A stretch of DNA of 46,898 nt from Candidatus Geohabitans tengchongensis. GTDB taxonomy: Bacteria; Sysuimicrobiota; Sysuimicrobiia; Sysuimicrobiales; Humicultoraceae. Both the position numbers and the translations under genes were made by a program. The stretch is from contig JAVKIH010000001.1 of assembly GCA_031459625.1 (NCBI GenBank), positions 195,175 to 242,072 of the forward strand, written 5' to 3'. The notes under the pieces are model-generated. The model was not told where the DNA came from, did not search any database, and saw only the letters and a program-made list of their open reading frames with translations. Below, piece by piece: positions 1-46,898 of this stretch (position 1 is the stretch's first letter; every line of letters begins with the position of its first letter).

Positions 1-262
1 TGAAGGTGAGGTAGGCGTGCTCGCGTTCGGGGTCGTCGGTCTGGGAGGTCATGGCGATGTAGCGCCGCGCCCGCTCCTCGCCCACGGCGGCGAGCAGCTC
101 GCTCACGTCTTCCAACCACCGCTCCAGGGCGTCGGGGGACTCCGGGGTGCGCGCCAGCAGGGCCGCCCCCAGCGGCTCGATGGTCTCCCACCGCCCCAGG
201 TCGGCGTCGGGCGGGACGAACCGGCGCGGGAAGACCTTGCGGGGATCGAGGCGGACGGCCAT
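1..262 (-). CDS. M3 family oligoendopeptidase, N-terminal part (runs off the window start)
   Basis: Manual translation from ATG 262 (GGAG upstream): MAVRLDPRKVFPRRFVPPDADLGRWETIEPL...LERWLEDVSEL...ARRYIAMTSQTDDPEREHAYLTF, resembling M3B oligoendopeptidase N-termini. Not in the ORF track. Confidence 0.7.
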   Translation of the reverse strand, partial: MAVRLDPRKVFPRRFVPPDADLGRWETIEPLGAALLARTPESPDALERWLEDVSELLAAVGEERARRYIAMTSQTDDPEREHAYLTF

Positions 263-320
263 GTGCAGCCACTCCTGTCCGAGGTCTGGGGCCCCGCCGC
301 CGCGTGACGGGCGGGCGCGG

Positions 321-347
321 GGCGTCGCCCCGGACCGGGGCGACGCC
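321..347. terminator. Perfect inverted repeat immediately after the fadE stop; possible terminator or stabilising hairpin
   Basis: GGCGTCGCCCCGG-A-CCGGGGCGACGCC; no U-tract. Confidence 0.45.
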
Positions 348-2131
348 TAGGGGGCGTAGCGGCCGGCGGCGAGCATGCGGTCGGCGATGGCCCGGCCCAG
401 CGCGACGGCGTTCGCCGGCGGGTAGCGCAGCAGGCGGCGCAAGCCCGTCAGGGCCGTGCGCAGCGCCTCTCCCTCCTCGACCGCGGCCAGCACCTCGCGG
501 CCCAGCCCCTCCAGGCGGGGCACGGCCTCGTTCACCCAGGCCCGGGCCATGAGGGCGTGCCCCTCCGCCCCCGGCGTCCCCGCCGCCTGCTGGGCGCGCC
601 GCACCACCGACTCCATGGCGTAGACCTCACTCACCATATCGGCCAGCCAGCCCAGAATTTCCTGGTGCTCCTCCAGGGCCGGGCCCAGCCGGCGCACCGC
701 CGCCCCCGCCGCCACGAGCACCGCCTGCTTGGCCAGGGCCACCTGCTGCCGCTCCGCAGCGAGCCCCTCTCCGGCTGCGCCGTCCCGCCCCAGGGCCGGC
801 AGGGCGGGGCTCAGCACCGCCTCGGCGGCCCGCTGGGCCGCCGCCAGCAGGGGCAGACGGCCGCGCTGTGCCCGCCGGAGCAGCATGCCGGTGATGAGGA
901 GGCGGTTGATCTCGTTGGTCCCCTCGAAGAGGCGGTTGATGCGCGCGTCGCGGTAGGCGCGGGCGGCCGGGTAGTCCTCGATGAACCCGTACCCGCCGTA
1001 GATCTGCACCAGCTCGTCCACGACCCGGTCGAGCATCTCCGAGGCGAAGACCTTGGCGATGGAGCACTCCACCGCGTACTCCTCCAGCGCCCCCAGGTAC
1101 CCGCCCTCCTGTGGGGCCCGGGCCAGCGCCGCGTCGATGAGCCCGCCCGTCCGGTAGACCATCGCCTCGGTGGCATAAAGCCGCAGGGCCATCTGGGCCA
1201 GCTTCTGCTTGATCAGCCCGAACGCGGCGAGGGGCCGGCCGAACTGCCGGCGCTCCTGCGCGTAGGCCAGGGCCTGGCGGAAGGCCAGCATCGCTCCGCC
1301 GAGCACCCCGGCGGCCAGCTTGAACCGCCCGACGTTCAGGATGGTGAAGGCGATCTTGTGCCCCTGCCCGACCTCGCCCAGCACGTTGGCCGCCGGGACG
1401 CGCGCCTGCTCGAAGAAGAGGGAGGCGGTGGAGGAGCCGCGGATGCCCATCTTGTGCTCCTCCTCCCCGACCGTCAGCCCCGGCGTCCCCCGCTCGACGA
1501 TGAAGGCGGTGTGGTGCTGCCCGTCCACCTTGGCGTAGGTGACGAAGAGGTCGGCGAAGGCGGCGTTGGTGATGAACTGCTTGGTGCCGGTGAGGAGGTA
1601 GGCCTCCCCCTCGCGCACGGCGCGCGTGCGGATGGCCATGGCATCCGAGCCGGCGGTGGGCTCGGTGAGGGCGTAGGCGCCGATGCGCTCGCCGCGGGCC
1701 ATCGCCGGGAGGTAGCGCTGCCGCTGGGCCTCGTTGCCGTAGAAGACGATGGGGAGCGTGCCGATGCCGATGTGCGCCCCCACGGAGACGGAGAAGGAGG
1801 AGGCCATCCCCAGCCGCTCGGTGATCACCAGGGCCGTGATCTTGTCGAGCCCCAGCCCCCCGTAGGCCTGGGGGATCTCCGCGCCCAGGAAGCCCAGCGC
1901 CCCCAGCCGGGCGATGAGCGCGCGCGTGAGCGCCCAGTCCTTGGCCTCCAGGCGGTCGGCGACGGGCAGGACCTCGCCGGTGACGAACTCCTCCACCGTC
2001 CGCGCCACCAGGCGCTGCTCGTCGGTCAGCATCTCGGGGGTGAAGATCGGCCCCTCCGGGTCGGCCACCAGGAACCCGCCGCCCTGCCGGGCCACCTCCT
2101 CCTGCGCCACGCCTGCCTCTCGGGTCGTCAC
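347..2131 (-). CDS. fadE: Acyl-CoA dehydrogenase (long type)
   Basis: 594 aa; YALTEPTAGSDA, KMGIRGS, QIYGGYGF and RINRLFEGTNEI motifs; follows the thiolase. Confidence 0.93.
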   Translation of the reverse strand: MTTREAGVAQEEVARQGGGFLVADPEGPIFTPEMLTDEQRLVARTVEEFVTGEVLPVADRLEAKDWALTRALIARLGALGFLGAEIPQAYGGLGLDKITALVITERLGMASSFSVSVGAHIGIGTLPIVFYGNEAQRQRYLPAMARGERIGAYALTEPTAGSDAMAIRTRAVREGEAYLLTGTKQFITNAAFADLFVTYAKVDGQHHTAFIVERGTPGLTVGEEEHKMGIRGSSTASLFFEQARVPAANVLGEVGQGHKIAFTILNVGRFKLAAGVLGGAMLAFRQALAYAQERRQFGRPLAAFGLIKQKLAQMALRLYATEAMVYRTGGLIDAALARAPQEGGYLGALEEYAVECSIAKVFASEMLDRVVDELVQIYGGYGFIEDYPAARAYRDARINRLFEGTNEINRLLITGMLLRRAQRGRLPLLAAAQRAAEAVLSPALPALGRDGAAGEGLAAERQQVALAKQAVLVAAGAAVRRLGPALEEHQEILGWLADMVSEVYAMESVVRRAQQAAGTPGAEGHALMARAWVNEAVPRLEGLGREVLAAVEEGEALRTALTGLRRLLRYPPANAVALGRAIADRMLAAGRYAP

Positions 2132-2229
2132 CGCCTCCCGCCTCCTGTTCCCTCGGCCCTCACGGACGCGCGCCCGCGGCGTCCCGGCGCCTCACCACCG
2201 GGCGCGCCGCCCGTGGCCTCCATGCAGCC

Positions 2230-3405
2230 TCACGGGCGCTCGAAGAGGCCGGCCGCGCCCATGCCGCCGCCCACGCACATCGTCACGAGGCCGTAGCGCC
2301 CCCCGCGCCGGGCCAGCTCGTACAGCAGCGTCACCGTCATGCGCGCGCCGGTCGCCCCCAGCGGGTGCCCCAGGGCGATGGCCCCGCCGTTCACGTTGAG
2401 CCGACTCTCGTCCAGCTCGAGGGCCCGCACCACCGCCAGGGCTTGCGCGGCGAAGGCCTCGTTGAGCTCGATCAGGTCGACGTCCTCCAGCCGTACTGCG
2501 GCCAGACGCAGCGCCTTGGGAATGGCCTCCACCGGCCCGATGCCCATGAGCTCCGGGGCCACGCCCGCCGTGGCGAAGGCCCGGAAGACCCCGAGCGGCC
2601 GCGCGCCCAGGCCGGCCGCCACCCGGTCGGCGACCACCACCACGGCCGCCGCCCCGTCGCTGGTCTGGGAGGCGTTGCCGGCGGTGACCACGCCGTCGCG
2701 GGCGAAGACCGGGGGCAGCGCGGCCAGCCGCTCCAGCGAGGTGTCCCGCCGGATGCCCTCGTCGTGCGCCAGCGTCACCGACGTAGGGCGGGGGCGCCCG
2801 TCGCCGTCCTCGTAGCGCGTGACGGTGAGCGGCAGGATCTCCTCGCTGAAGCGGCCGGCGTCGTCGGCGGCGGCGGCGCGCTGGTGGCTGCGCAGGCTGA
2901 AGACGTCCTGGGCCTCGCGGGTGACGTGGAAGCGCTTCGCCACCACCTCGGCCGTCAGCCCCATGGAGAGGAAGACCTCAGGCCACGCCACGGTCAGGTG
3001 GGGGTTGGGGGCGTAGCGCCACCCCGTCATGGGGATGAGCGTCATCGACTCCACGCCGCCGGCCACGGCCACGTCCACCTGGCCCGTCATCACCTCCTGG
3101 GCGGCCATGGCGATGGCCTGCAGCCCCGAGGCGCAGAAGCGGTTGACGGTCACGGCGCTGCTGGTGACCGGCAGCCCGGCGCGCAGGGCGGCGATGCGGG
3201 CAACGTTGAGGCCCTGTTCCCCCTCGGGCATGGCGCAGCCCAGCACCACGTCCTCCACCTGCGCCGGCTCGAGGTCGGGGACGCGGCGCACCGCCTCCGC
3301 CACCACCGCCGCCGCTAGCTCGTCGGGGCGGGTGTCCTTGAAGGCCCCGCGCGGGGCCTTGCCGATGGCGGTGCGCACCGCCGAGACGATCACCGCATCG
3401 CGCAT
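2230..3405 (-). CDS. fadA: Acetyl-CoA acyltransferase (3-ketoacyl-CoA thiolase)
   Basis: NRFCASGLQ (catalytic Cys), NEAF, GHPLGATG, MCVGGGMG. Confidence 0.95.
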   Translation of the reverse strand: MRDAVIVSAVRTAIGKAPRGAFKDTRPDELAAAVVAEAVRRVPDLEPAQVEDVVLGCAMPEGEQGLNVARIAALRAGLPVTSSAVTVNRFCASGLQAIAMAAQEVMTGQVDVAVAGGVESMTLIPMTGWRYAPNPHLTVAWPEVFLSMGLTAEVVAKRFHVTREAQDVFSLRSHQRAAAADDAGRFSEEILPLTVTRYEDGDGRPRPTSVTLAHDEGIRRDTSLERLAALPPVFARDGVVTAGNASQTSDGAAAVVVVADRVAAGLGARPLGVFRAFATAGVAPELMGIGPVEAIPKALRLAAVRLEDVDLIELNEAFAAQALAVVRALELDESRLNVNGGAIALGHPLGATGARMTVTLLYELARRGGRYGLVTMCVGGGMGAAGLFERP

Positions 3406-3465
3406 GCGCCGTCCCTCACCCTTCGTCCGTCGACTGCCCGCGGCCCGGGGGGCCCGCGGGTCGGG

Positions 3466-5781
3466 TCAGTTCCGCAGGGGCCGCCCCGTCTGGAGGAGGT
3501 GGCGGATCCGCTCCTGGGTGCGCGCCTCCCCCAGCAGGCTGAGGAAGGCCTCGCGCTCCAGCTCCAGCAGGTAGGCCTCCGAGACCCAGGACCCCTCCGG
3601 CACGTCGCCGCCCGTCATGACGTAGGCCAGGCGGCGCCCCACCACCTCATCATAGGCCGTGATGTGCCCCCCGGTCTTCAGGATGTACAGGAGGGACTCC
3701 AGCGCCGCCCGCCCGCGCTGGCCGGCCACCCGCACCGGAGCCGGCGGTTCGCCGTGGTAGCCCAGCTGTACCAGCGACCGCGCCACCTCGCGCGCGTCGG
3801 CCACCACCCGGTCGGGGTTCATCGTCACCAGGTCCGCCTCCCGCAGGTAGCCCAGCTCCCGCGCCTCCAGGGCCGAGCGGGAGACCCGCGCGCGCGCCAC
3901 CGTCTCGAAGGCCCAGCGCAGCAACGGGAGGAGGTCAAGCGTGACGTCGGCGGGGATGCGCCGGCTCAGGCGCCGCACCACCTCCATCGTCCCCGTGCCG
4001 GCCGGGATGAGCCCCACCCCCGTCTCCACCAGGCCCAGATAGGTCTCGGCGGCGGCCACCACGCGCGGGCAGGCCATCGCCATCTCGACGCCGCCGGCCA
4101 GCGTCCGCCCGGCCACCGCCGCCACCACCGGCTTGGGGTGGTGGCGGACGCGCTGCAGCAGGTCCTGGAAGGTGCGCAGCGCCAGGTCGAGCTCCTCCCA
4201 GTTGCCCTCCTGCGCCTCCATCAGCAGGAGGGCCAGGTTGGCGCCGGCGGAGAAGTCGGCCGCGTCCGTGCCGATCACGAGCGCCTCGAACTCCCGCTCC
4301 AGCCGGTCCAGCCCCGCCGCCAGCACCTCCAGCGTGCCGAGGCCGATCAGGTTCAGCTTGCCGTGCAGCGCCACCGCGGCGATCCCCTCGCCCAGGTCCA
4401 GCAGTGAGGCGTCGGCGTTCTGTGCGAGCACCCGGCCCGTGCGGCGGACGGCGCCCAGCCGCAGGACCCCCGGGGGCTCCGAGACGGGACGGTAGGTGGC
4501 CGTGGCCGGGTCGAAGGCGGCCCTGCCCGCGGGGTCGTCACGGTAGAAGCGCCCCTCGCCGCGGCGCAGCACATCCTCCACCAGCGGGGGGAGGGGGACG
4601 CCCTCGGCGTCCAGCCGCTCCGCCACCGCGGCCACGCCCAGCAGGTCCCAGGTCTCGAAGGGGCCCTCCTCCCAGTTGAAGCCCCAGCGCATCGCCCGGT
4701 CGACGTTCACCACGTCGTCGCTGACCTCGGGGATGCGGCGCGCGGCGTAGACCAGCGCGTCGCGCACCAGCGTCCACACGAAGCGGCCCAGCGCGTCCTC
4801 GGCGGCCATGGCCGCGCGGAGCCGGTCGGCCAGCGGCAGCTCCCGCACCGCCTCCACCCACCCCACCTGCGGGCGCCGCCGCGGCCGGTAGGTGAGGGTG
4901 GCCAGGTCGAGGGCTTCCACGCCGGCCTCGGTGCGGCGGTAGAAGCCGCCGCCCGTCTTCTCGCCCAGCCACCCGCGCCGCACCATCTCCTCCAGCGGCG
5001 CCGGCGCGCGGAAGGTCTCGCGGGCCTCGTCGTGGGGCAGGTGGGCGTAGCTGTGGGCGGCCACGGCCAGGGCGACGTCGAGCCCCACCAGGTCGGCGGT
5101 GCGGAAGGTGGCCCCGCGCCGGCCCAGGAAGGGTCCGGTGACGGCGTCCACCTCCTCGACGGTGAGCCCCAGCGCCAGCATCAGGTGGACGGCGCGCAGG
5201 AAGGCGAACGTGCCGATGCGGTTGGCGATGAAGTTGGGCGTGTCCTTGGCGTAGACGATCCCCTTGCCGAGTCGCCGGTCGCCCCAGGCCGCCACCGTGG
5301 CGGTGACGGCCGGGTCGGTGGCCGGGGTGGGGATGAGCTCCAACAGCCGCATGTAGCGCGGCGGGTTGAAGAAGTGCGCGCCGAGGAAGTGGCGCCGCGC
5401 CGCCTCGGGCAACGCCTCGCCGATGCGTCCCACCGGCAGCCCCGAGGTGTTGGTGGTGATGATCGTCCCCGGGCGCCAGGACGCGCCCACCCGGTGGAGC
5501 AGCGCCTGCTTGGTCGGCAGGTCCTCCACCACCGCCTCGATGACCCAGTCGGCCTGCGCCACCTGTTCCAGGTCGCGCTCCACATCCCCGGGCGTGATCA
5601 GGCGGTCCACCTCCGGCAGGAAAAGCGGTGCCGGCTCCCACCGCCGCAGCCGCTCCTTGGCCTGATGGGCCAGGTCGCCCAGGTCGAGGAGGACTGTTGC
5701 CACCCCGGCGTTGGCCAGGTGCGCGGCGATCTGGCTGCCCATCACCCCGGCGCCCAGGACGACCGCGCGGCGCAGCGTCAC
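3466..5781 (-). CDS. fadN: 3-hydroxyacyl-CoA dehydrogenase / enoyl-CoA hydratase fusion (FadN type), 771 aa
   Basis: Likely start GTG 5781 overlaps the upstream stop (GTGA); GAGVMG Rossmann motif, HFFNPPRYMRLLE, C-terminal crotonase FSAGANL and GLVETGVGLIP. Confidence 0.92.
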   Translation of the reverse strand: MTLRRAVVLGAGVMGSQIAAHLANAGVATVLLDLGDLAHQAKERLRRWEPAPLFLPEVDRLITPGDVERDLEQVAQADWVIEAVVEDLPTKQALLHRVGASWRPGTIITTNTSGLPVGRIGEALPEAARRHFLGAHFFNPPRYMRLLELIPTPATDPAVTATVAAWGDRRLGKGIVYAKDTPNFIANRIGTFAFLRAVHLMLALGLTVEEVDAVTGPFLGRRGATFRTADLVGLDVALAVAAHSYAHLPHDEARETFRAPAPLEEMVRRGWLGEKTGGGFYRRTEAGVEALDLATLTYRPRRRPQVGWVEAVRELPLADRLRAAMAAEDALGRFVWTLVRDALVYAARRIPEVSDDVVNVDRAMRWGFNWEEGPFETWDLLGVAAVAERLDAEGVPLPPLVEDVLRRGEGRFYRDDPAGRAAFDPATATYRPVSEPPGVLRLGAVRRTGRVLAQNADASLLDLGEGIAAVALHGKLNLIGLGTLEVLAAGLDRLEREFEALVIGTDAADFSAGANLALLLMEAQEGNWEELDLALRTFQDLLQRVRHHPKPVVAAVAGRTLAGGVEMAMACPRVVAAAETYLGLVETGVGLIPAGTGTMEVVRRLSRRIPADVTLDLLPLLRWAFETVARARVSRSALEARELGYLREADLVTMNPDRVVADAREVARSLVQLGYHGEPPAPVRVAGQRGRAALESLLYILKTGGHITAYDEVVGRRLAYVMTGGDVPEGSWVSEAYLLELEREAFLSLLGEARTQERIRHLLQTGRPLRN

Positions 5782-8081
5782 GGCTGCAATCGCAGGGTCC
5801 CCTCCGCTGCGGCATCGATGGCCCGGCGGTCGGTGAGGAGCGGGTGGTAGGCCCCGCGGGCCCAGGGACCGGCGAAGTCGCGGTAGTGGCGGTGGAAGGG
5901 GAGGCCGCTCTGCCCGGTGGAGTGCATCGCCCGCGCCTCCCAGGTGCGCGTGTCCACCAGGAAGCGGTAGGAGGCGATGGCCACCTGCCGGAACGGCTCC
6001 TCCGGGCTGTAGGCGCCCATGTTCACCGTGAAGGCCGACCCCCCGGTGGCCGGCGGCCGGGCGTTGAAGACCCACCCGAGCCCCCGCACGCGTCCGAGGG
6101 GGTGGGTGAAGGTGGGCGTGTGGGCGCGCCCCCACGTCCAGCCCGCTCGGTCGCGGCCGTAGCGCTGTCCCAGCGTCTCCACCGCGCGGCGCAGGGCGTC
6201 CTCCACGGCGCGGTCCCGCCCCGCCGGTCCCCACCAGGGGTCGCGCGGGCGGCCGCTCAGCCGCAGCAGGACCAGCAGGGGCGCGTCGTAGGCGCGCAGG
6301 TAGCGGGCGAAGAGGTCGCGGTCGAGGGTGTCGCGGAAGAGGGCGGCGAGCAGCTCGTGCAGCAGGGCGTGGTAGAGGAGCGGGGCGCGCAGGTGGGGGG
6401 CCATGGTCCCGTCCCACCGCTGCACCTCCTGGAAGAGCGCCCGCAGGTCGGGGTCGGTGAGGCGCACGTCCTGCCAGGCGGCCACGAAGCGGCGGGCCAG
6501 CAGGTCGGTCTGGTCCTGCTGGATGCGCGCCATCGCCTCCAGGTCGAGCCGCCCGGCCCCCTCCAGCAGCTGGGTGATCCGCAGCGCCCGGAACCCCACG
6601 TCGAAGTCGTCGCCCAGGTAGTACGGGTAGTCGGAGGGGGCCACCCGGTTGTTGGCGGTGACGATGAGGCCGCGGGGCGGGTTGAAGAGCACCGGCAGCG
6701 CCTCGTCGGGGACGAACCCCTGCCACTCGAAGGTTCCGGTCCACCCCGGCACCGGACGCAGGCCCGTCGCCCCCGGCGGCCGGACCGGCACGCGCCCCGG
6801 CATGACGTACCCGATGTTGCCCTGACGGTCGGCGTAGACCACGTTCTGGGCGGGGACCGTCCACCCGCGCAGCGCCGCCCGGAACTCCTGCCAGGTCCGC
6901 GCCCGGTTCAGGCGCAGCACCGCCCCCGGCAGGTCGTCGGGGTCGTGCCCGGTCCAGCGCAGGGCCAGGAAGAGCGGCAGGTGGCGCACCGCCGGGTTGA
7001 GCATGGGGCCGTGGCGGGTGATGCGCACGGTGAGGACCTCGGGGAGGGCGCGGCCGCGCACGCGGATCACTTCGCGCACGACGCGCGCCCGCAGCCAGCT
7101 CCCGCGGTAGAGGTACCGGTCGGGGTCCTCCGGGTGGAAGCGCTCGATGTACAGGTCCTGCACGTCGGGGTTGGCGTTGGTGAGGCCCCAGGCGATGTGG
7201 CGGTTGTGGCCGATGACCACCCCGGGCGTGCCGGCGAAGCTGGCGCCGATGACGTCGTAGGGCCCGCCTACCAGGTGCACGGTGTACCAGATGGCCGGCA
7301 TCTGCGCCTCGAGGTGCGGGTCGTTGGCCAGCAGCGCCCCACCGCTGCCGGAGCGGCGCGGGCCCACCACCCAGCTGTTGCTCCCCCAGGGTCCCCCGCC
7401 CCGCGCGCCCTCGCCGCCGGGCGCGGTGATCACGGGCGCGCCCGGGGCCTCCCGCGGCAGCAGGGCCGCGGCCGCGCCCGGGCCGAAGCGTCCCTCCAGC
7501 GCCGCCTGCAGCACCTCCTGCCGCCAGTTGCCGCCCAGCACCCAGGCCATGAAGCGGGCGAAGGCCAGCGTGTCCACGGGGCTCCACGGCTCGGGGCGGA
7601 CGCGCAGCAGGGTGAACTCCAGCGGCAGGCGCCCGCGGTGGGCGCGCAGGAAGGCGTTCACGCCGGCACTGTAGGCGCGCAGGGCGGCGGCGCTCTCGTC
7701 GCTCACCCCGGCGCGCCAAATGGCGTCTGCCGTGCGCCGCAGCCCGATCACCCGCATGAGGCGGTCGGCCTCCAGCGCCGCCGGGCCGAAGAGCTCGGCC
7801 AGCCGCCCGGCGGCCAGGCGGCGGAAGAGCTCCATCTGCCAGAGGCGGTCCTGCGCGTGCACGTACCCCTGGGCGAAGAAGAGGTCGTGGGTGGTGCGGG
7901 CATAGATGTGGGGGACGCCCCAGCGGTCGCGCACGACCTCTACCGGGGCGTGCAGGCCGGGCACCCGCACCGTGCCGTGGACCTGAGGGAAGGGACGGCG
8001 CACCAGGTAGACGGCGGTCCCCCCCGCGGCGAGGAGCAGGACCAGGAGCACGACCAGGCCGGCGCGCAGGATCCGGGCCAC
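5778..8081 (-). CDS. Penicillin acylase family Ntn-hydrolase with N-terminal membrane anchor
   Basis: RDRWGVPHIYA, AQDRLWQME, GSNSW nucleophile site, LANDPHL, QNVVYAD, TANN, GQSG; hydrophobic N-terminus. Confidence 0.92.
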   Translation of the reverse strand: MARILRAGLVVLLVLLLAAGGTAVYLVRRPFPQVHGTVRVPGLHAPVEVVRDRWGVPHIYARTTHDLFFAQGYVHAQDRLWQMELFRRLAAGRLAELFGPAALEADRLMRVIGLRRTADAIWRAGVSDESAAALRAYSAGVNAFLRAHRGRLPLEFTLLRVRPEPWSPVDTLAFARFMAWVLGGNWRQEVLQAALEGRFGPGAAAALLPREAPGAPVITAPGGEGARGGGPWGSNSWVVGPRRSGSGGALLANDPHLEAQMPAIWYTVHLVGGPYDVIGASFAGTPGVVIGHNRHIAWGLTNANPDVQDLYIERFHPEDPDRYLYRGSWLRARVVREVIRVRGRALPEVLTVRITRHGPMLNPAVRHLPLFLALRWTGHDPDDLPGAVLRLNRARTWQEFRAALRGWTVPAQNVVYADRQGNIGYVMPGRVPVRPPGATGLRPVPGWTGTFEWQGFVPDEALPVLFNPPRGLIVTANNRVAPSDYPYYLGDDFDVGFRALRITQLLEGAGRLDLEAMARIQQDQTDLLARRFVAAWQDVRLTDPDLRALFQEVQRWDGTMAPHLRAPLLYHALLHELLAALFRDTLDRDLFARYLRAYDAPLLVLLRLSGRPRDPWWGPAGRDRAVEDALRRAVETLGQRYGRDRAGWTWGRAHTPTFTHPLGRVRGLGWVFNARPPATGGSAFTVNMGAYSPEEPFRQVAIASYRFLVDTRTWEARAMHSTGQSGLPFHRHYRDFAGPWARGAYHPLLTDRRAIDAAAEGTLRLQP

Positions 8082-8235
8082 GGCCTGTGCTCTTCGCCCG
8101 GCGGCGAGAGCGCTCCTCTGTGGCCCGGCGGCATGACGTGGGCGGCGCAGGACCCGCTCGTGACGCGGGGCGCGCCGGGCCGCCGTCGTGACGCGGGGCC
8201 CCCGGCCTCGCGCCGCGGGATCGCGCCGCCCGGAG

Positions 8236-8244
8236 TGCTACAGT
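8236..8244 (+). promoter_or_regulatory. Extended -10 element (TGCTACAGT) 6 nt before the CDF start; likely leaderless transcript
   Basis: TG-n-TACAGT then GACGAC then GTG 8251; no SD between them. Confidence 0.45.
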
Positions 8245-8250
8245 GACGAC

Positions 8251-9201
8251 GTGGTGACGCTGACCGGCGCTGCCCAGGTGCGCGTCCGTGCCGCGCTCGT
8301 CTCCGTGGGCGCCAGCCTGGCCCTCCTGGCCCTGAAGTTCGGTGCCTACCGGCTGACCGGGTCCGCGGCCATCCTCTCCGACGCGGCCGAGTCCGTGATG
8401 AACGTCATCGCCGCCAACGTGGCCCTCCTCAGCCTGGTGGTGGCGGCCCGTCCGGCGGACGCGGGGCACCGCTACGGCCACGGCAAGGCCGAGTACGTCA
8501 GCAGCGCCACTGAGGGGGCCCTCATCCTCCTGACCGGGGTGATCGTGGTGGCCAACGGTATCGGCCGGCTCGTGCGCCCCGCCCCGCTGGCGGCCCTGCC
8601 CCTGGGCGTGGCGCTGCTGCTGGTGGCGGCGGGGGCGAACGCGCTCGTGGCCCGGTTCCTGCTGCGCATCTCGCGGGAGCACGACTCCGCGGCGCTGGCC
8701 GCCGACGCGCACCACCTCCTGGCCGACGTCCTGACCTCGCTGGGGGTAGTGTGCGGGTTGGGGCTGCAAGGGTTGCTGGGCGTGGTGTGGATCGACCCGG
8801 TCATCGGCGTGCTCGTGGGCGCGCACGTGGTTCGCCTGGGCGCCGGGGTGTTTCGCCGCGCCATCGAGGGCCTGATGGATTCCCCCCTGCCGTCGGAGGA
8901 GGAGGCGCGGATCCACGTCATCCTGGGCGACCACGCCGACGAGATCGTCGAGTACCATGCCCTGCGCACCCGCAAGGCCGGCCAGCAGCGCTTCATCGAC
9001 CTCCACCTGGTGCTCCACCGCACGCTCACGGTAGGGCGGGCGCACCGGCTCTGCGACCATCTGGAGGAGCACATCCGGGAGGCCCTCCCCGGGACCGACA
9101 TCACCATCCACGTGGAGCCCTGTGGGCCGGCCTGCGAGCGCTGCGGCGTCGGCGAGGCGGCCATGGCGGCCATGGACGCGCGGGAGGCGGGCACGGGGTG
9201 A
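8251..9201 (+). CDS. Cation diffusion facilitator (FieF-like) transporter
   Basis: SAAILSDAAES, HRYGHGKAEY, ADAHHLLAD, C-terminal domain ending IHVEP followed by a CGPACERC tail. Confidence 0.9.
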   Translation: MVTLTGAAQVRVRAALVSVGASLALLALKFGAYRLTGSAAILSDAAESVMNVIAANVALLSLVVAARPADAGHRYGHGKAEYVSSATEGALILLTGVIVVANGIGRLVRPAPLAALPLGVALLLVAAGANALVARFLLRISREHDSAALAADAHHLLADVLTSLGVVCGLGLQGLLGVVWIDPVIGVLVGAHVVRLGAGVFRRAIEGLMDSPLPSEEEARIHVILGDHADEIVEYHALRTRKAGQQRFIDLHLVLHRTLTVGRAHRLCDHLEEHIREALPGTDITIHVEPCGPACERCGVGEAAMAAMDAREAGTG

Positions 9202-10230
9202 GGGAGCCTCCGCGGCCCCGCGCATCCCCCACGCTCCTGGCTGTGACCGTGGTGCTGGGTCTGGGCCTGGCACCGCGGCTGGTCCCGCTCTCCTACCTGG
9301 ACGTCGTCGCCACGGCCCTGGTCCTCGCCCCGGCCGTGATGGGTCTCCACCTGCTCCACCGGACGGGTCTCATCTCGTTTGGCCACGGAGCCTTCTTCGG
9401 GCTGGGGGCGTACGCGGGGGGGCTTCCTCTACACGTTCTGGGATGTCACCTCACTCCCGGTGTACCTGGCGGCCGGGGTGGCGGCGGCGTCGGGGCTGGG
9501 GGCCGCCTTCGGGGCGCTGGTGGCGCGCGTCGGCCGGTCCTCCTGCCCGGTCCTGACGCTGGCCCTGGGACAGATCGTGCACGCGCTCTTCGTCAGCGGC
9601 GCGGTGTTTCGGCTCTTTGGCGCGGTGGGACAGGGGTTCTTCCTCGTGGGCACCGGCGGGCTCTTCATCCCACGGTTCCCGCTGGCCGGCCCGGCGCTCC
9701 CCGAACCGGCCTCGACGGTGGCCCTCTACTACACCATCCTCACCGCCGTCGCCGCCACGGGCTGGGTCCTCTGGCGGGTGGACCGCTCGCCGTTTGGTCT
9801 GGCGCTTCGGGCCGTGGGCGCCAATGAGCTGCGGGCGGCGTGCACCGGCGTGCCCGTCCGGCAGTACCGGTGGGCGACCTTCGTCATCTCGGCCGGTGCG
9901 GCAGGCTTGGGAGGCGCCCTCTCCGGCCAGCTCTACCGCCAGATCACCCCGCAGCACCTGAGCTGGCTCTTCTCCGCGCAGCTGGTCTTCCCCCTGATCC
10001 TGGGAGGGACCGCCCGATTCTCCGGTCCCCTGGTGGGTACCGCGGCCTTCGTCGCCCTGCAGGAGGTGGCCCTGCGGACCACTCAGTACCGTGGCTTGGT
10101 CCTGGGCGCCGCGTTCGTGGCGTTGGCCCGCTTCCTGCCGCACGGTCTCACCGGCGTGTGCTCCCGACCGACGCCGGTCACCGGCGGGGAGGGCGCCCGC
10201 CGACCGGACGCCCATGCCGCGGCCCGCTGA
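9198..10230 (+). pseudogene. Branched-chain amino acid ABC permease (LivM-like), frameshifted in a G7 run
   Basis: From GTG 9198 ...TGLISFGHGAFFGLGAYAG, then a frame change at 9416-9422; the other frame continues with LTLALGQ, SPFGLALRAVGANELRA and ILGGTARFSGPLVG. Confidence 0.75.
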
Positions 10231-10272
10231 CTGGGCCCCTGCTCCCGGCGTCCGGGAGGCACCATCCCCGCC

Positions 10273-10301
10273 TTGACGACCTCCCCGGGACCGCCTAAGA
10301 T
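10273..10301 (+). promoter_or_regulatory. Sigma70-type promoter of the oxidase-ZIP-DtxR operon
   Basis: TTGACG (10273-10278), 17 bp spacer, TAAGAT (10296-10301). Confidence 0.75.
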
Positions 10302-10331
10302 TTAGCTCAACCTAATTTAGTCTCGACTAAA
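10301..10331. promoter_or_regulatory. Tandem DtxR/MntR-like operator
   Basis: Perfect TTTAGTC-TC-GACTAAA (10316-10331) preceded by imperfect TTTAGCTCAACCTAAT (10301-10316); AT-rich patch; a DtxR-family gene is in the operon. Confidence 0.75.
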
Positions 10332-10355
10332 CACCACCCGGGAGGCGGTGCCTGC

Positions 10356-11465
10356 ATGACCAGCGAGGGTCCCGAAGCCGACCGCCGGCTCTCCCGTCGG
10401 AACTTCCTCTCCACCGCCGCCGGCCTGCTCGGAGGAGCCGGCCTCCTCTCGTGGGGGTCGAGGCTCCCCGGCCTGGCCGCGGGCCGGGCCAGGGCCGTCA
10501 GGGCACCGTCGCCCCATTCACCGGAGGCCGCACCGGCACACGCCATGCCCGCAGCCTCGCCGCCCACACCGGCCGGCCACGGCCTGGGGGCTGTCGGCGA
10601 GGTCGACGTCAGGAGGATGGGATTCGACCCCTCCGCCTACCTGACGCGCTTCGACTGGGGGCGCGCCCGGCCGCTGGGCGGCGGTGGGAGCCTGCGGGAG
10701 TACCAGGTGGTGGCCTACGACCGGGAGATCGAGATCGCCCCGGGGGTCTTCTTCCCGGCATGGACCTTCAACGGCACCGTTCCCGGACCGACGCTGCGAG
10801 CCCGGGAAGGGGACCGGCTGCGGATTCGCTTCATCAACGCGGGCACGCACCCGCACACGATGCACTTTCACGGGATCCACACGGCCGAGATGGACGGGGT
10901 GCCCGGCATCGGCGCCGGGGAGGTCGCGCCCGGCCGGAGCACGGTGTACGAGTTCCGGGCCGAGCCCTTCGGCCTGCACCTCTACCACTGCCACGCCGTG
11001 CCGCTGAAACGCCACATCCACAAGGGGCTGTACGGGGTCTTCATCATCGACCCCGCGGGCGGCCGCCCGCCGGCGCGCGAGCTGGTGATGGTGCTGAACG
11101 CCTTCGACACCAACTTCGACGGCGAGAACGAGGTCTACGCGGTCAACACGGTGGCGTTCCACTACATGCGCCACCCCATCCGGGTCCGGCGCGGGGAGCT
11201 GGTGCGCATCTACCTGGTGAACATGACGGAGTTTGACCCGATCAACTCCATCCACATCCACGCCAACTTCTTCCACGTCTACCGCACCGGCACGCGCCTG
11301 CGCACCGACGAGTTCACCGACACCATCATGCTGGCCCAGGGCGAACGGGCCATCCTGGAGATGCGCTTCCCCTACCGGGGGCGGTACATGTTCCACGCCC
11401 ACGTCAGCGAGTTCACCGAACTGGGGTGGATGGGGTTCTTCGAGGTGACCGACGATGACCTCTGA
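10356..11465 (+). CDS. Tat-exported two-domain multicopper oxidase
   Basis: SRRNFL twin-arginine signal; HTMHFHG, YHCHAVPLKRHIHKGL, IHIH and FHAH copper motifs. Confidence 0.88.
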   Translation: MTSEGPEADRRLSRRNFLSTAAGLLGGAGLLSWGSRLPGLAAGRARAVRAPSPHSPEAAPAHAMPAASPPTPAGHGLGAVGEVDVRRMGFDPSAYLTRFDWGRARPLGGGGSLREYQVVAYDREIEIAPGVFFPAWTFNGTVPGPTLRAREGDRLRIRFINAGTHPHTMHFHGIHTAEMDGVPGIGAGEVAPGRSTVYEFRAEPFGLHLYHCHAVPLKRHIHKGLYGVFIIDPAGGRPPARELVMVLNAFDTNFDGENEVYAVNTVAFHYMRHPIRVRRGELVRIYLVNMTEFDPINSIHIHANFFHVYRTGTRLRTDEFTDTIMLAQGERAILEMRFPYRGRYMFHAHVSEFTELGWMGFFEVTDDDL

Positions 11466-12654
11466 GCGTGTCTCCGCCCTGCCCGCGGCCCCGTCCCGTC
11501 CCGGCGGCGCGCGGCTGTGGCTCCTGGGGATCTATCCCCTCGCCCTCATCGCCCTGCTGGTCCTCCTCGTCCTGCGCCTGGGCCCGCTGGGCGTCTTCCA
11601 GGCGGCCTTCCCTCCGGTGGAGGACCTGACCATCACCCGCGTCCGCCTGACCCCGGGGCAGTTCCAGGTCCACGTCACCAACGGGGGCGCCGACCCGGTG
11701 ACCATTGCCCAGGTGCTGGTGGACGAGGCGTACTGGGAGCACACGGTCGCCCCGCAGCGCACCATCCCGCGGCTGGGGTCGGCCACCGTCACCATCCCCT
11801 ACCCGTGGGTGGAGGGCGAGGCCCACGAGATCGTGCTGGTCACCGCCACCGGGCTGACCTTCAGCCACACGGTCGAGGTGGCGGCCCCGAGCCCTCAGCC
11901 CACGCGGGCCTTCCTCCTGACCTTCACGCTGCTCGGGGTCTACGTCGGGGTCCTCCCCGTCTTCTTGGGCATGCTCTGGTTCCCGTTCCTGCGGGCGCTG
12001 GGCCGGCGCTGGATCCACTTCTTCCTGGCGCTCACCGCCGGGCTCCTGGTCTTCCTTGGGGTGGACGCGCTGGAGGAAGCCCTGGCGACGGCGGCGGCCC
12101 TCCCCACCGCGTACCACGGCACGGCCCTGGTGGCGGTGGGGACGCTGGGGGCGGTCATGCTGCTGGTGGTGGCGGGCCGGCTGGCCGCCCGCCGCGGTCC
12201 CCGGCCGCTGGTGGTGGCCTACCTGATCGCGCTGGGCATCGGCCTGCACAACCTGGGGGAGGGGCTGGCCATCGGGGCCGCCTTCAACCTGGGCGAGGTG
12301 GCGCTGGGCGCCTTCCTCGTCATCGGCTTCATGCTGCACAACACCACCGAGGGGCTGGGGATCGTCGCCCCGCTGGCGCGCACGCCCCCGGGGGTGGGCC
12401 ACCTGGTCCTGCTGGGGCTGGTGGCAGGCGTGCCGACCATCCAGGGAGCGTGGCTCGGCGGGTTCACCTACTCCCCGGTGCTGGCCGCGCTCTTCCTGGC
12501 GCTGGGGGCGGGGGCGATCTTCCAGGTGGTGTACGAGATCGCCCGCCTCATGGCCGCCGACGCCGCCGAGGGCCTGGCCACGGCGCTCAACGCCGGCGGT
12601 TTCGTGCTCGGGCTGCTGATCATGTACGTGACCGGACTGCTCGTGGCGGTGTGA
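11455..12654 (+). CDS. ZIP-family metal transporter with N-terminal soluble domain
   Basis: GIGLHNLGEGLAIG and LHNTTEG ZIP TM4/TM5 motifs; overlaps the oxidase stop. Confidence 0.88.
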   Translation: MTSERVSALPAAPSRPGGARLWLLGIYPLALIALLVLLVLRLGPLGVFQAAFPPVEDLTITRVRLTPGQFQVHVTNGGADPVTIAQVLVDEAYWEHTVAPQRTIPRLGSATVTIPYPWVEGEAHEIVLVTATGLTFSHTVEVAAPSPQPTRAFLLTFTLLGVYVGVLPVFLGMLWFPFLRALGRRWIHFFLALTAGLLVFLGVDALEEALATAAALPTAYHGTALVAVGTLGAVMLLVVAGRLAARRGPRPLVVAYLIALGIGLHNLGEGLAIGAAFNLGEVALGAFLVIGFMLHNTTEGLGIVAPLARTPPGVGHLVLLGLVAGVPTIQGAWLGGFTYSPVLAALFLALGAGAIFQVVYEIARLMAADAAEGLATALNAGGFVLGLLIMYVTGLLVAV

Positions 12655-12664
12655 GGAAGGGACG

Positions 12665-13327
12665 GTGGACCTGAGCCAGGCCATCCAGGACTACCTCAAG
12701 GGGCTGTACAAGCTGCAGCCGCACTACCCCCAGGGGGTCCCCACCACTGCCCTGGCCCAACGGATGGCGGTGACACCCGCCTCCGCCACCAACATGGTGA
12801 AGCGGCTGGCGCGCCTGGGGCTGGTCGTGCACACGCCCTACCAGGCCGTGACCCTCACCCCGCGCGGCGAGAGGGTGGCCCTCGAGGTCATCCGCCACCA
12901 CCGCCTGCTCGAGCTCTTCCTGCGGGAGCACCTGGGCCTGGCCATCGACCAGGTGCACGACGAGGCCGAGGCCCTGGAGCACGTCCTCTCCGAGGCGGTG
13001 GAGGAGCGCATCGCCGCCCTGCTGGGCGAGCCCGACGCCGACCCGCACGGCGATCCCATCCCCTCCCGGGAAGGATACCTGGCCCACCCGACCTACCCCC
13101 GCCTGGGGGAGCTGGCGGCGGGCCAGGGCGGGGAGGTGGCGCGCGTCAGCGACGAGGACCCCCGGCACCTGCGGGCGCTGGCGGCGCGCGGCCTCGTCCC
13201 GGGCACGCCGGTGCGCGTGGTGGGGCGCGATCGTGCTGGCGGCGTGCGCGTGGAGCTGGGCGGGCGGCGCCGCCGCATCCCCGCGGCGCTGGCCGAGCGC
13301 GTCTTCGTGCTCCCCGCCGCCCCCTGA
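12665..13327 (+). CDS. DtxR/MntR family metal-dependent repressor with FeoA-like C-terminal domain
   Basis: QDYLKGLY, RHHRLLELFL, HDEAEALEH, DPHGDPIP. Confidence 0.93.
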   Translation: MDLSQAIQDYLKGLYKLQPHYPQGVPTTALAQRMAVTPASATNMVKRLARLGLVVHTPYQAVTLTPRGERVALEVIRHHRLLELFLREHLGLAIDQVHDEAEALEHVLSEAVEERIAALLGEPDADPHGDPIPSREGYLAHPTYPRLGELAAGQGGEVARVSDEDPRHLRALAARGLVPGTPVRVVGRDRAGGVRVELGGRRRRIPAALAERVFVLPAAP

Positions 13328-13403
13328 CGCGTCAGGCGGCCCCCGACCGCGCCCCCACGGGCGAGGCGTCCCGAATCGGGGAATAACATCACACGACATG
13401 CCT

Positions 13404-13432
13404 TGGACCTCGGCGGCGGGCCGTGCTATACT
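13404..13432 (+). promoter_or_regulatory. Sigma70-type promoter with extended -10
   Basis: TGGACC (13404-13409), 17 bp spacer, TATACT (13427-13432) preceded by TG-n. Confidence 0.7.
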
Positions 13433-13438
13433 GCGCGG

Positions 13439-13598
13439 CAAAGCTCGAGTGAACTCGCCGTGTCCTCGGATCGTTCTAGCCGTTGAGGCGTTCATGAGAC
13501 TCGCTGACGCACCCTGGAGGACACTCGAGCGGGCGAGACGGGCGCTCGCGCTTCCCTCGTGCGGCCCAGCAGACGTCCGGCTGGGCCGCTGCGCTTTC
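13439..13598 (+). ncRNA. Candidate structured RNA (sRNA or cis-regulatory leader), family unassigned
   Basis: Begins at the predicted TSS; nested stems 13441-51/13543-53, 13454-59/13532-37 and 13460-67/13517-24; then a 10-bp hairpin at 13561-13589. Confidence 0.5.
13561..13598 (+). terminator. Hairpin with weak U-tract (terminator or attenuator) upstream of prkA
   Basis: GCGGCCCAGC-N9-GCTGGGCCGC followed by TGCGCTTTC. Confidence 0.5.
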
Positions 13599-13657
13599 CG
13601 GGGCGTGGCGCCGGGGCGGCGGGGGACGCGGCGGGGGCAGGCAGGACGGTCGTGACC

Positions 13658-15310
13658 ATGCAGACGGTGGGAGAGTACCTGGAGGCGGCGCGGGGGGATC
13701 CCCGCCTGCGGCGGACCACGCACCACTACATTGCCGACATGATCGACTACTTCGGGCCGGAGCGGGTCTTCGAGGGCGTCTTCGGCATGGAGGCCCAGCT
13801 CCAGGACATCGTCGCCTACTTCAAGGCCTACTCGATGTCCATGGAGCGCCGCCTCCTCCTCCTGGTGGGGCCGCAGGGCTCGGGGAAGACCATGACGGTG
13901 GACCGGCTGAAGCGGCGGCTGGAGGAGTACTCGCGGACCGACGCCGGCCTCCTCATGGCCGTGGACGGCTGCCCCTTCCACCAGCACCCCTTCGACCTGG
14001 TCCCCCCCGACGTCCTGGAGGCGGCGGGGATCTACTGGCACGAGGAGGCGGTCCCCTGCCCCATCTGCGACCGCCTGATCGCCCGCTACGGGTGGCGGGG
14101 GGTGCCGGTGCGGCGCATCACCATCTCGGCGCGGGACAAGGTGGGCCTGGCCAAGCACACGCCCACCGACCTGCGGCGCGAGGACATCACCAACTTCGTC
14201 GGCAACATCAACTTCGCCCTGCTGCGGGAGAAGGGCTCCACCTACGACCCGGACGCTTACGACTTCGAGGGGAAGATCATCTGGGCCAACCGGGGCATCC
14301 TGGACTGGACCGAGGTCTTCAAGAGCCGCCGCCAGCTCCTCAGTCTGCTGCTGGAGCTCATCCAGTCCAAGCGCATCGACCTGGCCAACTTCCCCACGGT
14401 GCACGTCGACGAGGTGGTCATCGGCCACACCAACTACCCCGAGTACCAGGTCTTCCTCTCGGAAGACATCATGGAGCCCCTGCGCGGCCGGATCTACAAG
14501 GTGGACTTCCCCTACAACACCGACCTGGCCGGGGAGAAGCGCATCTACGCCGCACTGGTGGAGCGGGCCAACCGGGTGCGCGGCGAGGCCAAGCACGTCA
14601 GCGAGGACGTCCTGGAGCTGGCCGCCCGTTACGCCCTGAAGACCCGCGAGGAGTCCCAGGGGATGCGCGGGCTGTCGCCCCGCTTCTTCGAGGACGCCTT
14701 CTCCTACGCCTACACCCTCTGCGGCTCGTGCCTCGACCTGGACACGCTGGCCACGGCCATCGAGCGCACCTTCCCCCACCAGTCCATGAAGGACATGAAC
14801 CTCAAGGAGCTCCTGCGCCAGTTCGAGGAGACCAAGGTCGAGTTCGTGAACAGCAAGGTGGACATGATCGTCGAGGGGATCGTCCCCAACCACTTCTACG
14901 ACTACGCCCAGAACCTCTACCTGAACTACCTGGACGCCGCCGCCAAGAACGTGCAGGGCGAGGCGCTCACCGAGGGGGAGAAGGAGCTCATCGACGAGGT
15001 GGAGGGCATCATGGTGCAGAAGCGGCAGATCAGCCGCCAGGGGCGCCCCGCCTTCGAGAACGTCCTGCTGGAGCGCCGCGAGGAGCTGCGCCGCATGTCC
15101 TACCGGGAGAACGAGCACCTGCGCCCGGTGATCAACGAGATCGTCTTCAACAAGATCAAGAACCTCCTGCGCCTGTACGAGAAGAGCGAGGAGCTGGACC
15201 GCAAGAGCCAGGAGCTGCTGGACGTCCTCTACCGCACGGCCATCGAGGAGCACGGCTACTGCACCGTCTGCGCCCGCTCCCTCTTCAAGGTGCTGGGGCG
15301 GAGCTTCTGA
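13658..15310 (+). CDS. prkA: PrkA/YeaG family AAA+ ATPase / serine protein kinase
   Basis: Walker A GPQGSGKT, GCPFHQHP, CPIC, ANRGILDWTEVFK, HTN, C-terminal GYCTVCA. Confidence 0.88.
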   Translation: MQTVGEYLEAARGDPRLRRTTHHYIADMIDYFGPERVFEGVFGMEAQLQDIVAYFKAYSMSMERRLLLLVGPQGSGKTMTVDRLKRRLEEYSRTDAGLLMAVDGCPFHQHPFDLVPPDVLEAAGIYWHEEAVPCPICDRLIARYGWRGVPVRRITISARDKVGLAKHTPTDLRREDITNFVGNINFALLREKGSTYDPDAYDFEGKIIWANRGILDWTEVFKSRRQLLSLLLELIQSKRIDLANFPTVHVDEVVIGHTNYPEYQVFLSEDIMEPLRGRIYKVDFPYNTDLAGEKRIYAALVERANRVRGEAKHVSEDVLELAARYALKTREESQGMRGLSPRFFEDAFSYAYTLCGSCLDLDTLATAIERTFPHQSMKDMNLKELLRQFEETKVEFVNSKVDMIVEGIVPNHFYDYAQNLYLNYLDAAAKNVQGEALTEGEKELIDEVEGIMVQKRQISRQGRPAFENVLLERREELRRMSYRENEHLRPVINEIVFNKIKNLLRLYEKSEELDRKSQELLDVLYRTAIEEHGYCTVCARSLFKVLGRSF

Positions 15311-15315
15311 CCGCC

Positions 15316-16503
15316 GTGCTGCGCCTCCACCGCGGGCGGATCGCCCAGCACCGGCACGACGAGCTCCTGCGGGCCTACCTGAAGCAGAACCTCAACGAGC
15401 TCATCCAGCAGAAGGAGCTCATCGTCGACGGCCGGGTGAAGACCCAGATCACCACCCTGGACCTGCCCACCCTGAAGTACGCCGAGGAGACGAGTGTGCT
15501 GGCCCGCGGCGGCCGGGGCGGCGCGGGCCGGGGGGCGGGGGGCGGGGCGGGCCGGGGGAGCGGGGACGAGGAGGTGCAGGTCCTCAGCGGCCTGCTCGGC
15601 GGCGACCACCACGGGCGGGAGCTGCGGGTGGAGCTGGACTTCGACGAGTTCGTGCGCCTGGCCCAGGAGGTCCTGCTGGACCAGGTGGCCCTCCCGGCCT
15701 TCCACGAGCCCCTGCGCGCCGGCGAGGTGGAGGTGGACGAGCCCCCGGAGCTGGACGACCTGGACCGCATCGGCCTGCGCCCCGACCTCAACCTGGAGGA
15801 GACCATGGTGGCCTCGCTCCTGCGCAACGTGCGGGAGCGGCGCACCCTCGACTACGACGTCGACCTGCGGCTGGACGGGTGGTACTTCGTGGAAGACCCC
15901 ACCGTCTTCCAGCACCACCGCTCCCTGGAGGTCTACGTGCTGGATATCTCCGGGTCGATGCGCGGAGAGTACCTCTCGCTGGTGCGCAAGACGATCTTCA
16001 TCCTCTGGTACTACCTGGACCGCCGCTACCCCACCAACCTGCGGCGCTACGTGGTCTTCCAGGACGTGGCCGAGGAGAAGACGCGGGACGAGTTCTTCTG
16101 CGTGGAGTCCAGCGGCGGCACCCACATCTCCTCGGGGTTCGAGAAGGCCATGGAGCTGCTGGAGGGCGTGACGGAGCACGACAAGTTCCTCTTCCTGTTC
16201 ACCGACGGCGAGACGTCCTCGGGGGACTTCGACCTGGCCAAGCGGCGCTACGAGGAGGCGCTGGGGCGCTTCGACCTGGTCTGCTACGGGCACGTCAACC
16301 CCGGGGGGCGGGGCGTGGGCGGCTTCTCCGAGTACGTCCAGGAGGCGGCGCGCCGCCACCCCAACGCCACCTTCGCCAACCTGGTGGACCTGGAGACCAT
16401 CCGTCAGGCCCTGGGGGACTTCCTGAGCTTCTTCCAGGAGGAGCAGAGGACGGGCCGGCTATGGACGCCTACCAGGCGATCATCGCGCGCATCGAGACGC
16501 TAG
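15316..16503 (+). CDS. yeaH: YeaH/YhbH (DUF444) vWA-domain protein
   Basis: GTG 15316; Gly-rich linker, MIDAS-like DISGSM, ESSGGTHISS, FTDGE; lies between prkA and spoVR. Confidence 0.82.
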   Translation: MLRLHRGRIAQHRHDELLRAYLKQNLNELIQQKELIVDGRVKTQITTLDLPTLKYAEETSVLARGGRGGAGRGAGGGAGRGSGDEEVQVLSGLLGGDHHGRELRVELDFDEFVRLAQEVLLDQVALPAFHEPLRAGEVEVDEPPELDDLDRIGLRPDLNLEETMVASLLRNVRERRTLDYDVDLRLDGWYFVEDPTVFQHHRSLEVYVLDISGSMRGEYLSLVRKTIFILWYYLDRRYPTNLRRYVVFQDVAEEKTRDEFFCVESSGGTHISSGFEKAMELLEGVTEHDKFLFLFTDGETSSGDFDLAKRRYEEALGRFDLVCYGHVNPGGRGVGGFSEYVQEAARRHPNATFANLVDLETIRQALGDFLSFFQEEQRTGRLWTPTRRSSRASRR

Positions 16504-17636
16504 CCCGCGCCCGCGGGCTCTCCTTCGACCCGGTCTACTTCCGCATGACGGACAGCGACGAGCTGGCCGAGGTGGCCAGCATGGGGCTGCCCAACCGCTT
16601 CATCCACTGGTACTGGGGCGGGGCCTACAAGGAGCTGGTCACCCAGCAGGGCAAGGAGGTCTTCAGCATCCTGGAGCTGGTGCTGAACACGCGCCCCAGC
16701 CACGCCTTCCTCCGCCAGTCCAACACCTACCTGCAGAACGTCCTGGTCATCGCCCACGTCTTCGGGCACCTGGACTTCTTCAAGAACAACCACTGGTACC
16801 GCAAGTCCAACAAGAACATGCTCAACGAGGCGGAGCTGCACGCCCGCCTCATCCGGCGCTGCGCCGAGCGCTACGGCCGGGAGCGGGTGGAGGGCCTGCT
16901 GGACGCCCTGCTGGCCGTGGCCACCACGGTGAACGCCTTCGAGCGCAACCCGGAGGCGCGGCGGCGGCGGCTGATCTACTACCTGGAGGAGCGGGCCCCG
17001 CTGGAGGAGTGGGAGCGGCACCTGCTGCAGTCGGTGCGCGAGGAGGCCGAGTACTTCGACCTGATCCAGCGCACCCACATCATCAACGAGGGGTGGGCCA
17101 CCTTCGTGGAGGCGGAATTGCTGCGGGAGGTCCTCTCCGCCCGGGACTGGGCGACCATCTCCGTCCAGCTCAGCGCCCGCCCCGCCCCCTACACCATCGG
17201 CTACACCCTCTTCAAGGCCATCCGCGACGGGCGGGTCCCCCAGCGGGTGGGGCAGGGTTTCGCCGCCGCACTGCGCGTGCGCCGCGACTACGACGACATC
17301 CAGCTCATCCAGGACGCCCTCACCGAGGACCTCCTCCACCGGCTCGACCTCTTCGTCTACGACCCCAAGGAGAAGCAGAAGTCCTACAACCTGGAGCGGG
17401 TGCGGGACATGCTCATCGAGCAGAAGCTCTTCAAGGGGGAGCCCCATATCGAGGTGGAGCCGGGGACCCACCAGCGGGACCTGCTGCTGGTGCACCGGGA
17501 CGAGGAGCGCAAGCTCGACCCCAAGCGCATCGCCCAGTTCCTGCGCGCGGTCCACTCGCTGTGGCGCAACCCGGTGAAGCTGCGGGCCAACGGCAAGATC
17601 TACACCTACGACCGCCGCGGCTTCTCGTCTACGTAG
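16461..17636 (+). CDS. spoVR: SpoVR/YcgB family protein
   Basis: ATG 16461; GLPNRFIHWYWG, LELVLNTRP, VIAHVFGHLDFFKNN, IINEGWATF. Confidence 0.9.
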   Translation: MDAYQAIIARIETLARARGLSFDPVYFRMTDSDELAEVASMGLPNRFIHWYWGGAYKELVTQQGKEVFSILELVLNTRPSHAFLRQSNTYLQNVLVIAHVFGHLDFFKNNHWYRKSNKNMLNEAELHARLIRRCAERYGRERVEGLLDALLAVATTVNAFERNPEARRRRLIYYLEERAPLEEWERHLLQSVREEAEYFDLIQRTHIINEGWATFVEAELLREVLSARDWATISVQLSARPAPYTIGYTLFKAIRDGRVPQRVGQGFAAALRVRRDYDDIQLIQDALTEDLLHRLDLFVYDPKEKQKSYNLERVRDMLIEQKLFKGEPHIEVEPGTHQRDLLLVHRDEERKLDPKRIAQFLRAVHSLWRNPVKLRANGKIYTYDRRGFSST

Positions 17637-17752
17637 CCCGTCCCGGACTTGCAGGGCCACCAGTCTTGCGGGCCGCCAGGGCGGGCACGGGCAGGCCGAG
17701 GCCCGGCCGCCTCGGCGAGGAGGGGCGTCGCGGCGGCGCGAAGACCCTCCCC

Positions 17753-18493
17753 GTGGAGCTGGTGGGGAAGGTCGCCCTCGTCACCGGCGCCGCCCACGGG
17801 ATCGGCCGCGCCGTGGCCCAGGTCCTGGCGCGGGAGGGGTGCGCCGTGGCCGTCCACTACCGGACCTCCGCCGCCGAGGCGGAGGCCCTGGCCGCGGCGC
17901 TGCGCGCCGGCGGGCGGCGCGCCCGGGCCATCCGCGCCGACGTCACCGTGGCGGCCGAGGTGGAGGCCCTGGTCGCCGAGGTGGAGGAGACGCTCGGCGG
18001 GCTGGACATCCTGGTGAACAACGCCGGGATCGTCCACCGGGTGGGCTGGGAGGCGCTGGACGAGGCGGCCTGGCGGCGCATGCTCGACGTCAACCTCACC
18101 GGCGCCTTCCTCTGCGCCCGCGCGGCGGTGCCGGCCATGCGCCGGCGGGGCGGCGGCGCCATCGTGAACGTCGCCTCCATGCGCGGCCTCATCGACGGGG
18201 GCGCCCCCCACTACGCCGTGGCCAAGGCCGGGCTGCTGATGCTCACCAAGACCCTGGCCGTGGCCCTGGCCCCGACCATCCGGGTGAACGCCGTCGCCCC
18301 CGGCTACACCGAGACGCGCCAGCAGCACCACCTCACCGTGGCGGAGCGGGAGCAGATCCTGGCCCGCATTCCGCTGGGGCGCTTCGCCGAGCCCGAGGAG
18401 ATCGCGCGCGGGGTGCTCTTCCTGGTCTCGCCGCGGGCCGCCTACATCACCGGCCAGACCCTGGTGATGGACGGCGGGGTGAGCATGTGGTGA
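17753..18493 (+). CDS. Short-chain dehydrogenase/reductase (FabG-like)
   Basis: TGAAHGIG, NNAG, YAVAK, VNAVAPG, ITGQTLVMDGG. Confidence 0.9.
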   Translation: MELVGKVALVTGAAHGIGRAVAQVLAREGCAVAVHYRTSAAEAEALAAALRAGGRRARAIRADVTVAAEVEALVAEVEETLGGLDILVNNAGIVHRVGWEALDEAAWRRMLDVNLTGAFLCARAAVPAMRRRGGGAIVNVASMRGLIDGGAPHYAVAKAGLLMLTKTLAVALAPTIRVNAVAPGYTETRQQHHLTVAEREQILARIPLGRFAEPEEIARGVLFLVSPRAAYITGQTLVMDGGVSMW

Positions 18494-18496
18494 AGG

Positions 18497-18970
18497 TCAG
18501 TGCATGGTGCGGAAGTCCGAGGGCTTGACCTGCTCGAGGAACTTCCGCCACTCCTCCATTTCCTCGTCGAAGGGCTTCTTCAGCTGGATGGCCTGGGCGG
18601 CCACCTTCTCCTCGACGTAGATCGGGGCGTCCGTCCGCAGGGCCAGCGCGATGGCGTCGGAGGGGCGCGAGTCGATCACCAGCGTGGTGCCGTTGCTGGC
18701 CACGTGGATCTCGGCGTAGTAGGTGCTGTCCCGCACGTCCGTGACGACGACGCGGGTGACGGTGGCCGAGAGCTTGCCCAGGATGTTGCGCAGCAGGTCG
18801 TGGGTCATCGGGCGCGGCGGGCGGACGCCCTGCAGCTCCATGGCGATGGCGGTGGCCTCGGCCTGCCCGATCCAGATGGGCAGCGCCATCGTCTCGGGGT
18901 GGTCGACGAGGAGGACGACCGGGTTCATCTGCTGGTCGAGCGCGACCCCTCGGACCTTCATCTGCAGCAC
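18497..18970 (-). CDS. Bifunctional nuclease family protein (DUF151)
   Basis: LPIWIGQAEA, PRPMTHDLL, IDSRPSDAIALALR; SD GAGGAGG before GTG 18970. Confidence 0.9.
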   Translation of the reverse strand: MLQMKVRGVALDQQMNPVVLLVDHPETMALPIWIGQAEATAIAMELQGVRPPRPMTHDLLRNILGKLSATVTRVVVTDVRDSTYYAEIHVASNGTTLVIDSRPSDAIALALRTDAPIYVEEKVAAQAIQLKKPFDEEMEEWRKFLEQVKPSDFRTMH

Positions 18971-19048
18971 GGTCGACCCCCTCCTCTGCCCGGTGGCGTC
19001 CCTGGCGGTCCGCCACCCGCGACGACCGCCGGCGGTCGCCGCCGTCGT

Positions 19049-19057
19049 ATTATAGCA
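19049..19057 (-). promoter_or_regulatory. Extended -10 (TGCTATAAT) for the DUF151 gene
   Basis: Perfect TGnTATAAT on the minus strand in a divergent intergenic region. Confidence 0.6.
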
Positions 19058-19169
19058 TGCGTCGCGTGACGACCTGGTGGCCGGTCCCCCCGGGACAGGA
19101 GGGGCGGCCCGGACCCCGAATGGGGCAGGAGAGCGGCGGCGGCCCCCGAGGCAGGGCCGGGGAGGGGAC

Positions 19170-19721
19170 ATGACGGGATACCTCATCGCGGGCGCGGTCG
19201 TCCTCGTCGCGCTCTACGGCGTCCTCACCTACAACCGGCTGGTGGTCCTGCGCAACCGCATCGACAACGCCTGGTCCCAGATCGACGTCCAGCTGCGGCG
19301 GCGCTACGACCTGATCCCCACCCTGGTGGAGACGGTGCGGGGGTACGCCGGCCACGAGCGGGAGGTCTTCGAGCGCGTCACCGAGGCGCGGGCCCGGGCC
19401 ATTGCCGCGGGCACCGTGGCCGAGCAGGGGCAGGCGGAGAACCTCCTCACTCAGGCCCTGCGCACGCTCTTCGCCGTGGCCGAGAACTACCCGCAGCTGC
19501 GCGCCAGCGAGAACTTCCAGCGCCTCCAGGAGGAGCTGGCCAACACCGAGGGCAAGATCGCCTTCGCCCGGCAGTTCTACAACGACACCGTGCTGCGCTA
19601 CGAGAACCTCCGCCAGTCCTTCCCGGCCGGGGTCCTGGCCGGGCTCTTCGGCTTCCGCCCCCGGGAGTACTTCGAGATGGAGGAGGCGGCGCGCGAGCCG
19701 GTCCCGGTGCGGTTCCCCTGA
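19170..19721 (+). CDS. lemA: LemA family protein
   Basis: N-terminal [44 protein letters not shown]. Confidence 0.93.
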
Positions 19722-19794
19722 CCGGCGGCCCGGTCCGCACCCTCGCCCGGCCCCGCTATCCTGGGGATGTGACCACGAGGGACGCGGGCGGGAC

Positions 19795-21228
19795 GTGAGC
19801 ACGAAGGACAGCGCGAGGGACTCGGACACCAGGCAGGCCGGCTCCCTCCGCCTGGCCGCCGGGATCCTGGCCGGCCGGGCCTCGGCCTCGCTCATCCGGG
19901 CGGCGCGCGCCGGCGGCGCCACCACCGTCCCGGGCCGCGTGGCCCGCTTCCTCATCCCCGACCTCCTCCCCCGCCTGGCCCGGCGGCTGCGCCACGGCGT
20001 CATCCTGGTCACCGGCACGAACGGGAAGACCACGACGGCGCGCCTGGTGAGCGCGCTGCTGGCCGCCGCCGGCCACCGGCCCATCCACAACCGCGCCGGG
20101 GCGAACTTGCCCGCGGGCATCGCCGCCGCCTTGGTGGGCGGGGCGGGGGTGGACGGGCGCCTGCAGGGCGACGTCGGGGTCTTCGAGGTCGACGAGGCGG
20201 CCCTCCCGGGCGTGGCGGAGGCGGTGCGCCCGCGCGCGGTGGTCCTGGGCAACCTCTTCCGCGACCAGCTCGACCGCTATGGCGAGGTGGACCTGGTGGC
20301 CGCGCGCTGGCGGCGGGCGCTGGACGCGCTGGGTGGGGCGACGACCGTCCTCTACAACGCCGACGACCCGCTGGTGGCGGACGTGGCCCGGGGCCGTACC
20401 CCCAGCCGCACCTTCGGCGTGGACGACCCGGACCTCCGCCCCGGCGCCGTCCTCGAGCACGCTGCCGACGCCCGCTACTGCTACCGCTGCGGCGTGCCCT
20501 ACGTCTACCGCACGGTGACGCTCGGCCACCTGGGCGACTACCGCTGCCCGCGCTGCGGGGTGGCCCGCCCCGCCCTCGAGGCGGCCGCCCGGGCGGTGCG
20601 GCTGGCCGGGGTGGAGGGATCCAGCTTCACGCTGGCGTCCGGGGGGATGGCGCTCGCGCTGCGCACCATGCTGCCGGGGCTCTACAACGTCTACAACGTC
20701 ACGGCCGCAGTCGCGACGGCCCTGTGGGCGGGTGTGCCGCCCGAGGTCGTCGCCCCCACGGTGGCCGCCTTCGCCCCGGCCTTCGGCCGGGGCGAGCGCC
20801 TCCACCTCGACGGGCACCCGGTCCACCTCCTCCTGGCCAAGAACCCGGCCGGGTTCAACGAGGTGCTGCGGACGGTCCTGGCCGATGCCCGCCCGCTCGT
20901 GGCGGTGATCGCCATCAACGACCTGGCGGCCGACGGCCAGGACATCTCCTGGCTGTGGGACGTCGATTTCGAGCTGCTGCGGGAGGCGGCCCGCCTGGTG
21001 GTGGCCACGGGCCGGCGGCGCGAGGACCTGGCGGTGCGCCTGAAGTACGCCGGGCTGGTGCCGGGGACGGTGGTGGTCGAGGCCGACGAGGGGCGGGCGC
21101 TGGTGCGCGGCCTGGCCGCCCTCGACCCCGGGCAGCCGCTCTACGTCATCCCCACCTACACCGCGCTGCTGCGCCTGCGCGGTCTGCTCACGCGGCGGGG
21201 GCTCGTGCGCGGGTTCTGGGAGGCCTAG
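19795..21228 (+). CDS. murT: Lipid II isoglutaminyl synthase, MurT subunit
   Basis: TGTNGKTTT, FEVDE, NLFRDQLDRYGE, CxxC..CxxC, KNPAG, DGQDISWLWDVDFE, PTYTAL; start approximate. Confidence 0.88.
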   Translation: MSTKDSARDSDTRQAGSLRLAAGILAGRASASLIRAARAGGATTVPGRVARFLIPDLLPRLARRLRHGVILVTGTNGKTTTARLVSALLAAAGHRPIHNRAGANLPAGIAAALVGGAGVDGRLQGDVGVFEVDEAALPGVAEAVRPRAVVLGNLFRDQLDRYGEVDLVAARWRRALDALGGATTVLYNADDPLVADVARGRTPSRTFGVDDPDLRPGAVLEHAADARYCYRCGVPYVYRTVTLGHLGDYRCPRCGVARPALEAAARAVRLAGVEGSSFTLASGGMALALRTMLPGLYNVYNVTAAVATALWAGVPPEVVAPTVAAFAPAFGRGERLHLDGHPVHLLLAKNPAGFNEVLRTVLADARPLVAVIAINDLAADGQDISWLWDVDFELLREAARLVVATGRRREDLAVRLKYAGLVPGTVVVEADEGRALVRGLAALDPGQPLYVIPTYTALLRLRGLLTRRGLVRGFWEA

Positions 21229-21233
21229 CCTCG

Positions 21234-21995
21234 GTGGTCCTGCGCCTCTGCCACCTCTACCCCGACCTCCTCAACCTCTACGGCGACCGCGGCAACATCC
21301 TCACCCTGACCCACCGCGCCCGCGCCCGCGGGATAGCGGTGGAGGTCACCGAAGTCCCGGTGGGGCGTCCACTCGGTGACCCGAGGCACTACGACCTCTT
21401 CTTCCTGGGCGGCGGGGAGGACCGGCAGCAGGCGCTGGCGGCGGCGGACCTGGCGGGGGAGAAGGGCGAGGCGCTGCGCGCCGCGGCGGCCGACGACGCG
21501 GTGGTGCTGGCGGTGTGCGGCGGCTACCAGCTGCTCGGCCACTACTACCGTCCGGCGGAGGGTCCCGACCTGCCCGGCGTGGGCCTCCTCGACGTCACCA
21601 CGCACCACCCCGGTCCGGGGGCGCGCCGCCTGATCGGCAACATCGTGGTCCGCTGGGCGGACGGCCCGCACCCCCGGGCCACGCTGGTGGGGTTCGAGAA
21701 CCACGGCGGGCGCACCCGGCTGGGCCCGCAGGCGCGTCCGCTGGGGCGCGTGGTCGTCGGCTTCGGCAACAACGGCGAGGACCGCACCGAGGGCGCCGTG
21801 CAGGGGACGGTGGTGGGGACCTACCTGCACGGTCCCCTCCTGCCGAAGAACCCCGCCTTCGCCGACCACCTGCTGGCCCGGGCGCTGGCGCGGCGGTACG
21901 GCCCGGTGGCGCTGGCGCCGCTGGACGACGCCGTGGAGGAGGCCGCCCACCGGGCGGCGGTGCGCCTGGCCGGCGCGGCGCGCGCCTGGCGCTGA
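21234..21995 (+). CDS. gatD: Glutamine amidotransferase, GatD subunit
   Basis: HLYPDLLNLYGDRGN, VCGGYQLLG, GFENHGG, GTYLHGPLLPKNP. Confidence 0.9.
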   Translation: MVLRLCHLYPDLLNLYGDRGNILTLTHRARARGIAVEVTEVPVGRPLGDPRHYDLFFLGGGEDRQQALAAADLAGEKGEALRAAAADDAVVLAVCGGYQLLGHYYRPAEGPDLPGVGLLDVTTHHPGPGARRLIGNIVVRWADGPHPRATLVGFENHGGRTRLGPQARPLGRVVVGFGNNGEDRTEGAVQGTVVGTYLHGPLLPKNPAFADHLLARALARRYGPVALAPLDDAVEEAAHRAAVRLAGAARAWR

Positions 21996-22042
21996 GGGCT
22001 GCGCCGCAGCGGGCATCCGCACGTCGCCGGACGCTGCCTCGC

Positions 22043-22072
22043 TGGACGCTGGGACGCGACGGAGGCTATAAT
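22043..22072 (+). promoter_or_regulatory. Promoter for tRNA-Glu
   Basis: TGGACG (22043-22048), 18 bp spacer, TATAAT (22067-22072). Confidence 0.6.
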
Positions 22073-22092
22073 CAACCGTCCTCCGACGGGAC

Positions 22093-22168
22093 GGCCCCAT
22101 CGTCTAGGGGACCAGGACGCGGCCCTCTCAAGGCCGAAACGGGGGTTCGAATCCCCCTGGGGCCACCA
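22093..22168 (+). tRNA. tRNA-Glu (anticodon CTC)
   Basis: Acceptor GGCCCCA/TGGGGCC, anticodon arm CGGCC-CTCTCAA-GGCCG, T-loop GTTCGAATC, encoded CCA; 76 nt. Confidence 0.96.
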
Positions 22169-22266
22169 CGCCGGGAGCGTACGCACCGACTCGCCGAAGG
22201 CCTCCCCCGTGCAGTTCGGCCGCCGCGCGTCGCCCGCTCCGGAGCGTCCGTCCAGGGGAGTGAGCC

Positions 22267-23163
22267 ATGGCAGCGATGCCCGCCGCGTCGTCCACCCCGA
22301 GATCCGACGCCACGGCGATCCGCCGCGCCGCCTTCGTCGGCGTGGGCGTGATGGGCGAGGCGCTGATCCGCGGGCTGCTGGCGCAGCAGCGCCTCCGCCC
22401 CCAGGCCGTCGTCGCCTCCCACCCCCGGGAGGCCCGCCGCCAGGAGCTGCGTGAGCGCTACGGCATCACCGTGGAGGCACACAACCGGGCGGCCGTCGAA
22501 GGGGCCGACCTGGCGGTGCTCTGCGTGAAGCCGCAGGTGGCCCCGCGCGTCCTGCGCGAGCTGGCCGGCGCGCTGGCGCCGCACGCCTTCCTCCTCTCCA
22601 TCGCCGCCGGCGTCCCCCTGGAGGTGCTGGCCGCGGCCAGCGGCCAGCGCGCCGTGGTCCGCGCCATGCCCAACACCCCCGCGCAGATCGGCGAGGGGAT
22701 GACGGTGTGGACGGCCACGCCGGAAGTCACGCCCGAGCAGCGCGCGCAGGTGCGCACGCTGCTCGGCGCGCTGGGCCAGGAGCTGGAGGTAGCCGACGAG
22801 GACTACCTGGACATGGCCACCGCCGTGAGCGGGACCGGCCCCACCTACGTCTTCCTCCTCATGGAGGCGCTCGTGGACGCGGCCGTCCACCTGGGGTTCT
22901 CCCGCACCGACGCCCGCCGCCTGGTGGTGCAGACGCTGCGCGGCGCGGCGCTGTTCGCCGAGCAGTCCCACCTCCACCCCGCCGAGCTGCGCAACATGGT
23001 CACCTCCCCCGGGGGGACCAGCGCGGCCGCCCTCTACCAGCTGGAGAAGGGCGGGCTGCGCACCGTCATCTCCAAGGCGATCTGGGCCGCCTACCAGCGG
23101 TCGGCGGCGATGGGCCGGGCGGCGCGCGCGGCGCTCACCGGGGAATCCGCCGATCCGGCGTGA
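22267..23163 (+). CDS. proC: Pyrroline-5-carboxylate reductase
   Basis: GVGVMG, VKPQ, SIAAG, RAMPNTP, TAVSGTGP, VTSPGGTS. Confidence 0.95.
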   Translation: MAAMPAASSTPRSDATAIRRAAFVGVGVMGEALIRGLLAQQRLRPQAVVASHPREARRQELRERYGITVEAHNRAAVEGADLAVLCVKPQVAPRVLRELAGALAPHAFLLSIAAGVPLEVLAAASGQRAVVRAMPNTPAQIGEGMTVWTATPEVTPEQRAQVRTLLGALGQELEVADEDYLDMATAVSGTGPTYVFLLMEALVDAAVHLGFSRTDARRLVVQTLRGAALFAEQSHLHPAELRNMVTSPGGTSAAALYQLEKGGLRTVISKAIWAAYQRSAAMGRAARAALTGESADPA

Positions 23164-23253
23164 CGGCGCGCATGCCCCTGCGGGCGCCGGCGGCTGCGGC
23201 GGGAGCGCGCTGGCGGGGCGCGCGCGGTGACGTATAATGCTGTGAGGAGTCAG

Positions 23254-24075
23254 ATGGTGCGAGCGCCCGGGACCGCCCAGCGGACCGCCGCCGCCTTCGC
23301 CGCGGCCGTGGTCCTCCTCGTCGTCCTGGCCGTTGCCGCCACGGTGGCGGCGCGCACGCGCTGGTGGTTCCCGCCGCTGGCGTCCCTGCACGGCCGGGCG
23401 GTGGACACCCTCTTCGCCGTGACCTTCGGCATCATCGCGGTGGCCTTCGTCCTCGTCCACGCCCTGCTCGCGCTCTTCGTCTGGCGCTACCGGGAACACC
23501 CCGAGCGCCGCGCCGCCCACTGGCACGACCACCGCGCCCTGGAGCTGACCTACACCCTCGTGCCGGCCGTCGTGCTGGTGAGCCTGACCCTGGCGGCGGC
23601 GCGCCTGTGGGCGGGGATCCACAGCCCGCCGCCTGCTGGGGCGCTGGCGGTGGAGGTGCGGGCGGAGCAGTTCGGCTGGCTGGCCCGCTACCCCGGCCCG
23701 GACGGCGTCTTCGGGCGGGTGGACCCGGCGCAGTATGACCGCCGGCGCAACCCCATGGCGCTGGACCGGAGCGACCCGGCCGGCCGCGACGACATCGTCA
23801 CCACCGAGCTCCACCTGGTGGTCGGCCGGCCGGCGGCGGTGCGGCTGCGCTCGAAGGACGTCATCCACTCGTTCTTCCTGGCGGAGCTGCGGGTGAAGCA
23901 GGACGCCGTCCCGGGGGTCACGGTGGTGAAGTGGTTCGTACCCACGCGGGTAGGGACGTTCGAGATCGCCTGCGCCGAGCTGTGCGGTGTGGGCCACTAC
24001 GCCATGCGCGGCCGTCTGGTCGTGCAGTCGCAGGCCGCCTTCGACGCCTGGCTGGCGGCGCAGGGGCGCCGCTAG
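23254..24075 (+). CDS. coxB: Cytochrome c oxidase subunit II
   Basis: DVIHSF and CAELCGVGHYAM CuA ligands; TATAAT at 23233-23238 and SD GAGGAG before ATG 23254. Confidence 0.92.
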   Translation: MVRAPGTAQRTAAAFAAAVVLLVVLAVAATVAARTRWWFPPLASLHGRAVDTLFAVTFGIIAVAFVLVHALLALFVWRYREHPERRAAHWHDHRALELTYTLVPAVVLVSLTLAAARLWAGIHSPPPAGALAVEVRAEQFGWLARYPGPDGVFGRVDPAQYDRRRNPMALDRSDPAGRDDIVTTELHLVVGRPAAVRLRSKDVIHSFFLAELRVKQDAVPGVTVVKWFVPTRVGTFEIACAELCGVGHYAMRGRLVVQSQAAFDAWLAAQGRR

Positions 24076-24097
24076 GGGGCGGCCAGCGGAGGGAGCG

Positions 24098-25903
24098 ATG
24101 AGCCACGCCACCCACCCCGAGGTCCACGTCGAGCCCGAGCTGAGCTTCTGGCGCAAGTACATCTTCAGCCAGGACCACAAGGTCATCGGCATCCAGTACG
24201 CCCTCACCTCGCTGGTGATGGCCGTGATCGGCGGGATCCTGGCCATGGTGATCCGCCTGCAGCTGGGCTGGCCGGGCACGCGCTGGCCGCTGCTGGGCAG
24301 CCTCTTCCCGGGCGGGGCGCCGGGCGGGCTGGTCTCGCCGGCCTTCTACCTGGCCAGCGTGACCATGCACGGGACCATCATGATCTTCTTCGTCCTGACC
24401 ACCCTGCTCACCGGCGGCTTCGGGAACTTCCTCATCCCGCTCATGATCGGCGCGCGGGACATGGCCTTCCCCTTCCTCAACATGCTCTCCTACTGGCTCT
24501 ACCCGCCGGCGCTGCTCGTCCTGCTGGCCTCCTTCTTCGTGGAGGGCGGCGCGGCCGGGGGCGGGTGGACCGCCTACCCGCCGCTGTCGGCCCTGCCCCA
24601 GGCCGCCCCCGGCTCGGGGCTGGGGCAGACGTTGTGGCTCATCAGCCTGGCCATCCTCATCGTGGCCTTCCTCTTCGGCTCGCTGAACTACATCACCACG
24701 GTGCTGCAGCTGCGCACGCGGGGCATGTCCATGCTGCGGCTGCCCCTCACGGTGTGGGCGCTCTTCGTCACCGCGCTGCTCTCGCTGTTCGCCTTCCCCG
24801 TGCTGCTGGCCGCCTCCATCATGCTCCTCTTCGACCGCCTGGGGGGGACGAGCTTCTTCGTGCCCGCCGGCGTGCTCATCGGCTCCCAGGCCGTCGACCA
24901 CCGCGGCGGCAACCCGCTGCTCTGGCAGCACCTCTTCTGGTTCCTGGGGCACCCGGAGGTCTACGTGCTCATCCTGCCCCCCATGGGGATGGTCTCCGAC
25001 ATCCTGGCCAACAACGCCCGCAAGCCCATCTTCGGTTACCGTTTCATGGTGGCCTCCATCGTGGCCATCGGCTTCCTCTCCTTCCTGGTCTGGGGGCACC
25101 ACATGTACGTCAGCGGCATGCACCCGCTGCTCGGCACCGCCTTCATGACGACGACGCTGATCATCGCGGTGCCCTCGGCCATCAAGACCTTCAACTGGCT
25201 GGCCACCCTCTACCGTGGGCGCATCCGCTTCACCACACCCATGCTCTTCGCGCTGGGCTTCCTCTCGCTCTTCGTCACCGGGGGGCTCACCGGCATCGTT
25301 CTGGGCCAGCCGCCGGTGGACATCTATATGCACGACACCTTCTTCGTCGTCGCCCACTTCCACTTCGTCATGGGGCTGGCCGCCATCTTCGCCGCCTTCG
25401 CCGGGACCTACTACTGGTTCCCCAAGATGTTCGGGCGGATGATGGACGAGCGGCTGGGCAAGTGGCACTTCTGGCTCTCCTTCGTGGGCGCGTACGCCAC
25501 CTTCTTCCCCATGCACTACCTGGGCTTCCGGGGGATGATGCGGCGGATCTATACCTACACGCTCTACGAGCGCCTGGCCGGGCTGCAGCCCATCAACGCC
25601 TTCATCTCGGTGGCGGCCTTCGTCCTCTTCGCCGCGCAGTTCATCTTCCTGTACAACTTCTTCGCCTCCGCCGTCCGCGGCCGGCGGGCCGAGGTCAACC
25701 CCTGGGGGGGCACCACGCTGGAGTGGCAGGCCCCCTCCCCGCCCCCGCACGGGAACTGGGGCCCGACGCTGCCCACCGTCTACCGCTGGGCCTACGACTA
25801 CTCCCCGCCCGGGGCCAGGGAGGACTTCCTCCCTCAGACGGCCCCGCCGGTCGAGGCGGCCGTGCCCGGCGACGGGCAGCGGCGGGGGAGGGAGGGCCAC
25901 TGA
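24098..25903 (+). CDS. coxA: Cytochrome c oxidase subunit I (type A1)
   Basis: DHKVIG, TMHG, GWTAYPPLS, FWFLGHPEVY, VWGHHM, HDTFFVVAHFH, MMRRI. Confidence 0.96.
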   Translation: MSHATHPEVHVEPELSFWRKYIFSQDHKVIGIQYALTSLVMAVIGGILAMVIRLQLGWPGTRWPLLGSLFPGGAPGGLVSPAFYLASVTMHGTIMIFFVLTTLLTGGFGNFLIPLMIGARDMAFPFLNMLSYWLYPPALLVLLASFFVEGGAAGGGWTAYPPLSALPQAAPGSGLGQTLWLISLAILIVAFLFGSLNYITTVLQLRTRGMSMLRLPLTVWALFVTALLSLFAFPVLLAASIMLLFDRLGGTSFFVPAGVLIGSQAVDHRGGNPLLWQHLFWFLGHPEVYVLILPPMGMVSDILANNARKPIFGYRFMVASIVAIGFLSFLVWGHHMYVSGMHPLLGTAFMTTTLIIAVPSAIKTFNWLATLYRGRIRFTTPMLFALGFLSLFVTGGLTGIVLGQPPVDIYMHDTFFVVAHFHFVMGLAAIFAAFAGTYYWFPKMFGRMMDERLGKWHFWLSFVGAYATFFPMHYLGFRGMMRRIYTYTLYERLAGLQPINAFISVAAFVLFAAQFIFLYNFFASAVRGRRAEVNPWGGTTLEWQAPSPPPHGNWGPTLPTVYRWAYDYSPPGAREDFLPQTAPPVEAAVPGDGQRRGREGH

Positions 25904-26547
25904 CCTCCCCTCGCACGCTCGAGCGCGCCCCGCGGCCGGTCCCGGCCCCGCCGGGGGGCGGGGCTTGGCCGCCCTCGGGGGACGGCTTCCGGGGCGGTGG
26001 CGGTGGGGAGAGCGCCGTCCCCCGCGCCCAGACGGCGCGGGTGGGGCTGGGGGTCTTCCTGGTGGCGGTGACGATGCTCTTCGTTGCCTTCACCGCCTCC
26101 TACCTGGCGCGGCGCACCGCTGCCGACTGGGCGCCCGTCCCGCTGCCGCAGCTGTTCTGGGCGAACACGGCGGTGCTGCTGGCCAGCAGTGCGGCCCTGG
26201 AGTGGGGGCGGCGGCGCGGGCGACGGGGCGACCCGGCCGCGTTGCGCGCCGGGGTGCGCACGGCCGCCGCGCTGGGGGCGCTCTTCGTCCTGGGACAGGT
26301 GGGGGCGTGGCGCCAGCTGGCCGCCCAGGGCGTCTTCATGGCCACGAGCCCCCACAGCGCCTTCGTCTACCTGCTGAGCGGGGTGCACGCCGTCCACCTG
26401 ACGGGCGGGGTGGGCGCCCTGGCCTACGCGCTGCGGCAGGTGGACCGCCACCCCGACCCGCTGGGCGCGGTGGAGGCGCCGGCGCTGTACTGGCACTTCG
26501 TGGACGCGCTCTGGCTCTACGTCTTCGCCGTCCTCGCCTTCCTCTGA
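25900..26547 (+). CDS. Cytochrome c oxidase subunit III-like, first copy; start uncertain (possible CTG)
   Basis: TMLFVAFTASY, NTAVLLASS, LSGVHAVHL, YWHFVDALW. Confidence 0.85.
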   Translation: MTSPRTLERAPRPVPAPPGGGAWPPSGDGFRGGGGGESAVPRAQTARVGLGVFLVAVTMLFVAFTASYLARRTAADWAPVPLPQLFWANTAVLLASSAALEWGRRRGRRGDPAALRAGVRTAAALGALFVLGQVGAWRQLAAQGVFMATSPHSAFVYLLSGVHAVHLTGGVGALAYALRQVDRHPDPLGAVEAPALYWHFVDALWLYVFAVLAFL

Positions 26548-26615
26548 CCGGGCGCGCGGAGGGCGTCGAGCGCCCGAGGACGGGATCTCCGAGGACGGGA
26601 CACCCGGAGGAGCTG

Positions 26616-27290
26616 ATGGAGCAGGTGGGGCAGGTCGTGCAGCGCACGGAGGAGCAGGTGCTCGAGCCCTCCCCCTGGGGCGGTGGGCAGTCCCCCTTCG
26701 CCGTCTCCTGGCCCAAGCTGATGATGTGGCTCTTCCTGCTCTCCGACGCGCTGACCTTCGCGGCCCTGCTCTCCGGCTACATGGTGGCCCGTCTCACCGC
26801 GGGCGTCTGGCCGCACCAGGCGGCGATCTTCAACGTCACCTTCGTCGTGGGGCCGATGACCTTCATCCTCATCTGCAGCAGCGCCACCATGGCCGTGGCC
26901 GTGGGGGCCGCCCGGCGGGGGGAGCGGCGCCTGGTGGTCCGCTACCTGCTCCTCACCGTGCTCGGCGGGCTGGCCTTCCTGGGGATGCAGGCGTACGAGT
27001 GGACCCACTTCATCCGCGAGGGGGGGCGGCTCACCGGGTGGGCTGGGCACGTCCCCGAGGGGGTGCTGCCGCCGGGGGCGGCGATGCCGGCGATGTTCCC
27101 GGCCACTTTCTTCGTCACCACCGGGTTCCACGGCGCCCACGTCACCAGCGGGGTGATCTACCTGTTGGTCAAGGCCGTGCAGGCCGCCCGCGGGCGGGCC
27201 AGCGCCGAGTCCGTCGAGATCGCCGGCCTGTACTGGCACTTCGTCGACCTGGTCTGGGTCTTCATCTTCACCATGCTCTACCTGATCTGA
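26616..27290 (+). CDS. Cytochrome c oxidase subunit III, second copy
   Basis: KLMMWLFLLSD, MQAYEW, TGFHGAHV, GLYWHFVDLVW; SD GGAGGAG. Confidence 0.92.
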   Translation: MEQVGQVVQRTEEQVLEPSPWGGGQSPFAVSWPKLMMWLFLLSDALTFAALLSGYMVARLTAGVWPHQAAIFNVTFVVGPMTFILICSSATMAVAVGAARRGERRLVVRYLLLTVLGGLAFLGMQAYEWTHFIREGGRLTGWAGHVPEGVLPPGAAMPAMFPATFFVTTGFHGAHVTSGVIYLLVKAVQAARGRASAESVEIAGLYWHFVDLVWVFIFTMLYLI

Positions 27291-27315
27291 GGCTGAGCTG
27301 AGGCGGGAGGGAGGC

Positions 27316-27630
27316 GTGGCCCCACACGGCGGATCCGCACACACAGACGGCCCCTGGTACCGCACCTACGTCGTGGTGTGGTTCTGGCTGCTGGTCATCA
27401 CCGTCCTGGAAGTCGGCGCGGTGGCGGTGACGTTGCCGCGGGCGCTGCTGGTGACGCTGCTGGTGGTGCTCTCGCTGATGAAGGCGGCGCTGATCGTGGC
27501 CTACTTCATGCACCTGCGCTACGAGCGGCTCAACTTCATCTTCGCCGTGCTGGCCCCGGCGATCCTCATCGTGGTCCTGGTGGCGGGCGTCGCCCCGGAC
27601 GGGGTCAACGCCGTGCTGTTGCGGCGCTAA
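27316..27630 (+). CDS. Cytochrome c oxidase subunit IV family
   Basis: Three TM segments, KAALIVAYFMHLRYE; last gene of the cox operon. Confidence 0.88.
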   Translation: MAPHGGSAHTDGPWYRTYVVVWFWLLVITVLEVGAVAVTLPRALLVTLLVVLSLMKAALIVAYFMHLRYERLNFIFAVLAPAILIVVLVAGVAPDGVNAVLLRR

Positions 27631-27675
27631 CGGCCGTGCCGGGCGCGCGCGAGACGCATCCCGGTGACGCGCGAA

Positions 27676-27696
27676 CCGCCCCCGGGGAGGGGGCGG
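27676..27696. terminator. Hairpin between the convergent cox operon and LuxR gene
   Basis: CCGCCCCC-GGGGA-GGGGGCGG. Confidence 0.4.
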
Positions 27697-27711
27697 CGGC
27701 GCTCCTTGTCC

Positions 27712-28092
27712 CTACAGCAACCCCTCGTCGCTCAGGCGGGCCACCATGGCCGCCCGACTGCTCACGTGCAGGCGGCTGTAGATGCGGCGCAGGTGCGTCA
27801 GCACCGTCCACGGGCTGATCCCCAGCACCTGGCCGATGGCCTTCGTCCCCAGCCCCCGGGCCACCAGCCGCGCCACCTGCAGCTCCCGCGGCGTCAGGGT
27901 GACCGTCCCCGAGCGCGGGCGCAGGCGGGAGAGGCGGTAGGTGGCCCCCTCGACGTCCACCTCCGCCAGGACCTCGTGCCACCGCCCTTCGGGGGCGCTG
28001 ATCCGCCGGACCGGCGGGACGCCGACGCTCATCCGGGCCAGCTCCCGCAGCAGGCTCTCCCGGGGGGTCTCGCGCTCCGGCAGCGTCTTCAT
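27712..28092 (-). CDS. LuxR C-terminal HTH transcriptional regulator (126 aa, no receiver domain)
   Basis: ATG 28092 overlaps the upstream TGA (ATGA); LTPRELQVARLVARGLGTKAIGQVLGISPWTVLTHLRRIYSRLHVSSR. Confidence 0.88.
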   Translation of the reverse strand: MKTLPERETPRESLLRELARMSVGVPPVRRISAPEGRWHEVLAEVDVEGATYRLSRLRPRSGTVTLTPRELQVARLVARGLGTKAIGQVLGISPWTVLTHLRRIYSRLHVSSRAAMVARLSDEGLL

Positions 28093-29384
28093 GCTCCCGC
28101 GGCCGCCGCGGCCCGCTGGGCGTCGAACGCCCCGGCGAAAGCGCGGGCGGCCTCTCCCTCCTTTCCTTCCTCGAGGTAGGCGAATCCCAGGTCGCGGAGC
28201 GCCTCGCTGAGCTCGCGCGACATGCCGAGCCGGCGGAACGCCTCCGCCGCCGCGTGGAAGTGGCCACGGGCGGCGGCGGCGTCGCCGCGCAGGCGCGCCA
28301 CCGCACCCAGCGCCGCCCGCGCCCGCGCCGCCTCGGCCGGGTCGCCCACCCGTTCGGCCAGGCGGAGCGCCTCGCGGGCGTGCCCGTCCGCTTCGTCGGT
28401 CCGTCCGAGAGCCGCCGCGGCCCGCGCCAGCTCGGTGAGCGTCTGGGCGCGTCCGGCGTCGTCGGCCGCCTGCTCGGCGATGAGGAGGCTCTGACGGAGA
28501 AGCGGCTCGGCCTCGGCGGGGGCGCCGCGGTCGAGGTGGACGATGGCCAGGCTGCGGCGGGCGATCCCCAGCAGCTGGAGGTTCTCCTGGAGCTGGAAGC
28601 ACTCCGCCGCCCGGGTGAGGTGGCGGGTCGCTTCCGTCCAGGCGCGGTGCTGCAGGCACACCATGCCCGTGTGGTAGTGGAGGAGCCCGAGGGTCTCCGG
28701 GTCGGCGGCCGCCCGCAGGGCGGCCTCGGCCGCCCGGAAGCACTCCTCGGCCTGGAGCGGCAGGCCCAGGTTGAGGTAGACGCGGCCGAGGTTCCCCCAG
28801 ACCCGCCCGGTGAGGGCCCGGTCCTCGGAGGGGGCCGACCGCAGGTGGTCGAGGGCGCGCTGCAGGGCGCGTCGCGCCGCAGGGAAGTCCCGTCGGCGCA
28901 GCTCCATGATGCCCCGGGCGTTGGCCGCCTGGGCGGCCAGCAGCGCGTCGCCCAGGGCCGCCGCCCCCTCTTCGGCGGCGGCGACGTGGGGCTCGGCCAG
29001 GTCGAAGTGGTGCAGGCCCGTGAGGGCCTGGGCCAGGCCCAGGTGGGCGCGGGTCTGCAACCGGAGGTCGGCCAGGCGGTCTGCCCCCCGGAGGGCGGCC
29101 TGGTACTCCTCCACCGCCCGGGTGAACTCGTGGCGCACCAGCAGTGCGTCGCCGTGAGAGAGGTGGGCTTCGAGGAGGAGGGGGTGCTCCTCCTCATCGG
29201 CCAGCAGGGCACTGAGCGGTTCCTGGAGGCGCTCCGCCAGGCGGCGTAGCGTGGCCAGGGAGGGCCGGACCCGATCGTGCTCCACCATGCTGATGAAGCT
29301 CTCCGAGAGGTCCTCTCCGGCCAGCGCCCGCTGGGTCAGGCCGCGGGCTTTGCGAAGCGCACGCAGTCGGGCCCCGAGCGTCAC
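28089..29384 (-). CDS. XRE-HTH plus tetratricopeptide-repeat regulator (RRNPP-like architecture)
   Basis: LGARLRALRKARGLTQRALAGEDLSESFISMVEHDRVRPSLATL followed by many TPR-like helical repeats (e.g. GRVWGNLGRVYLNLG, AQTLTELARA). Confidence 0.88.
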   Translation of the reverse strand: MTLGARLRALRKARGLTQRALAGEDLSESFISMVEHDRVRPSLATLRRLAERLQEPLSALLADEEEHPLLLEAHLSHGDALLVRHEFTRAVEEYQAALRGADRLADLRLQTRAHLGLAQALTGLHHFDLAEPHVAAAEEGAAALGDALLAAQAANARGIMELRRRDFPAARRALQRALDHLRSAPSEDRALTGRVWGNLGRVYLNLGLPLQAEECFRAAEAALRAAADPETLGLLHYHTGMVCLQHRAWTEATRHLTRAAECFQLQENLQLLGIARRSLAIVHLDRGAPAEAEPLLRQSLLIAEQAADDAGRAQTLTELARAAAALGRTDEADGHAREALRLAERVGDPAEAARARAALGAVARLRGDAAAARGHFHAAAEAFRRLGMSRELSEALRDLGFAYLEEGKEGEAARAFAGAFDAQRAAAAAGA

Positions 29385-29533
29385 ACCGGCTCACCCCCCG
29401 TGACGGCCAGGACGGTCCCCGACCCAGAGGTCGGGATGGCCGGCCGGGCGGTCACCGCGTCGAGCCGGTCAGGGTGCCTCTGCTGCCCCGCTTCTCGGGG
29501 CCCCGGGTTGAGGAGGGGGAGGGCCCCCGGCCC

Positions 29534-29665
29534 CTACTTCCCGGATCCTCCAAAGAAGTCGGCGTCCCCCGGGCCGGCGAAGGCCGCAGGCACGCCGAGG
29601 GCAGTGGGAATGGCCAGGGCCAGCTGGAGGGCCACGAACACTCCCAGGATGAACCTGCGCATCAT
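29534..29665 (-). CDS. Small secreted pro-peptide (43 aa), putative signalling peptide
   Basis: MMRRFILGVFVALQLALAIPTALGVPAAFA-GPGDADFFGGSGK*; strong SD GGGAGG; basic N-region, hydrophobic core, AFA signal peptidase motif. Shorter than any ORF in the track. Confidence 0.75.
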   Translation of the reverse strand: MMRRFILGVFVALQLALAIPTALGVPAAFAGPGDADFFGGSGK

Positions 29666-29850
29666 CCCTTCCTCCCTTCGTGCGCTGCCACTCTACCTAT
29701 CGACCAGACCCGGGGTTTTTAGACCCCCTCCCGGCGGAACCGGCGAAGGACGTTGGCAGGTGTGGAGGGTGCGGGACGGGCGACAGGCCTGCCGGCTCTA
29801 GGGTCGGGGTTCGACGTGGTGACTGAAGTTCCTTCCCCGGTCGGCGGAAA

Positions 29851-29869
29851 ACTTCACTAAAAGTGAAGT
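29851..29869. promoter_or_regulatory. Perfect 8-3-8 palindrome, candidate operator
   Basis: ACTTCACT-AAA-AGTGAAGT in an AT-rich divergent intergenic region. Confidence 0.6.
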
Positions 29870-29980
29870 CACCCGAAAGGGCATTGAACCAGGAGTCCAC
29901 CGGGTGATCGGGCACGGCGTCGAGAATGGATGGAGAAACCGCCGCGGGGAGCCACCCCGGCAGGGAGAGGGGGGAAGACG

Positions 29981-30271
29981 GTGCCGACCTACATCATGCT
30001 GAGCACCCTCACGGAGGGGGGAGCGGAGACCCTGCGCAGCCGGCCCGAGCGCGTGCGCGAGGTGAACCGGGAGATCGAGGGGATGGGGGTGCGGGTGCTG
30101 CAGCAGTACGCGGTGCTGGGGCCCTACGACTTCGTGAACGTCGTCGAGGCGCCGGACAACGACACGGTGGCGCGCGTCTCGGTGGAGCTGGCCGCGCGGG
30201 GCAGCGTGCGGATCATGACGCTGCCGGCCATCCCCATGGACGACTTCATCGCCCGGCTGCGCCGCAGCTAG
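29981..30271 (+). CDS. GYD domain protein
   Basis: PTYIMLSTLTEGG...YAVLGPYDFVNVVEAPD...RIMTLPA; GTG 29981 with a purine-rich SD. Confidence 0.85.
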   Translation: MPTYIMLSTLTEGGAETLRSRPERVREVNREIEGMGVRVLQQYAVLGPYDFVNVVEAPDNDTVARVSVELAARGSVRIMTLPAIPMDDFIARLRRS

Positions 30272-30409
30272 CTGCGGCCGCGCCTGCCGGCGCGCCCCGC
30301 GCGCCAGCGAGCGGGTGCGCCGCTCGTGCGGCGGGCGCGCCATCCAGCGTCACCTGCAGCAGGCGCCACCTCCTGGGCGCCCTGGGGCGCCGGGTATAAT
30401 GGAGGTGCC

Positions 30410-30622
30410 ATGGCGGACATCGGCAAGCTGCTGGTGGACCTGCAGCGGACGCAGGGTGCCGGCGGGTCCATCGCCCTGAGCGTGAGCCTGAAGGAGGCGA
30501 CCCCGCTCTTCGCCATCTTGCTCGTCCGGGGGAATCAGGTCGTCGACATCCTGGCGACCGGGCGCACGCCCGAGGATGCCTGCCGCGCCGCCGCCGGGGA
30601 CGTGGCGGCCGCGGTCCGCTAG
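30410..30622 (+). CDS. Small hypothetical protein (70 aa)
   Basis: GGAGGT before ATG 30410; GC3-biased codons; MADIGKLLVDLQ... Confidence 0.65.
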   Translation: MADIGKLLVDLQRTQGAGGSIALSVSLKEATPLFAILLVRGNQVVDILATGRTPEDACRAAAGDVAAAVR

Positions 30623-30627
30623 GCGCC

Positions 30628-30900
30628 GTGCCTCCCACGGTCGACGAGGCGCGGCGTCGCCTCCGCGCCACGCTCGCGGTTGCCGCCCCCGACCTGACCC
30701 TCGACGCCGCCGCGGTGCGCTGGATCCCCGGTCCCTACCCGGGGTTCGAGTACGGCCTCCGGCTGGGGCAGGCCAACGCCCTGCTCTTCCTCCCGCTGGA
30801 GGATCTTGACGGGGACGGGTGGGAGACGCGGCTGGCCGAGCGCCTGCGCCAGGCGCGCGCCTACCTCGAGGCGTTCCCGCTGGCCCGCGTCCGCCGCTGA
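30628..30900 (+). CDS. Hypothetical protein (90 aa)
   Basis: Fills the operon gap (5 and 3 nt spacings) with protein-like composition. Confidence 0.6.
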   Translation: MPPTVDEARRRLRATLAVAAPDLTLDAAAVRWIPGPYPGFEYGLRLGQANALLFLPLEDLDGDGWETRLAERLRQARAYLEAFPLARVRR

Positions 30901-30903
30901 GCC

Positions 30904-31554
30904 GTGGAGGTCGAGCAGCTCCCCGTCGGGCCCCTGCTCGCCAACTGCTACCTGGTGGCCGACCCGCACACCGCCCGCGCCCTGGTGGTCGACCCCGGCG
31001 ACGAGGCGGAGCGGATCCTGCACCGGATGCGCCGGCGCGGGTGGACCTGTGCGGCCATCGTCGCCACCCACGCGCACTTCGACCACGTGGGGGGCGTGCG
31101 CGACCTGCGAGCGGCTACCGACGCCCCCTTCCTCATCCTCGACGCCGAGCGCGAGACGCTCGCCACCGCCGCCGTGCGGGCCGAGCTCTTCGGCGTCCCC
31201 ATCTCGCCGCCGCCTCCGCCCGACCGGTGGCTGCGGGACGGCGACGTGGTGGCGGTGGACGGGCTGCGCTTCCAGGTCGTACACGCCCCCGGGCACAGCC
31301 CGGGCCACCTCCTCCTGGTCACCGATGGGGCGGCCTTCGTCGGCGACGTGGTCTTCGCCGGCAGCGTGGGCCGTACCGACCTGCCCGGCGGGGACACGCC
31401 CACCCTGCTCGACACCCTCGCCCGCACCATCCTGCCGCTCCCCGACGCCACGGTCCTCTACCCCGGCCACGGCCCGCCCACGACGGTCGGCCGCGAGCGC
31501 CGGGAGAACCCCTTCCTGCGCAGCCTGCGGCCGCAGCCGCCGGGCCCGCGCTGA
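30904..31554 (+). CDS. MBL-fold metallo-hydrolase (glyoxalase II-like)
   Basis: THAHFDHVGG, PGHSPG, GDVVFAGSVGRTD, PGHG, ENPFL. Confidence 0.92.
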   Translation: MEVEQLPVGPLLANCYLVADPHTARALVVDPGDEAERILHRMRRRGWTCAAIVATHAHFDHVGGVRDLRAATDAPFLILDAERETLATAAVRAELFGVPISPPPPPDRWLRDGDVVAVDGLRFQVVHAPGHSPGHLLLVTDGAAFVGDVVFAGSVGRTDLPGGDTPTLLDTLARTILPLPDATVLYPGHGPPTTVGRERRENPFLRSLRPQPPGPR

Positions 31555-31619
31555 GCGGGCCGCCGTCCGCCGTCCGCACCGCGGCGGTATAATGGAGCGG
31601 TCTCGCTCCCGACGTCCGC

Positions 31620-33479
31620 ATGCGGCACCGACGGCTCCGCGCCTACCTCCTGCGTCACCGCCGCGCCTACCTGCGCGGCTTCGCGCTGAGCGTGGCCAGC
31701 ATCGCCCTGGCCACGGCCAACCCCTGGGTGCTGCGCTACGCCGTCGACGGCATCCGCCAGGGGATCGGGGCGGGGCCGCTGGCGGCGCTGGCCGGCCTCT
31801 ACGTGCTGGTGGCGGCCGCCCGCGGGGTCATCACCTACTGCTGGCGCAGCAGTATCATCGGCGCCTCGCGCCGGATCGAGTACGAGCTGCGCAACGACTA
31901 CTTCCGCCACCTGCAGCGGCTCCACCTGGGCTACTTCCAGCACACCCGCATCGGCGACCTGATGGCGCGCGCGGTGAACGACCTGAACGCGGCCCACCGC
32001 ATGACCGGGATCGGGGTGATGCACGGCTTCAACACCGTCACCCACTTCCTCGTGGCCGGCGCCATGATGGTCCTGCTCGACTGGCGCCTGGCGCTGCTGG
32101 TGGGGCTCATCCTGCCGCTGGTGACCGTGACCTTCATCGCCCTGGGGCGGCAGATCCACCAGCGGTTCGAGCAGGTGCAGCAGCAGTTCGGCACCATCTC
32201 CGCCCGGGCACAGGAGAACTTCTCCGGCGTGCGGGTGGTGCGGGCCTTCGCCCAGGAGCCGTTCGAGATCGCCGCCTTCGCCGAGCTGAACCGCGCCTTC
32301 GTCCACCAGAACGTGCGGCTGGCCCGCGTCTCCGGGGCGCTGTGGCCGGCCATGACGCTCATCCTGGGGATCGCCACGGTGGGGGTGGTGTGGCAGGGCG
32401 GCCTGGCCGTCATCGCCGGGCGGATCACCCTGGGGACGCTGGTGCAGTTCCTGGCCTACCTGGGCCAGCTCTCCTGGCCGATGATCGCGCTCGGCTGGGT
32501 GATCAACATCGTCCAGCAGGGGAGCGCCTCGATGGGGCGGCTGGACGAGGTGCTGAGCGTCCGGCCGGCCATCGCCGACCCGCCCGACCCCGCCCCGGTG
32601 CGCACGCTGCGCGGGGAGGTGGAGTTCCGCGGTGTGAGCTTCGCCTACCCGGTCCCGCCCGAGGCCGGGACGGACGGCGCCGGGGGAGGGGGTTCGGGGC
32701 GGCTGGTGCTGCGCGACATCACGCTGCACATCCCCGCCGGTCGGACGGTGGCCATCGTCGGCCCCACCGGGAGCGGCAAGTCCACCCTGGTCAACCTCAT
32801 CCCCCGCCTCTTCGACCCCACGGCGGGGGAGGTGCGGGTGGACGGGATCGACGTGCGCCGGCTGCCGCTCGCCGTCCTGCGCCGGCACATCGGGATGGTC
32901 CCGCAGGAGCCGTTCCTCTTCTCCGACACCCTGGAGGAGAACCTGGCTTTCGGGCTGGACGTCGCGGCGCCCGACCAGGGTGGTGACGGCGCCGCCACCG
33001 ACGGGGCCTGGACCGCCGCCCCGGCGCGGCCGGCCGAGCCGGCCAACGGCCAGCGGGTGCTGCGCGCCGCCGAGGTGGCCCAGCTGGCCAAGGACGTACG
33101 CGACTTCCCGCAGGGGTACGCCACCCTGGTAGGCGAGCGCGGGGTGACCCTCTCCGGCGGGCAGAAGCAGCGGGCCACGCTGGCCCGGGCGATCGCCCGC
33201 GACCCGGCCATCCTGATCCTGGACGACGCGCTGAGCAGCGTGGACACCCAGACCGAGGAGGAGATCCTCCGGGAGCTGCGCGCGGTGATGGCCAGCCGCA
33301 CCTGCCTGATCATCTCCCACCGGGTCTCCACGGTGCGGCACGCCGACGAGATCGTCGTGCTGGACGAGGGGCGCATCGTCGAGCGCGGCACGCACGAGGC
33401 CCTGCTGGCGCGGGGCGGCGTCTACGCCGACCTCTACCGGCGGCAGCTCCTCAGCGAGGCGCTGGAGGCGGAGGGGTGA
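31620..33479 (+). CDS. ABC exporter fused permease/ATPase (MdlA-like)
   Basis: TM domain; GPTGSGKS, LSGGQKQR, ILILDDALS (degenerate Walker B). Confidence 0.92.
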   Translation: MRHRRLRAYLLRHRRAYLRGFALSVASIALATANPWVLRYAVDGIRQGIGAGPLAALAGLYVLVAAARGVITYCWRSSIIGASRRIEYELRNDYFRHLQRLHLGYFQHTRIGDLMARAVNDLNAAHRMTGIGVMHGFNTVTHFLVAGAMMVLLDWRLALLVGLILPLVTVTFIALGRQIHQRFEQVQQQFGTISARAQENFSGVRVVRAFAQEPFEIAAFAELNRAFVHQNVRLARVSGALWPAMTLILGIATVGVVWQGGLAVIAGRITLGTLVQFLAYLGQLSWPMIALGWVINIVQQGSASMGRLDEVLSVRPAIADPPDPAPVRTLRGEVEFRGVSFAYPVPPEAGTDGAGGGGSGRLVLRDITLHIPAGRTVAIVGPTGSGKSTLVNLIPRLFDPTAGEVRVDGIDVRRLPLAVLRRHIGMVPQEPFLFSDTLEENLAFGLDVAAPDQGGDGAATDGAWTAAPARPAEPANGQRVLRAAEVAQLAKDVRDFPQGYATLVGERGVTLSGGQKQRATLARAIARDPAILILDDALSSVDTQTEEEILRELRAVMASRTCLIISHRVSTVRHADEIVVLDEGRIVERGTHEALLARGGVYADLYRRQLLSEALEAEG

Positions 33480-33480
33480 G

Positions 33481-35316
33481 GTGAGCACCGCCTTCCACGA
33501 GGACGAGCTCCTCGGCCGCGCCTACGACAGCCGGCTCATGCGGCGGCTGCTGGCCTACCTGCGCCCCTACCGCGGGCTGGTGGCGCTCTCGGTGGTCCTC
33601 CTCCTGCTCCACTCCGCGGCCCTGCTGGCGGGCCCCGCCCTGCTGCGCGTGGCCATCGACCGGCACATCGCCCCCCGGCGCCCGGAGGGGCTGGAGTGGG
33701 TGGTGCTGGCCTACCTGGGGACGCTCGGGGCGGCCTTCGCCGTCCGCTACCTGCAGAACATCCTGATGCAGCTCGTCGGCCAGCGGGCCATGTACGACCT
33801 GCGCATGGCCATCTTCACCCACCTGCAGCGCCTGGCCGTGGGCTTCTATGTGCGCACCCCGGTGGGGCGCCTGCTCACCCGCATCACCAACGACGTGGAC
33901 GCGCTCAACGAGCTGATCACCCAGGGTGTGGTGGCCGTCTTCGGGGACCTGGTGACGGTAGTGGGCATCGTGGCGGTCATGCTGGTGATGGACTGGCGCC
34001 TGGCGCTGGTCACCTTCACCGTGCTCCCCCTCATCCTCTACGTCACCGCCGTCTTCCGGGCCCGCGCCCGTGACACCTACCGGGCCGTGCGCACCCGCCT
34101 GGCCCGCCTCAACGCCTACCTGAACGAGAACCTCATGGGGATGGCCATCGTCCAGCTCTTCAACCGGGAGGCGCGCGCCTTCGCCCGCTTCCAGGGTCTC
34201 AACCGGGACCTGCTGGCCGCGCACCTCCAGGGCCTGCGCTACGTCGCTCTCTTCCAGCCCGCCGTGGGCGTCATCCGGGCGCTGGCGGTGGCCCTGGTCC
34301 TCTGGGTGGGCGGGGCGGCGCTGGGGACGACGGTGACCATCGGGCTGCTCGTCGCCTTCATCCAGTACGCCGAGCGCTTCTTCGAGCCGATCGAGCACCT
34401 GGCCGAGCAGTACAACATCTTGCAGGCCGCCATGGCCTCCTCGGAGCGCATCTTCCGCCTCCTCGACGAGCCGGTGGAGGTGGCCGACCCGCCCGACCCG
34501 GTGCCACTCGAGCGGCTGCGCGGCGAGGTGGAGTTCCGCGGGGTCTGGTTCGCCTACCCGCCGCAGGAGGGCGCCCCGGACGGCGCCGCGGAGTGGGTGC
34601 TGCGCGACCTCTCCTTCCACATCCGCCCGGGGGAGAGCGTGGCCCTGGTGGGCCACACCGGCGCCGGCAAGTCCTCCATCATCAACCTGCTGATGCGCTT
34701 CTACGACCCGCAGCGCGGGACCGTGGTGGTGGACGGGGTGGACGTGCGCCGCTACGCGCAGCGCGACCTGCGCCGGCACATCGGGCTGGTCCTGCAGGAC
34801 GTCTTCCTCTTCTCCGGCACGGTGGCGGACAACATCCGGCTGGGCAACCGGGAGATCGACGACGCGGCGGTGCGCCGGGCGGCGGAGTTCGTGAACGCCC
34901 ACCGGTTCATCGAGCGGCTGCCCCGCGGCTACCAGACGGAAGTGAAGGAGCGGGGCGCCATCCTCTCCGTGGGCCAGAAGCAGCTCATCGCCTTCGCCCG
35001 GGCCATCGCGCACAACCCGGAGATCCTACTGGTGCTGGACGAGGCCACCAGCAGCGTGGACACCGAGACGGAAGAGCTGATCCAGGAGGCGCTGCGCCGG
35101 GTGATGCACGGGCGCACCTCCATCATCATCGCCCACCGCCTCTCGACGATCCAGCACGTCGACCGGATCCTGGTCTTGCACAAGGGGCGCCTGGTGGAGA
35201 CGGGGACGCACCGGGAGCTGCTGGCCCGCGGCGGCGTCTACAGCAAGCTGTACGAGCTGCAGTTCGCCGCGGTCGGGGCGGGGCGGCGGGGCGAGACGGG
35301 CACGGGCGCGGGATGA
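33481..35316 (+). CDS. ABC exporter fused permease/ATPase (MdlB-like partner)
   Basis: GHTGAGKS, LSVGQKQL, VLDEATS, AHRLST. Confidence 0.92.
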   Translation: MSTAFHEDELLGRAYDSRLMRRLLAYLRPYRGLVALSVVLLLLHSAALLAGPALLRVAIDRHIAPRRPEGLEWVVLAYLGTLGAAFAVRYLQNILMQLVGQRAMYDLRMAIFTHLQRLAVGFYVRTPVGRLLTRITNDVDALNELITQGVVAVFGDLVTVVGIVAVMLVMDWRLALVTFTVLPLILYVTAVFRARARDTYRAVRTRLARLNAYLNENLMGMAIVQLFNREARAFARFQGLNRDLLAAHLQGLRYVALFQPAVGVIRALAVALVLWVGGAALGTTVTIGLLVAFIQYAERFFEPIEHLAEQYNILQAAMASSERIFRLLDEPVEVADPPDPVPLERLRGEVEFRGVWFAYPPQEGAPDGAAEWVLRDLSFHIRPGESVALVGHTGAGKSSIINLLMRFYDPQRGTVVVDGVDVRRYAQRDLRRHIGLVLQDVFLFSGTVADNIRLGNREIDDAAVRRAAEFVNAHRFIERLPRGYQTEVKERGAILSVGQKQLIAFARAIAHNPEILLVLDEATSSVDTETEELIQEALRRVMHGRTSIIIAHRLSTIQHVDRILVLHKGRLVETGTHRELLARGGVYSKLYELQFAAVGAGRRGETGTGAG

Positions 35317-35663
35317 GCGCGCGGCCGGTGGAGGGGCTGCGGGCGCTGCAGGCCATCGTCCTGGAGGCGCTGGACGAGCGGCGGGGCCTCGTGGCCTTCT
35401 CGAAGATCGAGGCCCAGGAGATGGACCGGCTGGCCCGCGAGTACGAGCGGCGGGCCCTCGACCGGCTGCGCGAGGCGCTGGCCCGGATGCCCGAGGAGGC
35501 GGCCGCGCTGGCGGTGCGCCAGCGCCTGGCCCGGATGGAGGAGCAGCTGGCGGAGCTGGAGGGGCAGACGGGGATCGCCGAGACCTCGCGCCGGCTGCAG
35601 CGCGACGAGATCACCTGGCGGGCGTTCGAGGACGTGGCCGCATTGCTGGGGGTGGAGGCCTAG
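35313..35663 (+). CDS. Hypothetical helical protein (116 aa)
   Basis: ATGA overlap with the ABC gene; E/R/L/A-rich; typical codon bias. Confidence 0.7.
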   Translation: MSARPVEGLRALQAIVLEALDERRGLVAFSKIEAQEMDRLAREYERRALDRLREALARMPEEAAALAVRQRLARMEEQLAELEGQTGIAETSRRLQRDEITWRAFEDVAALLGVEA

Positions 35664-35773
35664 CCTGATCTCCCGGCCGCGGCCGGCGCCGGCGGGCGCC
35701 CCGGCATGGGCGGGCGCCCCGGCACGAGCGGACGCCGACACGGGCAGAGGCCCCAACAGGAGGAGGCGAGGCG

Positions 35774-38038
35774 ATGCGGAGCGTCGGACAGCGGCTCCCC
35801 CGGGTGGACGGGCGGGAGAAGGTCACCGGGGCGGTGCAGTACACGGAGGACCTGCGGCTCCCCGGCCTCCTGCACGCCCGGCTGCTCCTCTCGCCGCACG
35901 CCCACGCCCGCATCGTGCGCCTGGATGTGGGGGCGGCGCGGCGTGTCCCCGGGGTCGTGGCGGTCCTCACCGCCCGCGACGTCCCGCAGGCCCCCGACGC
36001 CGACACGGAGGAGCACATCCTGCTGGCCGACGGCGAGGTGCGCTTCGTCGGCCACCCGGTGGCGGCGGTGCTGGCGGAGAGCGAGGCCGCGGCCGCCGAC
36101 GGCGTGGAGGCGCTGGCCCAGGCGGTGACCTACGAGCCGCTGCCGGCCGTGCTCGACCCCGAGGCGGCGCTGCGGCCGGACGCGCCGGTGGTGCGCCCGG
36201 AAGGGGTGGGCGAGGACGCCGAGGCCGGGGCGCACGCCGCGGTGGAGACGCGCCAGGTGGTGGAGGCACGGCCGCCCAACGCGGCCAATGTGGTGCGCTT
36301 CACCCGCGGCGACGTGGAGGCCGGGTTCCGCGAGGCCGAGGTGGTCGTCGAGGAGACCTTCACGACGTCGCGGGTCTACCAGGCCTACCTGGAGCCCCAG
36401 GCGGTCGTGGCCGTTCCCGACTTCCTCCACGGGGGGGTCACCCTCTACACCGCCACCCAGGGGATCTTCAACGTGCGCGAGCGCGTGGCCGACCTGCTGG
36501 GCCTGCCGGCGCAGCGCGTACGCGTCGTCCCCATGCCCGTCGGCGGCGGGTTCGGCGGGAAGATCCTGCTGATCCAGGGGCTGGCCGCACAGCTCGCCCT
36601 GGCGGTGCGCCGGCCGGTGCGGCTGGTGCTCACCCGCCGCGAGGACTTCCTGGTCGCCTGCGTGGCGCCGGCCTCCTGCATCACGGCCCGGCTGGGCGCC
36701 CGGCGGGACGGCACGCTCGTGGCGCTGGAGGCGCGGCTGCTCTTCGAGTGCGGGGCCGCCCCCGGCAGCACGGCGGGGATCGCCGCCACACTCTTCGGCG
36801 GCTACTACCGCGTACCGCACCTGCGCCTGGAGGGTTACGACGTCCTGACGCACCGCGCCCCCACGGGCGCCTACCGCGCGCCGGGGGCGCCGCAGGCCAC
36901 CTTCGCCATCGAGGGGCTGATGGACCGCCTGGCCGCAGCCCTGGGCCGCGACCCGCTGGAGCTGCGGCTGCAGAACGCCGCCGCGGGCGGCGACCCGATG
37001 CCGAGTGGCCGGCCGTGGCGCCCCATGGGGCTGCGGGCGGTGCTGCAGCGCCTGGCCGAGCACCCGCTGTGGCGGGCGCGGCGGCCCGGGCAGGGGATCG
37101 GGGCGGCCGTGGGCGGGTGGACCGGCGGCGTGGAGTCGGCGGCGGCCAACGTGAAGGCCAACCCCGACGGCACCTTCGACGTCATCGTGGGCGCGGTCGA
37201 CCTGACCGGGACCTTCACCGGGCTGGCGCAGATCGCCGCCACCATCCTCAACGTGCCGGTGGAGGCGGTGCGCGTGGTGGGTGGGGACACCGACCAGGCG
37301 CCCTATGCGGGCATGTCCGCCGGCAGCAAGACCCTCTACACGGTGGGGCAGGCGGTGCGGCTGGCGGCGGAGGACGCCCGCACGCAGATCCTGGCCATCG
37401 CCGCGAAGGAGCTGGAGGCCCGGGTGGACGACCTGGAGATCGCCGACGGCCAGGTGCAGGTGCGCGGGGCCCCGGCGCGCGGGATCGCGCTGGCGGAGGT
37501 GGCGCAGCGCTCGATGCGCTTCGGGGCCAAGTACCCGCCCATCTTCGGGCGCGGCGCCTGCGCCTCGCCCCGTCAGTCGCCGGGGTTCGCTGGGCACCTG
37601 GTGCAGGTGGAGGTCGACCGCGAGACCGGGGAGGTGCAGATGCGCCGCCACGTGGTCGTCCAGGACGTGGGCTTCGCCGTGAACCCTGCCGCGGTGGAGG
37701 GGCAGGTCTTCGGAGGAGCGGCGCAGGCGGTGGGGTGGGGGCTCTTCGAGCGCCTGGCCTACGACGAGACGGGCCAGCTCCTCGCCGCCACCTTCGCCGA
37801 CTACGCCCTGCCCCGGGCGCACCGCCTGGCCCCGCTCGAGGCGGTGCTGGTCGAGGAGGCGTCCGAGGAGGGACCGTTCGGCGCCAAAGGCGTGGGGGAG
37901 CCGCCGGTGGTGGCCGGAGCGGCCGCCATCGCCAGCGCCATCGCCGACGCCACCGGGGTGTGGGTGCGCGACCTGCCCGTCACCCCGGCGCGGCTGCTCG
38001 CCGCGCTCCGGGAGCGGGGAGCGCCGGTCAGGCGGTGA
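35774..38038 (+). CDS. Xanthine dehydrogenase family molybdopterin-binding large subunit
   Basis: KVTGAVQY, QAYLEP, VGGGFGGK, AYRAPG, GQVFGG, GAKGVGEPP; SD AGGAGGAGG. Confidence 0.92.
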   Translation: MRSVGQRLPRVDGREKVTGAVQYTEDLRLPGLLHARLLLSPHAHARIVRLDVGAARRVPGVVAVLTARDVPQAPDADTEEHILLADGEVRFVGHPVAAVLAESEAAAADGVEALAQAVTYEPLPAVLDPEAALRPDAPVVRPEGVGEDAEAGAHAAVETRQVVEARPPNAANVVRFTRGDVEAGFREAEVVVEETFTTSRVYQAYLEPQAVVAVPDFLHGGVTLYTATQGIFNVRERVADLLGLPAQRVRVVPMPVGGGFGGKILLIQGLAAQLALAVRRPVRLVLTRREDFLVACVAPASCITARLGARRDGTLVALEARLLFECGAAPGSTAGIAATLFGGYYRVPHLRLEGYDVLTHRAPTGAYRAPGAPQATFAIEGLMDRLAAALGRDPLELRLQNAAAGGDPMPSGRPWRPMGLRAVLQRLAEHPLWRARRPGQGIGAAVGGWTGGVESAAANVKANPDGTFDVIVGAVDLTGTFTGLAQIAATILNVPVEAVRVVGGDTDQAPYAGMSAGSKTLYTVGQAVRLAAEDARTQILAIAAKELEARVDDLEIADGQVQVRGAPARGIALAEVAQRSMRFGAKYPPIFGRGACASPRQSPGFAGHLVQVEVDRETGEVQMRRHVVVQDVGFAVNPAAVEGQVFGGAAQAVGWGLFERLAYDETGQLLAATFADYALPRAHRLAPLEAVLVEEASEEGPFGAKGVGEPPVVAGAAAIASAIADATGVWVRDLPVTPARLLAALRERGAPVRR

Positions 38039-38453
38039 CCTGCCGCTCTGCCTCGCGCAGGCGCGCCGAGAGCGTGCGCATGATCTGACGGGCGATCTGC
38101 GGCGCAGCCTCCAGCAGGCTCCCGAAGTCCCGCTGGCCGATGACCAGCAGGCGCATGTCGGTGAGGGCCTCCACGTCCGCCGACCGCGGGCCGCCGTCCA
38201 GCAGGCTCATCTCCCCGACGAACTCGCCGGGGCCCAGCCGGATGGTGCGCCCGCGCGGGGTCCGGACCGCCGCCGTCCCCTCCACGACGATGAAGAGCTC
38301 CCGGCCGGTCTCCCCCAGGGTGGCCAGGCGCTTCCCGGCCCGCACCTCCACCTCGTCGGCCAGCCGGGCCACCTGGTGCGCCTGGGCGCGGGAGAGGCCG
38401 CGGAAGAGGGGGACGGCCAGGATCAGGTCGACCTTGCTCGGCTTCGCGGGCAT
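38028..38453 (-). CDS. Stand-alone cyclic nucleotide-binding domain protein
   Basis: VPLFRGL, LFIVVEG, LGPGEFVGEMSLLDGGPRSADV. Confidence 0.88.
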   Translation of the reverse strand: MPAKPSKVDLILAVPLFRGLSRAQAHQVARLADEVEVRAGKRLATLGETGRELFIVVEGTAAVRTPRGRTIRLGPGEFVGEMSLLDGGPRSADVEALTDMRLLVIGQRDFGSLLEAAPQIARQIMRTLSARLREAERQVTA

Positions 38454-38827
38454 TACTTGCGACGGCGGCCGCCGCGCTTGGCCTCGGTGTTGCGCTTGAG
38501 GTCGAGGAGGCGCTCCTCGCTCTCCTTCATGAAGGCCTTGAGCTTCTCCTCGAAGGAGGTGCGGGCCCGGGCGCGGGCGGCCCGTTCCTCGGGGGAGAGG
38601 GCCTGCTTGACCGAGAGGTCGAGCTTGCCCTTCTCGTTCACCCCCAGGACCTTCACCCGGATGGTGTCCCGCTCGCGCAGGTAGTCCTTGACGTCCTTGA
38701 CGTAGGTGTCGGCGATCTCGGAGATGTGGACGAGGCCGCTCTTGCCGTCCGGCAGCTCGACGAAGGCGCCGTAGTGGGTGATCTTCACGACGGTCCCTTC
38801 GACGATGCTGCCGACCTCAATGCTCAT
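38453..38827 (-). CDS. S1 RNA-binding domain protein (YabR-like)
   Basis: MSIEVGSIVEGTVVKITHYGAFVEL...GLVHISEI...SFEEKLKAFMKESEERL. Confidence 0.92.
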   Translation of the reverse strand: MSIEVGSIVEGTVVKITHYGAFVELPDGKSGLVHISEIADTYVKDVKDYLRERDTIRVKVLGVNEKGKLDLSVKQALSPEERAARARARTSFEEKLKAFMKESEERLLDLKRNTEAKRGGRRRK

Positions 38828-38878
38828 GATCCGCGATGATGGCCTCCCCTCGACCGATTTGACCTCCAGGGCAAGCGC

Positions 38879-38908
38879 ATTATGGGCTGGGCGCCTCCGG
38901 GGTGTCAA
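38879..38908 (-). promoter_or_regulatory. Sigma70-type promoter for the S1 gene
   Basis: TTGACA (38908-38903), 18 bp spacer, CATAAT (38884-38879). Confidence 0.65.
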
Positions 38909-38941
38909 GCCAAAGGTGTACGTGCCGTCGCCGGCCGGCGG

Positions 38942-39015
38942 CGGCAGCGCGGCGCCTGCGGTCGGGGTGGCGCGCCTACCGACGACGGCAGCGCGGCGCC
39001 TGCGGTCGGGGTGGC
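38942..39015. repeat. 30-bp direct repeat, two copies, period 44
   Basis: CGGCAGCGCGGCGCCTGCGGTCGGGGTGGC at 38942-38971 and 38986-39015. Confidence 0.85.
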
Positions 39016-39023
39016 CCGCCCGT

Positions 39024-39371
39024 TCACGGCACAGCCGGCGGGGTCGGGGTGGGGCGGACGAGGATGACGGTGATCTCGCCGGGGCGGACGAGGCCCAGCT
39101 GCTCCCGGGCCAGCCGCTCGATGTACGCGGGGGAGTGGAGGCGGCGGATCTCCTCCCGCAGGTCGGCGTTGGCCCGCCGCAGCGCCGCCACCTGCCGCTC
39201 CAGGGCACGGGCCTGCCGCTTCAGCCGGTAGGTGGCGAGCAGGCTCTCCCCGAAGGCGTGGGCCGTGACGACCGCGAGCAGCAGGGCCACGACCACGCCG
39301 CCGGCGCGTGTGAGCCGCTGCCGGCCAGCGGCCGGCGCCGCGGCGGCGTGAGGAGCCGGGGCCTCAGGCAC
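39024..39371 (-). CDS. Septum formation initiator (FtsB/DivIC family)
   Basis: One TM, coiled coil, YIERLAREQLGLVRPGE. Confidence 0.88.
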   Translation of the reverse strand: MPEAPAPHAAAAPAAGRQRLTRAGGVVVALLLAVVTAHAFGESLLATYRLKRQARALERQVAALRRANADLREEIRRLHSPAYIERLAREQLGLVRPGEITVILVRPTPTPPAVP

Positions 39372-40176
39372 GCTCGACCTCCCGCCCCAGCGCCGGGACC
39401 CCCTTCCACCCCGGGGCGAGCCGCGGCCACCCCAGGATCAGCGCGACGAGCCCGAGGGCAGCACCCGCGGCAGCCAGCGCGTTCCGCAGCGACCCGATGT
39501 GGTCGAGCAGGGCGAGCTGCAACGGCCAGCGCTGCGGCAGGGTCCCCTCGGCCTGGAGGACCCGCCAGGTGACCGCCATCCGCGCCAGGTAGCGCGCCGT
39601 CTCCGGGAAGGGCGGCGGCCCCGCGTAGGTCCGGACGCGCCCCGCTCCGGCGTTGTAGGCCGCCAGCGCCAGGCGTGCGTTGCCGCCGTAGCGGTCGAGC
39701 AGGTCCCGCAGGTAGAGGGCGCCCGCCTCCAGGTTCGTGGCCGCGTCGAGGAGGCACCGGTCGACCGGCCGGGGACAGGCCAAGCGGCCGCGCAGCTCCG
39801 ACCAGGTTTCCGGCAACACCTGGGTGAGGCCGAGGGCCCCGCGCGGCGAGCGGGCGGCGGGGTCGAAACCGCTCTCCACCGCCACCAGCGCAGCCAGCAG
39901 GGCCGGGTTCACCCCGCGGCGCGTCCCCGCGGCGTTGATCCGGTCGGCATAGGGGAGGTCCCGCACCATCCGCGGCTCGTCGTTGGCCCGCTCCAGGTGG
40001 GCCAGGGCCTGCGGGAGGAGCCGCCACGTCAGGTGGGCCAGGGCCGCCGCCGCCGCGAGGGCCACCGTCCCGGCCAGCAGGCAGGCGCCGGCCAGCGGGT
40101 GGGTGAGGCCTCCGGGAAATCCGGAGCGAGACCGTGGACGGGAGCCGGGGGACCGGGCGGCGCGCGGCGTGAACAT
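39364..40176 (-). CDS. Lytic transglycosylase (SLT domain) membrane protein
   Basis: ALVAVESGF, GALGLTQ, ALAAYNAG, FPETARY; hydrophobic segments near both termini; start uncertain. Confidence 0.82.
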   Translation of the reverse strand: MFTPRAARSPGSRPRSRSGFPGGLTHPLAGACLLAGTVALAAAAALAHLTWRLLPQALAHLERANDEPRMVRDLPYADRINAAGTRRGVNPALLAALVAVESGFDPAARSPRGALGLTQVLPETWSELRGRLACPRPVDRCLLDAATNLEAGALYLRDLLDRYGGNARLALAAYNAGAGRVRTYAGPPPFPETARYLARMAVTWRVLQAEGTLPQRWPLQLALLDHIGSLRNALAAAGAALGLVALILGWPRLAPGWKGVPALGREVERA

Positions 40177-40215
40177 GGACGAAGGGACGACCGTTTCGGC
40201 TCGGCCCGCCTCCGG

Positions 40216-42586
<2,371 letters not shown>

Positions 42587-42596
42587 CGTCGCGTCC

Positions 42597-43673
42597 TCAG
42601 GAGGTGGGCCGGTCGAAGCGGCGGATGGCCGCCTGGCGGCGCTCCGCCTCCAGCCAGCGGCGGAACGCCGCCTCCTGCCGCTCCTCAACCAGGCGCGCCC
42701 GCACCTGCACCCGCGCCTCCGCGTAGGTGGCCCGCCGGGCGGGCTGCTTCTCGTGGACCAGGATCAGGTGGTAGCCGAAGGGGGTGCGCACCGGCTGGCT
42801 CACCTGTCCCGGGGGCAGGGCGAAGGCGGCGCGCTCGAACTCCGGGACCAGCGTGCCGCGGCTGACGAGTCCCAGGTGGCCGCCGGCCTCCCGGGAGCCC
42901 GGGTCGTCGGAGAAGCGCCGGGCCAGATCGGCGAAGGCCTCCCCGCGCTGGAGCCGGGCCTGGACCAGCCGGATCTTCGCCAGCGCCGCGCGCTCCTGCT
43001 GCGGGGACTCGGCGCGGGCCAGGATGTGGCTGACCCGCACCTGCTCCGGCCGGTCGTACTCGGCGCGCCGCCGCTCAAAGGCCTGCCGCACCTCCGCCTC
43101 GGTGACCTGCACGCTGGTCACGGCCGGCCGCAGCTTGCGCACGGTGAGGTTCAACCGCAGGATGCGGCGCACCTCCGGCATGGTCAGGCCGCGCTGGGCC
43201 AGGGCCGCCCGGAAGCCCTCCTCGCCGCCGAGGCGCTCGGTCACCTGCCGGACCTCCTCGGCCACCTCCGCGTCCGTGGCCACGAGCCCCCGGCGGCGCG
43301 CCGCCTGCAGGATCAGCTCCTGGTTCACCAGCTGGTCGAGCACCACCCGCTCGATCTGGCGGCGCTGCGCCCGGCCGCGCTCGCCGGAGAGGTCCAGGCC
43401 GAACTGCGCGGCCGCCTGCGCCACCTGGGCGTCCACCTGGGACCAGTAGATGGGCCGGCCGTTCACCAGCGCGGCCACGGCCACCCCTCCGCGCAGGCCG
43501 GGGAGGCGCCATCCCACCTCGCCCCCCACCGTGCGCCCCGCGATGGTGACGCGCGGCAGCGTGGCGGTCAGGTCGGCACCGAAGGTCAGGGCGTAGGCCA
43601 GCGCGGTGGCGGCGAGCAAGGCCGCGCCGAGCAGCAGGACGGTCGTCGTGCGGCGCTGCGCTGTCACGGTCAC
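42597..43673 (-). CDS. PpiC-type peptidylprolyl isomerase / SurA-PrsA foldase
   Basis: N-terminal hydrophobic signal; VSHIL, FADLARRFSDD, GGHLG, VPEFERAAF, PVRTPFGYHLI. Confidence 0.9.
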   Translation of the reverse strand: MTVTAQRRTTTVLLLGAALLAATALAYALTFGADLTATLPRVTIAGRTVGGEVGWRLPGLRGGVAVAALVNGRPIYWSQVDAQVAQAAAQFGLDLSGERGRAQRRQIERVVLDQLVNQELILQAARRRGLVATDAEVAEEVRQVTERLGGEEGFRAALAQRGLTMPEVRRILRLNLTVRKLRPAVTSVQVTEAEVRQAFERRRAEYDRPEQVRVSHILARAESPQQERAALAKIRLVQARLQRGEAFADLARRFSDDPGSREAGGHLGLVSRGTLVPEFERAAFALPPGQVSQPVRTPFGYHLILVHEKQPARRATYAEARVQVRARLVEERQEAAFRRWLEAERRQAAIRRFDRPTS

Positions 43674-43728
43674 CCCCCTCTCGTCGTGGGCGGGCGGCGC
43701 GGCGGTCGTCCGCGGCGCGGGCGCGCCC

Positions 43729-46700
43729 TCAGGCCCGGGCCAGCGCGGCGCCTTCCTGCTGCCGCACCAGGCGGGCCACCATCTCCAGGACCTCGCGGAC
43801 CTCGTCCACCTGCTGCGGGAAGGCCTCGGCGGTGGTGTGCACGGTGACCACCGCCGGGGTGACCTGCACCCGCCGCCCGTAGGCCACGCGCAGCCGCCGC
43901 TGCACCGGTTCGGGCAGGAAGGCCCCCGAGCGCAGGCGCACGGTGAAGCGGTGCCCCTCCCGCACCACCGACACCGCCCCCACCCGCCTGGCCAGCACGC
44001 GCAGGCGCACCGCCTCCAGCAGGTGACGGACCGGGACGGGGAGCGGGCCGAAACGGTCGGCCAGCTCCTCCTCCAGACGTCCCACCTCGGTGAGCGAGCC
44101 CAGGGTGGCCAGGCGACGGTAGAGGATCATGCGCTGCGCCTCGTCGGCCACGTAGTCGGGCGGCAGGTAGGCGTCGACGTGCACGTCCACGGTGGGGTCG
44201 GGCGCGTCGTCCACCAGCTCGCCCCGCAGCTCGCGGATGGCCTGGTCGAGCAGGCGCGTGTACAGCTCGAAGCCTACCGCGGCCACGTGCCCGTGCTGCT
44301 CCGGGCCCAGCAGGTTGCCGGCGCCGCGGATCTCCAGGTCGCGCATGGCCAGCTTGAATCCGGAGCCCAGCTCGACGAACTCCTGCATCGCCCGCAGCCG
44401 CGCCTCCGCCTCCGGCGTGAGCGTGGCCCCGCGCGGGTAGAGGAGGTAGCAGTAGGCCTGGTGGTCGGCCCGCCCCACGCGGCCGCGCAGCTGGTAGAGC
44501 TGCGCCAGCCCCATCAGGTGGGCGTCCTCGATGATGATGGTGTTCACCTGGGGGATGTCCAGGCCGATCTCCACGATGGTCGTGCAGACCAGCACGTCGT
44601 AGCGCCCGCCTAGGAAGTCCATCATCACGCGCTCGAGCTTCTCCTCGGGCATCTGCCCGTGCGCTACCACCACCCGCGCCTCGGGGACGAGCCGGGCCAG
44701 GCGCCGGGCCGCCCGGTCGATGGTCTGCACCCGGTTGTGGACGACGTAGACCTGCCCGCCCCGGGCCAGCTCGCGCAGGATGGCCTCGCGCACCACGGCG
44801 TCGTCCGCCTCCCGGATGACCGTGTGGATGGGCAGGCGCGCCTCCGGCGGCGTCTCCATGATGGACATGTCGCGCAGGCCCACCAGCGACATGTGCAGCG
44901 TGCGCGGGATGGGGGTGGCGGTGAGGGTGAGGACGTCCACCTGGGTGCGCAGCTGCTTCAGGCGCTCCTTGTGCTCCACCCCGAAGCGCTGCTCCTCGTC
45001 GATGATGACCAGGCCCAGGTCGTGGAAGACCACGTCCGACGAGAGGAGCCGGTGGGTGCCGATGACCACGTCCACCCGGCCCGCCGCCAGGTCGGCCAGG
45101 ATCCGCCGCTGCTGCCGCGGCGTGCGGAAGCGGCTCAGCACCTCCACCCGCACCGGGTAGGGGGCGAAGCGCTGCAGGAAGACGTTGTAGTGCTGCTGGG
45201 CCAGGATGGTCGTGGGCACCAGCACGGCCACCTGCTTGCCGTCCATCACCGCCTTGAAGGCTGCGCGCACCGCCACCTCGGTCTTCCCGTAGCCCACGTC
45301 CCCGGCGATGAGCCGGTCCATGGGGCGCTGCGACTCCATGTCGCGCTTCACGTCCTGGATGGCCTGCCACTGGTCCGGGGTCTCCTCGTAGGGGAAGGAG
45401 GCCTCCAGCTCGTACTGCCAGGGCGTGTCGGGGCCGAAGGCGTGCCCCGGCGTCGCCTGGCGGGCGGCGTAGAGCCTGAGCAGCTCCTCGGCCATCTCCC
45501 GGGTGGCCTGGCGCACGCGCTGCTTCTCCCGCTCCCAGTCCGCGCCGCCCAGGCTGTGGATGCGCGGCGCCTGGCCCTCCACGCCGATGTAGCGCTGGAT
45601 CAGGCCGAGCTGGTCGGTGGGGACGTAGAGCCGGTCCCCCTGGGCGTACTCCAGCAGCAGGTAGTCCCGGCGGTGGCCGTTGAGCTCCAGGTGGACCAGC
45701 CCGCGGTAGATGCCGATGCCGTGGTGGAGGTGGACGATGTAGTCGCCGGGGATCAGGTCGGTCCAGGAGCTGATGCGCGTCCCCTCGCGCAGGAAGCGCA
45801 GCCGGGGGCGGCGCCGCCGCCACCCCAGGATCTCGGCGTCGGTGACCAGGGCCAGGGCGCCCGGCGCCTCGCCGCCCTCCGTCTGGGCCGGGTCGAAGGT
45901 GAACCCGCGCGACAGCGGCGCCCGCAGCGCGGTGACCGTGCCCGGGGCGGGCGGGGCCTCCAGCGCCGGCAGGACCGGTACGGTGAGGCCGTGGTCCCGC
46001 AGGATCTCCGCCACCCGCTCCGGGTGGGCGCTGGCCACGACGACGCGGCGGCCGGCGGCGGTCCACTCCCCCAGGGCCCGGGCGAAGAGGTTCGTCTGCC
46101 CGCCGAAGGCCTCCATGCCGCCGAAGCGCAGGACCACCTCCTCGTAGCCCGGTTCGGCGTGGCGCAGCGTGGAGAGCGCCACCACCGGGCGTCCCCGGAG
46201 CGCCCGCTGCAGCGCCTCCCACGGGACGTACGGCGGTGGCGCCGGGGCCTCCGCGTCGGGGCGCGGCTCGCCCGCCGCGAGCGCCCGGATCTGGCCGCGC
46301 AGCTCCGGCTCCTCGTCCAGGACGATGGGGACGGCCGACGGCAGGTAGTCGAGGACGGTGGCGGCGAGCGCCTCGGGCGGCTCGGGGTCGTGCAGGGGGA
46401 GGAGGACAACCTCCTCCACCGTCCGCGTGCTGCGCTGGGTGGCCGGGTCGAACTCGCGCAGCGACTCCACCTCGTCGCCGCTCAGCTCCACCCGGTACGG
46501 CCCGCCCTGGGGCGGGAAGACGTCGACGATCCCCCCGCGCACCGCCATCTGCCCGCGCGCGTCCACGAGCGGCAGGCGCTCGTAGCCGTAGGCCGCCAGC
46601 GTGGCCACCAGCCCGTCGCGGTCCACCCGCGCCCCGCGGCGGAGGACGGTGCGGCGCGCGTGCACCACCTCGGGGGGCTGGTGCTTGCGCGCCAGGGCGG

Positions 46701-46898
46701 AGGCGGGGAGCAGCGCCAGCACCGGCTCTCCGGCCTCGAGGCGGTGGAGGAGAGCGCGGCGCTCCGCCGCGGCGACGAGCGTGGGGCGGTCGCCGTCGGC
46801 CGGCAGCGTCTCCCACACCGGGTAGAGCACCACCCGCTCCGCCGCCGCCGGCGCAAAGAGGGCCAGGTCCTCGGCCAGGCGTTCCGCCGCCTCGCGCG
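43729..46898 (-). CDS. mfd: Transcription-repair coupling factor (5' end outside the window)
   Basis: RGGIVDVF, GDVGYGKTE, DEEQRFG, TATPIPRT, QLRGRVGR, DLEIRGAGNLLG; frame open to the window edge. Confidence 0.97.
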   Translation of the reverse strand, partial: REAAERLAEDLALFAPAAAERVVLYPVWETLPADGDRPTLVAAAERRALLHRLEAGEPVLALLPASALARKHQPPEVVHARRTVLRRGARVDRDGLVATLAAYGYERLPLVDARGQMAVRGGIVDVFPPQGGPYRVELSGDEVESLREFDPATQRSTRTVEEVVLLPLHDPEPPEALAATVLDYLPSAVPIVLDEEPELRGQIRALAAGEPRPDAEAPAPPPYVPWEALQRALRGRPVVALSTLRHAEPGYEEVVLRFGGMEAFGGQTNLFARALGEWTAAGRRVVVASAHPERVAEILRDHGLTVPVLPALEAPPAPGTVTALRAPLSRGFTFDPAQTEGGEAPGALALVTDAEILGWRRRRPRLRFLREGTRISSWTDLIPGDYIVHLHHGIGIYRGLVHLELNGHRRDYLLLEYAQGDRLYVPTDQLGLIQRYIGVEGQAPRIHSLGGADWEREKQRVRQATREMAEELLRLYAARQATPGHAFGPDTPWQYELEASFPYEETPDQWQAIQDVKRDMESQRPMDRLIAGDVGYGKTEVAVRAAFKAVMDGKQVAVLVPTTILAQQHYNVFLQRFAPYPVRVEVLSRFRTPRQQRRILADLAAGRVDVVIGTHRLLSSDVVFHDLGLVIIDEEQRFGVEHKERLKQLRTQVDVLTLTATPIPRTLHMSLVGLRDMSIMETPPEARLPIHTVIREADDAVVREAILRELARGGQVYVVHNRVQTIDRAARRLARLVPEARVVVAHGQMPEEKLERVMMDFLGGRYDVLVCTTIVEIGLDIPQVNTIIIEDAHLMGLAQLYQLRGRVGRADHQAYCYLLYPRGATLTPEAEARLRAMQEFVELGSGFKLAMRDLEIRGAGNLLGPEQHGHVAAVGFELYTRLLDQAIRELRGELVDDAPDPTVDVHVDAYLPPDYVADEAQRMILYRRLATLGSLTEVGRLEEELADRFGPLPVPVRHLLEAVRLRVLARRVGAVSVVREGHRFTVRLRSGAFLPEPVQRRLRVAYGRRVQVTPAVVTVHTTAEAFPQQVDEVREVLEMVARLVRQQEGAALARA

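Follow-up and report, generated by a model that had tools for sequence, protein, structure and literature searches.

Signalling through RRNPP-type receptors and small exported propeptides is assigned to Gram-positive Bacillota and the mobile elements they carry (PMC10075063; bioRxiv 10.1101/2023.09.19.558401). The locus analysed here lies in a window, the whole stretch of DNA that was analysed, of 46,898 nt from a relative of Candidatus Sysuimicrobiota (CSP1-3), a phylum for which we found no description of such a cassette in the literature searched. A first-pass annotation had read it as an RRNPP-like cassette of a secreted propeptide, an HTH-TPR receptor and a LuxR-type regulator. Our analysis indicates that the three genes probably make up a peptide signalling circuit of the RRNPP type. 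The gene anatomy, the conservation of the peptide-receptor pair, the promoter motif, the box and the co-variation between peptide and receptor are directly seen.

Re-reading of the coordinates placed every part where the first-pass annotation had put it: three co-oriented genes on the minus strand, an ATGA overlap between the receptor stop and the LuxR ORF, and upstream of the cassette a perfect palindrome with 8-bp arms, no mismatch and a 3-nt centre (Table 1). The flanks, assigned by Pfam, are as described before, with a gene for cytochrome oxidase subunit IV (27316-27630) on one side and a GYD gene (29930-30271) on the other. The GC content of the cassette is similar to that of the flanks, and a search of viral contig, plasmid and phage collections for a mobile origin returned no match. 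Rfam gave no match either, and no hairpin stood out from shuffles, whether between the peptide gene and the receptor gene (z -0.5) or downstream of the LuxR gene (z -1.5). An RNA run available as contigs only (X1), with a 7995-nt contig and flat cover of positions 22000-33500, was considered as evidence of expression and set aside, because flat coverage is what DNA would give and a DNA contribution is therefore possible.

Table 1. Features of the cassette, in window coordinates
Feature	Position	Strand	Description and basis
Propeptide gene	29534..29665	-	43-aa ORF; leader residues 1-30 = 29665-29576; mature part residues 31-43 = 29575-29537
Receptor gene	28089..29384	-	431-aa ORF, XRE-type HTH and nine TPRs (Pfam, AlphaFold2)
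LuxR/GerE-type HTH gene	27712..28092	-	126-aa ORF, predicted relay regulator (Pfam, model)
Palindromic box, core CTTCA-N7-TGAAG	29851..29869	.	Predicted receptor operator, centre near -60 of predicted start
Predicted SigH-type promoter AGGA-N17-GAAC	29809..29833	-	Conserved motif and SigH gene; third half-site of box in spacer
Second conserved motif CTAAA-N13-GYCGATA	29698..29722	-	Sigma-28-like, candidate role only
Shine-Dalgarno region of propeptide gene	29666..29678	-	Sequence; similar motifs precede homologous ORFs

It could be argued that the small ORF arose by chance and merely adjoins an ordinary stand-alone HTH-TPR regulator, and indeed the 43-aa ORF has no match in Pfam or NCBIfam. 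Judged by sequence conservation, this reading may be regarded as already refuted. First, 35 of the 36 orthologous loci have, upstream of the receptor and in its orientation, a small ORF whose leader resembles a signal sequence, and the one exception lies at a contig edge; of 916 control genes of this genome, 16 pass the same test, the window's receptor among them. Second, propeptide homologues differ mainly at third codon positions (399, with 201 and 155 at the other two). Third, tandem copies of the core are present in 22 of 68 propeptides, and in 21 of these 22 the copies differ synonymously. Among all receptor loci with 450 nt or more of upstream DNA the test was passed by 63 of 99; at the 65 non-orthologous ones a small ORF was found in 30, or in 37 with a relaxed Shine-Dalgarno, and a neighbouring propeptide went undetected at 28. 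In the metagenome set, which is redundant, all 39 loci whose upstream DNA is long enough have the small ORF (36 by the strict test, three by eye), and the peptide gene is upstream at every Sysuimicrobiota locus where a peptide was found. It should be noted that these locus counts are not independent events, because relatives share traits by descent.

The 43-aa ORF reads as a propeptide, with a strong Shine-Dalgarno, a K/R-hydrophobic-AFA leader and a Gly-rich acidic tail. The leader is conserved and has a basic n-region, an h-region with a mean hydropathy of 2.5 over 10 residues and an AFA c-region, a pattern by which the signal peptide annotated earlier can be retained as a predicted Sec-type leader. 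The predicted mature peptide is GPGDADFFGGSGK (residues 31-43). Homologous propeptides are 38-88 aa long, and the gap to the receptor gene is 15-280 nt in homologues. The RRNPP/RRNPPA signature of PMC10075063, with five criteria, comprises a propeptide of 10-100 aa with a Sec-type signal sequence, a TPR-containing receptor of 250-500 aa and direct adjacency of the two genes; here we find 43 aa, a Sec-type leader by pattern, 431 aa with nine TPRs in the model, and a gap of 149 nt.

That the 431-aa protein is an XRE-HTH/TPR protein, as annotated, is borne out by Pfam (HTH_3 at residues 7-58; TPR_12 with an E of 1.6e-23) and by an AlphaFold2 model (pLDDT 94), in which 18 helices past the HTH form nine TPRs around a groove lined by Arg/Asn/Glu. 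The structural neighbours of the model are LGN, Rap, NprR, AimR and PlcR. The eukaryotic LGN structure, also the top match in Foldseek, aligns with Z 29.8 (rmsd 4.8, 317 aligned), Rap of phi105 with Z 29.7 (rmsd 3.7, 341 aligned) and NprR with Z 25.0 (rmsd 5.8, 341 aligned); since LGN and Rap tie, the modelled fold alone does not single out RRNPP. Compared with NprR and PlcR as the first-pass annotation had proposed, the model has an HTH and nine TPRs like NprR, and PlcR aligns only over residues 1-282. The only sequence matches to RRNPP structures are the PlcR HTH (E 0.0077) and a generic TPR-level profile match to RapLS20, and NprR is not among the 27 phmmer matches in the PDB. The receptor is outside the NprR and PlcR subfamilies, and is probably an RRNPP-type variant beyond Bacillota. 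Among its 34 ortholog rows, Q119, R163, R201, R277, E318, R321, E351 and R397 are invariant, N198 is kept in 33, and position 238 is Asn in 32 and His in the window's receptor; the groove residues are mostly different in other clades.

The peptide core tracks the receptor clade, not the genome. The mean best-8-mer peptide score is 26.6 for cross-genome pairs with a TPR identity of at least 40% (n=543), against 16.0 for pairs of more distant receptors (n=1269) and 16.6 for paralogue pairs within one genome (n=18), and each of the three full-length receptors in this genome has its own, different peptide. Homologous loci therefore have the adjacent, co-varying small secreted ORF by which the first-pass annotation proposed to judge its reading, and an RRNPP-like peptide cassette, with binding and signalling as predictions, agrees with this ORF, its co-varying core and the HTH with nine TPRs. 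Co-folding of receptor and peptide scored 0.32, against 0.02 for the best of three controls; the runs gave 0.32, 0.02 and 0.55, with contacts agreeing to at least 21% and a partner pLDDT of at least 27. The mark used is reached by 116 of 157 solved pairs and two of 215 mismatched pairs, and we take the co-folding support as weak because scores of at most 0.60 are held by just 18 of the 157 solved pairs yet by both passing mismatches.

The co-variation also bears on whether the peptide might be an output, i.e. a secreted effector or a RiPP-like multi-core precursor, with the receptor sensing something else in the manner of MalT or AfsR. Cores that change along with the receptor groove residues speak against this, as do the leader, which is Sec-type and not a RiPP leader, and a scan of 84 neighbours that found no conserved modifying enzyme, protease or exporter beside the cassette. 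Some RiPP classes typically have multi-core precursors, orphan receptors exist, and the weak co-folding would fit an output peptide as well; the receptor's weak TPR_MalT and AfsR matches point in the same direction, but it has no ATPase domain such as MalT and AfsR have. On balance, we consider an output peptide improbable.

The SigH-type promoter predicted from sequence and the putative operator, a clade-specific palindrome, are new parts found in this analysis. SigH promoters have AGGA and GAAT elements 17-18 nt apart (PMC12456013). AGGA-N17/18-GAA is present upstream of 33 of the 35 orthologues (shuffle mean 1.8) and of 22 of the 33 paralogues (shuffle mean 1.1), 55 of 68 regions overall, the fourth base being T in just 12 of the 55 and C in the window. 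A SigH gene (TIGR02859) scores over the cut-off in 56 of 61 genomes, so that the elements and the gene by which a SigH-dependent promoter was judged are both found. A sigma-70 promoter scan gave none, and an ECF reading of GGAACTT was rejected: 10 nt separate it from GTCGAA, fewer than the 16 nt of ECF promoters, and paralogues keep AGGA and GAA only. The second conserved motif lies 32-37 nt ahead of the peptide start in eight loci of the window's nine-row subclade, and its spacer is two bases short of the sigma-28 consensus; a profile search for FliA/WhiG gave none over the cut-off and one match below it.

With up to three mismatches allowed, the palindrome has no second match in the window, where 0.01 are expected, or elsewhere in the 2.76-Mb genome. 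The box, whose consensus was taken from the window, recurs with no more than two mismatches in 28 ortholog promoters out of 32 (shuffles: 0.6) and in two of 21 paralogue promoters; this specificity to the receptor's own clade suggests that the receptor autoregulates through it. A wider regulon was considered and rejected, as only the window's site among 23 genome sites with at most one mismatch is perfect or beside a SigH-type motif. The LuxR protein was likewise rejected as the reader of the palindrome, because the box is kept at 15 of 16 promoters of a subclade whose genomes have no LuxR match. We lean somewhat towards activation of the SigH promoter rather than repression, on the position of the box: the full palindrome is 17-18 nt upstream of the -35 element in most orthologues, near -60, a usual place of activators contacting RNA polymerase. 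This placement speaks against a free receptor that represses until the peptide lifts it, as in PrgX, and against a peptide that turns an activator off, as in AimR. Such a mode of action would find support in the third half-site inside the promoter spacer (29829-29823; 28 of 33 loci) and in four family f2 loci where the box is only 8-9 nt from the -35 element, and we think it rather unlikely.

The third gene has been retained in part. It is directly behind the receptor in the window, as annotated, but it is optional, being present in 19 of 36 orthologous loci; matches to its protein occur in 15 of 61 genomes, always directly behind a receptor match and nowhere else. Pfam finds GerE at residues 65-117 of the 126-aa protein and no Autoind_bind or receiver domain, and having the GerE HTH only it falls outside the LuxI/LuxR acyl-homoserine-lactone systems, which have an autoinducer-binding domain and a LuxI synthase. 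In the model the N-terminal part is a small helix with three strands, and Foldseek aligns the HTH only. The co-oriented next genes of the LuxR-less subclade include patatin, amidase and trypsin-like enzymes.

We propose that SigH RNA polymerase would transcribe the peptide, receptor and LuxR genes as a single transcript from the predicted promoter. Sec would carry the 43-mer over the inner membrane, and a signal peptidase cut after AFA would release GPGDADFFGGSGK, perhaps trimmed to about nine residues. Importers of the Opp/Dpp type exist in this genome, which has 21 SBP_bac_5 matches, and one of these 21 family-5 binding-protein systems could bring the peptide back in. It would then bind the TPR groove, whose invariant Arg suit the peptide's Asp, and the receptor HTH, reading the box, would activate the SigH promoter in a positive feedback that the spacer half-site could damp. 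The output would be the LuxR protein, carrying the signal to other genes, since the sole perfect box of the genome is at this locus.

How far such a signal would reach depends on the cell envelope. Of 31 genomes, 30 have LpxC, and a gene for Omp85 is present, which makes the host likely an LPS diderm; Spo0A had no match in 21 genomes. General porins let little through beyond about 600 Da, and a peptide of ~1 kDa might stay in the periplasm and be re-imported by its producer cell, in which case the loop would act as a delay timer or would report on export, on proteolysis in the periplasm and on Opp load, not on cell density. Such self-sensing, which differs from the proposed circuit in signal range only, would be in line with the outer membrane, with the lack of a dedicated exporter conserved beside the cassette, and with the sparse deep soils in which many relatives live (PMC11962464). 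On the other hand, a shared signal is the better fit to cores that diverge between clades and paralogues like private codes, and to tandem copies, which increase the dose from each transcript. We regard self-sensing as rather unlikely and favour, by a small degree, a cell-to-cell signal that crosses the outer membrane.

Among 401 Bacillota genomes searched, 24 had a receptor match at 1e-10. A candidate peptide was seen at four of 26 Bacillota loci (three divergent, one convergent), and at none of the five best Bacillota relatives. In a FastTree tree the 103 Sysuimicrobiota rows group together in a single clade with support 98, and the 17 Bacillota relatives sampled fall outside it, with the reservation that identities to Bacillota are 24-41%, branches are long and validated RRNPP sequences are not among the rows. 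Receptor look-alikes occur in Actinomycetota, Chloroflexota and Dormiibacterota (Atlas; receptor side only). A profile search of 1.84 billion proteins was dominated by long TPR proteins, and 23 HTH-only metagenome matches belong to another family without the cassette.

We tentatively entertain, at somewhat less than an even chance, the fuller view that an LPS-bearing, non-sporulating phylum has several private RRNPP-type languages per cell (three here), with SigH-driven, self-activating, peptide-first operons, unmodified peptides that cross the outer membrane between cells, and receptors that are an old sister group or outgroup of those of Bacillota. A conserved, chromosomal, multi-copy version of such signalling would bring cytoplasmic peptide sensing to outer-membrane cells, in a likely diderm phylum whose reported share of certain soil communities reaches 22.6% (PMC11604079), and the question of quorum sensing versus self-sensing would be raised. 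As an old sister group, the lineage would serve as an outgroup to root the family; non-degenerate nine-TPR receptors are the kind of remote homologue wanted to root RRNPPA (bioRxiv 10.1101/2023.09.19.558401). The locus offers a predicted ligand, receptor, operator and promoter, testable without culturing the host, and thermophilic orthogonal peptide-receptor pairs could become synthetic-biology switches.

Finally, the cassette may be compared with known systems. LGN/Pins of eukaryotes and the TPR domains of MalT and AfsR have the same TPR superhelix and give the top sequence and Foldseek matches, which we attribute to canonical TPR motifs; none has an HTH-plus-propeptide cassette, and MalT and AfsR have an ATPase domain that the receptor lacks. 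Rap proteins of Bacillus and its phages (phi105, phi3T, RapI) are the best RRNPP structural match, and Rap-Phr systems have SigH-driven peptide genes (PMC4147580), as predicted for the cassette, and, like it, tandemly duplicated pheromones (PMC11343458), a trait described for RRNPPA in PMC9765709 as well. However, Rap has no HTH, targets response regulators, has phr downstream (PMC4147580) and shares 11-13% identity with the receptor. PlcR-PapR and PlcRa-PapRa of the Bacillus cereus group have, like the cassette, an XRE-type HTH (a weak sequence match) and a palindromic box, together with autoregulation and Opp re-import, both only predicted here. PlcR has five TPRs instead of nine, which sets the receptor outside the PlcR-PapR subfamily, and SigA-type promoters with a 45-gene regulon, against one perfect box in this genome.

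NprR-NprX, of the Bacillus cereus group and RRNPPA clan B, shares with the cassette an HTH with nine non-degenerate TPRs (clans: bioRxiv 10.1101/2023.09.19.558401), a 43-aa Sec-type propeptide, a SigH promoter for the peptide gene (predicted in the cassette), which nprX has in common with most phr genes, and a binding region at the -35 box (PMC4147580), as well as repeated cores in long propeptides (PMC9765709). Yet NprR is 11% identical to the receptor in the structural alignment, and relatedness at sequence level was not found; here the host, probably an LPS diderm, has SigH and, in 21 genomes, no match to Spo0A, and a predicted LuxR relay follows the receptor in the window. In addition, nprX lies downstream of nprR and is co-transcribed with it, and nprR-nprX is not autoregulated (PMC4147580), whereas the cassette has its peptide first, behind a clade-specific box. 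The first-pass annotation had called this layout unusual; the peptide is indeed upstream, but the order is less unusual than claimed, as the pheromone genes of RRNPPA systems usually lie directly upstream or downstream of their receptor gene (PMC9765709), and plcRa has papRa next to it on the upstream side (PMC4147580), the same order as in the cassette.

All three co-oriented minus-strand genes described by the first-pass annotation, with their ATGA overlap and their cox and GYD flanks, were recovered in our ORF and Pfam checks, and the observed cassette is real (see the table). The palindrome that had been noted upstream of the genes is present and perfect, and neither the window nor the genome holds another match to it at ≤3 mismatches. 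Its core CTTCA-N7-TGAAG (hereafter the box) has a single perfect copy in the host genome. The cox operon, the convergent neighbour of the cassette, lacks a box of its own, and thus there is no sign that it is the target. Between the convergent genes for coxIV and LuxR (27676-27700) lies a GC-rich hairpin without a U run; it is not significant (z -1.5). At 30395-30900, two overlapping short ORFs (75 and 90 aa) without a Pfam match lie upstream of a metallo-beta-lactamase-fold gene.

Features of the cassette, and its two paralogue cassettes in the host genome (G000)
Feature	Position	Strand	Remarks
Perfect palindrome	29869-29851		First element in minus-strand order
43-aa ORF (putative propeptide)	29665-29534	minus	No Pfam match
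431-aa ORF (receptor)	29384-28089	minus	Pfam HTH_3 and TPRs
126-aa ORF (LuxR gene)	28092-27712	minus	Pfam GerE; ATGA junction with receptor ORF
Flanks of the cassette			Cytochrome oxidase subunit IV gene and GYD gene (Pfam)
Paralogue cassette L108	G000:C20:30483-32229		Peptide and HTH-TPR
Paralogue cassette L109	G000:C8:12237-13824		Peptide and HTH-TPR

The first-pass annotation had proposed that the receptor is paired with a small secreted peptide, and this pairing was found to extend to homologous loci. Receptor matches are present in 52 of 61 related genomes, and 109 loci with near-full-length matches (fragments excluded) were compared. The region upstream of each was screened for a same-strand ORF that encodes 25-110 aa, has its end no more than 400 nt away, and shows a Shine-Dalgarno sequence, a K/R start and a hydrophobic stretch. 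Such an ORF precedes 63 of the 99 receptor loci having at least 450 nt upstream, against 16 of 916 control genes of the host genome, one of these 16 being the window's receptor itself. In the ortholog clade (36 rows after removal of the duplicate L031) it was found in 35, and the single miss lies only 207 nt from a contig end. In a metagenome set, independent though redundant, 36 of 39 loci passed this screen, and at the other three the ORF is there too, with a G-run ribosome site. Among the non-ortholog receptors, 30 of 65 have the ORF, 7 more do so under a relaxed Shine-Dalgarno requirement, and 28 look orphan. Both other full-length paralogues of the host genome have their own upstream peptide, in which an 8-residue core is duplicated.

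Several individual loci deserve mention. The L108 peptide has two Cys between its core copies, and the DNA of its cassette is apparently less GC-rich than the genome. In L136 (protein P0016), propeptide and promoter are unchanged and the N-terminal 199 residues of the receptor (92% identical) run into HATPase_c, which represents either a fusion or a misassembly. The distant HTH-TPR relatives L216 (Bacillota genome G300), L219 and L223 have divergently encoded secreted peptides, of which the one in a 76%-GC genome contains four to five core copies. L036, a 411-aa HTH protein of Clostridiaceae, is followed after 204 nt by a 52-aa ORF of secreted type, as in the classical layout of Bacillota.

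Substitutions among nine close homologues of the 43-aa ORF are distributed 201/155/399 over codon positions 1/2/3; by sequence comparison this ORF is protein-coding and has the traits of a propeptide. In 22 of 68 peptides, stretches of six residues or more recur exactly, in two to five copies, and in 21 of these 22 the copies differ synonymously; internally duplicated propeptides have been described for AimR, NprR, Rap and PlcR (PMC9765709). The peptide core starts directly after an Ala and, in the window, directly after the end of the AFA leader, from which we predict GPGDADFFGGSGK as the mature peptide. Peptide cores go with the receptor tree, and the expected co-variation was observed: the mean best-8-mer score is 26.6 for close receptors of different genomes versus 16.0 for distant ones (16.6 for same-genome paralogues).

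The AlphaFold2 model of the receptor (pLDDT 94) comprises an HTH and 18 helices forming nine TPRs, an architecture that, as modelled, matches that of NprR (bioRxiv 10.1101/2023.09.19.558401). In a structure search, LGN (Z 29.8), Rap of phi105 (29.7) and RapI (29.4) tied at the top, followed by NprR (25.0), AimR (23.1) and PlcR (20.9), all at 11-21% identity. The modelled fold is thus compatible with RRNPP but not diagnostic of it. Inner-helix polar residues do not vary across 34 ortholog rows, and they are different in other clades. At residue 394, all 23 receptors whose peptides have no basic tail carry Arg, and all 10 whose peptides end in Lys or Arg, on two branches, carry Glu, Asp or Ala, a post-hoc lead picked among 28 positions viewed. 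Co-folding of receptor residues 66-431 with propeptide residues 14-43 scored 0.32 (runs 0.32, 0.02 and 0.55; best control 0.02), with shared contacts of at least 21% and a partner pLDDT of at least 27. Our co-fold mark is reached by 116 of 157 solved pairs and by 2 of 215 mismatched ones, and this signal is weak because only 18 of the 157 solved pairs, yet both mismatches, reach it with a score of ≤0.60.

The LuxR gene occurs in 15 of 61 genomes, always directly behind a receptor match. It follows the receptor in 19 of the 36 ortholog rows (once across a contig break) and is absent from a 17-row subclade. Its product combines a GerE-type HTH with a small N-terminal part that matches no known sensor. 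Other neighbours differ between loci (DUF420, GYD, cold-shock, nucleotidyltransferase, patatin, amidase, trypsin-like, a second convergent HTH-TPR gene), and no conserved peptide-modifying enzyme was found among 84 neighbours scanned. In L012, L013, L016, L023 and L025, all of the LuxR-less subclade, a second TPR gene (HTH-TPR in L012) lies convergently directly behind the receptor, possibly as an orphan partner.

The best named relative of the host is a CSP1-3 genome (56% identity), filed by NCBI under Candidatus Sysuimicrobiota. The host genome (73% GC) contains an Omp85 gene and 21 family-5 peptide-binding proteins. LpxC is present in 30 of 31 genomes, SigH scores above the family cut-off in 56 of the order's 61 genomes (host copy G000:C43:95643-96233, Bacillota-type), and 21 genomes gave no Spo0A match; the host is thus likely an LPS diderm that has SigH and shows nothing pointing to sporulation.

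Of the promoter region, the first-pass annotation had seen the palindrome; a SigH-type motif and a third half-site are added here. The peptide gene is preceded by AGGA-N17/18-GAA at 33 of 35 ortholog loci, where shuffles average 1.8, and at 22 of 33 paralogue loci, where they average 1.1; no other spacing is favoured in these regions. This is the SigH pattern of AGGA and GAAT 17-18 nt apart (PMC12456013) and a predicted promoter, although just 12 of the 55 motif-bearing loci have T as the final base. Of 32 ortholog promoters, 28 contain the box (≤2 mismatches), against 0.6 in shuffles, and most of them place it 17-18 nt ahead of AGGA. The subclade lacking the LuxR gene has it at 15 of 16 loci. 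The third half-site, behind AGGA, is seen at 28 of 33 loci. Only 2 of 21 paralogue promoters have the box, and since it is largely confined to the window's receptor clade, the receptor's HTH is its likely reader. Eight loci of the window's subclade share a further conserved motif, CTAAA-N13-GYCGATA, for which a FliA/WhiG-like sigma factor (G000:C1:130036-130575), under cut-off, is a candidate reader. The host genome has about 10 intergenic SigH-like sites. Eight paralogue promoters (L094, L095, L087, L106, L080, L067, L069, L078) carry, in place of the box, a conserved AGCAAT-type motif inside the SigH spacer, a candidate operator of other receptor clades.

Given the observed anatomy and conservation, we consider it quite likely that these elements form a full circuit. 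The cassette would be transcribed as a SigH-driven operon, and the propeptide would be exported by Sec, cleaved and re-imported by an Opp-type system. The peptide would then bind the TPR groove of the receptor, which may activate at the box near -60, giving positive feedback, with output through the LuxR protein. Activation is the somewhat favoured mode of control, and we lean towards a cell-to-cell signal over a periplasmic self-loop.

RRNPPA genes were reported in Firmicutes only when 13,513 complete genomes were surveyed (PMC9765709), and the word quorum is absent from the available text of both CSP1-3 papers (PMC11604079, PMC11962464). No RRNPP system outside Bacillota appeared in a search of listings and abstracts of largely open-access literature. 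The peptide-first layout may look more or less unusual in the light of supplementary tables on taxa and gene orientation. In a FastTree phylogeny of 122 rows (two excluded; no validated RRNPP protein among them), 103 Sysuimicrobiota receptors form a single clade, separate from 17 relatives sampled out of 401 Bacillota genomes; the branches are long. The cassette tests negative for the NprR and PlcR subfamilies and shows all five computable RRNPP traits set out in PMC10075063. Its predicted SigH-type promoter also recalls the Rap-Phr and NprX systems, as SigH promoters drive most phr genes and nprX (PMC4147580).
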